The notes beneath the pieces were generated by a model. It was not told where the DNA came from and did no database searches. It worked only from the letters and a program-made list of their open reading frames with translations. The position numbers and the translations under genes are program-made. DNA of 64,000 nucleotides from an uncultured Chloroflexia bacterium (GTDB lineage Bacteria > Chloroflexota > Limnocylindria > Limnocylindrales > CSP1-4): the NCBI GenBank assembly GCA_963707215.1, contig CAVPPB010000001.1, positions 128,001 through 192,000 on the forward strand, written 5' to 3'. Positions 1 to 64,000 of the stretch are shown here, piece by piece; positions within the stretch are counted from its first letter, which is position 1; each line of letters starts with the position of its first letter.

Positions 1-1222
1 GGCCAACCCGGTCGTCCTCGACGAGCGTGCGGCCGAGGGTCGGATCAAGGACCTGGCCGCCCAGTTCGGCTTCGAGATCGACCCGCGGGCGATCGTCGGC
101 GAGCTGTCGGTCGGGATGCAGCAGCGGGTCGAGATCCTCAAGGCCCTCTACCGCGACGCCAGGATCCTCATCCTCGACGAGCCGACGGCGGTCCTGACGC
201 CCCAGGAGACCGTCGAGATCTTCGCGGTCCTGCGACGGCTGGCGGCCGAGGGCACCAGCATCATCTTCATCAGCCACAAGCTCTACGAGGTCCTCGAGAT
301 CGCCGACCGGATCACCGTCATCCGGCGCGGCAAGGTCGTCGGCCAGGCCGACCCGAAGACGGCGACCGAGGAGCAGCTCGCCGAGATGATGGTCGGCCGG
401 GAGGTCTCGCTGACCGTCACCAAGGGACCCGCGAAGGTCGGCGAGACCGTCCTCGCGGTGGACGACCTCCACGCGGCCGACGACCGCGGCAGCGAGGTGG
501 TCCGGGGCTGCTCGTTCGAGGTCCGGTCAGGCGAGATCCTCGGCATCGCCGGGGTCGCCGGTAACGGCCAGGCCGAGCTCGTCGAGGCGCTCGTCGGGCT
601 CCGCAAGACGCGGTCGGGATCGATCACCCTGGGCGGTGACGTCGTTACCCAGGCCTCCGTCCGTGACCTGACCGCGCGGGGGGTGGCCTACATCCCGGCC
701 GACCGCCAGCGGTTCGGGCTCGTCCTCTCGTATCCGGTCGACGACAACCTCGTCCTGACCGACTACCACCGGGCACCGTACTCGAGGTTCGGCGTCCTCA
801 ACCAACGTGCCATCAGCGAACGGGCGAGCGAGCTCATCCCGGCCTTCGACATCCGTACCCCGTCGGCCGTGGTGCCGGCGGCGACCCTGTCCGGCGGGAA
901 CCAGCAGAAGGTCATCGTGGCCCGCGAGTTCAGCCGGGAGATCAGCCTCCTCGTGGCCGACCAGCCGACCCGGGGGCTCGACGTCGGCTCGATCGAGTTC
1001 ATCCACAAGCAGATCATCGCCAAGCGCGATGCCGGCGTCGCTGTGCTCCTCGTCTCGGCTGAGCTCGACGAGATCCTCGAGCTCAGCGATCGCATCGCGG
1101 TCATGTACCGGGGTCAGCTCGTGGCCACGGTCGACGCCGCCGGCGCGGAGAAGGAGCGGATCGGGCTGATGATGGCCACCGGCCAGGCCGGTGGGTCCGA
1201 CGGCGCGGAGGTCCAGCCATGA
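1..1222 (+). CDS. Sugar/nucleoside (CUT2-type) ABC transporter ATP-binding protein, 5' truncated by window edge
   Basis: Two ABC modules: LSVGMQQRVEILKAL..ILILDEPT and LSGGNQQKVIVARE..DQPTRGLD. The frame is open to the window start. Confidence 0.93.
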   Translation, partial: ANPVVLDERAAEGRIKDLAAQFGFEIDPRAIVGELSVGMQQRVEILKALYRDARILILDEPTAVLTPQETVEIFAVLRRLAAEGTSIIFISHKLYEVLEIADRITVIRRGKVVGQADPKTATEEQLAEMMVGREVSLTVTKGPAKVGETVLAVDDLHAADDRGSEVVRGCSFEVRSGEILGIAGVAGNGQAELVEALVGLRKTRSGSITLGGDVVTQASVRDLTARGVAYIPADRQRFGLVLSYPVDDNLVLTDYHRAPYSRFGVLNQRAISERASELIPAFDIRTPSAVVPAATLSGGNQQKVIVAREFSREISLLVADQPTRGLDVGSIEFIHKQIIAKRDAGVAVLLVSAELDEILELSDRIAVMYRGQLVATVDAAGAEKERIGLMMATGQAGGSDGAEVQP

Positions 1223-2379
1223 CCGAGCAGAGCGGTGGGGGCGGCACCGGCGGGATGAGCCTGAACCCGACCGCCCTCCTCGGGGCGGGCGCTGGGCTCC
1301 GTCAGCAGCTCATCGGCACGACGATCGCGGTCCTCCTGGGACTGCTCGTCGGGGCGGCCCTGATCCTCCTCTCGAGCGCCCTGTCCGACGAGGGTTTCGA
1401 CCCGTTCCTGCCGATCACGGCCTATTGGGCGCTGCTGGAAGGATCGCTCGGGAGTCTTCGAGGCATCGGGAACGTGGCCAACGTCATGACGCCGCTCATC
1501 CTGGTCGGCCTGTCGGTGGCGTTCGCGTTCCGGGCTGGTCTCTTCAACATCGGCGCCCAGGGTCAGTTCTTCGTCGGCGCCTTCGTGGCATCCCTCGCCG
1601 GCGCGTCGATCGGCCTCCCCTTCCCCCTGGCGGTCCTCGCCGCCCTGTTCATCGGGTTCCTGGGCGGCGCGTTCTGGGGCTTCATCCCGGGCTTCCTCAA
1701 GGCCTGGCGCGGCGCCCACGAGGTCGTCGTCACGATCATGCTGAACTCGATCGCCGCGCTCGGCCTGAACCTGCTGGCCAGCACGCTGTTCAAGGACCCG
1801 GTCGCGACCTTCCCGCGGACCCCGGATATCCGGCCGGAGGCGGTCCTGCCCATCCTCCTCGACGACACCAGGATGCACGCCGGGATCATCGTCGCCCTGG
1901 TCACCGCGGTCGTCGTCTGGTTCCTGCTCTTCAAGTCGACCCTGGGGATGGATATCCGGACGACCGGCTCCAACCCCAACGCCGCCCGCTACGCGGGTAT
2001 CCGGCCGGCCGCGATCATCGTCCTGACGATGAGCATCGCAGGCGGCCTCGCCGGGCTGGGCGGGGCCGTGGAGACGCTCGGCATCACCAAGAACTACCCG
2101 GCCGAGTACAACACCACCTACGGCTTCGACGGCATCGCCGTCGCCCTGCTGGGCCGGGCCCACCCGTTCGGCGTCGTCGGGGCGGCGCTGTTGTTCGGGA
2201 TCCTCCGGGCGGGAGCCGGGTCGATGCAGCGGGCCACCGACATCCCGGTCGACATCATCGTCATCGTGCAGGGCGCGATCATCCTGTTCGTGGCCGCGGA
2301 ACCGTTCCTGAGGCGGGTCTGGACCAGGCGCCGCAAGGCCGCCCCCGTCGGGGCGGCCCCGGCCGGGAGCCCGGCATGA
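1219..2379 (+). CDS. Nucleoside/sugar ABC transporter permease (NupB-like)
   Basis: Hydrophobic ORF with GLFNIGAQGQ and GFDGIAVALLG motifs; overlaps upstream stop (ATGA). Confidence 0.9.
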   Translation: MTEQSGGGGTGGMSLNPTALLGAGAGLRQQLIGTTIAVLLGLLVGAALILLSSALSDEGFDPFLPITAYWALLEGSLGSLRGIGNVANVMTPLILVGLSVAFAFRAGLFNIGAQGQFFVGAFVASLAGASIGLPFPLAVLAALFIGFLGGAFWGFIPGFLKAWRGAHEVVVTIMLNSIAALGLNLLASTLFKDPVATFPRTPDIRPEAVLPILLDDTRMHAGIIVALVTAVVVWFLLFKSTLGMDIRTTGSNPNAARYAGIRPAAIIVLTMSIAGGLAGLGGAVETLGITKNYPAEYNTTYGFDGIAVALLGRAHPFGVVGAALLFGILRAGAGSMQRATDIPVDIIVIVQGAIILFVAAEPFLRRVWTRRRKAAPVGAAPAGSPA

Positions 2380-3506
2380 GCGCCGCGACCGCCGCCATCG
2401 GCCGGGCCCGCCCGGCGGTCGGCCGGGGCTGGCTCATCACGATCGGCGTCACCGTCGGGTTCCTCGTCCTGCTGATCGCCCTGGGTTACGGCCCGGCGCT
2501 CTGGGACCTCCTCATCTGGTTCATCGACTTCCTGCTGACCCGCCCGTACATCATCCTGGGCTTCGCCGTGCCGATCGGCTACGGCGCCCTCTGCGGCGTC
2601 ATGAACGAGCGCTCGGCCGTCGTCAACATCGGCATCGAGGGGATGATCCTCTCGTCGGCCTTCACCGGCTTCCTCACCGGCGCCTACCTTCACCCGGTGA
2701 TCGGCGACGTCCCGGCGGCGCTGCTGGGAATCGTCGTGGCGATCATCACCTCGATGCTCCTGTCGGCGCTCCACGCCTGGCTCTCGGTCACGGTCATGGC
2801 CGACCAGATCATCAGCGGCACCGTGATCAACATCCTGGCCCTCGGCGGGACGGCCTACTTCAACCAGCTGCTCATCTCGACCGCCGGTGTCTCGGGCGCC
2901 TCGACCCTGAAGGGCCTGACCCTCCCTTCGGAGATCCTCGCGATCCCGATCCTGGGACCGCTGGTCAACGCCGTCTTCGGCCAGGGGCCGATCCAGGCAA
3001 GCCTGATCTTCGCGGTGATCTTCCTGCAGTTCATGCTCTTCCGGTCCCGATGGGGCCTTCGCACGCGGGCGGTCGGCGAGCATCCTCAGGCAGCCGACAC
3101 GGTCGGCATCAACGTGTTCTTCACCCGCTACCGGAACGTCATCCTGGGCGGGGTCTTCGCCGGCCTCGCCGGGGCCTACCTGACGCTGGAGTCGGTCGGC
3201 TCGTTCCAGGACGGGATGACGGCCGGGGTCGGGTTCATCGCCCTGGCGGCGATGATCTTCGGCCGCTGGACACCGATCGGGGCCTTCGTGGCGGCGCTCA
3301 TCTTCGGCGGGGCGCGCACGCTGGGCCAGGCGGTCCAGATCTCGGCACCGCCGGGTGAGATCGGGGCCTGGATCGCGACCTGGCCGGCCCAGATCTTCGG
3401 GATGTTCCCCTACATCCTGACGATCATCATCCTGGCCGGCGTCGTCGGTCGGGCGATCCCGCCCGCCGCCGACGGGATCCCGTACGACAAGGAGTCGCGC
3501 GGCTGA
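2376..3506 (+). CDS. Nucleoside/sugar ABC transporter permease (NupC-like)
   Basis: NERSAVVNIGIEG, GLRTRAVGEHPQAA and GFIALAAMIFGRW motifs; ATG at 2376 overlaps upstream TGA. Confidence 0.9.
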   Translation: MSAATAAIGRARPAVGRGWLITIGVTVGFLVLLIALGYGPALWDLLIWFIDFLLTRPYIILGFAVPIGYGALCGVMNERSAVVNIGIEGMILSSAFTGFLTGAYLHPVIGDVPAALLGIVVAIITSMLLSALHAWLSVTVMADQIISGTVINILALGGTAYFNQLLISTAGVSGASTLKGLTLPSEILAIPILGPLVNAVFGQGPIQASLIFAVIFLQFMLFRSRWGLRTRAVGEHPQAADTVGINVFFTRYRNVILGGVFAGLAGAYLTLESVGSFQDGMTAGVGFIALAAMIFGRWTPIGAFVAALIFGGARTLGQAVQISAPPGEIGAWIATWPAQIFGMFPYILTIIILAGVVGRAIPPAADGIPYDKESRG

Positions 3507-3574
3507 CCGACGAGCGGCGCGCCGAGCTGGAGCGGGCCCGAGCCTTCCTGGACCTCCAGGAGGGACGCGGGCCC

Positions 3575-3994
3575 GTGCCGCTCCTCGACGATGACGGCAT
3601 CGTGGCCCTGCTCGGGGCTGCCCGCCGGATCGCCATCGTGGGCGCCTCGGCCGACCCGAGTCGCCCGTCGCACGGCGTCATGGCGACCCTGCTCCGGGCC
3701 GGCTACGAGTGCGTACCGGTCAACCCGCGGGAGCGGGAGATCCTGGGCGCGGCCGCCTACCCCACCCTGGCCGACGCGGTCGAGGCCGGCGGACCGTTCG
3801 ACATCGTCGACGTCTTCCGGCGGGCCGAGCTCTGCCCGCCCCACGCCGAGGAAGCCGTTGCGGTCGGTGCCGGCTGCCTGTGGCTCCAGCTGGGCATCGT
3901 CAGCTGGGAGGCAGCCCGGATCGCCTATGACGGCGGCCTGGCCGTCGTCATGGACCGCTGCACCGCGATCGAGATCCGTCGGATCGGCCGCTGA
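3575..3994 (+). CDS. CoA-binding protein (YccU family)
   Basis: IAIVGAS..RPS, PVNP, DIVDVFRR, WLQLGI, VVMDRC motifs. Confidence 0.9.
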   Translation: MPLLDDDGIVALLGAARRIAIVGASADPSRPSHGVMATLLRAGYECVPVNPREREILGAAAYPTLADAVEAGGPFDIVDVFRRAELCPPHAEEAVAVGAGCLWLQLGIVSWEAARIAYDGGLAVVMDRCTAIEIRRIGR

Positions 3995-4072
3995 AGGCCC
4001 CTGGACCCGGTCCGCAGGATCGCGCGGCGGGCCCAGGCCGCCGAGGCCGACGACGACCGCCGGCCGCCCCGG

Positions 4073-4345
4073 TCAGCGGACCAGGAAGCCGACGAACACC
4101 AGGACGAAGCCGACGACGGCGATGGCCGCACCGGTCCGGGCCTGGCGCCGAAGCAGCTCCATGGCCACCGAAGCCCCGGTCTTCTCGTCGCTGCGGGGCC
4201 CACCCCGCCAGGCCTCGTAGCGGGCGACGTTCTCGTCCTGGGCCTTGAGCGCCTGATAGCGGCGCCAGGGCTCGCGGGCCCGCAGATAGCCGACCACGAT
4301 GAGGACGATCCCGACCCCCCACAGGACGAGGTTCAGCGGCCCCAT
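4073..4345 (-). CDS. Small hypothetical membrane protein (2 TM)
   Basis: 90 aa, hydrophobic N- and C-terminal segments; starts 1 nt after the gatB stop. Confidence 0.7.
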   Translation of the reverse strand: MGPLNLVLWGVGIVLIVVGYLRAREPWRRYQALKAQDENVARYEAWRGGPRSDEKTGASVAMELLRRQARTGAAIAVVGFVLVFVGFLVR

Positions 4346-4346
4346 G

Positions 4347-5855
4347 TCAGCCCTCCTCTCCGGTCCCGAGGCGGTCGCGAAGCGTCGCCTGGACGAGCGC
4401 GGCGTTGGCCTGGCCCCGGGTCGCCTTCATGACCTGGCCCACGAGGAACCCGACGGCCTGGGCCTTGCCCGCCCGGTAGTCGGCGATCGCCGCCGGGTTC
4501 GCGGCCAGGACCTGATCGACGACGGCACCCAGGGCATCGACGTCGGAGATCTGGCGCAGCCCTCGCGCATCGATGATGGCCCCGACGGGAGACCCGTCGG
4601 CGACATGCTCGTCGAAGACCTCGCGGGCGTTGGGCCGCGAGAGCTCCCCGGCGACGACGCGCCGGAGCAGATCGGCCAGCTCGCCGGCCCTGGCCCGGCC
4701 CACCAGGCCATCGGGCCCGCGCGCTGCGCTCGCCTTGGTCACCCGCCCGTAGTCGCCCGTCACCAGGTTCGCGACCTCCTTGGCCGGCAGCGCTCCATCG
4801 GCCGCCAGGATCGCGTCGAAGGCGAGCGAGTAGGTCGGATCGGCGACGAGGACCGCGGCGTCGTACGCCGACAGACCGAGCTCATCGCGGTAGCGGGCCC
4901 GGCGGGCACTCGGCAGCTCGGGCAACCGCCCCAGGATCGTCGAAAGCCAGGCCGCATCCACCACCAGGGGTGGCAGGTCAGGCTCGGGGAAGTAGCGGTA
5001 GTCGTCCGAGGTCTCCTTCACCCGCATCCGGTAGGTCGCCTGGCGGCCGTCATCCCAGCCCCGGGTCTCCTGGACGAGCAACTCTCCGGCGTCGAGGGCG
5101 GCCGCCTGGCGCTCGATCTCGAAGCCGATCGCCCGCTCGACGGCCCGGAAGGAGTTCATGTTCTTGACCTCGACCCGGGTCCCGAACGCCTCCGTGCCGC
5201 GGGATCGGATCGAGATGTTCGCCTCGACCCGCATCTGGCCGCGCTCCATGTCGGCGTCCGATGCCCCGATGGCCCGGAGCAGCAGCTGGAGCTCCTCGGC
5301 GTAGCGGCGGGCCTGCTCGGCGGTCCGCAGGTCCGGCTCGGTGACGATCTCCATGAGCGGGGCGCCCGACCGGTTGAAGTCGACGAGCGAGACTCGTCGC
5401 CCGCCAGCCTCGGCATGGATGAGCTTGGCCGTGTCCTCCTCGAGATGGGCTCGCCGGATCCGGATCTCGCAGGGTCCGTCGGAAGTGTCGACGACGAGCC
5501 GACCATCGGCCGCAAGAGGGATCTCGTACTGGCTGATCTGGTAGCCCTTGGGGAGATCCGGGTAGAAGTAGTTCTTGCGCTCCCAGCGGGTGGTGCCCGG
5601 GATCGTGGCCTCGATCGCCTCGCCGGTCGCGATGACGTGCTCGACGGCGCGGCGGTTGATCGTCGGCAGGGCCCCCGGGAGACCCAGGCAGACCGGGCAG
5701 ACGCGGGTGTTCGGCGGGGCGCCGTCATAGTCGGTCGCGCAGCCGCAGAACATCTTGCTGACGGTCCGCAGCTGGCAGTGGACCTCGATGCCGATGACCG
5801 CCTCGTAGCGATCGAGGACGCTCGGGGCAGGAGTCGTGGTGGTCGGGCCGGTCAT
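4347..5855 (-). CDS. gatB: Asp/Glu-tRNA amidotransferase subunit B
   Basis: YEAVIGIEVHCQL, CPVCLGLPGALP, RKNYFYPDLPKGYQISQY, YRYFPEPDLPP. Confidence 0.97.
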   Translation of the reverse strand: MTGPTTTTPAPSVLDRYEAVIGIEVHCQLRTVSKMFCGCATDYDGAPPNTRVCPVCLGLPGALPTINRRAVEHVIATGEAIEATIPGTTRWERKNYFYPDLPKGYQISQYEIPLAADGRLVVDTSDGPCEIRIRRAHLEEDTAKLIHAEAGGRRVSLVDFNRSGAPLMEIVTEPDLRTAEQARRYAEELQLLLRAIGASDADMERGQMRVEANISIRSRGTEAFGTRVEVKNMNSFRAVERAIGFEIERQAAALDAGELLVQETRGWDDGRQATYRMRVKETSDDYRYFPEPDLPPLVVDAAWLSTILGRLPELPSARRARYRDELGLSAYDAAVLVADPTYSLAFDAILAADGALPAKEVANLVTGDYGRVTKASAARGPDGLVGRARAGELADLLRRVVAGELSRPNAREVFDEHVADGSPVGAIIDARGLRQISDVDALGAVVDQVLAANPAAIADYRAGKAQAVGFLVGQVMKATRGQANAALVQATLRDRLGTGEEG

Positions 5856-7081
5856 ACCGTGCTGCTCGCCTCGATCGCCGCTGCCTCCTCGCGAGCTCGT
5901 TCGACGAAGCGGCCGATCCGCCGCAGCGCCTCCTCGAGCTGTTCGTACGACGTGGCGTAGCACATCCGGACGTGCCCCTCGCCCGACGGCCCGAAGGCGC
6001 TGCCGGGCACGACGGCGACCCGCTCCTCCGTGAGCAGCCGCTCCGTGAACGTCTCGCTGTCGAGACCGGTCTCGGCGATCCGCGGGAAGGCATAGAACGC
6101 CCCCCTCGGCTCGAACGTCTCAAGGCCCACCGAGTTGAGCCCGTCGACGAGGAGCCGTCGCCTCGTGTCGTACTCGGCCACCATCGCCTCGACCGCCGGC
6201 TCGCCGTCGCGGAGGGCGATCAGGGCTGCGTCCTGGGCGGTCGTCGGGGCGGACATGATCCCGTACTGGTGGACCTTCACGATGCCCTCGAGGATGGGGG
6301 CCGGGGCACAGAGCCAGCCGACCCGCCAGCCGGTCATCGCGTAGGCCTTGCTGAAGCCGCCCATGAGGATCGTCCGCTCCCGCATCCCCGGCAGCGAGCT
6401 GAAGGCGCGGTGGGTGTACGTCCCGTAGGCCAGGCGATCGTAGATCTCATCGCTGTAGACGAGGAGGTCGTGGCGCTCGGCGATGGCGGCCAGCTCGTCC
6501 TGGACGTCCGGCGGCAGAACGGCCCCGGTCGGATTGCAGGGATAGCCCAGGAAGAGGGCCTTGGTCCGCGGCGTGACAGCCGCCTCGACGGCCGCCGGGT
6601 CGAGGGCGAAGTCGTCCTCGAAACGGGTCGGCACGGCCCTGACGACCCCGCCGGCGAAGACGACGGCCGGCACGTAGGCCACGTACGAGGGCTCGTGGAG
6701 GATGACCTCGTCCCCCGGGTCACAGGTCGCCCGGAGGGCCAGGTCAACGGCCTCGGATGCGCCGACGGTGACCAGGATCTCGGTCGCCGGGTCGTAGCGG
6801 ACACCGTAGCGACGCTCCAGGTGCCCGGCCAGGGCGCGGCGGAGCTCGAGGGTCCCGTAGTTGCTGGTGTAGTGGGTCCGACCCTCGCGGAGGCTCTCGA
6901 CGCCGGCCTCGACGATCTCCCGGGGCGTGTCGAAGTCAGGCTCCCCCACCCCCAGGCTGATGACGTCGTCCATCGTCGCCAGGATGTCGAAGAAGCGGCG
7001 GATACCGGACGGGGGCACGGCCCGGACGCGCTCGGCAAGCGCTCGCTCGGCGAGCGGCGGACGAGGCTCGTGGGTCGACAT
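5852..7081 (-). CDS. PLP-dependent class I/II aminotransferase
   Basis: SLGVGEPDF, YPCNPTG, SDEIYD, GFSKAYAMTGWRVG (PLP lysine). Confidence 0.93.
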   Translation of the reverse strand: MSTHEPRPPLAERALAERVRAVPPSGIRRFFDILATMDDVISLGVGEPDFDTPREIVEAGVESLREGRTHYTSNYGTLELRRALAGHLERRYGVRYDPATEILVTVGASEAVDLALRATCDPGDEVILHEPSYVAYVPAVVFAGGVVRAVPTRFEDDFALDPAAVEAAVTPRTKALFLGYPCNPTGAVLPPDVQDELAAIAERHDLLVYSDEIYDRLAYGTYTHRAFSSLPGMRERTILMGGFSKAYAMTGWRVGWLCAPAPILEGIVKVHQYGIMSAPTTAQDAALIALRDGEPAVEAMVAEYDTRRRLLVDGLNSVGLETFEPRGAFYAFPRIAETGLDSETFTERLLTEERVAVVPGSAFGPSGEGHVRMCYATSYEQLEEALRRIGRFVERAREEAAAIEASSTV

Positions 7082-7092
7082 CGACGGCTCCT

Positions 7093-8694
7093 TCAGTGGG
7101 CCCCGGCAAGCGTCGCGGCTCGCTCGGCAGGCGTCGGTGCGGAGGGGTCGGCGGCCCGGGCCAGCCCGGCCGGCTCGAGGCGTCGCCAGTCGGCGTCGGC
7201 GGTGATGGCTTCGTATCCGCGGGCGACCCGGAGGAGCTCGAGCTCGCGCCAGGGTCCGCCGATGAACTGGAGGCCCACCGGCAGGCCGTCCGACAGCCCC
7301 GCCGGGACCGAGACGCCGGGCAGGCCGGCCATGTTGACCGGCAGGGTGCAGGCATCGGACAGGTACATCGAGACGGGATCCGCCATCCGCGCCCCGAAGC
7401 GGAAGGCGACCGTGGCGCTGGTCGGGGCAATGAGCGCATCGACGCCGCTGGCCCATGCCGCGTCGAAGTCGCCCCGGATGAGCGTCCGGACCTTCTGGGC
7501 CTTGAGGTAGTAGGCGTCGTAGTAGCCGGCCGACAGAGCGTACGTCCCGAGCATGACCCGGCGCTTGACCTCGGCCCCGAAGCCCTGGCCGCGGGTGGCC
7601 AGGTAGCCGGCCAGGACGTCCCCGTCGCCGCCCAGGCGGGGCCCGTAGCGGATGCCGTCGTAGCGGGCGAGGTTGGCCGAGGCCTCGGCCGGCGCCACGA
7701 TGTAGTAGGTCGCCAGGCCGTACTCCGTGTGGGGCAGGCTGACCTCCTCGACGGTGGCCCCGGCCGCCTCCAGGGCGGCCACGGCCGCGTGGACCGCCGC
7801 CTCCACGCCGGGCTCCATCCCCGGCACGAAGTACTCGCGCGGGAGCCCGAGCCGCAGGCCACGCAGGACGGAGGCGGCTTCGTCGTCCGAGGCCGGCAGG
7901 GCAAGGAGCTCGTCGGGCACCGGCTCGGGCGACGACGTCGAGTCGCGGTCGTCGCGTCCGGCGACCGCGTGGAGCAGCGCCGCGGCGTCCCGGACGTCCC
8001 GGGCGAACGGCCCGATCTGGTCGAGCGACGAGGCGAAGGCGACGATCCCGTAGCGGCTGACGCGCCCATAGGTCGGCTTCATGCCGACGATCCCGGTCAG
8101 TGCCGCGGGCTGGCGGATCGAGCCACCCGTGTCAGTCCCGATCGCCAGCGGCGCCTGGAAGGCCGCCACGGCCGCCGCGGAGCCGCCGCTGCTTCCGCCG
8201 GGCACCCGGTCGAGGGCCCAGGGGTTGGCCGTCGGGCCGAAGGCGCTGTGCTCGGTCGACGAGCCCATGGCGAACTCGTCCATGTTCGTCTTGCCCAGGA
8301 TGACGGCGCCGACGGCCCGGAGCCGCTCGACGATGTGGGCGTCGTAGGGAGCCCGGTAGCCGTCAAGGATCCGCGAGCCGGCCGTGCACTGGCCCCCGGC
8401 GACCGAGACGAGGTCCTTGAGCCCGACCGGGATCCCATGCAGCAGGTGCAGGGACGCAAGGGCGGCCGGTCCGCTGCGGCGGGCCTCGGCGAGCAGGCCG
8501 TCGGCCGCATCGGCGGCGGCCAGGGCGCCCTGGTGGTCGAGGACGAGCCAGGCGTGGATCGCCCGGTCGGTCCGCTCGATCTCGGCCAGGTGGGCCTCGA
8601 CGAGCTCGCGCGAGCTGGTCGAGCCGTCGCGCAGCCGATCGGCCATCTCGTGGGCCGTCAGCCGCGTCGGTGCGGACGCCACCTCGGAGCTCAC
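7093..8694 (-). CDS. gatA: Asp/Glu-tRNA amidotransferase subunit A
   Basis: Amidase signature GKTNMDEFAMGSS, PGGSSGGSAAAV, GTDTGGSIRQPA; NLARYDGIRYG. Confidence 0.97.
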   Translation of the reverse strand: MSSEVASAPTRLTAHEMADRLRDGSTSSRELVEAHLAEIERTDRAIHAWLVLDHQGALAAADAADGLLAEARRSGPAALASLHLLHGIPVGLKDLVSVAGGQCTAGSRILDGYRAPYDAHIVERLRAVGAVILGKTNMDEFAMGSSTEHSAFGPTANPWALDRVPGGSSGGSAAAVAAFQAPLAIGTDTGGSIRQPAALTGIVGMKPTYGRVSRYGIVAFASSLDQIGPFARDVRDAAALLHAVAGRDDRDSTSSPEPVPDELLALPASDDEAASVLRGLRLGLPREYFVPGMEPGVEAAVHAAVAALEAAGATVEEVSLPHTEYGLATYYIVAPAEASANLARYDGIRYGPRLGGDGDVLAGYLATRGQGFGAEVKRRVMLGTYALSAGYYDAYYLKAQKVRTLIRGDFDAAWASGVDALIAPTSATVAFRFGARMADPVSMYLSDACTLPVNMAGLPGVSVPAGLSDGLPVGLQFIGGPWRELELLRVARGYEAITADADWRRLEPAGLARAADPSAPTPAERAATLAGAH

Positions 8695-8987
8695 TCCCCG
8701 CCCAGGATGGCCGGGACGACGATGAAGCTGTCGTCGGACTCGGCAGCGTTGCCGATGACGACGTCCTGGGGCAGCGAGGCGCCGGCGACGTCGTCGCGGA
8801 GGATGTTCTCGAGCTCGATCACCTGGGCCGTCGGCGGGATCGCCGTCGTGTCGAGTCGCGACAGGATCTCGTACTGGTCCAGGATGTGGTTCAGCTGGCC
8901 CTCGAGCCGGGAGAGCTCTTCCTCGGTCAGGCCCAGGCGAGCCAGGTGGGCGACGTGCTCGACGTCGCCGCGGGACAGGGTGGCCAT
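8691..8987 (-). CDS. gatC: Asp/Glu-tRNA amidotransferase subunit C
   Basis: VEHVAHLARL..LRDD..FIVVPAIL, directly upstream of gatA. Confidence 0.95.
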   Translation of the reverse strand: MATLSRGDVEHVAHLARLGLTEEELSRLEGQLNHILDQYEILSRLDTTAIPPTAQVIELENILRDDVAGASLPQDVVIGNAAESDDSFIVVPAILGGE

Positions 8988-9073
8988 GGCGGCGATGATA
9001 GCCGACCGACCGAGGCGGACCTGGAGGAGGCGCCCGTTTCGAGCGACTCGCATCGACCCGCTACCCTCCGCGG

Positions 9074-9931
9074 ATGACCGTGCGTATCCGACCGATGACG
9101 ACCGCCGACGTCGACGGGGCGACCGAGGCTCTGGTCCGCGGCGACTGGGGCGATCGCGGCGAGTGGTGGCGGTTCGTCGTCCGCCACCCAGGCTGCATCC
9201 CCTTCGTCGCCGTCGAGGTGGATGAGGTCATCGGGACGGGCGTCGGGACGGTCCACGGCACGGTCGGCTGGGTCGGCACGATCTACGTCGTCCCGGAGGT
9301 CCGCCGCCGAGGCATCGGACTCGAGCTGAGCCGGCTGGTCTGCGAGGGGCTCGAGGGGGCGGGCTGTCGGACGCTCGTCCTGGCGGCCACGCCCGAGGGA
9401 CGCGGAGCCTACGAGCGCCTCGGCTTCGAGGAGGTGAGCTGGTACCGGATGTTCGGCCGGGATGGGGTCGGGGCTACCGGGTCCGGCAAGTCAGCCGGGT
9501 CGCTCGCGGACCCGCGGATCCGGGCCGTGCGGACCGAGGACCTGCCGGCGATCGCGGCCCTCGACGCCGCCGTCACCGGGGAGGACCGGTCCGCGACGCT
9601 CCGCGCCTGCATCGGGACCCCCGGGAACCTCGTCCTCGAGGGCGCCGCGGGCGTGCTTGGGGGCTTCCTCCTTCGAGCTCCCTGGCACGGAGCCGCGCTC
9701 ATCGCGCCCGAGCCGGATGATGCGCTCGCCCTGCTCGACGCCCGGCTCCGGGACGCCGGTCCCGGTCATCCCGTCCGGGCCGGCATCCTCGAGGAGAACG
9801 AGGACGGCCGCCGCCGCCTGTCGGAGGCCGGGTTCGCGGAGCAGCGACGGATCGTCCGGATGCACCGCGGCGAGCCCCTCCGCTGGCGGCCCAAGGCGAT
9901 CTGGGGCCAGCTCGGCTTCGCCCTGGGCTGA
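9074..9931 (+). CDS. Tandem GNAT-family acetyltransferase
   Basis: VVPEVRRRGIG acetyl-CoA motif, YERLGF; a second degenerate GNAT half. Confidence 0.85.
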   Translation: MTVRIRPMTTADVDGATEALVRGDWGDRGEWWRFVVRHPGCIPFVAVEVDEVIGTGVGTVHGTVGWVGTIYVVPEVRRRGIGLELSRLVCEGLEGAGCRTLVLAATPEGRGAYERLGFEEVSWYRMFGRDGVGATGSGKSAGSLADPRIRAVRTEDLPAIAALDAAVTGEDRSATLRACIGTPGNLVLEGAAGVLGGFLLRAPWHGAALIAPEPDDALALLDARLRDAGPGHPVRAGILEENEDGRRRLSEAGFAEQRRIVRMHRGEPLRWRPKAIWGQLGFALG

Positions 9932-9952
9932 CCGGCGGCCGCCGGCAGGAGG

Positions 9953-10429
9953 CTAGGCTCCGGCGAACAGGTTGAGGCCGACGAGGTACCACGCGAGGCT
10001 GGCGACCCCGAGGCCGAATGCGAGCGCGCGGATCCCAAGATGCCTCTCGACCCGGCGCGGAGCCCGGTCAAGGAGCACGAAGACCGCGGCGATCGCCAGG
10101 AAGGGGATCCGGACGTCGCCCGCGAGCGTGCCCGCGACCGTCTCAAGGACACCGGAGAGGACCAGGAACCAGAGCGCGGTGCTCGCCACCGGGCGTCGCC
10201 AGGGCTCCCTGTTGAAGAGGCCGAACAGGGCGAGCACCGGCAGGGCGGCCGAGAGGAGGACCGCGATGAGGGCGACCGCGAGCCGGTCCGGAGCATCCTG
10301 GGCCATCGCCGGGAGCACGAACGCCGCCACCAGGGCGACGAGCAGGAGATCGAGCACGAGGATGACCTTCGCCAGCTGCTCGAAGCGACTGGCCAAGGGG
10401 GCCGCGACACCCTGCGTCTCGTCGTCCAT
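9953..10429 (-). CDS. Hypothetical multi-pass membrane protein
   Basis: About 5 hydrophobic segments; start MDDETQ assumed. Confidence 0.65.
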   Translation of the reverse strand: MDDETQGVAAPLASRFEQLAKVILVLDLLLVALVAAFVLPAMAQDAPDRLAVALIAVLLSAALPVLALFGLFNREPWRRPVASTALWFLVLSGVLETVAGTLAGDVRIPFLAIAAVFVLLDRAPRRVERHLGIRALAFGLGVASLAWYLVGLNLFAGA

Positions 10430-10496
10430 GCCCTGTCTTGATCCCTCCGCGGTCCGGTCTGCCTCGATGTCGAGCTGACGCTGATGCGTTGGCCCG

Positions 10497-13690
<3,194 letters not shown>

Positions 13691-13703
13691 GCCCGAGCAG
13701 ACC

Positions 13704-14771
13704 TCACCCAGGCGCTGCCGGGTCACCTCGCTGAGGCTGGCTGCACCGAGGATCGGCAGGGCCAGCTCGAGCTCCTCTCGGAGGATGGCGAAGGCCCGCT
13801 CGACGCCGGACTGGCCGCCGGCGGCCAGCGCCCAGAGCAGAGGCCGACCGAGCAGCGACGCCCTCGGCGCCGAGGGCCCGGGCGACGAGGACGTCGAGCC
13901 CGCGACGGACGCCGCCGTCGACCCAGACCGGGATGCGGCCCTCGACCGCGTCGACGATCTCCTCGAGCACATCGACGGCGGCCGGCGAACGGTCGAGCTG
14001 GCGTCCACCGTGGTTGCGAGACGACGATCGCGTCGGCGCCATGGACGACGGCCAGGCGGGCGTCTTCGGCGGTCAGGATGCCCTTGAGCACGAGGGGCAT
14101 CGAGGACCAGCCGCGGATCGTCGCCAGGTCGGCCCAGGTCAATCCCATCGAGCCCTGGCCCTCGATCTCGCCGTAGCGGCCACGCGGGGCGGCCGGAGCG
14201 TCGACGAGGTTGCCCATCGGCGGCATGACGAAACCGGTCCGCCGGTCGCGCTCCCGGTAGCCGAGGACGGGCAGATCGACGGTCAGGACGAGGACCGAGT
14301 AGCCGGCGGCCGCGGCCCGCTCGACGAGCCCGCGCGAGTAGTCGAGGTCGTGGACGAGGTAGAGCTGGAACCAGCGCTCGGCGTCGGGTGCGGCCGCGGC
14401 GATCTCCTCGATCGTCCGCGAGGACGAGGTCGAGAGGCAGAACGGGACGCCGGCCGCGGCCGCGGCTTCGTGCCGTGGCCAGCTCGCCGTCGGGGTGAGC
14501 CAGGCCGTGGAGGGCCATCGGGGCGACCGCGACGGGCAGCGGCCGACGGCCGGCCCAGGAAGGTGCCGGAGACGTCGATCGCCCGCAGGTCGGTGAGGAC
14601 CCGCGGTCGGAAGCGACGGCGCTGCCAGGCATCGACGTTGTCGCGAAGGGTGATCTCGTCCCACGACCCGCCGGCGAGGTAGCCGTAGGCGGCCGGGTCC
14701 ATCCGCTCGCGGGCCAGCGGCTCGAACCCGTCGAGGGAGACGATCGCGTCCAGGTCGACGTCGCTGCTCAC
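13704..14771 (-). CDS. FMN-dependent alpha-hydroxy acid oxidase/dehydrogenase (multiple frameshifts; 3' end approximate)
   Basis: [46 protein letters not shown] across frames. Confidence 0.88.
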
Positions 14772-15020
14772 CGGGTGATGGTACGGCGCGCCCGGACCGT
14801 CGGGCGACGCAGCGCCACCGATCGGATATCGGCGTGACCGATCGGATCGGGGGTCAGCACGATCGATCGAGCCGAGAGGACGCCGTAGCGCGAAGCGGCC
14901 ACGCACGGTGCGCTCGGATGGCATCGGTCCGCCCGATATCGCGGGGGGACGGGTCCGGGTCCGGGTCCGGGACCGGTGGGCGGGGGCGCCTTCGCTGGCG
15001 GTCGTCGTTCCCGTTCAGCG

Positions 15021-17688
15021 CTAGCCGGTGATCTCGAGGTTCGCCAGCGACGCAAGCATCGTCTTGCGCCCGACCGACGGGTCCTTGAACGCGATCGTGA
15101 CCTCCTCGTCGCTGCGAGTCAGCTTGGAGGAGACGACGATGCCGTCGCCGAAGCGCTCGTGGCGGACGCGGTCGCCGTCGCGGTAGCGGCGCTCACCGGG
15201 GACGATCGGCCGCGGCGGCACGGCTGGGTCGGGCCGGCTCGACCGCCCCTGCTCCGGCCGCTCCCCCGCCGACCTCCGGCAGCTCGAGCGAGCCCGACCT
15301 GGCGCCCGCGGCGAAGGCGTCCCGCTTGGCCGCGAGATCGCGGGACGGCCGGAACGCCTCGCCCGGCAGCCGGTGCGCCGGGCCGGCCGCTGCCCGACCG
15401 GTAGGCCCCACCGCCGGTCCGGATCGGGGTCCCGAAGCGGGTCGCCCGGCGCCCGAAGACCATCCCCAGGTCGAGGTCGTCGCCCTCGTCGACGGCGCCG
15501 CCGTCGAGCCGTGGGCCGACCATCAGGCCCTCGGGGATCTCGAGCAGGAACCGCGAGGGCACCGAGGCCTGGCCCATGCCCCAGGTCGCCCGGCGCCAGG
15601 CATGGGAGAGATACAGCCGACGCTTGGCCCGGGTGATCCCGACGTACGCGAGGCGCCGCTCCTCCTCGAGCTCCTGCTCGTCGTCGAGGGACCGACTGTG
15701 GGGGAAGACGCCCTCCTCGAGGCCGGCGATGAAGACGACCCCGAACTCCAGGCCCTTGGCGGCATGGAGGGTGATCATCGTGACCGCATCCGAGCCGCCC
15801 TCGTAGGCGTCCTGGTCGGCCACCAGGGCCGTCTCCTCGAGGAAGCGGTCGAGGGCGTCCTCGGGCGACAGGTCGTCGTAGCGGGTCGTCACCGAGCGCA
15901 GCTCGAGCAGGTTGGCCCAGCGCTCCTCGCCCTCCTCGGAGCCGTCGGCGAGCATCGCCCGGTAGCCCGAGGCCTCGAGGGCCTCGTCGAGCAGCTCGGG
16001 CAGCGGCAGGACGCCGACCCGGGTCCGCAGGCGCCGGACGAGGGCGACGAAGCCGGCCAGGGCGTTCCGAGGACCGCGAGACCAGGGTCGGTCCTCCCCG
16101 CCCGCGGCGGCCTGGGCCGCGTCCAGCCAGCCCTCGCCCCGGCGGTCCGCCAGCCCGCGGACCGACTCGAGGGTCCGCTCGCCGATCCCCCGGCTCGGCA
16201 CGTTGGCGATGCGCTCGTAGCTGACGACGTCGGTGTCGGAGCGCAGCGTTCGCAGGTAGGCCAGGGCGTCCTTGACCTCGCGGCGCTGGTAGAACCGCGT
16301 GCCGCCGACGAGCTGGTAGCGGATGCCGTAGCGAAGGAATGCCTCCTCGATGGCCCGGGACTGGGCGTTCATCCGGTACATGACGGCGATGTCCTGGGCC
16401 CGGAACGGGCCGTCGTCGTCGTCCGCCCTCCGGGTCAGGAGGGTCCCTTGCCGCCGACGAGCCGCTCGACCTGGCGGGCGATCCACTCGGCCTCCTCGTC
16501 CTCGTCGTAGGCCTCGAAGCGCTGGATCGGCCGGCCGCCGGCCTCCTCGGTCCAGAGCTTCTTGTCGGTCCGCCCGACGTTGCGGGAGACGACCGAATGG
16601 GCGGCGTCGAGGATGAGCTGGGTCGAGCGGTAGTTGCGCTCGAGCTTGACGACGGTGGTGTCGGGCCAGTCGCGCTCGAAGTCGAGGATGTTGCGGATGT
16701 TCGCCGCCGCGCCAGCCGTAGATCGACTGGTCGTCGTCGCCGACGACGCAGAGGTTGCGGTGCGCCTCGGCGAGCGAGCGGACCCAGAGGTACTGCGGCC
16801 GGTTCGTGTCCTGGTACTCGTCGACGTGGAGATAGCGCCAGCGATCCTGGTAGCGCGCCAGGACGTCCGGAGCCTCCTGGAACAGCCGGACGGCCTCCAG
16901 GAGCAGGTCGTCGAAGTCGAGGGCGCCGGCCTCGCGGAGCCGACGGGCGTAGGTCGAGGCGAGCCGGGCGATCGTCCGCTCGCGGTGGTTCGTCGCGTTC
17001 TCGCGCAGGAACGTCGCGTCGAGCATCTCGTTCTTGGCCCGGCTGATCGCGCCGAGGACCGCGGACGGACGGTACTCGCCGGTCGTCGGCAGGTCCTCGT
17101 CCTTGAGGATCCGCTTCATCAGCTGGGCCTGGTCGTCGGCGTCGTAGATGACGAAGCGCGGGTCGATGCCGATGGCCGTCCCGTCGCGCCGCAGGACCCG
17201 GGCGCAGATCGAGTGGAAGGTGCCGGCCTGGACCTCCCGGCCGGCGTCGCCGACGAGGGCGACGATCCGCTCGCGGAGCTCGGCCGCTGCCCGGTTCGTG
17301 AAGGTCACCGCGAGGATCCGCCAGGGCCGGACGCCCTTGGCCCCCATCAGGTAGGCGACCCGATGGGCCAGGACCCGGGTCTTGCCCGATCCGGCGCCGG
17401 CAAGGATCAGGAGCGGGCCCTCGATCGCCTCCACGGCCCGGGCCTGCTCGGGGTTGAGGTTCCGGGTGATCCGCTCGGCCAAGGCTGCCGTGGCCGCCGC
17501 GCGCTCGGCCGGAGTGGGCGGCGGGCCCTCGACGGGTGCCTCGCCGGGCGGAGGGCCGTCGGCCACGAAGGACGGCTCGACCGGGACCCCGCCGGCCTCG
17601 ACGACGTGCGAGGCGGCGAACCAGTGCCCGTCCTCGACGGGCGCGAGATCCTCGGGGGAGGGCTCCGGGGGGAGCGGGTCCGTGCCAC
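15021..17688 (-). CDS. pcrA: ATP-dependent DNA helicase PcrA/UvrD (frameshifted; start 17688 or 17566)
   Basis: AGAGSGKT, VDEYQDTN, VGDDDQSIYGWRG, TLHAAKGLEF, EERRLAYVGITRA; C-terminal Tudor-like GDRVRHERFGDG. Confidence 0.92.
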
Positions 17689-17769
17689 GGACCGATTCTT
17701 GGGGCGCGGACGCACCGCCGCCTGCGCCGAGCCCGGCGCCCCGACGGCAGCGCCCGATATGCTCCCGCC

Positions 17770-18565
17770 ATGGCCGAGACCGACGCCGAGCTGAAGCGAC
17801 GCCTGGCCGCCGCCTGGGACGCCGGGGCCGCGACCTACGACCGCACTCCGCGACACGGCCTGGTCCACGACGACGAGTGGGTGGCCTGGCGGCGGCTCGT
17901 CGCTGCCATCCTGGGCGACCCCACCCACGCCGAGGTCCGCCCCCTCCGGGTCCTCGACGTCGGGACGGGCACCGGGGTCCTGGCGCTCGTCGCCGCGGAG
18001 CTCGGCCACGAGGTCATCGGGATCGACCTCTCCGAAGGGATGCTGGCCGAGGCCCGCCGCAAGGCGATGGCGGCCGGACGCTCGGTGGAGCTGCTCCTCG
18101 GCGACGCGGAGGCCCTGCCGGCCGGGCTCGTGGGGTTCGACGTCGTCCTGGCCCGGCACCTGCTGTGGACGCTGCCTCGGCCGGATCGAGCGATCGCCTC
18201 GTGGCGCGATGCGACCCGCCCCGGCGGCCTCATCGCCGTCATCGACGGCATCTCGTCGCCGCAGCCGTGGCCGCTAGCCTGGGCAAGCCGGGCCGCCGGG
18301 GTCGTCGTCGAGCGGCGTCGACGGCAGGATGACCCGGGCCACGCCTACCCCGCCGACGCGGTCGCGCGACTGCCGCTGGCCCACCAACGGGACACCCGAG
18401 CCGTGATCGCCGTCCTGCGTTCGGCTGCGGCTCGAGCACGTGCGGACGCGCTGGCTGCCGGAGGTCGACCGGGTCGAGCGCGAGCATCTCTCGCGGCTCG
18501 AGCGGCTCGGCGACACCTGGCGGCGCTACCTCGCGACGGGCCGGACGCCGATCGTCACGACCTGA
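17770..18565 (+). CDS. Class I SAM-dependent methyltransferase (frameshift near 18425)
   Basis: VLDVGTGTG, GIDLSEGML, GDAEALP, RPGG motifs. Confidence 0.85.
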
Positions 18566-18592
18566 CCGCGAACGCGGCCGCCCGAGCGCGGC

Positions 18593-19447
18593 TCAAGCTT
18601 CCGGGGCGAGCTCCTCGAGGCCGCCGCCCGGGATCGGTAGCTCGTCGGCGTCGCGGACCTGGTCGGCCGGCGGCGCGACGATCTCGAAAGTCCCACCCCA
18701 GTCGGCGAACGTCATCGTGACCTGGAAGTCCGTGCCGTCGCCGGCCGCGGTCAGGACCACCTGCGAGGGCAGCCGGTCGCTCTTGCGGATCCAGACGTCG
18801 GCCGTCCCGGTGCCCTCCCAGTCGGGGGCGATCGTGGCGAGCTCGTCATCCACGCCGGGCTCCATGACCAGGCGGACGTGGTAGCAGTCGTCGTCACCGC
18901 AGCGCTCGTCGGCGAGGCGCTCCGGCGGGGTCGGTAGCTCGGCCAGGGCCTCCCGCAGCGCCGCTTCGGGATCCTCGGGCGAGGCCGACGGCTTGGCGTC
19001 CCCGTCGCCGTGACCCTCCATGTCCGACTCGTCGAAGCGGTACCAGACGTCGCCGAAGAGGCTGGTCTTAAGGTAGGCCGTCTCGTCGACCACGATGAGC
19101 TCGCCGGTCGCCGAGAGGAACGACGGCAAGGTGAAGGCCACCCGGGCCGCCTCGGCCTCGCGGTCGAGGTCGGCGCCGATGGTCGAACCGGTCAGGTCGA
19201 TCGTCCCGCCGGCGCCGTCGAGCGGGCCGGGCTCCGAGCCCTGGAGCGCGTCGGCAAGGTCGAGGGGGACCTCGCCCTCGAGGGTGGTATCGACGTGGAC
19301 CGATCCGGCCGCCTCGGCGGCGGTCATCCCGGCAACGAGGATGTCGACGGGGTCGTCGAGCTCGGCGCCGGACTGGGCGGTGCAGGCGCCGGCCACCAGC
19401 ACGACGGCGGCGGCGACGGCGAGGAGTGAGGAGTGGCGCGCGAACAT
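18593..19447 (-). CDS. LppX/LprAFG-like lipoprotein
   Basis: Lipobox VAGAC; beta-rich LolA-like pattern, C-terminal TFADWG..IVAPP; GGAGG RBS. Confidence 0.65.
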   Translation of the reverse strand: MFARHSSLLAVAAAVVLVAGACTAQSGAELDDPVDILVAGMTAAEAAGSVHVDTTLEGEVPLDLADALQGSEPGPLDGAGGTIDLTGSTIGADLDREAEAARVAFTLPSFLSATGELIVVDETAYLKTSLFGDVWYRFDESDMEGHGDGDAKPSASPEDPEAALREALAELPTPPERLADERCGDDDCYHVRLVMEPGVDDELATIAPDWEGTGTADVWIRKSDRLPSQVVLTAAGDGTDFQVTMTFADWGGTFEIVAPPADQVRDADELPIPGGGLEELAPEA

Positions 19448-19596
19448 GTCGACCTCCGATGGTCAGGTGTCGGCCTGAGCGTACTCCGGATGGGCTGGTT
19501 CGTCAGGAGGACGCCCGTACCGACCCATCCGTGGCTGAGGTCATGACTGCGCCAGGATGACCGGATCCGCAGCCGGGCCCGGGCCCCGTGGACATG

Positions 19597-19630
19597 CCGA
19601 GGCCCCGGCCGTTCCCGGCCGGGGCCTCGG
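19597..19630 (-). terminator. Hairpin downstream of groEL
   Basis: 15-bp perfect inverted repeat ccgaggccccggccg / cggccggggcctcgg, GGAA loop on the minus strand; no U-tract. Confidence 0.7.
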
Positions 19631-19651
19631 TGTCGCGCGATCGAGGGGACC

Positions 19652-21665
<2,014 letters not shown>

Positions 21666-21840
21666 GGTGCGAACCCTCCTGGGGGCGGCCGGATGACCGC
21701 CGAGCTGGATGGCGCGGGAGCTCATACGTCGCGCACGCGACGAACTCCCGTCGGTGACCGGATACGCGTCGCGAGGGTGGTGGGCGCCGGGCGGGCGGGC
21801 CGGTGTCATGGGCCGCTGCCCGGCGGCGATCCGCCGCTCG

Positions 21841-21867
21841 CTAGCACTCTCATGTCGAGAGTGCTAA
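21841..21867 (-). promoter_or_regulatory. CIRCE element (HrcA operator)
   Basis: Minus strand TTAGCACTC-N9-GAGTGCTAG, one mismatch to the CIRCE consensus, upstream of groES. Confidence 0.95.
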
Positions 21868-21868
21868 T

Positions 21869-21898
21869 ACGCTAGCCGAGGGAGGGCTGTCGTGTCAA
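21869..21898 (-). promoter_or_regulatory. Sigma70-type promoter of groESL
   Basis: TTGACA (21898-21893), 18-nt spacer, TAGCGT (21874-21869), directly before CIRCE. Confidence 0.8.
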
Positions 21899-21989
21899 GC
21901 GGCAGGTCAGTGTTCGACCGAGAGGACGACCTCCCCATCGTCGGCGACCGTCCAGGCGGTCACGCAGCCAGGACCGACGATGCGCGGAG

Positions 21990-22817
21990 CTATGGACCTG
22001 GTCGTGGGCCGAACGTGCGATCGTAGGCCGCCACGAGGCGCCCGCCGAGGTCCCCGGGGTCCTCGGCCCGGCGCTCGGCCACCCAGGCCGCGGTGACCCG
22101 GACCCAGGCCGGCTCGTTGCGACCCCGTGGCCCTCCCGGCGGCGAGAGGAACGGCGAGTCCGTCTCGACGAGGAGTCGGTCCGAGGGGACGATCCGGACG
22201 ACGTCCGCGGACCCCTCCTCGCCGCGCCGGAACACGAGGCCCGAGAAGCTCACCGCGCAGCCGAGCGAGAGCATCGCCTCGGCATGGTCGACCGGGCCGG
22301 AGAAGCTGTGGAGGACGGCCGGCGGGTGCTCGCCGGCGGGCGGGGCGGCCGAGGCGGAGACGCCGAGGGCCACTTCGAGCTCGGCGCGCAGCGCATCCTG
22401 GGCATCGCGCTGCCCCGCCCGCGATCGGCAGTGGAGGATGGCCGGCCGACCCGTCTCCAGGGCAAGGGCGAGGTTGCGGCGCAGATTCGCCAGCTGGTCC
22501 TCGACCGGGCTGAACAGCCGATCGTAGTCGAGCCCGGTCTCACCGATGGCGACGACCTTCGGGTGGCGAGCCAGCTCGACGATCCTCCCCCACCCCGCCG
22601 CGTCGGTCCTGGCCGCGTCGTGGGGGTGGATGCCGACCGACGCGTCGAGCCAGTCGTGGGCCTCGGCGAGCTCGACGGCCCGCTCCGACGAACGGACGTT
22701 CCAGCCGGGGACGAGCAGCCGCTCCACCCCTGCGTCGCGGGCTGCGACCAGGACGACGTCGACGTCGTCGGCGAAGCGATCGGCGTTGAGGTGGGCGTGG
22801 GAGTCGACGAGCCGCAT
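21990..22817 (-). CDS. tatD: TatD family deoxyribonuclease
   Basis: DSHAH, GIHPH, AIGETGLDY, LHSFSG, ETDSPFL. Confidence 0.93.
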   Translation of the reverse strand: MRLVDSHAHLNADRFADDVDVVLVAARDAGVERLLVPGWNVRSSERAVELAEAHDWLDASVGIHPHDAARTDAAGWGRIVELARHPKVVAIGETGLDYDRLFSPVEDQLANLRRNLALALETGRPAILHCRSRAGQRDAQDALRAELEVALGVSASAAPPAGEHPPAVLHSFSGPVDHAEAMLSLGCAVSFSGLVFRRGEEGSADVVRIVPSDRLLVETDSPFLSPPGGPRGRNEPAWVRVTAAWVAERRAEDPGDLGGRLVAAYDRTFGPRPGP

Positions 22818-22867
22818 GGGGCGATGCTAGCCCGGCTGGATCGGCTGCACCTGCCGCCGCCCCGGGC

Positions 22868-24505
22868 TCAGTCCTCGGTCGACTCCGGATCCAGGCGCGG
22901 GAACAGGGGCTCCGGCGCCTCGAGGCGACCGGGCGTGCCCGCATGGGCGCCCCAGGCCAGCTCGTCGGCGACGGACGGGCCGCCATTGCCGTCCGGCTGG
23001 TAGGGGTACGGGTAGCCGAGCTGGGCGAGGACGCGGGGGGCGGCGCCCGGCATGAACGGCGCGACCGCCATGCCCAGCAGCCGGCAGGCCTCGACAAGGT
23101 CGCCGAGCACGAACCGCAGCCGCTCGGCCGCCGCCTCGTCCCCGGCCTTCGCCGCCTTGGCCAGCGCCCACGGCTGCTCGGCGTCGACGGTCTTGTTGAC
23201 CCCTCCCACGAACTCCCACAGCTCGGCAAGGGCATCGTGGAGCAGGCAGCCCTCGATCAGATCCCGGACGGTCGCCAGGGTGTCAGCCCAGCCCTCGGCC
23301 AGAGGTGACTCGGCCGCCGGACGCGGGTCCGGTCGCTCGCCGCCGAGATAGCGGTTCGTCATCGAGACGGTCCGGTTGACGAGGTTGCCGAAATCGTTCG
23401 CCAGGTCGGCGTTGTAGCGGCGGACGAACGCGTCCCAGGAGACCTCGGTGTCGCGGTCGAAGGCGACCTCGCGGAGGGCCACGTAGCGGGCGCCGTCGGG
23501 GCCGAAGGCCGCGACGAAGTCGTTCGGGTCGAGGAAGTTGCCCCGGCTCTTGCTCATCCGCTCCCCGCCGGCGGCCAGCAGCCAACCGTGGACCCAGACG
23601 CGGCGTGGCGCCTCGAGCCCGGCGCTCCAGAGCATCGCCGGCCAGTAGATCGTGTGGAAGCGGGCGATGTCCTTGCCGATGACGTGGAGGTCAGCCGGCC
23701 ACCAGCGGGCGAACGCCTCCGGGTCGTCGGGGAAGCCGGCCCCGGTGATGTAGTTGATCAGCGCGTCGTACCAGACGTAGATCGTCCCGGCCTCCGGATC
23801 CCAGGTCCCGTCGGGCAGCTGGGCGGACGAGCCGTCCTCGAGGATCGGGAACGGGATGCCCCAGCTGGCCCCGGCCCGGCTGATGGAGAAGTCCTCCAGC
23901 CCGCCGCGGATGAACCCGAGCATCTCGTTGCGCCGGTAGTCGGGCTGGACGAAGTCGGGGTGCTCCGCGTAGTGGCGCTCGAGCCGCTCCTGGTAGGCCG
24001 ACAGGCGGAAGAACCAGTTCCGCTCGGTCAGCCACTGGAGGGGCACGTCCGGATGGTTCGGGCAGATCGTGCCCCGGGCCGTCTCCTGGACATCGGTGGC
24101 GTTGCGGAAGCCCTCGTTCGGGCAGTACCAACCCTCGTAGGTGCCCTGGTAGATGTCGCCGTTGGCATGAGCCCGGCGGACCATCTCCTGGGCCGCCCGG
24201 ACGTGGTCCGGGTCGCTGGTCCGGATGAAGCGGTCCGGCGAGATGAGGAGCGAAGACTCGGCCTCCACGAAGCGGTCGACCTGCAGGTCGACGAAGGCCT
24301 TGGGCGAGACGCCCTCCTCGGCCGCCCGCATCGCGATGTTGACCGAGTGCTCGTCGGTGCCCGTCAGGAAGCGGGTCGGTCGACCCACCATGCGGTGCCA
24401 GCGGGCGATCGCATCGGCGGCGACCACCTCGTGGAGCGTGTGCAGGCCGGGCTTGTTGTTGGCGTAGGCGATCGCGGTCGTGACGTAGAAGCGGTCATCG
24501 GGCAT
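22868..24505 (-). CDS. metG: Methionyl-tRNA synthetase (short form, atypical HIGH motif)
   Basis: FYVTTAIAYAN, FLTGTDEH, YVWYDALINYIT, IGKDIARFH, RMSKSRGN, LANDFGNLVNR. Confidence 0.95.
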   Translation of the reverse strand: MPDDRFYVTTAIAYANNKPGLHTLHEVVAADAIARWHRMVGRPTRFLTGTDEHSVNIAMRAAEEGVSPKAFVDLQVDRFVEAESSLLISPDRFIRTSDPDHVRAAQEMVRRAHANGDIYQGTYEGWYCPNEGFRNATDVQETARGTICPNHPDVPLQWLTERNWFFRLSAYQERLERHYAEHPDFVQPDYRRNEMLGFIRGGLEDFSISRAGASWGIPFPILEDGSSAQLPDGTWDPEAGTIYVWYDALINYITGAGFPDDPEAFARWWPADLHVIGKDIARFHTIYWPAMLWSAGLEAPRRVWVHGWLLAAGGERMSKSRGNFLDPNDFVAAFGPDGARYVALREVAFDRDTEVSWDAFVRRYNADLANDFGNLVNRTVSMTNRYLGGERPDPRPAAESPLAEGWADTLATVRDLIEGCLLHDALAELWEFVGGVNKTVDAEQPWALAKAAKAGDEAAAERLRFVLGDLVEACRLLGMAVAPFMPGAAPRVLAQLGYPYPYQPDGNGGPSVADELAWGAHAGTPGRLEAPEPLFPRLDPESTED

Positions 24506-24666
24506 GGCCGCGCGATGGTAGCAGGGGTCGCCGGCCGGACGGTCAGCCGCTGGACGTGCCGAGCACCTCGTCGAGCTGCGACTCGACGTCGTCCGCGATC
24601 GGCGCCGCGGCGGTCGTGGACTCGCTACTGTGCCTCCGGGCGGCCCGGAGCGTCACGGTCCGGCCC

Positions 24667-24709
24667 TAGAATCGCGCGGACGCTCGGATCCGCTCCGGAG
24701 CGAGGGAGG
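24667..24709 (+). promoter_or_regulatory. Putative -10 box and RBS of the P-type ATPase homologue
   Basis: TAGAAT at 24667-24672; GGGAGG shortly before ATG 24714. Confidence 0.5.
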
Positions 24710-24713
24710 CTCG

Positions 24714-27464
24714 ATGTCCGTGCCGTCGGCCGCAGCGGCCACGCGACCCGATCGTCCGTGGCACGCCATGGATCCCGATGCCGTGGCGACCGCGCTCGGG
24801 GTGGAGCCGGCGCGCGGCCTCGACCCCTCGGAGGCCGCCGCCCGCCTGGATCGGTACGGCCGCAACGTGCCCCCCGAGCCGGTCCGCCCGTCCGCCGCCC
24901 GGGCCGTGCTGGGCCAGCTCGTCGCTCCGGTGCCGATCGCGCTCGGCGTGGCCCTCGTCGTGAGCCTTGTGCTCCGGGAGATCTCGGCCGCACTGCTGCT
25001 GGCCGCTGCGGTCGTCATCGACGTGATCGTCGGGGCCAACGAGACCCTGAAGGCGCGGGCGCCGGTCACGGCGATCGGGAGCCTCTGGGCGACGACCGCG
25101 ATGGTCCGTCGGGTCGGTCGGGTCATCCCGGTCAACGCGACCGAGCTGGTCCCCGGTGACGTCGTCTCGATCGGCCCGGGAGACGTCGTGCCGGCCGACG
25201 GCCGGCTGATCGACAGTGTGGCGCTCCTTGTCGACGAGGCCGATCGTGACCGGCGAGACGGCGTCCGACCGCCAAGGCGGTCCCCTTGGTCGGCGCTCCC
25301 GATGCCGCCCTGCCCGAGCGGACCAGCCTGGTCCACGCCGGCTCGCGGGTCCTCCAGGGTCGCGCGACGTTCGTCGCCACCGCCACCGGCCAGGGGACCG
25401 AGCTCGGCCGGATCGCCGGCCTGCTCGGCGCGACCGACCGGGACCCGACCCCGCTCCGGCGCCGGTTGCGCGCATCGGGGACCGCCCTGGCGCTCCTCGC
25501 CGTCGGTGCGATCGCGGTGAGCGTCGCCGTCGGCTGGTACCGGGGCGAGCCCCTGGATCGCCTGGTCCTGGTGGCGATCGGCGTGGTCGTCGCCTCGATC
25601 CCTGCGGGCCTCCCGATCTTCGTCCGGGCCACGCTGGCCGTGGGGGCCCAGCGGCTCGGCATGGCCGGGACGCCGGTCCGCTACCTTGACGCGGTCACGG
25701 CGCTCGGCCACGTCGGAGCCGTCGACGCTGGGCTGGCCGGGATCCTGACCCTGGGCCGTCCGACGGCCCGGTCCGTCTTCTACCGGGGCAGCTGGTACAC
25801 GGTCGAGGGCGATGGCGCGGCTACCTCCGGCCGGATGCTCCACGTCGCCGGGGCGACCCTGCCCGGATTCGATCGGCTTGCCTACATCTCCGCCCTGGTG
25901 ACGGACGTCGCGCTCGGCGACGACGACCCGGCCACGATCGCCTCGACCGAGGCCGCGATGGTCGTCCTGGCCGCCAAGCTCGGGATCGACGCGGATCAGA
26001 GCCGTCATGCCTACCCCCGCCTCCTGGGCCTGCCCTACGACGCCACCCTCGGGCTCGACGGCATCGGTCCATCGCCTGCCGCTCGACGGTCCCGGGTCGT
26101 CGGTCGTCACGGCCCTGGTCATCGGGACGCCGGAGGCCCTGCTCGTCCGGAGCTCTACGGCCGACTGGGGTGGTGAGGACCCGCTCGCGATCGACCCGGT
26201 CCGGCACGAGGTCGAGGCCGCCCTTGCCCGGATGCGGTCGGAGGGCATGCAGGTCGTCGCGCTCGGCGCTCGCCGGCTGACGACCACCCCCGAGGACGCC
26301 GCCGAGGAGATCGCCGCTGACCCGATGACCCTGCTCGGCGACCTGACCTTCGTCGGCCTCGTGGGGATCGTGGACCCGATCCGGCCGGACGCCCGGGCGG
26401 TGATCACGACGGCTTCCAGGGCCGGGATCGACCTCCGGGTCGTCACCGGCCGGGACCCGGTCACCGCGGCGTCGACCGCCGCCGAGCTCGGACTCGCCGG
26501 TGAGGCCATCGGTGGACCGGACCTCGCCAGCCTGTCCGACGAGACCGTGCGGAGCCGACTGACCGGTCTCCGCATCGTGGGCTGGGCGTCCGCCATCGAC
26601 CGTTTGCGGCTGACCCGCGCCCTCCAGGCCGGCGGCACGAGCGTCGCCGTCCTCTCGAACGGCGTCGTCGATGCGCCGGCGATGCGGGCCGCCGGGGTCG
26701 GTGCCGCAAGCCGGCCGGGCTCCGCCGTGACGGACCAGGCCGCCTCGGTGGTCGTCGGCGACGGCGGGCTGGCCGCCCTGCTCCGGGCGATCGCCATCGG
26801 GCGCGAGACGCGGGACCGGGTCGCCGCCTATGGCCGGCTCGCGGCGATCCAGCTCGTCGGGCTGGTGTCCCTGTTCGTGACCGCCGCACTCCTCGACGTC
26901 AACGGCGGCCTGCCGCTGGTGCCCGTCCAGGTCCTCTTCCTGGGTCTCGTCGTCACCGTCTTCCCCGTCGTCGCCATCGCCTCCGACGTGGCCGATCCCG
27001 GCGTCATGGAGCATCCGCCCGACGACCCGGATGGCGGCCCGGCCGATCGACCGACCATCCTCCGCCGGCTCGTGGCCGGGCTGGCTCTCGGGCTCGCGGC
27101 GCTGGCCGTCTACCCCGTCAGCGCTGCGATCGGCTGGGGCGAGCCGGCCTTCGACCGCGCCTCGGTGCCGATGACCCTGGCGTTCGTGACGCTGGGCTTC
27201 GGGACGATCCTGGTCGGGCTGGCCGCGCGGCGGCCCGTGGACTGGGCGTTCAAGAGCCCGTTGCCGCGGTTCCTCGGCATCCTCCTCGTACCGCTGGTGC
27301 TGCTCTTCCTCTCGACCGAGCTGGGCGTCCTGAAGGCGTTCCTCGTGACGGTCGACCTTCGCCAGGAGCAGTGGGGCGTCGCGCTCCTCCTGGGCTCGGC
27401 GGCGTTCTGGGTCATGGAGGCCGACAAGCTCCTCCAGCGACGGGTGCGCATCCGCTTCCACTAG
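24714..27464 (+). CDS. P-type (P2, Ca/cation) ATPase homologue with degenerate catalytic motifs; frameshifts near 25240-25275 and 26058
   Basis: RLDRYGRN, LVPGDVV..GDVVPADGRL, TELGRIA, FVGLVGIVDPIR and C-terminal TMs; DKTGT absent. Confidence 0.85.
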
Positions 27465-27527
27465 GGACCCTGTCCCGGGTCGTCGAAAGCAGGGCGACGC
27501 AACGCAGGCGCTCGTGGGACGAGGACG

Positions 27528-28247
27528 TCAGCCGTCGATCGTCCGCCGCAGCTCGGCCGCCCGATCGCGGAGGGACCGGAAGTAATCCGAGTCGGTGATC
27601 TCGGCCACCTGCCGGGCCTGGCGCGCCTCGTCGATCTCGATCCGCAGCTCGGCCACCTGCGCTCGCAGGCGCTCCTCGCGAGCCCGCACCTCGCCCGCCA
27701 TCCGCTGGAAGGTCCGGGCAAGCTGACCGAGGGCGTCGTCCCTGGCGGCCACGGCGTCGAGGGTCGCGGGATCGAAGGCATCCGCCTCCACGGCGGCGGC
27801 GGCGTCGATGACCCGCTCGACCTGTTCGAGGTACTCGCGCTCGAGGTCGCGCAACCGCTTGGCTGCCAGCCCGGCGTTGAGGCGGGCTCGCAGGATGGAC
27901 GGGTCGACGGGCTTCGGCAGGTAGTCGAGGGCGCCGAGCTCGATGCAGCGGACGACCGAATCGAGCTCGTCCACCGCGCTGATCACGATGACCGGCAGGT
28001 GGGCCAGCCGCGGATCGGCCTTCATCCGCTCGAGCGTTCCGTAGCCGTCGAGCCGGGGCATGACCAGGTCGAGCAGGACGACGTCGAACGGCGGCTCTCC
28101 GGCGCCGGCGAGGACATCGAGGGCCGCCAGGCCGTCGTCCACGGAGGTGACCGCGTGACCCTGCTCGCGCAGGAGCCGCTCGAGGAGCATCCGGTTCACC
28201 AGAGCGTCCTCGACGACCAGGACGCGGCCGCCGCCCGCCGCGGTCAT
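27528..28247 (-). CDS. Response regulator: REC + HAMP-like segment + coiled-coil tail
   Basis: VLVVED, LLDLVMP, DYLPKP; then DDALGQLARTFQRM and IEIDEARQARQVAEITDSDYF. Confidence 0.9.
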   Translation of the reverse strand: MTAAGGGRVLVVEDALVNRMLLERLLREQGHAVTSVDDGLAALDVLAGAGEPPFDVVLLDLVMPRLDGYGTLERMKADPRLAHLPVIVISAVDELDSVVRCIELGALDYLPKPVDPSILRARLNAGLAAKRLRDLEREYLEQVERVIDAAAAVEADAFDPATLDAVAARDDALGQLARTFQRMAGEVRAREERLRAQVAELRIEIDEARQARQVAEITDSDYFRSLRDRAAELRRTIDG

Positions 28248-28609
28248 GCCCTGGCCGCCACGATCTGCAGCTCCCCCGTCGCCGCCTCGAGCTCGGCGGC
28301 GATCGCCTCGACGGCATCGCCCAGCCCTTCGAGCCCACCGGATCGCGCCTGCGCCTCCAGGACCCGGCAGCGCTCGGCCAACCCCGTGGCCCCGAGGGCG
28401 GCGCTGGACGACTTGAGGGTGTGGGCCGGGCGGACGAGGTCGGCCGCGGATCCGGACTCGAGCGCGGCACGCATGGCCGCCACCTGCCCGGGGGCGTCGG
28501 CGAGGTACGCGCCGATCAGCTCGGCGAGGAACGCACGATCCCCGCCCGTCGCCTCCAGCAGCTGGTCGATGACGACTCGATCGATCGTCGCTCCAGACGA
28601 CTCAGGCAT
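28244..28609 (-). CDS. Stand-alone Hpt phosphotransfer protein
   Basis: AHTLKSSSAALGA motif in a ~120 aa helical protein. Confidence 0.92.
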   Translation of the reverse strand: MPESSGATIDRVVIDQLLEATGGDRAFLAELIGAYLADAPGQVAAMRAALESGSAADLVRPAHTLKSSSAALGATGLAERCRVLEAQARSGGLEGLGDAVEAIAAELEAATGELQIVAARA

Positions 28610-28675
28610 CCCAACCCCTCCGGCCATCGTCGATCGATCCGAGGATAGCGACCGGGTGCCGCACCCGGGATCCGC

Positions 28676-30916
28676 TCACGCCGGCCCGCCGATGCGGACC
28701 GCGTCGGCACCCTCGTGAAGGTCGAGATCCGCCGTGCCGGTCCCGTCGAGCGTCACCGGCACGGCCGGACCTGGGGTCTCGACGACCGCGGCGTCGGCCC
28801 AGGCGGACGAGTCGCCCTCTGCGTCGACCCGGTACGCCCAGACCCGAATCGCGCCTGCGACGCGTGGCTCGAGCTCGACCCGGACGTCCGCGAGCCCGCC
28901 CGCGCTCCCCAGGACCACCGTGGCGCCGTCGGCAGACCGCGCCATCGCACCGGATCTCCAGGTGACCCGGGCGGCCGCCGGCCGGCCGGTCCGGACGACC
29001 TCCAGGGCGGCGGTCCCCGCCCCCGGTCCCTCGACCCGCAGCTGGACCACGGCCCGGGGCCGGAACGCGCCACCTGACACGGCCCGAACGGCGACCACCG
29101 CGACGCCGGCGGCGGCTCCGAGGGCGGCGACTCGGGCGACCGGATCCGTCCAGATCCAGATGCCGTGCACCAGGATCGCTGCGATGAACAGGGCCGCCAC
29201 GGTCGTCACGACGAGCGGATGGCCGATGAACCCGATGACCGGTCGGGGGACGAACTCACCGCGACGCCGGGAGGCAGCCACGAGCAGCATCGGGTAGACA
29301 CCGGCCATCAGCGGCACCGCGAGGATGCCGACGACCGCGAGCGGGGCGGTGAAGTCCGCCACATCGGCCAGGATCAGGACGACGAGGATCAGGACCACCG
29401 CGACGACCGGGAGCAGCGACACGGTCGACCGGCCGCGCCGGCCGGCGATCGCGCGCTGCCACGCCGGCTGCCCGACGCCCGCCGCCCTCGAGACCGGCGG
29501 GAGCCACTCGCGGACCTGGTTGAAGAGCCCCAGGGAGCAGTAGATCGAGCCGATCCCGAGGGCCAGGACGACGTAGATCGATCCGAGGACCAGGACGACC
29601 GGGCCCGCGACCTCGGCGAGCGGCGAGATAGCGGTGCCCTCGAACCCCACGAGCGCCTCCGAGCCGACGGCCCCGTTGACCGCCAGGACGCCGAGGGAGT
29701 ACAGGCCGATCACGGCCAGCATCGCGGCGACGTTGCCGCCGAGCAGCGCCTTGCCGGTCATGTCCTCGCGCAGGAGGAGCTTCGCGGCGTTGCCGGCCGA
29801 GGTGTGCCCGAAGTAGGCCACCAGGATGACCCCGAACACGATCTGGAGCAGCCCGACCTCGAGCACGAGACCGCCCCCCGACGCGTCGATCGCAAGGTTC
29901 GCCGGATCGAGGTACGCCAGGCCGATGGCGCAGATGGCGAGGATCAGGGCGATGTTCACCGCCCCGATCACCAGGGCCGACGCGACCGTCGCGTCGAGCG
30001 CATCACGGCGCAGGAAGTACACGTTGATCGCGAACAGCAGGCCCACCCACCAGAGGAGGCCGATGCCGCTGGCGTCGGACAGCACGGAGGCGAAGCCGAG
30101 CAGGTAGGTGAGGAGCACGACCGCGTTGAAGACGAACAGCGTCACCGTGAACGCGACGGCCCCCCCGCGGCCGAGATACTCCCGGACCAGCCGGCCGAAG
30201 TAGGTCTCGCCGTAGCGCATCTGGCCGGTCCGGGTGATCGCCTCGACGAGGGCGGCCAGGGTCACGACGTTGACGAGGCCCAGGACCACCAGGAGGGCGA
30301 TCCCGGGCAGCGGGCCGATGCCCGCGACGGCGACCGGGATGGCCAGGATCCCCTCGGCGATCGTCTCGGTGAGTGCGAGCGCGAAGGCCATCCAGAACGG
30401 CGGCAGGGTCTCAAGGCGTTCGGCCGCACGCGCCCGCAGCCAGCGGAGGCGATCGCGGACGGGTTGCGGGGCCGCGAAGCTGTGATCGATGACCGCCCCG
30501 TAGGCCCGCTCGTAGGCGGATCGGACGGCGGGATCCCCGGTGCCGAGGGCCGCCGCGACCCGGGATGCCCGGCCGGCCACCAACGGGTACTTCTCCCCGA
30601 GCCGGCGAACGAGGGCGGCCCGGAGGTCCGGGTCCGGCGGGACGAGGTCGGCCCATGACGGGGCGTAGCGCTCGAGGTCCTGGACGGTCACCCGGACCGG
30701 CAGGTCACGAGCCCCGGCCAGCGCCTGGAGGAACGCCAGCTCGCGCTCCTGGACGGAGCGCTCCGTCTCGTAGGTCGCCATCGCTGCGCGCGAGCGATCG
30801 ACCAGGCGGGCGGTCCTGGCCTCGATGGCGAACAGGAGCGTCGTGACCCGCCGGGCCGGCAGCCCGGCCAGCAGCTCGCTCCTGGAGAAGAGCGGCGGGC
30901 CGGCGTCCCCGGTCAT
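28676..30916 (-). CDS. Amino-acid-permease-like (APC/HAAAP-like) membrane protein with N- and C-terminal soluble extensions
   Basis: About 12 hydrophobic segments; TETIAEGILAIP resembles permease TM1 (GxxIGAGILxLP), AYFGHTS resembles TM6. Confidence 0.65.
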   Translation of the reverse strand: MTGDAGPPLFSRSELLAGLPARRVTTLLFAIEARTARLVDRSRAAMATYETERSVQERELAFLQALAGARDLPVRVTVQDLERYAPSWADLVPPDPDLRAALVRRLGEKYPLVAGRASRVAAALGTGDPAVRSAYERAYGAVIDHSFAAPQPVRDRLRWLRARAAERLETLPPFWMAFALALTETIAEGILAIPVAVAGIGPLPGIALLVVLGLVNVVTLAALVEAITRTGQMRYGETYFGRLVREYLGRGGAVAFTVTLFVFNAVVLLTYLLGFASVLSDASGIGLLWWVGLLFAINVYFLRRDALDATVASALVIGAVNIALILAICAIGLAYLDPANLAIDASGGGLVLEVGLLQIVFGVILVAYFGHTSAGNAAKLLLREDMTGKALLGGNVAAMLAVIGLYSLGVLAVNGAVGSEALVGFEGTAISPLAEVAGPVVLVLGSIYVVLALGIGSIYCSLGLFNQVREWLPPVSRAAGVGQPAWQRAIAGRRGRSTVSLLPVVAVVLILVVLILADVADFTAPLAVVGILAVPLMAGVYPMLLVAASRRRGEFVPRPVIGFIGHPLVVTTVAALFIAAILVHGIWIWTDPVARVAALGAAAGVAVVAVRAVSGGAFRPRAVVQLRVEGPGAGTAALEVVRTGRPAAARVTWRSGAMARSADGATVVLGSAGGLADVRVELEPRVAGAIRVWAYRVDAEGDSSAWADAAVVETPGPAVPVTLDGTGTADLDLHEGADAVRIGGPA

Positions 30917-33900
30917 GCCTCCGCCGGAGGGCCGTCGCCCCTCGGGACGCGCTCGAGCGCCTCGACGAGCGCCTCGACCCGGATCGGCTTGCTGACGTAG
31001 TCGTCCATCCCGGCGGCCAGGCAGGCGTCCCGATCCTCGTCCATGGCGTTGGCGGTCATGGCGATGATGTGCGGGCGCCCCTCCGGCCAACGGGCGCGGA
31101 TCCGCCGGGTCGCCTCCAGCCCGTCGAGCTCCGGCATCTGGACATCCATCAGAACCAGGTCGTACCTGGCCGACTCGAGGGCAGCGATCACCGCTAGCCC
31201 ATCCCCAGCGACGTCCGCCGCGTAGCCCATCCGCTCGAGCAGGCGCAGGGCGAGCTTCTGGTTCACTGGGTTGTCCTCCGCCAGGAGGATCCGGAGCGGG
31301 TGGCGGGCGGCCGTCTCCGGGTCCAGGGCCGGGCGATCGGGCGCCCGCTGCACCGGGACCGCGGACGCTCCGGCGAGCGCCGTGACCACGGCGTCGTGGA
31401 GCGCCGAGAGCTTCACGGGTTTGGCCAGGTAGGCGGCCGCCAGCGGGTTCGCCCGGTCGCGATGGCCCGCGGACGACATGACGATGATCGGCAGGTCCGG
31501 TCGGACTGCGCGAGCCGCCTCGGCCAGCGCGAGCCCATCGAGCTCCGGCATCTGGAGATCCGTGATCAGGAGGTCGAGGGGCTCATCCGACCTGACCACG
31601 TCCACGGCATCCGAGGCGGATGCCGTGTCACGGGTCAGCATCCCCCAGCGACCGACCTGCGCCGCGAGGATCCGACGATTCGTCGCGTTGTCGTCCACGA
31701 TCAGGACCCGCCGGCCCACCAGATCAAGCGGCGCGAGGTCGGTCCGCGTCTCAGCGCCATCGGTCCCCGCGGGCAGCTGGACCACGAGACGGAACGTGCT
31801 GCCCTGGCCCGCCACGCCGGTGCTCTCCGCGGTGAGATCGCCGTCCATGAGCTGGGCCAGCCGACGGCTGATGACCAGCCCCAGCCCGGTCCCCCCGAAA
31901 CGTCGCGAGATGCTGGCGTCGGCCTGGCTGAAGCTCTGGAAGAGACGGCTCATCCGGTCGGGCAGGATCCCGATGCCGGTGTCGCGGACCGTGACCTCGA
32001 TGCGCCAGCGGCCGTCAGCTTCGTCGAGCCGCCGGCCGCTCGCGCGCAGCTCGACCTCTCCGGACTCGGTGAACTTCACGGCGTTCGAGAGCAGGTTCAG
32101 GACGACCTGGCGCAATCGGCCCTGGTCACCGACGACGACCCGCGGGAGGGCGTCGTCGACCGCGTAGGCGAGCTCGATGCCCTTCCGGGCTGCCGTCGGG
32201 GCGAGCAGGTCCAGGGCCGCTTCGATGACCCGTCGGAGCTCGAACGGCCTGGCATCGAGATCCACCCGCCCAGCCTCGATCTTCGAGAAGTCGAGGATGT
32301 CGTCGATGATCGTCAGGAGCGCGTCGCCGCTCGTCCGGATCGTCTCGGCGAAGTCGCGCTGCTCCTCCGACAGCGGGGTGTCGAGGAGGAGGCCGCTCAT
32401 CCCGATGATCGCGTTCATCGGGGTGCGGATCTCGTGGCTCATGGCAGCCAGGAACGTGCTCTTGGCCTGGTTAGCAGCGTCGGCCTCCCGCCGGGCCGCC
32501 TGCAGCTCGGTGATGTCGTGGTAGATGGCGTAGAACCCGGTGTGCTCGCCGTCGATGCGGAGGGGCACCATGACGATCTCGACATCGACGCCCCTGCCAT
32601 CCCGACACGAGCGGCGGCCGATCCGAGCGGAGCGTCCAGTCTCGAGCGCCTCCCTCGCCACGCCTGCCCCCTCGGCGCGCATCTCGTCGGTGCTCATGAC
32701 GAGGTCGTCGATGCGCTGCCCGATCGCCTCGACCGGTGTGTACCCGAAGAGCCGCTCGGCGGCCGGGTTCCAGCCCGACACGCGCTCGTCGCGGTCCATG
32801 GTGACGACGGCGACGGGGCTGATCTCGACGAGCGACTCGAAGTAGGCCTTCTGGCGCCGGACCTCGGCGGCCGCCTCGACCTGGCGGGTGACATCCACCT
32901 GGAAGCCGAGGACGTACGCCGCTTCCCCGTTCTCGTCGCGGATCAGCGAGTTGTCGTCACGGACCCAGACCGTCCGTCCATCCGAGGCGATGATGCGGTA
33001 CTCGCCCGTCGCGCGATCGTCGCCGACGTGGACGTACCCCTCCTCGGATCCCACGAGGTCGCGGTCGTCGGGGTGCAACACGGACTCGAAGAACCCGTCC
33101 TCGAGCCATCGCTCGGACGGATACCCGAACATGGCCTCGACCTGCGGGCTGACGTAGAGCGAGGCCCCGAGCGGGTCGCCAGGTCGGTCGATGTAGAGCG
33201 CCAGCGGCAGCTCCTCGACGAGCTGTCGGTAGCGGCGCTCGGCCTCGGCCTGGCGGGCCAGGGCCTCGGTCAGCTCGGCCGTCCGCTCCTCGACCCGACG
33301 CTCGAGGGTCTCGACGTTCTCGCGGAGCTGGGCCGTCATGTCGTTGAAGGCGGTGGTCAGCGTCCCCACCTCATCCTCGGACGTGACGGGCACGTAGGCG
33401 TCGAGGTCCCCGGCCGCGACGCTCGTGGCGGTCGTGGCGAGCCGAAGGATAGGTCTGGTGACCTGGCGAGCGATCAGCCAGATGCCGGCGGCCAGCAGGA
33501 CCGCCGACAGCAGCCCGACGATCGCGATCGTGAGCGCCAGCTCCTGGGCCGGTGCGAAGGCCTCCGCCTGCGGCAGCTCCACGACGAGGGCCGCATCGTG
33601 CTCGGTCAGCCAGCGGTAGACCCCGATGACGGGCACGCCCCGATAGTCCGTGTAGAGCGCCTGGCCGCTTCCGTGGGCGAGTGCTCGGCGGATCCCCTCG
33701 GACTCCACGCCGCTCGCGTACTCGCCCTGGCTGAGCCGGGCGTGCAGGAACCGACCGTCGGGGCCGACCAGGTACGTCGCCCCGCCCTCACCGAGGCCGG
33801 TTCCCTCGAGGACGATCCGGTCGATCCGCTCCAGGTTGAGGTTGCCGGCCAGCACGCCGACCCGGCGACCGCGGCCGTCACGGTCGAACAGCGGCGTGCT

Positions 33901-34458
33901 GACCGTGATGGTCGGGAGACCGGTGAGGGTCGACGTGTAGGCGTTCTGGACGAAGGTGTGCGAGACGCCCCGAGCGAAGAACAGCTCGCTCGCCTGGGAG
34001 GCGCCCTCGTGCTCCGGCCGCGTCGACAGCTCGACGGTCCCGTCGAGATCGAGGACGAGGAACTCCTGGGCATCGGACGTCTGCTGGACGACCACGCCGA
34101 GCGTCTTCTCCAGTGGCTCACGGGCCGCTTCGCGCTCGGCGTCGGTCGTGCTCTCGCCCAGGAAGACGCGTGCGTCGTCCCCGAGGCCCGGGATGCTGCC
34201 CACGAAGACGACGTTCCTCCGCTGCTCGTCGATCCAGCGGTCGAGCGAGTCGGCCTTGACCTCCGCTACCGCCTCGAGCCGCTCGAAGACCGAGCGGGTC
34301 AGGTCGTCCTGCGCCCGGACGTACACCACTGTTCCGACGATGGCCACGGTCAGCCCGGCGAGGACCAGGAAGTAGGCGACGAGGCGGGCCCGCAGGCTGC
34401 GGTTCCAGGGACCCGGGATCCTGGGCCCACGACGGCGACTCGAAGGCGCGGCGGCCAC
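30913..34458 (-). CDS. Hybrid sensor histidine kinase (TM-dCache-TM-HAMP-PAS-PAS-HisKA-HATPase-REC-REC)
   Basis: FLAAMSHEIRTPMN, NLLSNAVKFT, DTGIG, GGTGLGL; receivers ITDLQMP and LMDVQMP; EDEVGTLTTAFNDM HAMP. Confidence 0.93.
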   Translation of the reverse strand: MAAAPSSRRRGPRIPGPWNRSLRARLVAYFLVLAGLTVAIVGTVVYVRAQDDLTRSVFERLEAVAEVKADSLDRWIDEQRRNVVFVGSIPGLGDDARVFLGESTTDAEREAAREPLEKTLGVVVQQTSDAQEFLVLDLDGTVELSTRPEHEGASQASELFFARGVSHTFVQNAYTSTLTGLPTITVSTPLFDRDGRGRRVGVLAGNLNLERIDRIVLEGTGLGEGGATYLVGPDGRFLHARLSQGEYASGVESEGIRRALAHGSGQALYTDYRGVPVIGVYRWLTEHDAALVVELPQAEAFAPAQELALTIAIVGLLSAVLLAAGIWLIARQVTRPILRLATTATSVAAGDLDAYVPVTSEDEVGTLTTAFNDMTAQLRENVETLERRVEERTAELTEALARQAEAERRYRQLVEELPLALYIDRPGDPLGASLYVSPQVEAMFGYPSERWLEDGFFESVLHPDDRDLVGSEEGYVHVGDDRATGEYRIIASDGRTVWVRDDNSLIRDENGEAAYVLGFQVDVTRQVEAAAEVRRQKAYFESLVEISPVAVVTMDRDERVSGWNPAAERLFGYTPVEAIGQRIDDLVMSTDEMRAEGAGVAREALETGRSARIGRRSCRDGRGVDVEIVMVPLRIDGEHTGFYAIYHDITELQAARREADAANQAKSTFLAAMSHEIRTPMNAIIGMSGLLLDTPLSEEQRDFAETIRTSGDALLTIIDDILDFSKIEAGRVDLDARPFELRRVIEAALDLLAPTAARKGIELAYAVDDALPRVVVGDQGRLRQVVLNLLSNAVKFTESGEVELRASGRRLDEADGRWRIEVTVRDTGIGILPDRMSRLFQSFSQADASISRRFGGTGLGLVISRRLAQLMDGDLTAESTGVAGQGSTFRLVVQLPAGTDGAETRTDLAPLDLVGRRVLIVDDNATNRRILAAQVGRWGMLTRDTASASDAVDVVRSDEPLDLLITDLQMPELDGLALAEAARAVRPDLPIIVMSSAGHRDRANPLAAAYLAKPVKLSALHDAVVTALAGASAVPVQRAPDRPALDPETAARHPLRILLAEDNPVNQKLALRLLERMGYAADVAGDGLAVIAALESARYDLVLMDVQMPELDGLEATRRIRARWPEGRPHIIAMTANAMDEDRDACLAAGMDDYVSKPIRVEALVEALERVPRGDGPPAEA

Positions 34459-34460
34459 GG

Positions 34461-35423
34461 TCAGGGCAGCTCCTGCCCGATGGAGTCCAGGTCGAACTCG
34501 CCGGCGGCCGTCGCATAGTCCATGCCGAAGTACTCGAGCGACAGGGCCTCCAAGGTGCCATCGACATGCAACCCGCGGACGATCTCGTCGACGCGCTCCA
34601 CGAACGCGGCCTGGTCCAGGCTCGACGCACGGTCGAGGTACCCGGTCTTCTGCGTGTGGTAGGCCGGCTCCGGCAGCATCCGGAGGCCGAGGCCTCCCGC
34701 GATCGCTTCCGTGCCGACAGGCTCGCCGCACAGGAAGGCGTCGAGCTCGCCTGCGGCGGTCGCCTCCAGGCCCGGCGGCTCTGCGTCGAAGGTGACGATC
34801 TCCGGATCGTCGACGACATACACGAGCGGGGGCCCCGGCAGGACCAGCTCGTGACGGAGGTACAGCTCGTGGGTGCAGCCGGCGCAGGCCCCGACCGTCA
34901 TGCCGGACAGCTCGGCGGCGTCCCGGACGGTTGACCCGACCGGGAGGAAGAAGTTGTGCGGCGTGGCGTAGGTGGGCTGGGTCACGTACAGCCGGGTCAT
35001 CCGCTCCTCGGTGATCGCCCCCGACCCCCAGGCCACATCCCAGCGATCCCCCCAGTTGCCCGCGATGACCTGGTTCCAGGGCGGCGTGACGAAGCAGGCC
35101 TCGACGCCAAGGACCTCGGCCACGGCTTTGCCGGTGTCCGCGTCGAACCCTGCCACCTCGGGCGTGGTCAGCTGGTTCGCGGCGCATTTGGTCCCTGCGA
35201 GCCGCTCGGCGTCGTCGACGAGGAACGACTGGGGCGGGTAGGCCGGGTCGGTGGAGAGCACGATCGTCCCCCGGGCGAGCACTTCGGCGAGCTTGTCGGC
35301 GGTCGGGTCGAGGGACGGCACGCTCGACGGCGCCTGGGTCGCCCCGCCCGCCCCGCCGCATGCGGCGACGAGGACGGCGAGGAGGGCTGCGGCGACCGGG
35401 AGGGACCCGCGCTGCGCGCTCAC
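34461..35423 (-). CDS. Family-3 (polar amino acid type) solute-binding lipoprotein 2
   Basis: Lipobox LVAAC; STDPAYPP, GFDAD, DGTLEALSLEYFG. Confidence 0.85.
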   Translation of the reverse strand: MSAQRGSLPVAAALLAVLVAACGGAGGATQAPSSVPSLDPTADKLAEVLARGTIVLSTDPAYPPQSFLVDDAERLAGTKCAANQLTTPEVAGFDADTGKAVAEVLGVEACFVTPPWNQVIAGNWGDRWDVAWGSGAITEERMTRLYVTQPTYATPHNFFLPVGSTVRDAAELSGMTVGACAGCTHELYLRHELVLPGPPLVYVVDDPEIVTFDAEPPGLEATAAGELDAFLCGEPVGTEAIAGGLGLRMLPEPAYHTQKTGYLDRASSLDQAAFVERVDEIVRGLHVDGTLEALSLEYFGMDYATAAGEFDLDSIGQELP

Positions 35424-36412
35424 TCGAGAACCTGGCCGATCGCGTCGAGGTCGAACTCGCCGGCGGCCGTCGCGTAGTCCTCGCCGAAGGACTCCAGCGA
35501 CAGGGTCCGCAGCGTGCCGTCGGCGTGGAATCCCCGGATGATCTCGTTGACCCGCTCGACGAAGGCCTTGGCATCCAGGCCCGAGCTCTTGTCGACGAAG
35601 CCGGAGGGGTAGTAGGTGAAGGCGACGTCGTCGATGGACCGGAGGTCCAGGCCGTCCGCGATCGCCTGCCCGCCGACCGGATCCGCGCACAGGAAGGCAT
35701 CGAGCTCGCCGTCGCCGAGCGCCTCGAGGCCGGTCGTCTCCGTCTGGAAGGTCACGACGACAGGATCCTGGACATTGACGGCGATCTCTACGCCGGGGAT
35801 CTCGAGCTCGCCATTGAGGTAGTACTCGTGACTGCAGCTGGCACAGGCCCCGATCTCCTTGCCGTCGAGGTCGGCGGCGTCCTCGTACGGGGAGTCCGAC
35901 CGCACGAAGTACAGGTTCGGCACCGCGTAGTAGGGCTGGGTCATCCAGAGCCGGGTCATCCGGTCGGCGTTGATCGAGCCGGAGCCATACGAGATGTCCC
36001 AGCGGTCGCCCCAGTTGCCGGCCGTGATCTCCGTCCACGGCGGGACCACGAAACACGGTTCCACCCCGAGCGCGGCCGCGACCGCCTTGCCGGTCTCCGC
36101 GTCGTAGCCGGTCACCTCGTCCGCCGTGAGCTGATCCGGCGTGCAGCGAGTGTCGGCCGCTCGTGACGCTCCCTCGACCTCGAAGGACTGCGGGGGATAG
36201 GCCGGGTCGGTCGACAGCACCAGGGTCCCCCGGGCAAGGATCTGGGCGAGCTTGTCCGATGCGGGATCCCTGCTCGGGTCGGCGGACGGGACCGGTGTAC
36301 CGCCGGCCCCACTCGCGCACCCCACGACCAGCGCGGTCGACAGTGCCAAGGCGAGGCCCAGGGTGAGCGCGTGGGGCCTGGCTCGCGGCGATCGATCGAG
36401 GGACGCTGGCAT
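35420..36412 (-). CDS. Family-3 solute-binding lipoprotein 1
   Basis: Lipobox VVGC; STDPAYPP, GYDAE, TQPYY, DGTLRTLSLESFG; paralogue of its neighbour. Confidence 0.85.
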   Translation of the reverse strand: MPASLDRSPRARPHALTLGLALALSTALVVGCASGAGGTPVPSADPSRDPASDKLAQILARGTLVLSTDPAYPPQSFEVEGASRAADTRCTPDQLTADEVTGYDAETGKAVAAALGVEPCFVVPPWTEITAGNWGDRWDISYGSGSINADRMTRLWMTQPYYAVPNLYFVRSDSPYEDAADLDGKEIGACASCSHEYYLNGELEIPGVEIAVNVQDPVVVTFQTETTGLEALGDGELDAFLCADPVGGQAIADGLDLRSIDDVAFTYYPSGFVDKSSGLDAKAFVERVNEIIRGFHADGTLRTLSLESFGEDYATAAGEFDLDAIGQVLE

Positions 36413-36429
36413 GGACGCTCCTGAGTTGA

Positions 36430-37198
36430 CTAGGGGGGCGGCGCGGCGACGAGATCGGCGGCGATCGCACGGTAGCGCGCCGCGAGCTCGTGCTGTGGGT
36501 AGCGCAGCGCGAAGACACCTTCGCTGGCCAGTCGCATCAGGTCGTCGGAGTGCGGCAGCACGGCCGCCACGTCGCAGCCATACGCCTCGCGGACCCGCTC
36601 GGCGACGACCTCCGGCGGGATGTCGCCCGGGGCCTTGTTGACGAGGATCGAGATCCGCGGGACCTCCAGCTCGCGGGCGACCCGGACCGTGATGCCGGTC
36701 CCCTCGTAGTCCTGGCGGTCGGGGCGCATGATCACCAGGAGCGACTGCGAGATCACGAGGGAGAGGAGGGTCTCCTCGTTGAGCCCAGGGTGGGTGTCGA
36801 TGAACAGGACATCGAGGCCGAGCTCGGCGACCAGGTCGCGCAGGCCCTCGGTCAGCCGCTGGGCGTCGTAGCCCTCGCGGAGGACCCGGGCGATCTCGCC
36901 CGGCTGCATGCTCGAGGGGATCAGGTACAGCTTGCCGGCAAGCGGGACGCCCTGGCGCTCGGTCACGTCGAGGGCGACCTCGCCGATCGGCCGGCCATGC
37001 CAGAGGAAGTCGTTGAGCGAGCCCAGGAACGTCCTCGCCGGCAAGGCCGAACAGGACGTGGATGCCCGGTGACTGGATGTCGGCGTCGATGACCCCGACC
37101 CGGCGCCCGTCGGCCGCCAGGCAGGCGGCGAGGTTCGCGGTGGTGTTGGACTTGCCGGTCCCACCCCGGAACGAGTGCACGGACACGATGGTCGCCAC
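36430..37198 (-). CDS. MinD/ParA-family ATPase (one frameshift at the C-run 37022-37024)
   Basis: IVSVHSFRGGTGKSN, VIDADIQSPG, FIDTHPGLNEE, ILVNK; GGAGG RBS. Confidence 0.9.
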
Positions 37199-37246
37199 CG
37201 ACGCGCCCCTCCCGCCGCCCGAGCGGCCGTGCTTCCTTGGCGGCGG

Positions 37247-37252
37247 ACTATA
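37247..37252 (-). promoter_or_regulatory. Putative -10 box of the signalling operon
   Basis: TATAGT on the minus strand about 50 nt upstream of the MinD-like start; rare AT-rich hexamer in this GC context. Confidence 0.55.
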
Positions 37253-37300
37253 CCCGATGGGACCGGGCGCGAGGCGCTGGGGCCGCGCCGAGTCGGCGTC

Positions 37301-39593
<2,293 letters not shown>

Positions 39594-39601
<8 letters not shown>

Positions 39602-40757
39602 GTCTCTGCCTCCGATCCCCCCTCGGCCCGAGTGGTCCCTCCTGGTACGAGGCACCGACCGCCTGGTCCGCCGTCACCACCTCGCCCACCACCACGGCGC
39701 TCACCCCCCGGTCCGCGAGCCACCGGATCAGCGTCGGGACGTCGGCGCCGTCGACGATCGCGATCATGCCGAGGCCGGCGTTGAAGGTCGCCCGGAGCTC
39801 AGCGTCGTCGATCCCGGCCAGGGCGGCGATCAGGCGCATCTCCGTCGGGACCAGCCAGCGCGTCGGGTCGAGCCTCGCCGCGAGGCCGTCGGGGAGCGCC
39901 CGGGGCACGTTGCCGGGCAGGCCGCCCCCGGTGACGTGGGCGAGGGCGTGAAGGTCGGAGCCCCCGGCTCGCAGGGCCGCCCGGGCCGCCAGCACGTCCG
40001 CCGCGTAGATGCGGGTCGGTGTCAGGAGGACCTCGCCGAGGGTCGCTTCGCGTCGCTCGGGCGCCTCCGCCAGCACCTGCGCCGCCGCGTCCGGCCCCAG
40101 GGTTCGCTCCACGAGGGAGACGAAGCCAGTTCCCAGGGCGAGGTCGTGCTCGTCGAGGACGCTCCGGACGAGCGAGTAGCCGTTCGCATGGAAGCCGCTC
40201 GAGGCCAGCCCCACGAGCACATCGCCGGCCCTGACCGCGGAGCCGTCGAGGGCGAGGTCACGCTCCACGACGCCGACGCAGAAGCCGGCCAGGTCGAGCG
40301 CCTCGGGTGGCATCAGGCCGGGGTGCTCGGCCGTCTCCCCGCCGACCAGGGCGCAGCCGGCGGCCCGGCAGCCCGCGGCGATGCCGCCGACGACGGTCGC
40401 CACCCGGTCCGGGTCCAGCCGTCCGACCGCCAGGTAGTCAAGGAAGAAGAGCGGGGCGGCGCCGGCGCAGACGACGTCGTCGGCGCACATCGCCACGAGG
40501 TCCAGGCCGATGGTGTCCCAGCGGTCGAGCGCAGAGGCGATGGCCGTCTTGGTCCCGACCCCATCGGTCGCCGAGACCAGCAGCGGGTCGACCATCCCGG
40601 TCGGCAGCACCGTGGCCCCGGCGAAGCCGCCGAGCCCGCCCACGACCTCGGGCCGGCGGGTCGACTCGACCGCGGCCCGGAGCAACTCGACGGCTCGCTC
40701 GCCCGCCACGACGTCCACCCCGGCCGCGGCGTAGGCATCCCTTGCGCCCGAGCTCAT
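39594..40757 (-). CDS. purM: AIR synthetase
   Basis: YAAAGVD, TDGVGTK, GGETAEHPG, HVTGGGL, TFNAGLG. Confidence 0.97.
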
Positions 40758-42238
40758 CCGGCGACCCCTGCCTGGGCCGGGGCCAGCTCATCCTCGAGGA
40801 GGAACTTGCGGTGGACGGCGTCGTACGGCACCGGCACGGGGTAGTTCCCGTCGAAGCAGGCGAAGCAGAACCGCTCGTACGGCAGATCGAGGGCGGTCAG
40901 GACGCCCTTGATCGAGAGGTAGCCCAGCGAGTCGGCACCCACGAAGTCGCGGATCTCGTCGGTCGTGTGCGAGGCCGCGATGAGCTCGGTCTCGACCTGG
41001 GTGTCGATCCCGTAGAAGCAGGGGTGATGGATCGGCGGCGCGCTGATCCGGAGGTGGACCTCCGACGCGCCAGCTCGCCGGAGGAGGGCCACGATCTGCT
41101 TCGTCGTCGTGCCCCGGACGATGGAGTCGTCGACGACGATCAGGCGGCGACCGCGGACCACCTCCCGGAGCGGGCTGAGCTTGACGTTCACGCCGCGCTG
41201 GCGCATCTGCTGCGACGGCTGGATGAAGGTCCGCCCGGTGTAGCGGTTGCGCACCATCCCCTCGCGGTAGGGCAGGCCGATCGCCTCGGCGAAGCCGGCG
41301 GCGGCGGGGGCCCCGGTGTCGGGGACGGGCATGACCATGTCCGCCTCGGCCGGGAGCTCGCGGGCCAGCTGCATCCCCATGCGGCGACGCGCCTCGTACA
41401 GGTTGCGACCCTCGAGGTACGAGTCGGGACGGGCGAAGTAGATGAGCTCGAAGACGCAGAGTGACCGGTGCGGCTCGGCGTAGTGGACGGAGCGTGGCGG
41501 CCGGCCGGGCTCCAGGATGACCAGCTCGCCGGGCTCGACGTCGCGGACCACCTCCGCGCCGACGATGTCCAGCGCGGCCGTCTCCGAGCCCAGGACCCAG
41601 GCCGTGCGGGCATCCTCGTCGCCGGCCCACAGGTCGGGCTCTCCCGTCGGGGCCTCCAGGCGGAGGCGGCCCAGGACGAGCGGCCGGAAGCCGTATGGGT
41701 CGCGGATCCCGATGACGCGGCGCTCGTCGAGGACGACCAGGCTGAACGCCCCCCGGACTCGGGGCAGGACCCGCAGGAGGGCCTCGACGGTGTCCTCGGC
41801 CGGCTCATCGGCCAGGAGAGCGGTCAGCAGCTCCGTGTCGGTCGAGGCCGGCAGGCGGGCGCGCCCGCCGGACAGCTGGTCGAGCAGCTCGCGGGTGTTG
41901 ACGAGGTTGCCGTTGTGACCGATCGCGATGGCCCGCCGGGGGCCCAGGCGGAGCGTGGGCTGGGCGTTCTCCCAGACCGTCGAGCCGGTCGTCGAGTAGC
42001 GGCAGTGGGCGATCGCCAGCTGGCCTCGGAGGGACGGGATCCGGCGCTCATCAAGGACGGACGACACCATCCCGAGGTCCTTGTAGAGCATGAGCTGCTC
42101 GCCGTCGCTGACCGCCAGCCCGGCGGACTCCTGGCCCCGGTGCTGCAGGGCGAAGAGCCCGAGGGAGGCGACCGCTGCCGCCTCATGGGGTCCACCGCGG
42201 GCACCCGGAGGGAGCACCGCGCCGAAGACGCCGCACAT
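40754..42238 (-). CDS. purF: Amidophosphoribosyltransferase
   Basis: N-terminal MCG, LQHRGQESAG, CVFELIYFARPDS, VVDDSIVRGTT. Confidence 0.98.
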   Translation of the reverse strand: MCGVFGAVLPPGARGGPHEAAAVASLGLFALQHRGQESAGLAVSDGEQLMLYKDLGMVSSVLDERRIPSLRGQLAIAHCRYSTTGSTVWENAQPTLRLGPRRAIAIGHNGNLVNTRELLDQLSGGRARLPASTDTELLTALLADEPAEDTVEALLRVLPRVRGAFSLVVLDERRVIGIRDPYGFRPLVLGRLRLEAPTGEPDLWAGDEDARTAWVLGSETAALDIVGAEVVRDVEPGELVILEPGRPPRSVHYAEPHRSLCVFELIYFARPDSYLEGRNLYEARRRMGMQLARELPAEADMVMPVPDTGAPAAAGFAEAIGLPYREGMVRNRYTGRTFIQPSQQMRQRGVNVKLSPLREVVRGRRLIVVDDSIVRGTTTKQIVALLRRAGASEVHLRISAPPIHHPCFYGIDTQVETELIAASHTTDEIRDFVGADSLGYLSIKGVLTALDLPYERFCFACFDGNYPVPVPYDAVHRKFLLEDELAPAQAGVAG

Positions 42239-42240
42239 CG

Positions 42241-44565
42241 TCAGGCCTCCTGCCCGAGTGCCCGGGCCAGGCCGTGCTCCCAGGCATGGGCGAGGTCGGC
42301 GATGGGCACGTCGATAGCGTCGGCGACCCGGCTGCCGCGACCCTCCGCGGCCCCCGTCGCGCCCTCACCGGCGAGCTCGATGACCAGTCGGTCGCCGGCC
42401 ACGACGCCGAACGGCTCGACCGGAAGCCCGTGCTGGCGGGCAAGGAGCTCGAGGGCCGGTCGATGGCGCGGTCGACAGGTGATGACGACCCGGCTGGGTC
42501 CCTCGCCGAAGAGCTCGACGGCCGGCGAGCCCGGGACGCCGAGTCGGAGCTCCGCCCCGAGGCCCGACCAGACGGCCGCCTCGGCGAGCGCGACCGCCAG
42601 ACCGCCTCCCGAGACGTCCTGGGCGGAGGCCACCAGCCGACGCGAGATCGCCTCTCGGATGAAGACCTGGAGAGCCGCTTCGCGGCTGAGATCGAGGATC
42701 GGCGGGCGGTCCTCGCTGGTGACCCCCGCCAGGGAGGCATAGGCGCTGCCGACCATCCCGGGCGTCGTGGCGCCGACCAGGATCACGGCGTCGCCCTCGG
42801 CCACGAAGGCCGGGCCGACGAGCCCGGCCACGTCGTCGAGCAGGCCGACCACCCCGATCTCCGGCGTCGGCGCGATGGCCCCGGTCGGCGACTCGTTGTA
42901 CAGGCTCACGTTGCCACCGGTCACGGGCAGGCCGAGCGCCCGGCAGGCGTCGCCCAGGCCCCGGACGGCCTCCTTGAGCTGCCAGAACGCCTCCGGCCGG
43001 GTCGGATCGCCGAAGTTGAGGCAGTTCGTCACGCCGAGCGGGCGGGCGCCGGTGATCGCCACGTTGCGGCTGGCCTCGGCGACCGACATCGCCGCCCCCA
43101 GCCAGGGGTCGGCGATGCCGACGGCCTGGGCGCAGTCGGTCGTGGCGACGAGGGCCTTGGTCGTGCCCTTGATCCGCAGCACCGCGGCACCGCGGCCGGG
43201 GCCTGCGACCGTGTCGGCACCGACGTGCTGGTCGTACTGCTCGTACACCCAGCGCTTGGAGGCCAGGTTCGCGGAGCCGAGCAGCGCAAGCAGCACGGCT
43301 CCCGGATCCATGCCCCGCTCCGGCAGGCCGCCGGCGGCCGTCTCGGCCAGCCCGGGGGCCGGCGCTTCGCGGACCCGGTGCGGCGGGCTGGCGAGTCGCT
43401 CATGGACGATGGCGTCCGAGGTGAGGGCCGCGGCAGGGATCCGGGCGATCTCGCGGGCTCCGGCGGCGGGCCGGCCGTCCGCCCCGAAGCCGCCCTCGAT
43501 GACCGCGATGTCGCCATCGCCGGTGACCCGGCCGATCACCGCCACCGGCAGACCCCAGCGCTCGCAGATCTCGCGGACCGCGTCGTAGCGATCGGGGCGG
43601 ACGACCGCGACCATCCGTTCCTGCGACTCGGAGATCATGACCTCGAACGGCACCATGCCCGGCTCGCGTCGGGGGATCGCATCGAGGTCGATGGCCATGC
43701 CCGTGCCAGCCCGATCTGCCGTCTCCGACGTGCCACACGTGATGCCCCCGGCCCCGAGGTCCTGGAGCCCCTCGACGAGCCCGCGTTCGATCAACTCGAG
43801 CGACGCCTCGATGAGCAGCTTCTCAGCGAACGGATCGCCGACCTGGACCGACGGCCGCTTCGAGGGGTCGTCATGGGTGAAAGTCGCGCTGGCCAGGACC
43901 GAGGCTCCGCCGATCCCGTCGCGACCGGTGGTCGAGCCGAACAGGACCACCAGGTTACCGGGACCGGGTGCCTGGGCGAGGGTCAACAGCCGCGCCTCGA
44001 GGACGCCGATGGCCATGACGTTGACCAGTGGGTTGCCCTGGTACGAGGGATCGAAGACCAGCTCGCCGCCGACCGTGGGGACACCGACGCAGTTGCCGTA
44101 GCCGCCAACGCCCCGGACGACGCCGTCGACGAGATGACGGGTCCGCGGATCGGTGGGATCACCGAACCGGAGCGCGTCGAGGACGGCGATCGGCCGGGCG
44201 CCCATGGTGAAGATGTCACGGAGGATGCCACCCACGCCGGTCGCCGCCCCCTGGTACGGCTCGACCGCGCTGGGGTGATTGTGCGACTCGATCTTGAAGG
44301 CGACCGCCAGCCCGTCGCCGATCGAGATGACGCCGGCGTTCTCGCCAGGCCCGGCGACGACCCCCTCGCCGCCGGTCGGGAGCGTCCGGAGGAGCGGCTT
44401 GCTGCTCTTGTAGCTGCAGTGCTCGCTCCACATGACACTGAACATCGCCAGCTCGAGGTCGTTGGGGTCGCGACCCAGCCGGCCGCGGATCGCCCCGAGC
44501 TCGTCGTCGGTCAGCCCGAGCCGGCGGTGGAGGGGCTCGGCCGCCGGGGTCGCCGGGCCCGTCAT
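42241..44565 (-). CDS. purL: FGAM synthase large subunit
   Basis: [33 protein letters not shown]. Confidence 0.97.
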
Positions 44566-45311
44566 CACGGGGTCCCGCTCGCCACCGTGCCGCCGCTCCG
44601 GGCCCGCTCGGCGGCACTCTCGACGAGGGAGCGGACGATCCACATCCCGTCGTCCGACCCCAGGACCGCCTCGGCGGCGCGCTCCGGATGGGGCATGAGA
44701 CCGGCCACGTTACCGGCCTGGTTCGTCACGCCGGCGATCGCCCGGAGGCTGCCATTGGGGTTCGCCGGGTCGTCCGGCCCGGCCGCCGCGGTCCCGTCGG
44801 GGCCAACGTAGCGGACCCAGGCCAGGTCCTGGCGCTCGATCCGGTCGAGGGTCGCCTCGTCGGCGAAGTAGGCGCCCTCGCCGTGGGCGACCGGCATCCG
44901 GAGCGGCCGTCGCTCCGGCAGCGCCCGAGTGAAGGGCAGGTCGAGCCGGCCGGGAACGATCGTCACCTCGCGGCAGACGAAGCGGAGCGAGCGGTTCCGC
45001 AGGAGCGCGCCGGGCACGAGGCCGCTCTCGGCGAGCACCTGGAAGCCATTACAGATGCCCAGCACGAGGCCGCCCTCGGCCGCGAACGCGGAGACGGCCC
45101 GCATGATCGGACTGAAGCGGGCGATCACCCCGGCCCGGAGGTAGTCGCCGTAGGCGAAACCACCTGGCAGGACGACCGCAGCCGCTCCCTCGAGGGAGGC
45201 CTGCTCGTGCCAGAGCTCGACGGGCTCGGCGCCGGCCAGGGCCAGGGCGTGCACCGTGTCCCGGTCGCAGTTGCTGCCCGGGAAGACGACGACGCCGACC
45301 CGGACGCTCAT
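44565..45311 (-). CDS. purQ: FGAM synthase glutaminase subunit
   Basis: FPGSNCD, GICNGFQ, MPHPER. Confidence 0.97.
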
Positions 45312-45589
45312 TCGCCGCCCCCGGGAGCGCCGACGAGCGGCTCGATGGTGAAGGTCTCGATGAGCGGGTTGCTCAGCAGCTCCTCGGCCAATCGTCGGAC
45401 GATCGCCTCGGCCTCCAGCCCGCCGTCTGCCTCGACGGTCAGCTCGATCCGACGACCCACCCGGACGTCACTGACCTCGTGGATGCCGAGGTGCGGCAGG
45501 CCCTGTTCGACCGCCCGACCCTGCGGATCGAGGATGCCGGGCTTGGGCAGGACGTTGACGGCGAAGCGGTGCGCGGGCAGCTGGTTCAT
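45308..45589 (-). CDS. purS: FGAM synthase PurS subunit
   Basis: KPGILDPQG, VRVGR, LLSNPLIE. Confidence 0.95.
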   Translation of the reverse strand: MNQLPAHRFAVNVLPKPGILDPQGRAVEQGLPHLGIHEVSDVRVGRRIELTVEADGGLEAEAIVRRLAEELLSNPLIETFTIEPLVGAPGGGE

Positions 45590-46506
45590 GGGGCGACGAC
45601 GTCCTCCTCGAGGTAGCGGGCGAAGCTGGCTCCGGTGATCCGCTCGAACGCCTGCACGTAGCGCGCGCGGGTCCCGGCCACGACCTCGTCCGGCAGCTCC
45701 GGGCCGGGGGCCGACTTGTCCCACGGCTGGGCCTCGAGCCAGTCGCGGACGAACTGCTTGTCGAAGCTGGCCTGGCGGCGGCCGGGCTCGTACGCCGCGG
45801 CGTCCCAGAAGCGGGACGAGTCGGGCGTCAGGACCTCGTCCACGAGGAGCAGCTCGCCGCTCGTCGGGTCGGTCCCGAACTCGAACTTGGTGTCGGCCAG
45901 CAGGATCCCGGCTCGCTCGCAATCGGCCGCCCCATGGCGGAAGAGGGCCAGCGAAGCCTCGCGAACGCGGACGGCGAGCTCGTGGCCCACCAGCTGCTCG
46001 GCGCGGGCGAAGGGGATGTTCTCGTCGTGCGCGCCAGCGGGTGCCTTCCATGCCGGCGTGAAGACTGGCTCGTCGAGCCGGTCGGACTCTCGCAGGCCTG
46101 GCGGCAGCGGCACCCCGCAGATCCCACCCGTCTCGCGGTATTCCTTCCAGGCCGAACCGGCGAGGTACCCGCGGACGACACACTCGACCGGCAGGACCTC
46201 AGCCGGGCGACCGATCATCATCCGGCCCCGCAGTTCGGCGACGACCCCCGGATCGGCCGCCAGCTCGGTCGGCAGCTCCCCCGGGTCCGTCCCCAGGAGA
46301 TGGTTCGGGATGATCTCGGCCGTCCGCCCGAACCAGAAGCGGGACAGCCCGGTCAGGACCCGGCCCTTGTCCGGGATCGGCGTGGGCAGGACGACGTCGA
46401 AGGCGCTGATGCGGTCGCTCGCCACGAGCAGGAGCCTCGACGCGTCGAGCCGGTACAGGTCGCGGACCTTGCCGGATCGCAGGAACAGCGCCTCAGCGCG
46501 GAGCAC
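45586..46506 (-). CDS. purC: SAICAR synthetase
   Basis: GKVRDLY, SDRISAFD, DTKFEFG, DEVLTPDSSRFW. Confidence 0.97.
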   Translation of the reverse strand: MLRAEALFLRSGKVRDLYRLDASRLLLVASDRISAFDVVLPTPIPDKGRVLTGLSRFWFGRTAEIIPNHLLGTDPGELPTELAADPGVVAELRGRMMIGRPAEVLPVECVVRGYLAGSAWKEYRETGGICGVPLPPGLRESDRLDEPVFTPAWKAPAGAHDENIPFARAEQLVGHELAVRVREASLALFRHGAADCERAGILLADTKFEFGTDPTSGELLLVDEVLTPDSSRFWDAAAYEPGRRQASFDKQFVRDWLEAQPWDKSAPGPELPDEVVAGTRARYVQAFERITGASFARYLEEDVVAP

Positions 46507-47872
46507 GGGACGCCTCCTCCGGGTTCTCTCGAGCAGCGGTCGTGCCCGTCCCCGCCCGCCCCCGAAGCCCTTCCTCGATGACGGCGAGGCGGGCGATGAC
46601 GGCCGGGACGTGACGAAGCACGCGCTCGTCGTCGAAGCAGGCGTCGAGCTGCTCGAGCGAGAGCCGCTGGGCGACGTCGGGGTCGGTCTGGAGCAGGCCC
46701 TGGAGCGGGACCCGCTCGTCCGCCGCGCGGAGCGCGTTGCGCTGGACGATCGCGTAGGCCGCCTCTCGAGAGAGCCCGCCCTCCTCGACGAGGGCGAGGA
46801 GGGCCCGGCTGCTGGCGTGCAGACCGTGCCCGCGCTCGATGTTCTCGCGCATCCGGTCCGGCCGGACCACGAGGCCCTCGATGAGCCCCCGCATCCGGAC
46901 CAGCATGTAGTCCAGCAGGATGGTGGCGTCGGGAAGGAGGACCCGCTCGGCCGACGAGTGGCTGATGTCCCGCTCGTGCCAGAGCGGCTGGTCCTCGAAC
47001 GCCACCAGGGCGTAGCCGCGGAGGAGGCGAGCCAAGCCGGCGATCCGCTCGGACAGGATCGGGTTCCGCTTGTGGGGCATCGCCGACGAGCCCTTCTGGC
47101 CCGCCCGGAACGGCTCCATCACCTCGCCGATCTCCGTGTGCTGGAGATTCCGGACCTCGGTCGCGAAGCGCTCCAGCGAGCCGCCGGTCACGGCGATCGC
47201 CGCCAGGACGGCCGCGTGGCGGTCGCGCTGGACGATCTGGGTCGAGACCGGGTCGACGTGGAGGCCGAGGGCGCCGAGGACCTCCGCCTCGAGATCCGGG
47301 TCGAGATGGCTGTAGGTGCCCACCGGCCCGGAGATCTTGCCGGTGGCCGCCTCGCCGAAGGCCGCCGCGAGGCGGACCCGGTCGCGCTCGAGCTCGAACG
47401 CCCAGCCGGCCATCTTGAGCCCGAGGGTCGTCGGCTCCGCGTGGACCGAGTGGGTCCTCCCCATCATCACGGTCGTGGCCTCGGCACGCGCCCGGGCGAC
47501 CACGGCCGACAGCAGCTCATCGACGTCCCGCAGGAGCCGATCGCCGGCGGCCCGCAGCTGGAGCGCCAGGGCGGTATCGACGACATCGCTGCTGGTGAGG
47601 CCGACGTGGAGATAGCGGCCCTCCGGCCCGACCGACTCGGCGACCTGGCTGACGAACGCGATGACGTCGTGGTCGGTCGTCCGCTCGATCTCGGCGATCC
47701 GGTCCACGTCCACCCGCGCCTTCGCCTCGATCACGTCGAGGGCGCCGGCCGGGACCATCTCCCGGGCGACCTGTGCCCGGGCCACCGCGAGCTCGACCTC
47801 GAGCATCCGCCCGAAGCGGGCCTCGTCGGACCAGACCGCGGCCATCTCCGGGAGCGTGTAGCGGCGGATCAC
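46493..47872 (-). CDS. purB: Adenylosuccinate lyase
   Basis: HVGLTSSD, GRTHSVHAEP, GSSAMPHKRNP. Confidence 0.97.
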   Translation of the reverse strand: MIRRYTLPEMAAVWSDEARFGRMLEVELAVARAQVAREMVPAGALDVIEAKARVDVDRIAEIERTTDHDVIAFVSQVAESVGPEGRYLHVGLTSSDVVDTALALQLRAAGDRLLRDVDELLSAVVARARAEATTVMMGRTHSVHAEPTTLGLKMAGWAFELERDRVRLAAAFGEAATGKISGPVGTYSHLDPDLEAEVLGALGLHVDPVSTQIVQRDRHAAVLAAIAVTGGSLERFATEVRNLQHTEIGEVMEPFRAGQKGSSAMPHKRNPILSERIAGLARLLRGYALVAFEDQPLWHERDISHSSAERVLLPDATILLDYMLVRMRGLIEGLVVRPDRMRENIERGHGLHASSRALLALVEEGGLSREAAYAIVQRNALRAADERVPLQGLLQTDPDVAQRLSLEQLDACFDDERVLRHVPAVIARLAVIEEGLRGRAGTGTTAARENPEEASRAPR

Positions 47873-49203
47873 CGGCCGACCCCGACGCGGACCGGCGGCA
47901 GCGCGGTGGCGATGTCCCGGCGCCGCTGCATCCCGGGCCAGCGGACCAGGTCGGCGGCGGCCTCCGCGGTCGCCCGCGCATCGGCGAGGTCGCCACCCCG
48001 ACCGACGATGGTCAGGACCCGCCCGCCGTCGGCCACCCATGTGCCGGAGGCCCCGGCCCGCGTGCCGGCGTGGAAGACGAGGGCCCCGGTCGCGGCGGCC
48101 GCGTCGAGGCCGTCGATCGGGTCGCCGCGGACCGGGGTCTCCGGGTAGCCGGCCGATGCCAGGACGATCCCGACCGCGGCCCCCGGAAGTGCCGGCAGGG
48201 ACGGTTCCGGAGGATCCGGGAGGGCCCCGCGGGCCGCGGCCAGCAGCCATGGCCCGAGCGCACCAGCGAGCCGCGGGAGGATCACCTGGGCCTCGGGATC
48301 ACCGAGCCGTGCGTTGCACTCCAGGAGCACCGGGCCGTCGGCCGTGAGCATCAGGCCTGCGTACAGGAAGCCACGGAACGGCGTTCCCCGCCGGGCGAGC
48401 TCTCGGAGCAGCGGTTGGTGGACCGTCCCGAGGATCGCCTCGACCGCGTCGTCGGGCAGGTCGGGCACCGGCGAGTAGGCGCCCATGCCGCCGGTGTTCG
48501 GTCCCGCGTCGCCGTCCTGGAGGCGCTTGTGGTCGCGGGCTACCGGGAGGGCGACCGCCCGGCGGCCGTCGCAGATCGCGATGACGCTCGCCTCGCGCCC
48601 CTCGAGCCGCTCCTCGACCACGAGGGTCGGATCGTCCCCCCGGTCACCATCGAGCATCCCAGGGATGCGCTCGAGGGCCTCGAACAGGTCGGCACACACC
48701 ACGACCCCCTTGCCCGCGGCGAGGCCGTCGGCCTTGAGGACGATGCCCCGGCGGGAACGATCGAGGGTCTCCGCCCAGGACCGAGCCGCCTCGCGGTCGC
48801 CTGGTCGGAACGTCCGAGCCTCGGCCATCCGGACCCCGGCCGCCTCCGCGACGTCGTGGCAGAAGGCCTTGGAGGTCTCGATGCGGGCCGCGGCGGCGGT
48901 CGGGCCGAAGCAGGTCATGCCCGCCTCGGCCAGGGCGTCGGCCACGCCCGCAGCGAGCGGGGCCTCGGGTCCGACGACGACGAGGTCCGCGGACGATGCC
49001 CGGGACGCTCGGACCACGGCCGCCGGATCCAGCGGATCGAGGTCGGCCAGGCGACGGACCCGGGGGACGGCCGAGATGGCGTCGGACCCGGGAGCTGCGA
49101 CGACGACGTTCATCCCGGGCTCGTCGGCCAGCTTCCAGGCCAAGGCGTGCTCCCGCCCGCCGGAGCCGACGAGAAGCAGGGTCGTCGGGGCGATCAACGG
49201 CAC
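47869..49203 (-). CDS. purD: Phosphoribosylamine-glycine ligase
   Basis: GSGGREHAL, GLAAGKGV, GPNTGGMGAYSP, NARLGDPE. Confidence 0.97.
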   Translation of the reverse strand: MPLIAPTTLLLVGSGGREHALAWKLADEPGMNVVVAAPGSDAISAVPRVRRLADLDPLDPAAVVRASRASSADLVVVGPEAPLAAGVADALAEAGMTCFGPTAAAARIETSKAFCHDVAEAAGVRMAEARTFRPGDREAARSWAETLDRSRRGIVLKADGLAAGKGVVVCADLFEALERIPGMLDGDRGDDPTLVVEERLEGREASVIAICDGRRAVALPVARDHKRLQDGDAGPNTGGMGAYSPVPDLPDDAVEAILGTVHQPLLRELARRGTPFRGFLYAGLMLTADGPVLLECNARLGDPEAQVILPRLAGALGPWLLAAARGALPDPPEPSLPALPGAAVGIVLASAGYPETPVRGDPIDGLDAAAATGALVFHAGTRAGASGTWVADGGRVLTIVGRGGDLADARATAEAAADLVRWPGMQRRRDIATALPPVRVGVGR

Positions 49204-49237
49204 GGCGCCGCTCCGGCCCGGGGACGGACCGTCCCGC

Positions 49238-50560
49238 TCATCCAGGCCGTCCGGGCACGCCGGTGGGCCGGTGGCGCATCGGCCGCCAGGCGCGTTCGAT
49301 CGTCTGGGTCCGCTCCGGACCGACCGACACGAGCACGATCGGCACGCCGGCGAGTTCCTCGAGGGCTGTCACGTAGCGGCGAGCGGCCTCGGGCAGGTCG
49401 GCCAGCGAGCGAACGCCATGGATCTCGGCCTCCCAGCCGGGGAGCGTCTCGTAGACGGGGACCGCCGCGGCGAGCACGTCGGCCGAGGAGGGCCAGGCCT
49501 CGACACGCCGCCCGTCGACCTCGTAGGCGACGCAGAGCCGCAGCTCCTCGAGACCCGACAGGATGTCGAGCTTGTTGAGCATGATCGAGCTGACGCTGTT
49601 GACGGCGACGGCGTACCGGAGCGGCACCGCGTCGAACCAACCCACCCGCCGGCGACGACCCGTCGTCGTGCCGAATTCGTGGCCACGGGTAGCGATCCGC
49701 TCGCCCAGGTCGCCGTCCAGCTCGGTCGGGAACGGCCCGGCCCCGACGCGAGTGGCATAGGCCTTCATGACCCCCATGACCTCGTCGACCTGGAGCGGTC
49801 CGATCCCACCCCCCGTGCAGGCCCCGCCGGCCACGGGGTTCGACGAGGTCACGAACGGGTAGCTCCCGTGATCGAGGTCGAGGAGCGTCCCCTGGGCACC
49901 CTCGAGGAGCACGTGATCGCCCCGGGCGAGGGCGTCCTGGACGAGCCATGTCGCATCGACGAGAAGCTCCTCGAGGCGCTCGCCCCAGGCCGCGGCCTGG
50001 GCGACCAGGGGCTCGACCTCGAACTGGTCCAGGCCGTGGACGACCGCCAGGACCGCGTTGACCTCGGGCAGCAGGCGTTCCAGCTTCCCCCGGAGCCGGG
50101 CAGGTTCCAGGAGATCCTCCATCCGGAGCCCGGTCCGGGCTGCCCGGTCGCGGTAGGCGGGGCCGATCCCCCGCTGGGTCGTGCCGACTCTCGCACCACC
50201 GAGCGAGGCCTCGTGAGCACGGTCGAGCGCCACGTGGTAGGGCATGATCACGTGGGCCGCCCGGCTGACCCTGACGCGGCTCGCGTCGATGCCCCGTTCG
50301 GCCAGCCCGTCGAGCTCGGAGATCAGCGTGGCCGGGTTGACGACGACGCCGCTGCCGATGACCGAGGTGATGTGCGGGTAGAGGACGCCCGAGGGCACGA
50401 GGTGGAGCTTGAAGACCTCGTCGCCCAGGACCACCGTGTGGCCGGCGTTGTCGCCGCCCTGGTAGCGGACGACCATGGCGACCTGCTCGGACAGGAAGTC
50501 GGTGGTCTTGCCCTTCCCCTCGTCGCCCCACTGGAGGCCGACGACCACGGTGGCCGGCAT
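49238..50560 (-). CDS. purA: Adenylosuccinate synthetase
   Basis: QWGDEGKGK, QGGDNAGHT, EGAQG, EFGTTTGRRRRVGW. Confidence 0.98.
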   Translation of the reverse strand: MPATVVVGLQWGDEGKGKTTDFLSEQVAMVVRYQGGDNAGHTVVLGDEVFKLHLVPSGVLYPHITSVIGSGVVVNPATLISELDGLAERGIDASRVRVSRAAHVIMPYHVALDRAHEASLGGARVGTTQRGIGPAYRDRAARTGLRMEDLLEPARLRGKLERLLPEVNAVLAVVHGLDQFEVEPLVAQAAAWGERLEELLVDATWLVQDALARGDHVLLEGAQGTLLDLDHGSYPFVTSSNPVAGGACTGGGIGPLQVDEVMGVMKAYATRVGAGPFPTELDGDLGERIATRGHEFGTTTGRRRRVGWFDAVPLRYAVAVNSVSSIMLNKLDILSGLEELRLCVAYEVDGRRVEAWPSSADVLAAAVPVYETLPGWEAEIHGVRSLADLPEAARRYVTALEELAGVPIVLVSVGPERTQTIERAWRPMRHRPTGVPGRPG

Positions 50561-50777
50561 CAGGTCGCCCTCGCGAGGTCGCCGACAGGGTCCGGGCCTC
50601 GTGTGCCGAGACGCGCCGGGGCCGGGATACACGCCTCCCTTGGGTCGCCGCCGGAGCGGCGAGAGGTCGTTCCGAGACCACCGTGCCGCCTCACGGGACG
50701 ACCGCGGCGCCCTCCTCGCGCAACACTCCCCTCCAGGATCGGCGGGCCGTGGCCCGCGGGCGTTCGAGGACGGCGGG

Positions 50778-50786
50778 AGTATAGCA
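50778..50786 (-). promoter_or_regulatory. Extended -10 promoter of the pur operon
   Basis: TGCTATACT on the minus strand, about 220 nt upstream of the purA ATG. Confidence 0.65.
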
Positions 50787-51022
50787 GCGGGCACCCCGGC
50801 TTCGCGCCGTGACGACGATCCTGACGCTGGTGCCGGCCGGCCGCCCGTCGCGCTCGACGGGCGCACGAGCGCTCGCCGGCGAACCGGGCGACAAGTGCCG
50901 GGTGAGGGCCGCGCAAGTGCCGCCGACTATGGTCCGGTCACCCGTCGAGCCCGCCGAGTCGGACCCGCCGACGGAAGCGGTCGAGCCGGCCCGCCGGCCG
51001 ACCCAGCGAGGAGAGTGGACCG

Positions 51023-51439
51023 ATGAACAGGGTCCTGATCACCGGGCGCCTGACGCGCGACCCGGAGTTGCGCAGCCTGGCCAGCGGCCGCCATGTGACG
51101 ACCTTCACGGTCGCCACCAACGAGTACGCCGGCCCAGGCAAGGAGCGATCGGAGTACCACAGCGTCGTGACCTGGGAGCGGCTCGCCGAGATCTGCGGCC
51201 GCTACCTCGGCAAGGGCATGACGGTCGCCCTCGAGGGGAGGATCCAGACCCGGACCTGGGACGACGACCAGGGCAAGCGGCATTGGAAGACGGAGATCGT
51301 CGCCTCGAACGTCGAGATGCTCTCCGGCCGAACCAAGAAGGACTACGCGGCCGAGATCGCTGCCGACGCGCTCGAGGCACAGGCCGATGGCCCGACCACC
51401 GACGCGACAGTCGTCGAAACCGTCGACGAGGCTGCCTGA
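51023..51439 (+). CDS. ssb: Single-stranded DNA-binding protein (short, no IPF tail)
   Basis: MNRVLITGRLTRDPELR, YLGKG..EGRIQTRTW, TEIVA. Confidence 0.93.
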   Translation: MNRVLITGRLTRDPELRSLASGRHVTTFTVATNEYAGPGKERSEYHSVVTWERLAEICGRYLGKGMTVALEGRIQTRTWDDDQGKRHWKTEIVASNVEMLSGRTKKDYAAEIAADALEAQADGPTTDATVVETVDEAA

Positions 51440-51478
51440 CCGCCCGCTCCTGCGGCCGCGCCCCCCTCCGTGGCCGCC

Positions 51479-51521
51479 TCGACCGCCCCCGGCGCGCCCT
51501 CCCGCGCCCGGGGGCGGTCGA
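51479..51521. terminator. Hairpin between convergent ssb and rsmI
   Basis: 14-bp inverted repeat tcgaccgcccccgg / ccgggggcggtcga. Confidence 0.6.
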
Positions 51522-51581
51522 ACCCCCGCTCGAGGGCGATCGGCCCAGCGATCGCTTCGGTCCCCGCCGGCCGAGGCCGGG

Positions 51582-52478
51582 TCAGCGGGCTCGCTCGTCG
51601 TAGAGGCGCCGCCGCGACAGCCCGGTCTCGCGGGCGACGCGACGCGCCGCCTCGGCACGACCCATACCCTCGCCGACCAGGGCATCGACCCGCGCGCGAG
51701 CGGCGACCTCCAGCGCGGCCGGGTCCAGGTCCTCGAGCCCGGCCCGCGCGTCGCGCGCGCCGGGCCAGTGCCCGATGATGATCGTCATCTCTCCCCTGGC
51801 AGGGATGCGGCCGATCATGGCGGCCTCCGCCAGCTCGCCGAGCGTCCCGCGAACGACCGACTCGTGCATCTTCGTGAGCTCCCGGCAGACCGCCCCCGGG
51901 CGCTCGGGACCGCAACGCTGGGCAAGGTCGCCCATCGTGCCGGCGAGGCGGTCGGGGGCCTCGAAGAGGATCGCGCCACGCTCGTCGCCGGCGAGGCGGT
52001 CGATGCGCTCACGGCGCTCGCGTCCGCTCCGCGGCAGGAACCCCTCGAACGACCAGCGGGGCCCGGCGATCCCCGTGGCCGCGACGGCCGCAAGGGCGGC
52101 CGAGGGTCCCGGGATGGGGATGACCGCGCCGCCCTCGCTACCCCAGGCGGCAGCCAGCTCGGAACCCGGATCGCTGATCCCGGGCGTCCCGGCGTCGGTC
52201 ACCACCGCCAGGTCCCGTCCTTCCCGGAGCTGCCCCAGGAGCTCGGGCAGGCGCTCCGTCGCGTTCCTGGCCCGGAAGCTCGTCAGCGGGGTGTCGATGC
52301 CGTGGCGGACCAGCAGGCGGCGGGTGACCCGGGTGTCCTCGGCCGCGATCAGGGGGACGGCGCGGAGGGTCTCGAGGGCCCGAAGGGTCACGTCGGCCAG
52401 GTTGCCGATCGGAGTGGCGACGACGAACAGGCGTCCACCCTGCGTGCCGGTCGCCGCAGGGTCGCGGTCCCGGGTCAC
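51582..52478 (-). CDS. rsmI: 16S rRNA C1402 2'-O-methyltransferase
   Basis: LFVVATPIGNL, AEDTR, DAGTPGISDPG, RELTKMHE. Confidence 0.95.
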   Translation of the reverse strand: MTRDRDPAATGTQGGRLFVVATPIGNLADVTLRALETLRAVPLIAAEDTRVTRRLLVRHGIDTPLTSFRARNATERLPELLGQLREGRDLAVVTDAGTPGISDPGSELAAAWGSEGGAVIPIPGPSAALAAVAATGIAGPRWSFEGFLPRSGRERRERIDRLAGDERGAILFEAPDRLAGTMGDLAQRCGPERPGAVCRELTKMHESVVRGTLGELAEAAMIGRIPARGEMTIIIGHWPGARDARAGLEDLDPAALEVAARARVDALVGEGMGRAEAARRVARETGLSRRRLYDERAR

Positions 52479-53371
52479 GTCCGGGCCGAGCCGGGACGCC
52501 GCCTCGGGTAGAGGTAGTCCAAGCCGGCCGTCCTCGGCCCAAGCTTGGCGATCGGTGGGACCTGGCGCTTGAACTCGGAGCTCGCGACCATGCGGTCGAC
52601 CCGGGCGACGACCGCCGGATCGAAGCCCATGGCGACCAGCTCCTGGTGCGACCGCCGGCGGTCGATCATCCAGTAGAGGATGCGGTCCAGCAGCGGGTAG
52701 CTGAACCCGCCCTCGGACTCGTCGGTCTGGCCGGGCCACAGATCCGCCGACGGAGCCTTGCGGACGATCGTGTCCGGGACGCCGATCACCTCGGCCAGCT
52801 GGCGGACCTGGCTCTTGTAGAGGTCGCCGATGGGGTTGAACGCGCAGGCCGAGTCCCCGAACAGGGTCGTGTAGCCGATGAGCGCTTCGGTCTTGTTGCC
52901 GGTCCCGACGACCAGGCCGCCCCAGTTCGCCGAGTGGTCGTAGAGCACGGCCATTCGCATCCGGGCCATGAAGTTGCCGCGTCGGAGCGCGTCGGCTTCC
53001 GCGCCGCTGGAGCCCAGTGCCCCGTCGTCGTCCCGGCCGAAGTAGCCGTCCACCATCGGACTGATGTCCACCAGGGCCGACGCGCAGTCGAGATGGCCGA
53101 CCACGGCCTCGGCGTCCGCCCTGGATGCCGGCGACGAGGTCCGATAGGGCATGAGCACGCAGAGGAGGCGCTCCGGCCCGATCGCCTCGGCGACCAGGTA
53201 GGCGACCAGCGCCGAGTCGATCCCTCCCGAGAGGCCGAGGACGGTCCGCTCGAACCCTGCCTGGCGTAGCTGACCGCGGATGAACTCGCCGATGCTCCGC
53301 CGGGCGACGTGGGTGTCGATGGCGAGCTCCTCGGGCAGCTCATACGCTGGTGCGCCGTGCTGTTCGGTCAC
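52475..53371 (-). CDS. nadE: NAD+ synthetase (synthetase domain only)
   Basis: GLSGGIDS, GNFMARMRM, GTGNKTE, KAPSADLW. Confidence 0.95.
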   Translation of the reverse strand: MTEQHGAPAYELPEELAIDTHVARRSIGEFIRGQLRQAGFERTVLGLSGGIDSALVAYLVAEAIGPERLLCVLMPYRTSSPASRADAEAVVGHLDCASALVDISPMVDGYFGRDDDGALGSSGAEADALRRGNFMARMRMAVLYDHSANWGGLVVGTGNKTEALIGYTTLFGDSACAFNPIGDLYKSQVRQLAEVIGVPDTIVRKAPSADLWPGQTDESEGGFSYPLLDRILYWMIDRRRSHQELVAMGFDPAVVARVDRMVASSEFKRQVPPIAKLGPRTAGLDYLYPRRRPGSART

Positions 53372-54306
53372 CGTGATCCCTCCGGGTCGCCGTCGTCCCC
53401 GCCACTGCTCCATTCGTCGGGATCGCCGCCAGCCTGAGCGTCGAGCCCGGCCCGTTCGGCGATGACCCGCCGGAGCTCCCGGACCTGCAGCTCCAGCCGC
53501 TCGTCGCGCAGCAGCGGCAGGGAGATCCGCTCCCGGCGGACGTCGGCCAGCGAGGCGTCCACCAGGAACAGGCCCTCCTCGTACATCGGGGCCGCGAAGA
53601 TCGTCTCGCCGCTCGGCCCGACGACCTCGGACCCGCCCCAGAAGGACAGCGACTCATCGACCCCGACCCGGTTGACGAAGACGACGACGCTGGTCGTGAG
53701 CTGGGCGTAGGCCCGCATCAGGGTCCGCCACGACGTCGCCGTTCCCGGTCCGGCCTCGTTCCGGGCCGCCATGTCACGCCCGGGCGATGACGACACGTTG
53801 ACCAGGATGCGGGCACCGTCGAGGGCGAGCAGCTGGGGGATCGCGAGATGCCAGAAGTCCTCGCAGATGCCGATCCCCACGCCGATCCCCGATCGCGACC
53901 GGACCGCCCGGACCCGATCGCCCGGAGCGAAGAAGCGGCGCTCGTCGAACAGTCCATAGGTCGGCAGGTAGACCTTGCGGTGGACGTGGCGGACCTCCCC
54001 GTCCTCCAGGAGGGCGGCCGCGATGAAGAGGCGGTGATCGTCGGACTCCTCGACGAACGAGACCACGGCCGCCAGGTCGTCCGTCTCGGCCGCCAGGTCG
54101 AGGAGCCGCGGATCGTCCCGGGTCATGGCGACCTCGGCCGCAAGGTCCTGGAGCAGGTAGCCGGTGAGGCCGAGCTCGGGGAAGACGACCAGCTCGGCCC
54201 CGCTATCGCGGGCCTCGTGCATGACGACCCGGTGCCGGGCCAGGTTCTCGTCGAGCAGCCCCAGGTGTGGCGCCGTCTGAGCCAAGGCGATCCGGATGGT
54301 TCCCAC
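53368..54306 (-). CDS. Carbon-nitrogen hydrolase (nitrilase family), probable glutaminase partner of NadE
   Basis: Triad FPEL, RKVYLPTYGLFDERRFF, ICEDFW; overlaps the nadE start. Confidence 0.88.
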   Translation of the reverse strand: MGTIRIALAQTAPHLGLLDENLARHRVVMHEARDSGAELVVFPELGLTGYLLQDLAAEVAMTRDDPRLLDLAAETDDLAAVVSFVEESDDHRLFIAAALLEDGEVRHVHRKVYLPTYGLFDERRFFAPGDRVRAVRSRSGIGVGIGICEDFWHLAIPQLLALDGARILVNVSSSPGRDMAARNEAGPGTATSWRTLMRAYAQLTTSVVVFVNRVGVDESLSFWGGSEVVGPSGETIFAAPMYEEGLFLVDASLADVRRERISLPLLRDERLELQVRELRRVIAERAGLDAQAGGDPDEWSSGGDDGDPEGSR

Positions 54307-54501
54307 GACCGGAGTCTAGCGCCCGGGCCGGACCGCCCGAGCCGGGCGACGAGGACCTGTTCGGGACTGGCGCAGGCTACCGCCCCGATGCTAGGCTTCC
54401 CGGACCCGCACCACGTGCCGGCGTATCGCCAGCGGGTCAGTCGCTCCACGCCGTCGCGACCCTTCGGCGCACGGCGGGAGCCGAATGGAGGAGGCAAGGG
54501 G

Positions 54502-56283
54502 ATGACCCTGAACCGGAGGCGATCGACGCTGCTCGCGCTCAGCGCGGCGACGGCGATCCTCGTAGCCGCCTGTGGCGGCGCCGCGACCCCGTCCCCGTCG
54601 ACGGCGCCCAGCGAGGCCCCAGCGTCCGAGGCGCCCGCATCCGCGGAGCCCTTCGACGCCATGGCCTACCCGCTCGAGGGCGAGGTCGACTGCGAGGGCG
54701 GGACCTTCAACGGCAACCCGTACACAGGCCAGTTCAAGAAGATCTACGCGACCGACGCGCGGACCGTGGTCTTCGAGCTCTGCACGCCGGACGTGGCGTT
54801 CCTGTCGAAGATCGCGTTCTCGGCGTTCGCGATCAACGACACCGAGTGGCTCAAGGCCAACATCGACCCGAGCGTCGAGCAGAACCAGGCCATCGTCGAG
54901 AACGTCAACGGCACCGGGCCCTTCAAGCTCAAGGAATGGAAGCGGGGCCAGGAGATCGTCATGGAGGCCAACCCCGACTACTGGGGTGACGTCGCCAAGG
55001 CCCAGACGCTGGTCTTCCGCTGGAGCGCTGAACCGGCGCAGCGGCTCACCGAGCTGCAGGCCGGGACGGTCGACGGGATCGACAACCTCGCCGCGACCGA
55101 CTTCAGCATCGTCGAGGGCGACCCGAACCTGCAGCTCGAGCCGCGGGCCGCGCTCAACGTCATGTACTTCGGCTTCAACAACAACCCCCAGAACCCGGGC
55201 TTCGACAACAGCGCGAACCCCCTGGCCAACGAGCAGGTCCGCCAGGCCATCGCCATGGGGATCGACCGCCAGCGGATCGTCGACAACTTCTACGCCCCGG
55301 GGACCGAGGTCGCGACCCACTTCACGCCGTGCGCGATCCCGAACGGCTGCGCCGGCGAGGAGTGGTACGACTTCGACCTCGACGCGGCCAAGCAGATGCT
55401 CGCCGACGCCGGCTACCCGAACGGCTTCAGCACGAAGATCCAGATCCGCGACGTCGCTCGGTCGTACGTCGCGGAGCCCGTCGCGGTGGCGACGGACCTG
55501 CAGGCCCAGCTCAAGACGCTCGGCATCACCGCCGAGATCGAGGTCCAGGAGTCGACCGCGTTCATCGACAACGCGGACGCCGGCCTGCTCGAGGGCATCC
55601 ACCTGCTCGGCTGGGGTGCCGACTACCCGGACGTCACCAACTTCCTCGACTATCACTTCGGCGCCGGCGCCTCCAAGCAGTTCGGCGACAAGTTCGACGA
55701 CATCACCTCGGCGCTCCAGGAAGGCGCCGCCGGCGCCTCGGACACCGAGCGGGAGCCGGCCTACGTCGAGGCCAACAACGCCGTCAAGCAGCATGTCCCC
55801 ATGATCCCGATCCTGCACGGCGCATCAGGGCTGGCGTACCTGGCCGATGTGGAGGATGCGCACGCATCGCCGCTCGGCAACGAGTACTTCGCCGTCATGA
55901 CACCCGGTGACCGTGACCAGTTCGTGTGGCTCCAGAATGGCGAGCCGGGCGGCCTCTACTGCGCCGACGAGTCGGACGGCGAGGCCCTCCGTGCCTGCGA
56001 GCAGATGCTCGAGTCGCTCTACTCCTACGAGATCGGCGGCACCGCCGCCGAGCCGGCGCTGGCCGAGGTCTGCGCGCCGAACGACGACCTCAGCATCTGG
56101 ACATGCACGCTCCGAGAGGGCGTCACGTTCCACGACGGAGCGACGCTCGACGCGAACGACGTCGTCCTGTCGTACGGCATCCAGTGGGACGCGGAGGATC
56201 CGCTCCACAAGGGTCGCGACGGCAGCTTCTCGTACTTCCCAGGTCTCTTCGGAGGCTTCCTGAACCCGCCGGCGGCGGAGTGA
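54502..56283 (+). CDS. Family-5 peptide-binding lipoprotein (DppA-like), circularly permuted
   Basis: Lipobox LVAAC; GTGPF, NPDYWG, VRQAIAMGIDR; LREGVTFHDG at the C-terminus. Confidence 0.9.
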   Translation: MTLNRRRSTLLALSAATAILVAACGGAATPSPSTAPSEAPASEAPASAEPFDAMAYPLEGEVDCEGGTFNGNPYTGQFKKIYATDARTVVFELCTPDVAFLSKIAFSAFAINDTEWLKANIDPSVEQNQAIVENVNGTGPFKLKEWKRGQEIVMEANPDYWGDVAKAQTLVFRWSAEPAQRLTELQAGTVDGIDNLAATDFSIVEGDPNLQLEPRAALNVMYFGFNNNPQNPGFDNSANPLANEQVRQAIAMGIDRQRIVDNFYAPGTEVATHFTPCAIPNGCAGEEWYDFDLDAAKQMLADAGYPNGFSTKIQIRDVARSYVAEPVAVATDLQAQLKTLGITAEIEVQESTAFIDNADAGLLEGIHLLGWGADYPDVTNFLDYHFGAGASKQFGDKFDDITSALQEGAAGASDTEREPAYVEANNAVKQHVPMIPILHGASGLAYLADVEDAHASPLGNEYFAVMTPGDRDQFVWLQNGEPGGLYCADESDGEALRACEQMLESLYSYEIGGTAAEPALAEVCAPNDDLSIWTCTLREGVTFHDGATLDANDVVLSYGIQWDAEDPLHKGRDGSFSYFPGLFGGFLNPPAAE

Positions 56284-56315
56284 CGGGAGTCCGACCTGAC
56301 CTGACCTGAGACCTC

Positions 56316-56347
56316 GCAGGGGGGCGCCGTCCGCGGCGCCCCCCTGC
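56316..56347 (+). terminator. Intercistronic hairpin after the SBP gene
   Basis: Perfect 14-bp stem gcaggggggcgccg-tccg-cggcgcccccctgc. Confidence 0.7.
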
Positions 56348-56386
56348 TGCATACCCTGAGCCCACTTCGGAGTCGCCGACCGGCCG

Positions 56387-57463
56387 ATGGCCCGCTACAT
56401 CATCCGCCGCCTGCTCTCCAGCATCCCGGTCATCTTCGGGGTGATCTTCCTCGTGTTCATCCTCGCCCGAGTCATCCCGGGCGATCCATGCGTGGCCACG
56501 TATGGCGAGAAGGCGACCGAGGAGGTCTGTGACGCGTTCAATGCTCGCTACGGGCTCGATCTGCCGATCTGGCAGCAGTTCCTCATCTACCTCGGCGCCC
56601 TGCTCCAGGGCGACCTCGGGACCTCGATCCGCTTCGGGCGGCCGGTGTCGGAGATCCTCATCGAGCGGCTGCCGATCACTGTCCAGCTCACGATGTTCGC
56701 GCTGTTCTTCGCCAGCATCGTCGGGATACTGCTCGGGCTTGCGTCGGCCACCAGGCGGAACTCACCGGCCGATGTCGGGACGATGGTGGTCGCCAACCTC
56801 GGTGTCTCGACCCCGGTCTTCGTCCTCGGGCTCGTCCTTCAGATCATCTTCGCCGTCTGGCTCGCCGGGACGTTCCTCGCTTTGCCGCCATCCGGCGTCT
56901 TGACGCCGGGCACCGAAGTCGTGCCGATCTACGCGGCGTGGGGCTTCCCCGACTACGACGGGTTCCTGAAACCGCTCCTCGACTTCGTGTCCAACATGTA
57001 CATCTTCAACGGCATCCTGACGCTGAACTGGGACCTCTTCTCGGACGCGGTCGCGCACATCATCCTTCCCGCCATCGCGGTCGGGACGATCCCCCTCGCG
57101 ATCATCGCCCGGATGACCCGCTCGAGCCTGCTCGAGGTCCTCGGCCTGGACTTCATCCGGACCGCCCGGGCGAAGGGGCTGCGCGAGCGGCTCGTCGTCG
57201 TCCGTCACGGGATGCGGAACGCCCTGCTCCCGGTCGTCACGGTCATCGGGCTGTCGGTCGCCGGCTTCCTGTCCGGTGCCGTGCTCACCGAGACGATCTT
57301 CAACCTGCCCGGGGTCGGGAAGACCCTCTTCGAGGCCATCCAGGGTCGCGACTACATCGTTGTCCAGGGGATGACCATCGTCGTGGCGATCGGCTACATC
57401 CTCGTCAACCTCATCGTGGACGTCAGCTACGCGTTCCTCGACCCACGGATCCGGCTGGGCTGA
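56387..57463 (+). CDS. Peptide ABC permease (DppB/OppB)
   Basis: GDLGTS, RTARAKGL, TETIFNLPGVG, LDPRI. Confidence 0.93.
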   Translation: MARYIIRRLLSSIPVIFGVIFLVFILARVIPGDPCVATYGEKATEEVCDAFNARYGLDLPIWQQFLIYLGALLQGDLGTSIRFGRPVSEILIERLPITVQLTMFALFFASIVGILLGLASATRRNSPADVGTMVVANLGVSTPVFVLGLVLQIIFAVWLAGTFLALPPSGVLTPGTEVVPIYAAWGFPDYDGFLKPLLDFVSNMYIFNGILTLNWDLFSDAVAHIILPAIAVGTIPLAIIARMTRSSLLEVLGLDFIRTARAKGLRERLVVVRHGMRNALLPVVTVIGLSVAGFLSGAVLTETIFNLPGVGKTLFEAIQGRDYIVVQGMTIVVAIGYILVNLIVDVSYAFLDPRIRLG

Positions 57464-57466
57464 GCC

Positions 57467-58453
57467 ATGGGCATGGACACGATCACCGCGGAGGATCGAC
57501 TGGACCCGCTGGGCAGCGGCGCGGGTGGCGACGTCATCTCGGCCAAGCCGGCGTCGCTCTGGAAGGACACCGTCCGCAACATCCTCCGCCAGCGCTCGGC
57601 GATCGTCGGGCTGACGATCCTCATCGCCTTCACGCTCGTCGCCATCTTCGCCGAGCAGATCGCGCCGTTCGACCCGGACACTCCGGTGATCGATCCGCCC
57701 TACAACGAGGACGTCAGCCGCCAGGACCTGATCTACCTCCAGCCGTGCATCCACCTGCTCGGTTGCCCCGAGACCCAGCCGCAGCACATCATGGGGCTGG
57801 ACGGGAACCTCCGCGACGAGTTCAGCCGGGTCGTCTTCGGCGCCAGGGTGTCGCTCTGGATCGGCTTCGCGACGGTCGGCTTCGCCATCGTCATCGGGAC
57901 CTTCCTGGGGGCCGTGGCCGGCTACGCCGGCGGATTCAGCGACAACTTCCTCATGCGGATCATGGACGTCGTCCTGAGCTTCCCGAGCCTGCTGCTGGCG
58001 ATCGTCATCGTCACCGTGCTGGGGCCCGGGCTCATCAACGCCCAGCTGGCCATCGGCATCGTCGCCATACCCATCTACGCCCGGGTCATGCGTGCCTCGG
58101 TCCTCTCGATCCGCGAGCAGGACTACGTGACAGCGTCACGGGCGCTGGGTGCCGCCGGCGGCTGGATCCTGTTCCGGCGGATCCTGCCGAATGCGATGAC
58201 GCCGCTGGTCGTCCAGGCGACGCTCGGGATCGGCGGGGCGATCCTAGAGGTCGCGGCGCTCTCGTTCGTCGGTCTCGGCGCCCAGCCGCCCCTCGCCGAG
58301 TGGGGCTCGATGATCGCCGTGTCTCGAGGGTTCCTGACCACGGTGCCGACCCTCATCCTGTTCCCCGGCATCGCGATCACCCTGACCGTCCTCGGCTTCA
58401 ACCTGCTCGGCGACGGCATGCGCGATGCCCTCGACCCGCGACTCAACCGCTGA
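57467..58453 (+). CDS. Peptide ABC permease (DppC/OppC)
   Basis: SRVVFGARVSL, ILPN, EWGSMI, NLLGDGMRDALDPR. Confidence 0.93.
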   Translation: MGMDTITAEDRLDPLGSGAGGDVISAKPASLWKDTVRNILRQRSAIVGLTILIAFTLVAIFAEQIAPFDPDTPVIDPPYNEDVSRQDLIYLQPCIHLLGCPETQPQHIMGLDGNLRDEFSRVVFGARVSLWIGFATVGFAIVIGTFLGAVAGYAGGFSDNFLMRIMDVVLSFPSLLLAIVIVTVLGPGLINAQLAIGIVAIPIYARVMRASVLSIREQDYVTASRALGAAGGWILFRRILPNAMTPLVVQATLGIGGAILEVAALSFVGLGAQPPLAEWGSMIAVSRGFLTTVPTLILFPGIAITLTVLGFNLLGDGMRDALDPRLNR

Positions 58454-58457
58454 CCCG

Positions 58458-59648
58458 ATGACCGAGCCGACCACCACCATCGAGGAGCTCGTCCGGCCGA
58501 CGACCCCCCGGCAGCATCCGCCGCGGGGCGACAAGCCGCTCCTCGTCGTCGAGGACCTCCACACGTCGTTCCACACCCGCGACGGTGTCGTCCGGGCCGT
58601 CGACGGGATCTCGTTCAGCGTCGACCGAGGCGAGGTCGTCGGGCTCGTCGGCGAGTCGGGCTGCGGCAAGAGCGTGACCTCGCTCTCGATCCTGCGCCTC
58701 ATCGCCAAGCCCGGCCGAATCGAGGGCGGACGGGTCTGGTTCGACGGGCGCGACCTGCTGGCGCTGTCGGGCGACGAGATCCGCAAGATCCGGGGCGACC
58801 GGATCAGCATGATCTTCCAGCAGCCGACCTCGGCCCTGAACCCGGTCTGGGACGTCGGGCGCCAGCTCGGCGAGACCCTCGAGCTGCACCGCAACATGAA
58901 GCGCAAGGCGGCCCGCGACCGGGCGCTCGAGCTGCTCCAGATGGTCGGCATCTCCGACCCGGAGCGGCGGCTCAAGGCCTACCCGCACGAGCTGTCGGGG
59001 GGCATGGCCCAGCGGGTCATGATCGCGATGGCCCTCGCCTGTGAGCCCGACCTGCTCATCGCGGACGAGCCCACGACGGCGCTCGATGTCACGATCCAGG
59101 CCCAGATCCTCGACCTGATGCGCCAGCTCCGCCAGGAGACCGGCACGGCGATCATCCTCATCACCCACGACCTCGGCGTCGTCGCCGAGATGTGCGACCG
59201 GGTCGCGGTGATGTACGCCGGCGAGATCGTCGAGCAGACCGACGTGCGGACGCTCTTCCGCGAGCCGTCGCACCCGTACACCCGGGGCCTGATCGGCTCG
59301 ATCCCGGTGATGGGCGAGATCCGCGACGAGCTGGCGGTCATCCCGGGCAACGTCCCCAACCTCATCGACCTGCCGCCAGCCTGCCGGTTCGCACCGCGCT
59401 GCGCGGCCCGGGTCGAGCACGAGCTGACGATCTGCGACGAGCGCCACCCGGAGCTGCACCCGTACGGGGAGGGTGAGCACGACGTCCGCTGCTGGCTCTA
59501 CCACGCCGTGGATGGGGCCCCGCTGCCACGACCCGAGATGACCAGCGTGCCCATCCCCGAGCGCCAAGCCGACCCGGCGGTCCGGGGCACCGTCGCGGGC
59601 CCCAGCCCGGTCGTCAGCCCGCCCGGATCCCCGGAGATCCGACCGTGA
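58458..59648 (+). CDS. Peptide ABC ATP-binding protein (DppD/OppD)
   Basis: [35 protein letters not shown]. Confidence 0.93.
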
Positions 59649-60673
59649 CCGCGGCGACCGCCGACCGCGCGCCTCGGGCGAACGGCGCCGCCGGGAGCCC
59701 GCTGGTCGAGGTGGACGGGCTGGTCAAGCACTTCCCCATCAAGGGCGGGATCCTCCAGCGGCAGGTCGCCTCGGTCCAGGCCGTCGACGACGTCAGCTTC
59801 ACCATCGCCCGCGGCGAGACCCTCGGCCTGGTCGGCGAATCCGGCTGCGGCAAGACCACCGTGGGTCGGCTGCTGCTCCGGCTCCTCGACCCGACCGGCG
59901 GGACGATCCGCTTCGACGGCCAGGACATCACCCGGCTCAAAGGGAAGGCGCTGAAGCCCTACCGGCGCCGGATGCAGCTGATCTTCCAGGATCCCTACTC
60001 GTCGCTTGACCCGCGATCACCGATCGGCGACTCCATCGGCGAGGGCCTGCGGATCCACGCCATGGGCAACGCGCAGGAGCGAGCGGACCGGGTCAAGCGG
60101 ATGATGGACATGGTGGGGCTCCAGTCGTACCACGCCCGCCGCTACCCCCATGAGTTCTCCGGCGGCCAGCGGCAGCGGATCGGCATCGCCCGGGCCCTGG
60201 TCCTCGAGCCCGACCTGGTCGTCTGCGACGAGCCGGTCTCGGCCCTCGATGTCTCGATCCAGGCCCAGGTCCTCAACCTGCTCAAGTCACTGCAGCGCGA
60301 GCTCGGCCTGACCTACGTCTTCATCGCCCACAACATGGGCGTCGTCGAGCACATCAGCGACCGGGTCGCCGTCATGTACCTGGGACGGATCGCCGAGGTC
60401 GCCGGCCGAGAGCGGATCTTCGAGCAGCCGGAGCACCCGTACACCCAGGCGTTGCTGTCGGCGATCCCGATCCCCGATCCGGAGCTGCCCCGCGAGCGGG
60501 TCATCCTGCGAGGCGACGTGCCGTCACCGGTCAACCCGCCGAGCGGCTGCCGGTTCAACCCGCGCTGTCCCCTTCGGGCCGAGATGGACATGCCGGTCCG
60601 CTGTGTCGAGGAGGTCCCCGACCTCCACGACGGCGTCGACGGGCATCTGGTGGCCTGCCACTTCAGACCCTGA
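59645..60673 (+). CDS. Peptide ABC ATP-binding protein (DppF/OppF)
   Basis: [28 protein letters not shown]. Confidence 0.93.
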
Positions 60674-60702
60674 TCCGGGTCGGCTCGGCCGAACGGTCGG
60701 CC

Positions 60703-62025
60703 CTAGAAGGGCGGGCGCTCCGGCTCCTGCTCCGTCACCGTCGGCACATCGGCCGTCACGCCGGGCGTCTCCGCGTGCTGGGCGTCACCGGTGGGGGCGA
60801 CCACGTGTGGGCCCCCTCCGACCTGGCCGAGCCCCGCGGTCGATGCGTCGTTCGGCTGCGGGCCCGTCGGTGGGACCGCAGGGTGATCGGCCGCGCGCGG
60901 TTGGAGGAGCGGCGGAGGGGGCGCCTCACGGGCGACCGCTTGTCCGACCACGTCGTCGGGTAGCTCCTCGGACCAGTGGCATGCCGCCATGTGGCCTCCG
61001 CCCATGTCACGGAAGACCGGGATCTCGGTCTCGCAGTTCTCCGGGTCGCCGAGGCGTTCGCGGAGCCAGCAGCGAGTGTGGAAGCGGCAGCCGGACGGCG
61101 GCGCGGCCGGCGAGGGCACGTCTCCGGTGAGGACGATGCGCTTCTTGCGGACCCGCGGATCGGGGTCCGGGACGGCCGACAGCAGGGCGACGGAGTACGG
61201 ATGCCGCGGCCGGGTGTAGAGGTCGTGGACCTCGGCCGTCTCGACGATCCGACCCAGGTACATCACCCCGACCCGGTCGCTGATGTACTGGACGACGGAG
61301 AGATTGTGGGCGATGAACAGGTAGGTGAGGTTGAACTCGCGCCGCAGGTCCAGGAGCAGGTTGAGGATCTGGCTCTGGATCGACACGTCGAGGGCCGAGA
61401 CCGGCTCGTCGCAGACGACGAACTCCGGGTCGAGCGCCAGGGCCCGGGCGATGCCGATCCGCTGGCGTTGCCCGCCCGAGAACTCGTGCGGGTAGCGACG
61501 CGTGTAGTCGCGCCGCAGCCCGACCGCCTCCAGGTAGTCCTCGACCCGCTTGTCGCGGACCTTGCGGTCGGCCCACCGGTTCTCCCGCGTCGCCTGGGCG
61601 ACGAGGCCCTCGCCGATGATGTCCGAGATCGGCATCCTCGGGTTCAGCGAACCGACGGGATCCTGGAAGATGATCTGCATCCGCCGGCGCAGGCGCTTGA
61701 GGTCCTCGCCGGTCTTGTCGAAGATCTCCTCGCCCGAGATCGTCGCCCGGCCCTCCGTCTGGGGCTGCAGGCGGATGAGCGTCTTGCCGAGCGTGGACTT
61801 GCCGCAGCCGGACTCTCCGACGAGGCCGAAGACCTCGCCCCGCCGGACCTCGAACGAGACGTCGTCGACGGCCTTGACGTCACCGACATGGCGGCGCAGG
61901 AAGCCGCCGTAGATCGGGTAGTACTTCTTGAGGCCCTCGACGCTGATGAGCGTCTCGGCGCCGTTGCCGGTCGCCGACCCCTGATCCGCGACGTCGACCC
62001 GGGCCGTCGAGGGTTGCTCGCTCAT
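60703..62025 (-). CDS. Peptide ABC ATP-binding protein (OppF-type), second system
   Basis: [27 protein letters not shown]; long Pro-rich tail. Confidence 0.93.
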
Positions 62026-63149
62026 GCCCGAACCTCCGCGCCACGAGGACGCACCCTCGGCGGCGTGGCCCCGCCGGGCGCCCGCGTGTACAGCCAGCAG
62101 GCGACGTCCTGCGGGTCGGCCTCCTCGATCCGCGGATCGTGGTCGGCGCAGGCCTCGAACGCGTAGGGGCAGCGGGGGGCGAAGTTGCAGCCCGTGGGCA
62201 TGTTGAACGGGTTGGGGACCGTCCCGGTGATGACGTTGAGGCGCTGGCCCTTCATGCCCCGGGATGGGATGGAGGTGAGCAGCCCCTCGGTGTACGGGTG
62301 CTTCGGCGAGAGCAGGACATCGTCGACGGTCCCGGTCTCGACGATCCGCCCCGCGTACATCACGACGACATCGTGGACGGTCTCGGCGACGACCCCTAGG
62401 TCGTGGGTGATCAGCATCAGCGCCGCGCCCGTGCGGTCCTGGACCTCGCGGATCAGCTCGAGGATCTGGGCCTGGATGGTGACGTCGAGGGCCGTCGTCG
62501 GCTCGTCGGCGATGATCAGCTTGGGATCGCAGGAGAGCGCCATGGCGATCATGACCCGCTGGCGCATGCCGCCCGACAGCTCGTGCGGGTACTGCTTGAC
62601 GCGGCGCTCCGGGTTGTTGATGCCCACCGCCCGGATCGACTCGATGGCCTTGTCCCAGCCGTCCTTCTTCGACAGGCCCTGGTGGAGCATGACCGCCTCG
62701 GCGATCTGGTTGCCGACGGTGAAGACCGGGTTCAGGCTGGTCATCGGCTCCTGGAAGATCATCGCGATCTCGTTGCCCCGGACGGCCCGCATCTGGTCGT
62801 TGCCCAGCGTCAGCAGGTCGCGACCCTCGAAGATGATCCGGCTCGACGGGGCGTCCCCAAGCAACTCCTTGACGTCGTCGGGCAGGTCCGACTGGTTGGC
62901 GTCGGTCGGGATCCAGGTGGGCGGCGTGTCGTGGAGCCGCATGACCGACAGGGCGGTCACGCTCTTGCCGCAGCCGGACTCGCCGACGATGCCGAGCGTC
63001 TCGCCCCGGTTGATCGAGAAGGACACGCCGTCGACGGCGCGGACCACGCCGTCCATGACCTTGAAGTAGGTCCGCAGGTCACGGACCTCGAGGAGCGCCT
63101 CGGGAGACGAGGCAGGGGCCGCCTGGGCGGCCACGACTGGAGCCGTCAC
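62022..63149 (-). CDS. Peptide ABC ATP-binding protein (OppD-type), second system
   Basis: [26 protein letters not shown]. Confidence 0.93.
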
Positions 63150-63153
63150 GCGG

Positions 63154-64000
63154 TCACTCCCTGGATCGCGGGTCGAGGGCGTCGCGAAGCCCGTCGCCGA
63201 TGAAGTTGATGGCGATGACCGTCAGCGCGATGGCCATGCCCGGGAAGAACGGCCACCACCAGTTGCCGACGGCGATCGTCTGCTGGCTCCGGGCCAGGGC
63301 GTTCCCCCAGCTGATGTCCTGGGCCTTGAGGCCGAAGTTCAGGAACGAGACGAACGCCTCAAGGATGATCGCGTTGGCCACGAGCAGCGTCGCCGACACG
63401 ACGATCGGCCCGATCGCATTCGGCAGGATGTGGCGGAAGGCGATCCGGACGTTGCCGACGCCGACCGCCTTGGCGGCCTGGACGAACTCCTGCTCACGGA
63501 GCGACAGGTAGAGGGCCCGTACGAGCCGGGCCAGCCCTGGCCACGAGAGGAGACCGAAGATCAGGATCAGCGGGAGGAGCTCGCCGGCCCCGAAGAAGCG
63601 GGCCGCCACCAGCACGATGAAGAGGAACGGGATCGTCAGCATCAGGTCGACGAAGCGCATCAGGAACCCGTCCACGCGGCCCCCGAAGAAGCCGGCCGCG
63701 GCGCCCACGCTGACCCCGATCGTCACCGCGATCGCCATCGTCGACATCCCGATGATGAGCGACAGGCGCGCCCCGTTGGAGACGAGCGACCAGACGCTCC
63801 GGCCGGCCCCGTCGGAGCCCATCGGCGGCAACTCGACCGGGCTGAAGCCCTGCGGACCGGGCAGGTCGGAGCGGAGGCTCAACGGATCGTAGGGCCAGAA
63901 GATCGGGCCGAAGATCGCCAGGAAGACCATCACCGAGAAGATGAACAACCCGACCATCGCCATCTTGTGACGGCGGAATCGGCGCCACGCCAGCTGCCAC
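63154..64000 (-). CDS. Peptide ABC permease (OppC-type), 5' truncated by window edge
   Basis: [37 protein letters not shown]. Confidence 0.92.

Follow-up and report, generated by a model that had tools for sequence, protein, structure and literature searches.

A response regulator encoded in the window, the 64,000-nucleotide stretch of DNA from an uncultured Chloroflexia bacterium that is analysed here, ends in a tail placed behind a HAMP switch, and this HAMP-gated tail is probably the output by which sensors address a dedicated MinD-like ATPase. A functional link between the tail and this ATPase subfamily is strongly supported by comparisons of genome sequences, and the near-exclusive pairing of the two, usually as adjacent genes, points to an undescribed signalling route.

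The operon and the C-terminal module of its response regulator

Seven genes on the minus strand of the window, including those for the ATPase, a hybrid kinase, a membrane protein, an Hpt protein and the regulator, are tightly packed, with gaps of at most 48 nt and overlapping stop and start codons (ATGA) at two junctions, and form one operon. The first gene (36430..37198) encodes the MinD-like ATPase of the HSFRGGTGKS subfamily, which has to be read in two frames. It is followed by two paralogous SBP_bac_3-type lipoprotein genes, of which the first (35420..36412) has a Pfam SBP_bac_3 match (E 2.4e-14) and the second (34461..35423) was assigned to the family from the match of its paralogue and from sequence likeness; by a hybrid histidine kinase gene with the architecture dCache-HAMP-PAS-PAS-HisKA-HATPase-REC-REC (30913..34458; likely start GTG at 34458); by the gene for a transporter-like, Aa_trans-related membrane protein with a cytosolic N-terminal domain (28676..30916; Pfam Aa_trans E 2.3e-9), whose likely ATG start at 30916 overlaps the stop codon of the kinase gene; and by the gene for a 127-aa Hpt phosphotransfer protein (28244..28627; Pfam Hpt E 8.8e-15). 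The last gene of the operon, 27528..28247 on the same strand, is the 239-aa open reading frame (P0001) of the response regulator, whose ATG start codon overlaps the Hpt stop codon (ATGA) and which comprises a REC domain, a divergent HAMP, a signalling helix and a conserved tail. The layout of the operon is that of a predicted kinase to REC to Hpt to REC phosphorelay, in which the C-terminus of the regulator would be the terminal output.

The two reading frames of the ATPase gene meet near 37021-37029, where one extra base relative to related sequences accounts for the split. Contigs of four metagenome runs were aligned to window positions 36400-37300, and all six related contigs that bridge the frame switch have exactly one base fewer; in one of them, a stretch of 151 bases shows just one further difference from the window. 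The gene is thus intact in close relatives, and the split in the window must stem from an indel of the assembly or from a mutation specific to the strain. Assembly errors are favoured by the state of the P-type ATPase gene that adjoins the regulator, which is likewise broken up, into three frames.

REC was the sole family recognised by Pfam in the regulator (PF00072, residues 9-123, 27879..28223, minus strand; E 1.5e-25; 89.9 bits against a cut-off of 30.2), and NCBIfam and PDB sequence searches likewise matched the REC part only, with PleD-type receivers as the closest entries. The acidic pair E13/D14, the residue D60, S90 and K112 are all present, and we take them, by the established family pattern, to have their usual roles, with D60 as the phospho-acceptor.

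Residues 130-239, which follow the receiver, probably constitute a module of two parts, namely a divergent HAMP with a signalling helix and, behind it, a tail of 35 residues. On the minus strand, the linker helix and HAMP (residues 130-185, HAMP about 139-185) occupy 27693..27860 and were delimited from an AF2 model and the Pfam HAMP matches of relatives, while the signalling-helix segment (residues 186-200, 27648..27692) and the conserved tail (residues 201-235, 27543..27647) were delimited from the model together with column conservation. The model, built from a 30-row alignment (mean pLDDT 94.9), consists of a helix at residues 130-154, a short helix at 160-167 within a connector, a long helix at 172-218 and a terminal helix at 221-238, with a break at D219-S220. 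Its HAMP part accordingly has the helix-connector-helix build expected of a HAMP domain, in which about 14 residues link two amphipathic helices, and the sequence of this part shows the pattern D-x-L-G-x-L-A-x-x-F-x-x-M.

A sequence-only reading of positions 27528-27830, which are the codons for residues 140-239 plus the stop, had described a HAMP-like segment, a coiled coil and a tail, and both strings that it quoted occur in the open reading frame: AAAVEADAFDPATLDAVAARDDALGQLARTFQRM at residues 150-183 and IEIDEARQARQVAEITDSDYFRSLRDRAAELRR at residues 203-235. Its label "HAMP-like" agrees with the Pfam HAMP matches of 22 of 30 module relatives at E<=0.1 (best 4.7e-11), several of which pass the gathering score of 25 bits within the module (for example P0272, 29.0; P0285, 30.5; P0307, 26.5). 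The module fragment of the window itself gave no Pfam HAMP match even at E<=10. A Foldseek search of the module model against the PDB yielded no match at E<=0.001; its top rows were HAMP-DHp fusions and Af1503 HAMP structures, the latter with a TM-score on the target of 0.75-0.79 and an rmsd of 1.3-2.0 over 52-58 columns, at non-significant E-values of 2-5.

The tail, which forms the second half of the module, belongs to no family in Pfam or NCBIfam, is matched by no sequence in the PDB, and reads L-R-I-E-I-D-x3-[RK]-x4-V-A-E-I-T-x-[ST]-D-Y-F-x2-L-x2-[KR]-A-x2-L-[RK]. Lack of conservation had been named in advance as an outcome that would count against a functional role, and this outcome did not occur, as the columns are strongly conserved among 151 representatives. 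In the signalling helix, R190 is conserved in 100%, E191 in 95% and L194 in 99% of these; in the tail the values are 99% for L201, 86% for I203, 81% for E204, 75% for I205, 94% for D206, 91% for [RK]209, 91% for V214, 80% for E216, 91% for I217, 85% for T218, 97% for [TS]220, 89% for [DE]221, 84% for Y222, 96% for F223, 97% for L226, 83% for [KR]229, 82% for L233 and 98% for [RK]234. Since exposed polar residues are among those conserved, the pattern points to a partner surface rather than to bundle packing alone.

An exhaustive HMMER search with residues 129-239 over 1.84 billion cluster representatives (50% identity) gave 1860 matches at E<=1e-3, of which 679 reach E<=1e-10 and 11 reach E<=1e-30. 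Among the best 150 of the 1860, which are 95-962 aa long, the match extends to the C-terminus or close to it, with the exception of three proteins (P0358, P0368 and P0309). In a collection of 5.8 billion proteins, 2172 of 4494 candidates matched residues 130-239 at E<=1e-3; the 120 best of these are 75-100% identical over the module, and nearly all of them are REC-plus-module proteins of about 240 aa. A search among longer proteins added 163 with the module at E<=1e-3. The statement in the sequence-only reading that such tails sit on varied signalling proteins proved sound, as the module follows many input architectures in Chloroflexota, Cyanobacteria and other phyla, with REC, HisKA plus REC, GAF, PAS, cNMP, Cache, CHASE3 and MASE1 upstream. 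When the Pfam matches of 143 representatives were counted by hand, the architectures were REC in 31, HisKA plus REC without HATPase_c in 31, HAMP only in 22 and no family in 25; the remainder were GAF-containing (16), cNMP-binding (8), Cache (3), PAS only (2), and one each of MASE1, DUF4118, HD_3, a probable chimera and a REC-REC-module-ATPase fusion. No other output domain was found in tail-bearing proteins in the Pfam tables, and in a protein atlas the module clusters are labelled only "hypothetical protein" and share no common Pfam family. The genome of the window holds no second copy of the module detectable by tblastn, and a profile search of it returned one further weak, HAMP-only match (E 5.8e-6).

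The position of the tail can be compared with that of an enzymatic domain in P0368, a putative REC-HAMP-cyclase protein whose linker, HAMP and helix are 66% identical to the module of the window over query residues 2-83. Here, the HAMP and helix are kept, whereas the helix runs not into the tail but into a segment that, judging by its motif, is presumably a class III cyclase domain. As the cyclase-like segment of P0368 stands where the tail sits in the regulator, the tail occupies the output position.

Association of the tail with a MinD-like ATPase subfamily

The joint distribution of the tail and the ATPase was surveyed in 401 genomes of the phylum of the window, which were searched with the module profile, counting only matches that reach the end of the tail, and with the C-terminal 200 residues of the ATPase (E<=1e-12). 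This survey found 92 tail matches in 44 genomes and 72 matches of the ATPase subfamily, also in 44. Both features occur in 43 genomes, the tail only in one (G086, 100% complete, in which the subfamily query found no ATPase), the ATPase only in one (G379, 80% complete) and neither in 356; the corresponding Fisher p of 1e-55 overstates independence, because the sampled genomes are related. Within the seven families in which presence varies (f1, f10, f14, f16, f17, f24 and f26), 28 of the 29 genomes with either feature have both. Six module matches stop short of the tail, and three of these are the sole match in their genome (G147, G225 and G050); none of the three genomes holds an ATPase of the HS[FY]RGGTGKS subfamily, so that the link is with the tail and not with the HAMP. 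Tail-bearing sensors often number 2-5 per genome. In the family to which the window belongs, tail and ATPase are confined to the genome of the window, and the absence of either gene from all 23 other genomes means that the distribution is patchy.

The two genes are also frequently close to each other: 56 of the 92 tail matches lie within 10 kb of an ATPase, 20 within 1 kb, and 36 not within 10 kb, and a tail in turn lies at most 10 kb from 61 of the 72 ATPase matches. An independent sample was drawn by searching species-representative genomes with a degenerate DNA pattern for V-A-E-I-T-[DE]-[ST]-D-Y-F, which occurs in at least 121 stretches, and by taking 80 loci with 8-kb flanks (L094 and L095 are the same contig). 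These motif-picked loci belong to Chloroflexota (Anaerolineae, Chloroflexia, Limnocylindria and Thermomicrobiales), Cyanobacteria (Nostoc, Leptolyngbya, Plectonema, Limnospira, Oscillatoria and others), Actinomycetota (Solirubrobacterales, Rubrobacteraceae and Nanopelagicales), Armatimonadota, Bipolaricaulia, Binatia and one "delta proteobacterium", and 78 of the 80 contain a full tail match. The ATPase subfamily is present at 150 bits or more in 42 of the 80 and in 26 of the 38 loci with full flanks; no ATPase was found within 8 kb in 38 of the 80, many of which are short contigs. Where the ATPase lies within 750 bp of the tail (31 loci), it is on the same strand in 30, and the tail gene is directly upstream in 29. 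Of the protein families in 21 neighbourhoods fetched by hand, just two are present throughout, namely the module-bearing proteins and the ATPase.

Tail and ATPase are, moreover, found in a single polypeptide. P0358 (677 aa) contains REC, a HAMP-like segment, REC, the module and an ATPase with the same P-loop variant, and REC-REC-module-ATPase fusions of this kind fall into seven clusters at 90% identity. The clusters belong to two lineages, between which the identity is 43%; one fusion lies on a 129-kb contig, and one was labelled Vulcanimicrobiota by its source. The fusions keep T-x-T-D-[FY], I-E-I-D is changed to E-E-L-E/D, and the distal helix is missing, being replaced by a linker of 8-12 residues, after which the first ATPase strand begins. 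Tethered proteins can therefore do without some of the tail, and the distal part of the tail may be a tether that the covalent link makes unnecessary. A predicted fold of P0358 from a 33-row alignment (mean pLDDT 78.8, pTM 0.41) is uninformative on packing, as the tail at residues 409-432 has a pLDDT below 50.

Taken as sequence evidence, the coupling of tail and ATPase is about as firm as comparative genomics allows. A distribution of the tail independent of the ATPase, the second outcome named beforehand as adverse, was not observed, both features being present in the same 43 of the 401 genomes surveyed. The sequence-only reading had suggested an unnamed output or docking module linked to the MinD subfamily, perhaps an activating peptide comparable to the basic helices of MinE and ParB. 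The linkage to the subfamily has gained the support of co-occurrence, adjacency and fusions, and docking is the likely form that it would take; the likeness to basic helices did not hold, since the tail is charge-balanced, with conserved E204, D206, E216 and D221 beside [RK]209, [KR]229 and [RK]234.

The ATPase belongs in general terms to the ParA/CbiA/AAA_31 Pfam families and stands apart from MinD proper. In an alignment of 27 sequences its P-loop reads H-S-[FY]-R-G-G-T-G-K-S, with a nearly invariant arginine (R13) at the position of the signature lysine, and so departs from the deviant Walker A motif K-G-G-x-G-K-[ST] with its N-terminal signature lysine. Against the models of MinD proper (TIGR01968 / TIGR01969), full-length relatives score 70-99 bits for minD_arch (cut-off 201.75) and 42-59 bits for minD_bact (cut-off 212.9); members of the subfamily also score only 71-79 bits against AAA_KGGVGR (cut-off 90).

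Proposed mechanism and alternative readings

In the mechanism that we propose, the HAMP and signalling helix would receive a conformational change from whichever input domain lies upstream, which in the window would be the REC domain fed by the kinase to REC to Hpt to REC phosphorelay of the same operon. The 35-residue tail would stand in for an enzymatic output domain, and many different sensors could thereby address one dedicated HS[FY]RGGTGKS ATPase. The tail would most likely dock on the ATPase, and HAMP switching would alter its presentation and thus change the nucleotide or dimer cycle of the ATPase; we infer this docking, the direction of the signal from sensor to ATPase and the change in ATP hydrolysis. 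A further partner may in turn be the target of the ATPase. In operons of the type found in the window this would probably be the transporter-like membrane protein, and in other genomes probably a small winged-helix-like protein encoded just downstream.

These two proteins are the candidates for the step after the ATPase. The transporter-like membrane protein neighbours the system in 6 of the 21 hand-fetched and 23 of the 79 motif-picked loci, some of these loci (for example L109, L119 and L097) repeat the ATPase, membrane protein, kinase, Hpt and REC-module order of the window, and in P0121 the membrane protein is fused to REC and the module. The small winged-helix-like protein, of about 110 aa and with no Pfam or NCBIfam match, is in many genomes encoded right behind the ATPase; it was detected in 29 of 80 loci, 22 of which are among the 42 that bear the ATPase, and in L036 a copy is embedded in the membrane protein (E 8e-18). 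It was not found in the genome of the window (best E 1.5e-3).

The data on co-occurrence, adjacency and fusion would equally fit a tail that serves as a cargo tag. It would still bind the ATPase, but the ATPase would position or cluster the sensors and so act on them instead of being the recipient of their signal. The placing of signalling arrays, for example chemoreceptor arrays, by ATPases of the ParA/MinD family is known, and the sharing of one or two ATPases per genome by several tail proteins (92 versus 72 matches, in 44 genomes each) would fit such an arrangement. A pure tag, however, would leave the tail proteins with no output at all, given that the Pfam tables list no other output domain in them; the tail also sits exactly at the position of the putative cyclase in the sibling protein P0368, and it comes straight after a HAMP switch in 22 of 30 relatives, which together make a positioning role unlikely. 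The counts given above for the transporter-like and small winged-helix-like proteins, together with the P0121 fusion, could instead mean that the tail binds one of these and is never touched by the ATPase. To this we assign only a small probability, because neither protein is universal, the transporter-like protein being missing from most loci and the small protein from the genome of the window, and because only the ATPase shares the distribution of the tail across genomes and follows it directly in fusions.

A tail without any partner is a still more distant prospect. The tail could in principle be a structural cap that closes a dimeric helix bundle in the manner of a DHp hairpin, with the ATPase link reflecting shared operons or common descent, and its hydrophobic positions are indeed conserved, the best whole-model Foldseek row being a HAMP-DHp fusion (3zrw_B, TM 0.62, at a non-significant E-value). 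Exposed polar residues are nevertheless conserved about as well as hydrophobic ones (D206 94%, E204 81%, T218 85%, [TS]220 97% and [RK]234 98%), the presence or absence of the tail follows that of the ATPase within seven separate families, and the proteins would again lack an output, so that a cap is very improbable. We give hardly any credence to a helical C-terminus akin to that of the haloarchaeal HalX, or to a tail that itself binds DNA: the AF2 model contains no helix-turn-helix, and the charge-balanced tail is not basic.

Kinship with HalX was considered on account of a weak Pfam match of the window fragment (PF08663, E 0.043) and was rejected, since its 14.6 bits fall below the gathering score of 23.2. 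The match is coiled-coil noise, as it recurs in no more than 2 of 30 relatives (best E 0.025), together with matches to other noise families of this type. HalX is described as three helices of unknown function (PMC5847659).

Relation to known systems and meaning of the finding

The reading of the tail as a HAMP-gated output towards the ATPase can be set beside several known systems. The usual recipient of the signal from a HAMP domain is a kinase, MCP, cyclase or GGDEF domain. In its helix-connector-helix build, the first half of the module resembles HAMP (PF00672) plus a signalling helix, whereas it leads into a familyless tail of 35 residues instead of the usual enzyme or MCP output. Partner peptides of ParA/MinD ATPases are known in MinE for MinD and the ParB N-terminus for ParA. 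The tail is like these in being a short helical element apparently dedicated to, and encoded beside, one ATPase of the deviant-Walker-A type, and in its conserved basic positions [RK]209, [KR]229 and [RK]234, but it shows no sequence similarity to them, is charge-balanced with conserved acidic residues, and is joined to sensors through a HAMP switch. ParA-like ATPases also position chemoreceptor arrays, as PpfA does with TlpT and ParC with ParP, in chemotaxis clusters that contain CheA and CheW. The coupling of a ParA/MinD-type ATPase to signalling proteins by a terminal segment or an adaptor is common to these and to the present system, in which, by contrast, the sensors are of many kinds and lack outputs, and the ATPase is of a distinct subfamily. 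MinD-like ATPases of the FleN/FlhG type are reported to regulate a transcription factor (PMC8528422); they are alike in that a MinD-like ATPase acts as a regulatory switch and not in cell division, whereas here the subfamily and the partners are others and there is no flagellar context.

No description of the module or of its pairing with the ATPase was found in Pfam, NCBIfam or the full-text literature searched, a body of text that leaves most subscription journals outside its coverage. A 2026 preprint that deals with ParA-like NTPases in immunity (10.64898/2026.10.19.760177) has none of the terms "receiver", "two-component" and "HAMP" in its searched text. Ordinary signalling is favoured over a reading as a defence system by the inputs of the present system, which are environmental sensors, and by its conservation on the chromosome.

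In the broadest interpretation, which has a somewhat less than even chance of being correct, the tail and the ATPase would be the core of a separate and widespread class of bacterial signal transduction, in which sensors of any kind, among them two-component receivers and cNMP, GAF, PAS, Cache and CHASE3 proteins, converge through one short HAMP-gated docking helix on a MinD-type switch that controls a transporter-like or small winged-helix protein. If true, this class would stand beside the one-component, two-component, chemotaxis-type and nucleotide second-messenger routes, and the reception of signals would join the known roles of ParA/MinD ATPases. The system is present in relatives of Nostoc and Leptolyngbya, genera in which some strains are genetically manipulable, and such cyanobacteria place knock-outs and binding assays within reach. 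Thousands of predicted sensors in Chloroflexota, Cyanobacteria, Actinomycetota, Armatimonadota and other phyla have no recognised output and carry no annotation beyond "response regulator", "HAMP domain-containing" or "GAF domain-containing"; the present analysis assigns to these sensors an output module that they share and, in the dedicated MinD-like ATPase, a specific candidate for its receiver, and thereby a testable pathway.

Reading frames in the window

A single extra base at positions 37021–37029 places the MinD-like ATPase gene (36430–37198, reverse strand) in two frames. This base is absent from all six related metagenome contigs that span the site; the gene is therefore intact in relatives, and for the same reason the extra base in the window is probably an assembly indel. 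A P-type cation ATPase (24630–27464, forward strand) is likewise split into three overlapping ORFs in different frames (24630–25520, 25286–26176 and 26007–27464), which suggests further frameshifts in the same assembly. A 784-residue ORF (37301–39655, reverse strand) combines Formyl_trans_N, MGS-like and AICARFT/IMPCHase domains, an apparent PurN–PurH fusion.

Membrane, lipoprotein and small-protein genes accompanying the ATPase

The operon contains a tandem pair of SBP_bac_3 lipoprotein paralogues (34461–36412, reverse strand), located between the ATPase and kinase genes, and a transporter-like membrane protein with a weak Aa_trans match (28676–30916, reverse strand), the N-terminal domain of which is conserved, cytosolic and outside known families. 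This membrane protein is repeatedly encoded near the pair formed by the conserved tail and the ATPase; its gene directly follows the ATPase gene in the related loci L109, L119 and L097, and in the module-bearing relative P0121 it is fused with REC and the module. The homologue in locus L036 contains an embedded winged-helix-like domain.

In many genomes, a small winged-helix-like protein family of approximately 110 residues is encoded directly downstream of the MinD-like ATPase (L035:10740–11075, L036:7461–7805, L037:10080–10439 and L044:3707–4039, among others). Its members share the C-terminal motif R-x-L-P-x-D-[IL]-W-x-x-L-D, which is conserved, and have no match in Pfam or NCBIfam; a search for it in the genome of the window found no member. 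In some loci, a cysteine-rich, zinc-ribbon-like protein of 70 residues with the C-terminal end P-Q-P-E-P-I-x-M-P-E-L-Y occurs together with both the ATPase and this small protein (L036:7235–7447, L044:10646–10858 and L078:8939–9154).

Variant architectures of module-bearing proteins

In the module profile search, some proteins from genomes of f10, one family within the phylum, showed HAMP-part and tail matches approximately 500 bp apart within one ORF (G166:C13:88817–89692, G370:C11:253114–254019 and G043:C1:1254403–1255260), and these proteins seem to carry an insert of approximately 170 residues between the two parts. A common architecture of approximately 400–450 residues, found in P0253, P0264, P0278 and 28 other proteins, consists of HisKA without HATPase_c, followed by REC and the module; this arrangement looks like a phosphotransfer DHp domain fused to a receiver.

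Follow-up and report, generated by a model that had tools for sequence, protein, structure and literature searches.

Organization of the operon

The window, by which we mean the whole 64-kb stretch of DNA that was analyzed, carries on its minus strand seven genes in one orientation, with intergenic gaps of 17, −4, −4, −4, 66, and −4 nt. From the upstream end, the features are the following:

37247..37252, minus strand: −10-like hexamer TATAGT, 54 nt upstream of the ATPase start
36430..37198, minus strand: RGGTGKS-type ATPase of the MinD/ParA superfamily (SIMIBI), ~255 aa, split by an extra base near 37028
35420..36412, minus strand: SBP1, family-3 solute-binding protein (SBP_bac_3) with a lipoprotein-type signal (VVGC), from a kinase-associated clade
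34461..35423, minus strand: SBP2, a paralogue of SBP1 (58% identical; SBP_bac_3) with a lipoprotein-type signal (VAAC)
30913..34464, minus strand: hybrid histidine kinase, TM-dCache-TM-HAMP-PAS-PAS-HisKA-HATPase-REC-REC by Pfam, its start uncertain (CTG at 34464 or GTG at 34458)
28676..30916, minus strand: permease-like protein, 746 aa, with an N-terminal helical domain, an APC/LeuT-fold membrane domain (modeled), and a C-terminal beta domain
30398..30895, minus strand: N-domain, a portable, all-helical domain of ~165 aa that heads the permease
28244..28609, minus strand: Hpt phosphotransfer protein (Pfam Hpt; His63), alternative start at 28627
27528..28247, minus strand: response regulator with REC (9-123), a HAMP-like segment, and a C-terminal tail
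27534..27713, minus strand: conserved ~60-aa tail of the regulator, defined by column conservation, a putative output module

The coordinates, the gaps, and the position of the hexamer confirmed the operon of tightly spaced, co-oriented genes behind a TATAGT box that an earlier note on this DNA had proposed. The pattern TA[TC]A[AG]T matched twice in the 64-kb window (both strands), once as TATAGT at 37252-37247, and 7 of 10 related loci had TAnnnT 26 to 60 nt upstream; a strict sigma-70 scan did not find a full −35/−10 pair. Also as proposed, no ABC permease or ATPase, minC, minE, or parB was found for these genes within the operon. Nor did the source genome (84.8% complete) yield a MinE; two ParA-ParB-like pairs are present elsewhere in it. 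The same note had treated the seven genes as one candidate system, and their conservation as a unit was not supported: SBPs occurred in just 1 of 80 ATPase loci (the best matches of a pattern search, mostly Chloroflexota), and the ATPase and tail were not found in two relatives with the SBP-kinase cassette. The locus is made of two cassettes, one for sensing (SBPs, kinase, and Hpt) and one for output (ATPase, regulator tail, and permease domain).

In this assembly, one extra base near 37028 splits the ATPase gene into codons 1 to 54 and a second frame of 200 codons, a frameshift absent from the earlier note. Sequence comparison indicates that it is probably an assembly error. A true pseudogene in this strain, with the operon decaying or working without the ATPase, would account for the extra base but is extremely unlikely: two public runs each contain one contig, ~94% identical, without the base, an intact 255-aa relative (P0121) shows 93% identity over the second piece, and the other six operon genes are whole. 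Moreover, the gene for DNA ligase in the same window carries two frame changes, although the NAD-dependent enzyme is normally essential, and 3 of 22 other genes tested were shifted as well.

Signal input and the regulator tail

The domains (Pfam) and phospho-acceptor motifs of a complete His-Asp-His-Asp relay were all present, as had been claimed, with His676, Asp968, and Asp1106 in the kinase, His63 in the Hpt protein, and Asp60 in the regulator, where Lys112 also occupies its motif position; phosphate flow is a prediction from sequence. The kinase carries two receiver domains, which had been overlooked. LuxQ is a known hybrid kinase that relays through an Hpt protein. The suggestion that the SBPs act as co-sensors of the kinase was strengthened, because close-clade SBPs precede dCache kinases and distant-clade SBPs adjoin ABC ATPases: outside the window, 5 of 6 close-clade loci lay directly before a dCache kinase and none beside an ABC ATPase, and all 26 distant-clade loci were beside an ABC ATPase. 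The available portions of one source (PMC8050422) describe SBP-co-sensed dCache receptors, LuxP-LuxQ, HptA-HptS, ScrB-ScrC, and NspS-MbaA, in which, as here, SBP genes adjoin the receptor without a transporter; ScrB is likewise an SBP_bac_3 protein. Unlike those receptors, the operon has two tandem SBPs, and its relay ends in the tail and ATPase or, in G345, in a REC-cyclase, the latter being one case among relatives that use the sensor cassette without the ATPase.

The proposed amino-acid-like signal is suggested solely by the SBP family and the APC fold; the dCache domain has no amino-acid motif: neither YxxxxRxW, the motif of dCache_1AA amino-acid sensors in the available portions of PMC8915833, nor RxW was found in kinase residues 41 to 330. 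Thus, the assignment of this domain to dCache_1AA was rejected.

For the regulator, Pfam gave REC alone, NCBIfam added just weak HAMP-region matches (residues 131 to 239), and the tail had no PDB sequence match below an E value of 0.8. The earlier description of a regulator without a classical output was correct in that HTH, GGDEF/EAL, PP2C, and cyclase domains were all missing, but it overlooked the HAMP-like segment and conserved tail; because these form the C-terminal half, the regulator has a definable nonclassical output. Receiver and HAMP domains usually pass their signal to a kinase, cyclase, phosphatase, chemoreceptor tip, or DNA-binding domain. The tail is laid out as a coiled coil followed by I-x-I-D, Q-V-x-E-I-T-x-[TS]-[DE]-[YF]-F-x-x-L, and an invariant Arg. 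Its first half is a plain heptad coiled coil, the tail as a whole is a short helix carrying conserved basic residues, and one homologue (P0277) repeats the distal helix in tandem. The tail profile matched 2,506 clusters at 50% identity, and the tail ended ≤30 residues from the C terminus in 139 of the best 150 matches. The tail carriers scanned (58/64) comprised 12 with REC, 13 with cNMP, 13 containing GAF, 15 with other HAMP or Cache-HAMP arrangements, and 5 with no family; no enzyme or DNA-binding output was found among these 58. A signaling helix (S-helix) was also considered and rejected, since the column table shows R-E-x-x-L with no conserved Thr at the site of the ERT signature that marks S-helices in the available portions of PMC1592074.

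The ATPase and its putative partners

The earlier note had suggested that the output works by protein interaction and plausibly acts on the MinD-like ATPase, and the almost perfect co-occurrence of the tail with the ATPase family supported this. The tail was present in 32 and the ATPase in 30 of 201 sampled Chloroflexota genomes, and all 30 ATPase genomes were tail positive; among 301 Actinomycetota genomes the numbers were 7 and 6, and all 6 ATPase genomes (one of them the center genome of that sample) were tail positive. Among 72,556 plasmid records, the 7 with the tail all fell within the 14 with the ATPase. A tail gene lay ≤10 kb away in 48 of the 80 ATPase loci and in 27 of 32 full-length ATPase loci, although genomes and loci in all of these counts include kin and so are not independent. 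The tail occurred without the ATPase in three genomes, of which G118 and G625 have full tails in fragmented assemblies and G176 has a partial match, and the ATPase occurred without a nearby tail in a Streptomyces plasmid copy (38% identity) and in 5 of the 32 full-length loci. Both persist across Chloroflexota, Actinomycetota, Cyanobacteria, Deinococcus, Alphaproteobacteria, and Desulfobacterota while other neighbors vary by locus, and no other universal ATPase partner was found among 60 recurring neighbor families. The distribution is patchy, with the ATPase in 1 of 40 close relatives. We infer from these patterns that the tail would bind the ATPase.

The ATPase belongs to the ParA/MinD (SIMIBI) superfamily, with catalytic Lys16, Asp38/40, and Asp134 conserved, and the signature Lys of the deviant Walker A motif is Arg in 87 of 87 ATPase rows, which were partly chosen by that motif. 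Its nearest solved structure, matched over the full length, was archaeal MinD-1 (PDB 1hyq; E value, 1.7e-20). A MinD-type C-terminal amphipathic membrane helix was not found in the 87 rows (median extension past the core, 2 residues), 77 of which have no Phe or Trp within the last 11 residues, and the scores of the curated MinD families were not reached (TIGR01968, 38 of 213 bits; TIGR01969, 72 of 202 bits). On these grounds, and with MinE not found in the 84.8% complete source genome, identity with the division-site MinD was rejected. The basic DNA patch of ParA is absent as well: hhalign to the C4 ParA of the source genome placed His216, the conserved Asp219, and other non-basic residues opposite its Arg residues, which we presume to bind DNA (the same comparison with the C1 ParA was unreliable in that region). 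MCPsignal (chemoreceptor) and BMC genes were not found in the source genome (84.8% complete). Thus, a nucleoid-binding positioning ATPase (Soj, McdA, or PpfA) was rejected given the missing patch, operon ParB, and cargo, as was BcsQ, because the catalytic Lys is kept, TIGR03371 scored 33 of 158 bits, and bcs genes are not among the recurring neighbors. With neither the MinD membrane helix nor the ParA patch, cargo positioning is unlikely, and the spatial role like that of PpfA or McdA that had been suggested for this ATPase was not borne out.

The membrane domain of the permease gave a partial Pfam match to Aa_trans (37 bits; residues 174 to 279). In the structural model (pLDDT, 75.9), it has the APC/LeuT fold, with AdiC, BasC, LAX3, and CAT as the best Foldseek matches (E value, ~5e-7; TMt, 0.6 to 0.7). 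The YFGH of TM6 is kept. In TM1, where 8 of 16 aligned homologues have G-A-G, this permease has A-E-G; x-E-G also occurs in L013 and L023. Since the family's usual G-A-G, which we take to be its substrate site, is replaced, the permease may not transport.

No family or fold match was found for the N-domain. It turned up in 24 of the 80 ATPase loci. In 21 of these 24 the permease came immediately after the ATPase, and a kinase was nearby in just 9. The permease therefore tracks the ATPase and not the kinase, so it more likely serves the ATPase, as target or partner, than the kinase, as the co-sensor that the earlier note had raised. All six sampled Chloroflexota with the full permease have the ATPase and tail; G230, a relative without the N-domain, lacks both. 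A stand-alone N-domain lies beside the ATPase in three Actinomycetota, and in G127 the N-domain heads a chromate transporter adjoining the ATPase. Thirteen of 15 N-domain genomes were ATPase positive, and in G053 and G078 a diverged N-domain sits on cNMP-patatin proteins, with ATPase and tail not found in either genome. Only 8 of 30 ATPase-positive Chloroflexota have the N-domain; with most ATPase genomes lacking it, the permease would be one of several possible targets. The terminal helix of the domain is basic and aromatic in all 24 aligned copies, and its hydrophobic moment does not stand out (median rank, top 26% of windows).

A possible pathway and its alternatives

In our judgment there is about an even chance that this is a two-part signaling operon that acts through a protein switch rather than transcription, with the tail setting the state of the ATPase and the ATPase controlling the permease. 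By context and precedent, the two lipoprotein SBPs would bind a small polar solute outside the cell and dock on the kinase dCache domain. With the relay residues in place, phosphate would pass from His to Asp to His to Asp through the kinase receivers and Hpt to the regulator. Phosphorylation of REC would then shift the HAMP-like coiled coil and alter the display of the tail. Going by co-occurrence, the tail may be a helix dedicated to partnering the RGGTGKS ATPase, whose ATP-dimer or hydrolysis state it would set, as MinE, ParB peptides, and BcsR do with their own ATPases. The ATPase, which itself has nothing to anchor it to membrane or DNA, would act on proteins bearing the ~165-aa helical domain; the target here being the APC-fold permease, solute transport or its signaling state would be switched posttranslationally. 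All of these links are genomic, and the permease may be the target or an input. A literature search found no published description of a tail-ATPase output, and the output of this operon is apparently undescribed.

Several known systems share parts of this arrangement. In FleN(FlhG)-FleQ, a MinD-like ATPase serves regulation rather than positioning, as proposed here, but our loci have no sigma-54 activator or flagellar genes, and they receive their signals from phosphorelay, cNMP, or GAF sensors. Eukaryotic SLC38A9-Rag is a transporter-linked sensor. The available portions of PMC13022988 describe CbrA as such a sensor; in both, as in the operon, an APC/LeuT-fold membrane protein is tied to a signaling switch via a cytosolic extension, but the permease is not fused to the kinase and is linked to a SIMIBI ATPase by its portable domain. 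In BcsRQ, according to the available portions of PMC7840130, a SIMIBI ATPase and its short helical partner control a membrane export machine, and the BcsQ motif, RGGVGTT, has Arg at the signature position (PMC9178275, Table 1). The operon thus resembles BcsR-BcsQ of Escherichia coli cellulose secretion in its Arg-signature ATPase, short helical partner, and membrane transport machine as the candidate target, but its ATPase keeps the catalytic Lys, which is missing from BcsQ, there are no cellulose genes, and many different sensor proteins carry the partner helix as their tail. With MinD-MinE, ParA-ParB, McdA-McdB, and PpfA-TlpT, as covered in the available portions of PMC11407121 and PMC9178275, it shares the ATPase fold and a short partner helix, likely an activator. 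It differs from them in the change of the signature Lys to Arg, in having neither a membrane helix nor a basic patch (the usual matrix anchors of positioning ATPases in the former source), and in a tail that is C-terminal, after HAMP or GAF, and not an N-terminal peptide; known cargo was not found.

An unlikely alternative makes the permease a transceptor, i.e., a second input, with the N-domain and tail reporting to the ATPase and the final output lying elsewhere in expression control of the FleN/FleQ kind. The x-E-G motif in TM1 of this permease and of L013 and L023 is consistent with it, as is a small winged-helix-like family: many loci have a member next to the ATPase, and it is fused into the permease in L043, L055, and L059 and behind a tail in L061; SpoIIE/STAS/RsbW-like, ECF sigma, and cyclase genes also recurrently adjoin the ATPase. 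However, the family was named "winged helix" by eye and matched nothing in Pfam or NCBIfam, it was not found in the source genome (84.8% complete), the operon has no sigma factor or partner-switch gene, and two effector-like proteins, a chromate transporter and a phospholipase, also have the N-domain at their head. A transceptor pathway could end, for example, on this small partner or on the SpoIIE/STAS/anti-sigma partner-switching proteins found next to the ATPase elsewhere.

It is quite improbable that the ATPase positions a signaling complex or other cargo with the tail as adaptor, as in TlpT/PpfA or McdB/McdA. The shared superfamily, the closeness to archaeal MinD-1, and the basic residues of the tail helix would suit such a role, and the basic, aromatic N-domain helix could supply a membrane anchor in trans, but the moment of that helix is unremarkable, both anchors are missing from the ATPase, and MinE, chemoreceptor, and BMC genes were not found in the source genome. 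We consider it very unlikely that tail and ATPase are merely co-inherited on a mobile signaling island without contact, the tail being a dimerization or polymerization helix or binding another partner. The patchy distribution fits gain and loss, and a plain heptad coiled coil in the first half of the tail suits dimerization; yet tail and ATPase persist across the six groups named above while their neighbors vary, and none of the 60 recurring families is a universal partner besides the tail.

The reading in which the tail sets the ATPase may extend beyond this operon. Tentatively, and at somewhat less than an even chance, we propose a widespread, G-protein-like class of pathways in which many sensors act through the shared tail and the RGGTGKS ATPase on effectors with a second portable domain. 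Its sensors would be thousands of REC, cNMP, GAF, and Cache-HAMP proteins, and its effectors the APC permease, the chromate-type transporter, and the stand-alone adaptor. If true, the 60-residue tail, which occurs in ~2,500 clusters and is accompanied almost without exception by a single ATPase subfamily, would add another output route of general use. Many "output-less" sensors in Chloroflexota, cyanobacteria, and actinobacteria would then gain a role, and a MinD-type ATPase would serve as a signal switch on transporters. Cultured hosts include Nostoc punctiforme, Herpetosiphon geysericola, and Longilinea arvoryzae.

The operon and its exchangeable sensor half

The operon occupies 27528..37252 (-) and encodes, in order, an RGGTGKS-type MinD-like ATPase, SBP1, SBP2, a dCache hybrid kinase, a permease, Hpt, and a response regulator. 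The earlier note had read it as a candidate seven-gene undescribed signalling system with the ATPase as a plausible spatial output. We found the seven co-oriented genes as it had placed them, with gaps of 17, -4, -4, -4, 66, and -4 nt, and confirmed the TATAGT box 54 nt upstream of the first start, the window having only one other hexamer of this kind; a promoter scan found no full sigma-70 pair. Pfam assigned SBP_bac_3 twice, dCache-HAMP-PAS-PAS-HisKA-HATPase-REC-REC to the kinase, a partial Aa_trans, Hpt, and REC. Every phospho-acceptor motif was present, and the His-Asp-His-Asp relay is complete as far as its residues predict. Directly upstream, 37301-39655 (-) was a single ORF that by eye is a PurN-PurH fusion. 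The close homologues that carry a name are Candidatus Limnocylindria, and the host therefore probably belongs to that class of Chloroflexota. Only 1 of 40 close relatives (G012) carried the ATPase; its nearly identical operon likewise followed purH and had a second kinase and no Hpt match.

As a conserved unit, the set of seven genes did not hold up. A GTDB pattern scan gave at least 609 confirmed of at least 617 matches to the ATPase, and its best 80 loci, which were used for all neighborhood counts, had SBP homologues in 1, Hpt in 9, and the kinase core in 21. The class-wide tally of SBP homologues was 36/151, including one unpublished genome (G331) that supports nothing else reported here, and the homologues fell into a distant group (30 to 36% identity) and a close group (49 to 64%). 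The close group lay directly upstream of a dCache kinase in five of six loci outside the window (the sixth was alone), and the distant group adjoined an ABC ATPase in all 26 loci examined. Service to the host genome's own ABC system was rejected for the two SBPs, as that ABC operon, on contig C3, has its own SBP. In one compared genome (G345), a REC-adenylate/guanylate cyclase closes an SBP-SBP-kinase-kinase-Hpt run. No match to the ATPase or the regulator tail was obtained in G345 or in a further genome, G339.

Sensor cassette with a different output
L133:2533-14599, SBP-SBP-kinase-Hpt cassette ending in REC-cyclase, preceded by an ORF that by eye resembles glutamine synthetase

Judged by gene order and sequence, the sensor half is exchangeable. 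The dCache domain of the kinase lacks YxxxxRxW, the amino-acid motif of dCache (PMC8915833), and this absence fits sensing via the SBPs, a known arrangement for dCache receptors (PMC8050422). The cassette is another case of this known SBP-dCache kind. Five apparent SBP fusions (P0241 to P0245) were rejected as Rosetta evidence: P0241 seems to be a pair of neighboring genes joined, and the other four seem to be read-throughs across frameshifts, so that what they show is SBP genes adjoining dCache kinases. Both SBPs (34461-36412, -) also had conserved cysteines beyond those usual for family 3, namely a C-x-x-C within GACA[SG]C and three more; these may possibly form disulphides or a metal/thiol site.

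The regulator tail and the ATPase

Residues 140 to 239 of the regulator matched 1,496 of 3,661 candidate proteins, the best 120 at 73 to 100% identity. REC is followed by a HAMP-like segment, with weak NCBIfam matches to HAMP regions and a Pfam HAMP in one homologue, and then by a C-terminal segment of about 60 residues (the tail) with no Pfam match and no PDB sequence match. Searched against 1.84 billion representatives at 50% identity, the tail profile matched 2,506 clusters (E ≤ 0.001), and in 139 of the best 150 the tail ended no more than 30 residues from the C terminus. We scanned 58 of the 64 carriers in the sampled loci, leaving out 5 truncated proteins and 1 read-through: 12 had REC, 13 cNMP, 15 other HAMP or Cache-HAMP domains, and 5 no family, and 13 were GAF containing. 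A second scan, of the 71 among the best 150 representatives with at least 280 amino acids, added MASE1, WD40-dCache, HisKA-REC, a whole hybrid kinase, and nSTAND1 with tandem tails, and found no GGDEF, EAL, PP2C, cyclase, or HTH at E ≤ 1e-6. Because of its C-terminal place, its carrier domains, and the absence of a classical output from these scans, the tail fills the output-domain slot, and the regulator is predicted to have a definable, nonclassical output. In one carrier, the nSTAND1 NTPase P0277, the distal helix of the tail is repeated three times in tandem at the C-terminal end.

A tail gene lay within 10 kb in 48 of the 80 best ATPase loci and in 27 of the 32 full-length ones. Of 201 Chloroflexota genomes, 32 carried the tail and 30 the ATPase; every ATPase carrier was tail positive, and 169 genomes had neither. 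Of 301 Actinomycetota, 7 carried the tail and 6 the ATPase, again all tail positive. Because the genomes are related, these figures are to be taken as counts. Two Chloroflexota had the tail alone: G118, where the tail gene is close to the end of a contig and no ATPase of the family was found, and G176, where the match was partial. Of 72,556 plasmids, 14 records had the ATPase, and all 7 with the tail were inside these 14. By profile, a Rhizobium plasmid copy of the ATPase had a tail alongside, and the one Streptomyces copy examined had none within 10 kb. We regard co-inheritance of tail and ATPase without contact as improbable. A complex prediction of two ATPases, ATP, Mg, and two tails had a median of 0.61, with 0.47 for a single unrelated control, and was counted on neither side of this question.

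The ATPase was nearest to archaeal MinD-1 and scored under every curated NCBIfam cutoff. It retains the catalytic residues and has Arg in place of the signature Lys (in an alignment with rows partly selected by that motif), as in BcsQ (PMC9178275). Positioning ATPases are anchored by a membrane helix or a basic DNA patch (PMC11407121). The family alignment had no C-terminal membrane helix, and the Arg positions of the host's own ParA on contig C4 aligned to nonbasic residues; a separate alignment to the ParA on contig C1 was unreliable in its C-terminal part. Searches of the host genome (3.26 Mb, 5 contigs, 84.8% complete) found no MinE, chemoreceptor, or BMC shell. On these points the proposed spatial output was not supported, and we consider a positioning role quite unlikely. 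Net charge was dropped as a ParA discriminator because the host's own ParA is equally acidic.

Elsewhere, the ATPase family neighbors SpoIIE/STAS/anti-sigma clusters, cyclases, ECF sigma factors, HEAT-cNMP membrane proteins, NHLP peptide exporters, second ATPase paralogues, and a small winged-helix-like protein. In loci L006, L011, L029, L061, and L063, the ATPase ends SpoIIE/STAS/GlgX/AGE-epimerase clusters, which we take to resemble the Synechocystis icfG cluster. On cyanobacterial plasmids (L007, L008, and L009), NHLP/Nif11 peptide clusters with the associated ABC exporters are flanked by ATPase and tail genes, and DUF7005 and cNMP-binding genes are present there too. Second paralogues without GG-x-GK[ST], possible pseudo-ATPase partners, adjoin the intact one in L027, L030, L032, L033, L067, L086, and others. 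The winged-helix-like module lies inside a permease loop in L043, L055, and L059 and behind the tail in L061:10990-12510; it had no Pfam or NCBIfam match, and none was found in the host genome.

The permease and the proposed output

The permease was modeled as an APC/LeuT fold with a helical N-terminal domain of about 165 residues (the N-domain) and a beta C-terminal domain. Of the 80 best ATPase loci, 24 contained the N-domain, in 21 of them immediately downstream of the ATPase, and a Nostoc plasmid (C057) had the same tail-permease-ATPase run. The permease profile matched 8 of 201 Chloroflexota, with the full protein in 6, all with ATPase and tail; G230 had the membrane part alone and neither ATPase nor tail. 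In G127, the N-domain sits on a chromate-transporter domain adjoining the ATPase, and in three Actinomycetota, stand-alone N-domain proteins of about 180 amino acids adjoin it. The N-domain profile matched 5 of 301 Actinomycetota, all ATPase positive, and 10 of 201 Chloroflexota, 8 of them ATPase positive. The two exceptions (G053 and G078) carry a diverged N-domain on cNMP-patatin proteins, and neither gave an ATPase or tail match.

Other carriers of the N-domain
L144:4333-4881, stand-alone, C-terminal short basic-aromatic helix
L145:2678-3214, stand-alone, C-terminal short basic-aromatic helix
L146:5241-5777, stand-alone, C-terminal short basic-aromatic helix
L156:1-1947, diverged N-domain on cNMP/NTE-P-loop/patatin protein
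L158:1255-3177, diverged N-domain on cNMP/NTE-P-loop/patatin protein
L160:1270-3195, diverged N-domain on cNMP/NTE-P-loop/patatin protein
(The last three are from two Chloroflexota genomes.)

Because of its varied carriers beside the ATPase, the N-domain is a second portable module on effector-like proteins, and the two genomes with diverged copies and no ATPase or tail match weaken an obligate link. By its sequence neighborhood, the permease belongs with the ATPase; a kinase was close by in only 9 of the 24 N-domain loci. No fold match was found for the N-domain (VIA best Z, 4.3; Foldseek, nothing at E ≤ 0.001), which is not proof of a new fold, and the ESM Atlas gave no usable lead. Its last helix is a possible candidate for a membrane anchor, with an unremarkable hydrophobic moment (median rank, top 26% of windows). 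TM1 reads A-E-G in this permease, where 8 of the 16 homologues aligned have G-A-G, and it may therefore not transport. The permease might instead be an input to the ATPase rather than its target, which we hold to be unlikely.

We favor the permease as target. Gene order, domains, relay residues, and the two portable modules with their ATPase co-occurrence were observed, and from these we propose that an SBP with its ligand would act on the kinase dCache, phosphate would reach the regulator, HAMP movement would alter the tail, the tail would set the nucleotide state of the ATPase, and the ATPase would act on the N-domain, hence on the permease. We give this whole chain an even chance.

The nearest working analogue is BcsRQ (PMC7840130), of which the system here is not a member. 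No description was found in the literature searched, subscription papers and supplements aside. There appears to be no described equivalent of the tail-ATPase-effector-domain output; the sensor cassette belongs to a known kind. The strings RGGTGKS, HSFRGG, and FRGGTGK had no literature match. The ATPase family was not found in the passages checked of 10.1101/2022.06.09.495121, PMC1592074, and PMC11109136; the last does not mention MinD, ParA, or HAMP, and the ATPase tables belonging to the first may include family members.

The frameshift in the ATPase gene

Absent from the earlier note was a break in the ATPase gene, caused by one extra base near 37028. Two public runs each contain one contig, at about 94% identity, that is without this base, and an intact 255-amino-acid relative (P0121) has 93% identity over the second piece of the split gene. 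By tblastn, 4 of 23 genes tested had frame changes, the ATPase among them. The NAD-dependent DNA ligase gene, 10874-12975 (-), had two, near 12111 and 11711, which we read as a sign of indel errors in the assembly. The ATPase frameshift likely stems from an assembly error, and a true pseudogene in this strain, which the broken frame by itself would also fit, is highly improbable.

Convergent with the operon, a cation-transporting P-type ATPase gene at 24630-27464 (+) lies in three frames and has a fuller paralogue in the host genome at G000:C1:568873-571401. At G000:C4:67712-69433, ParA and ParB-like genes run through as a single ORF, either a real fusion or an assembly error.
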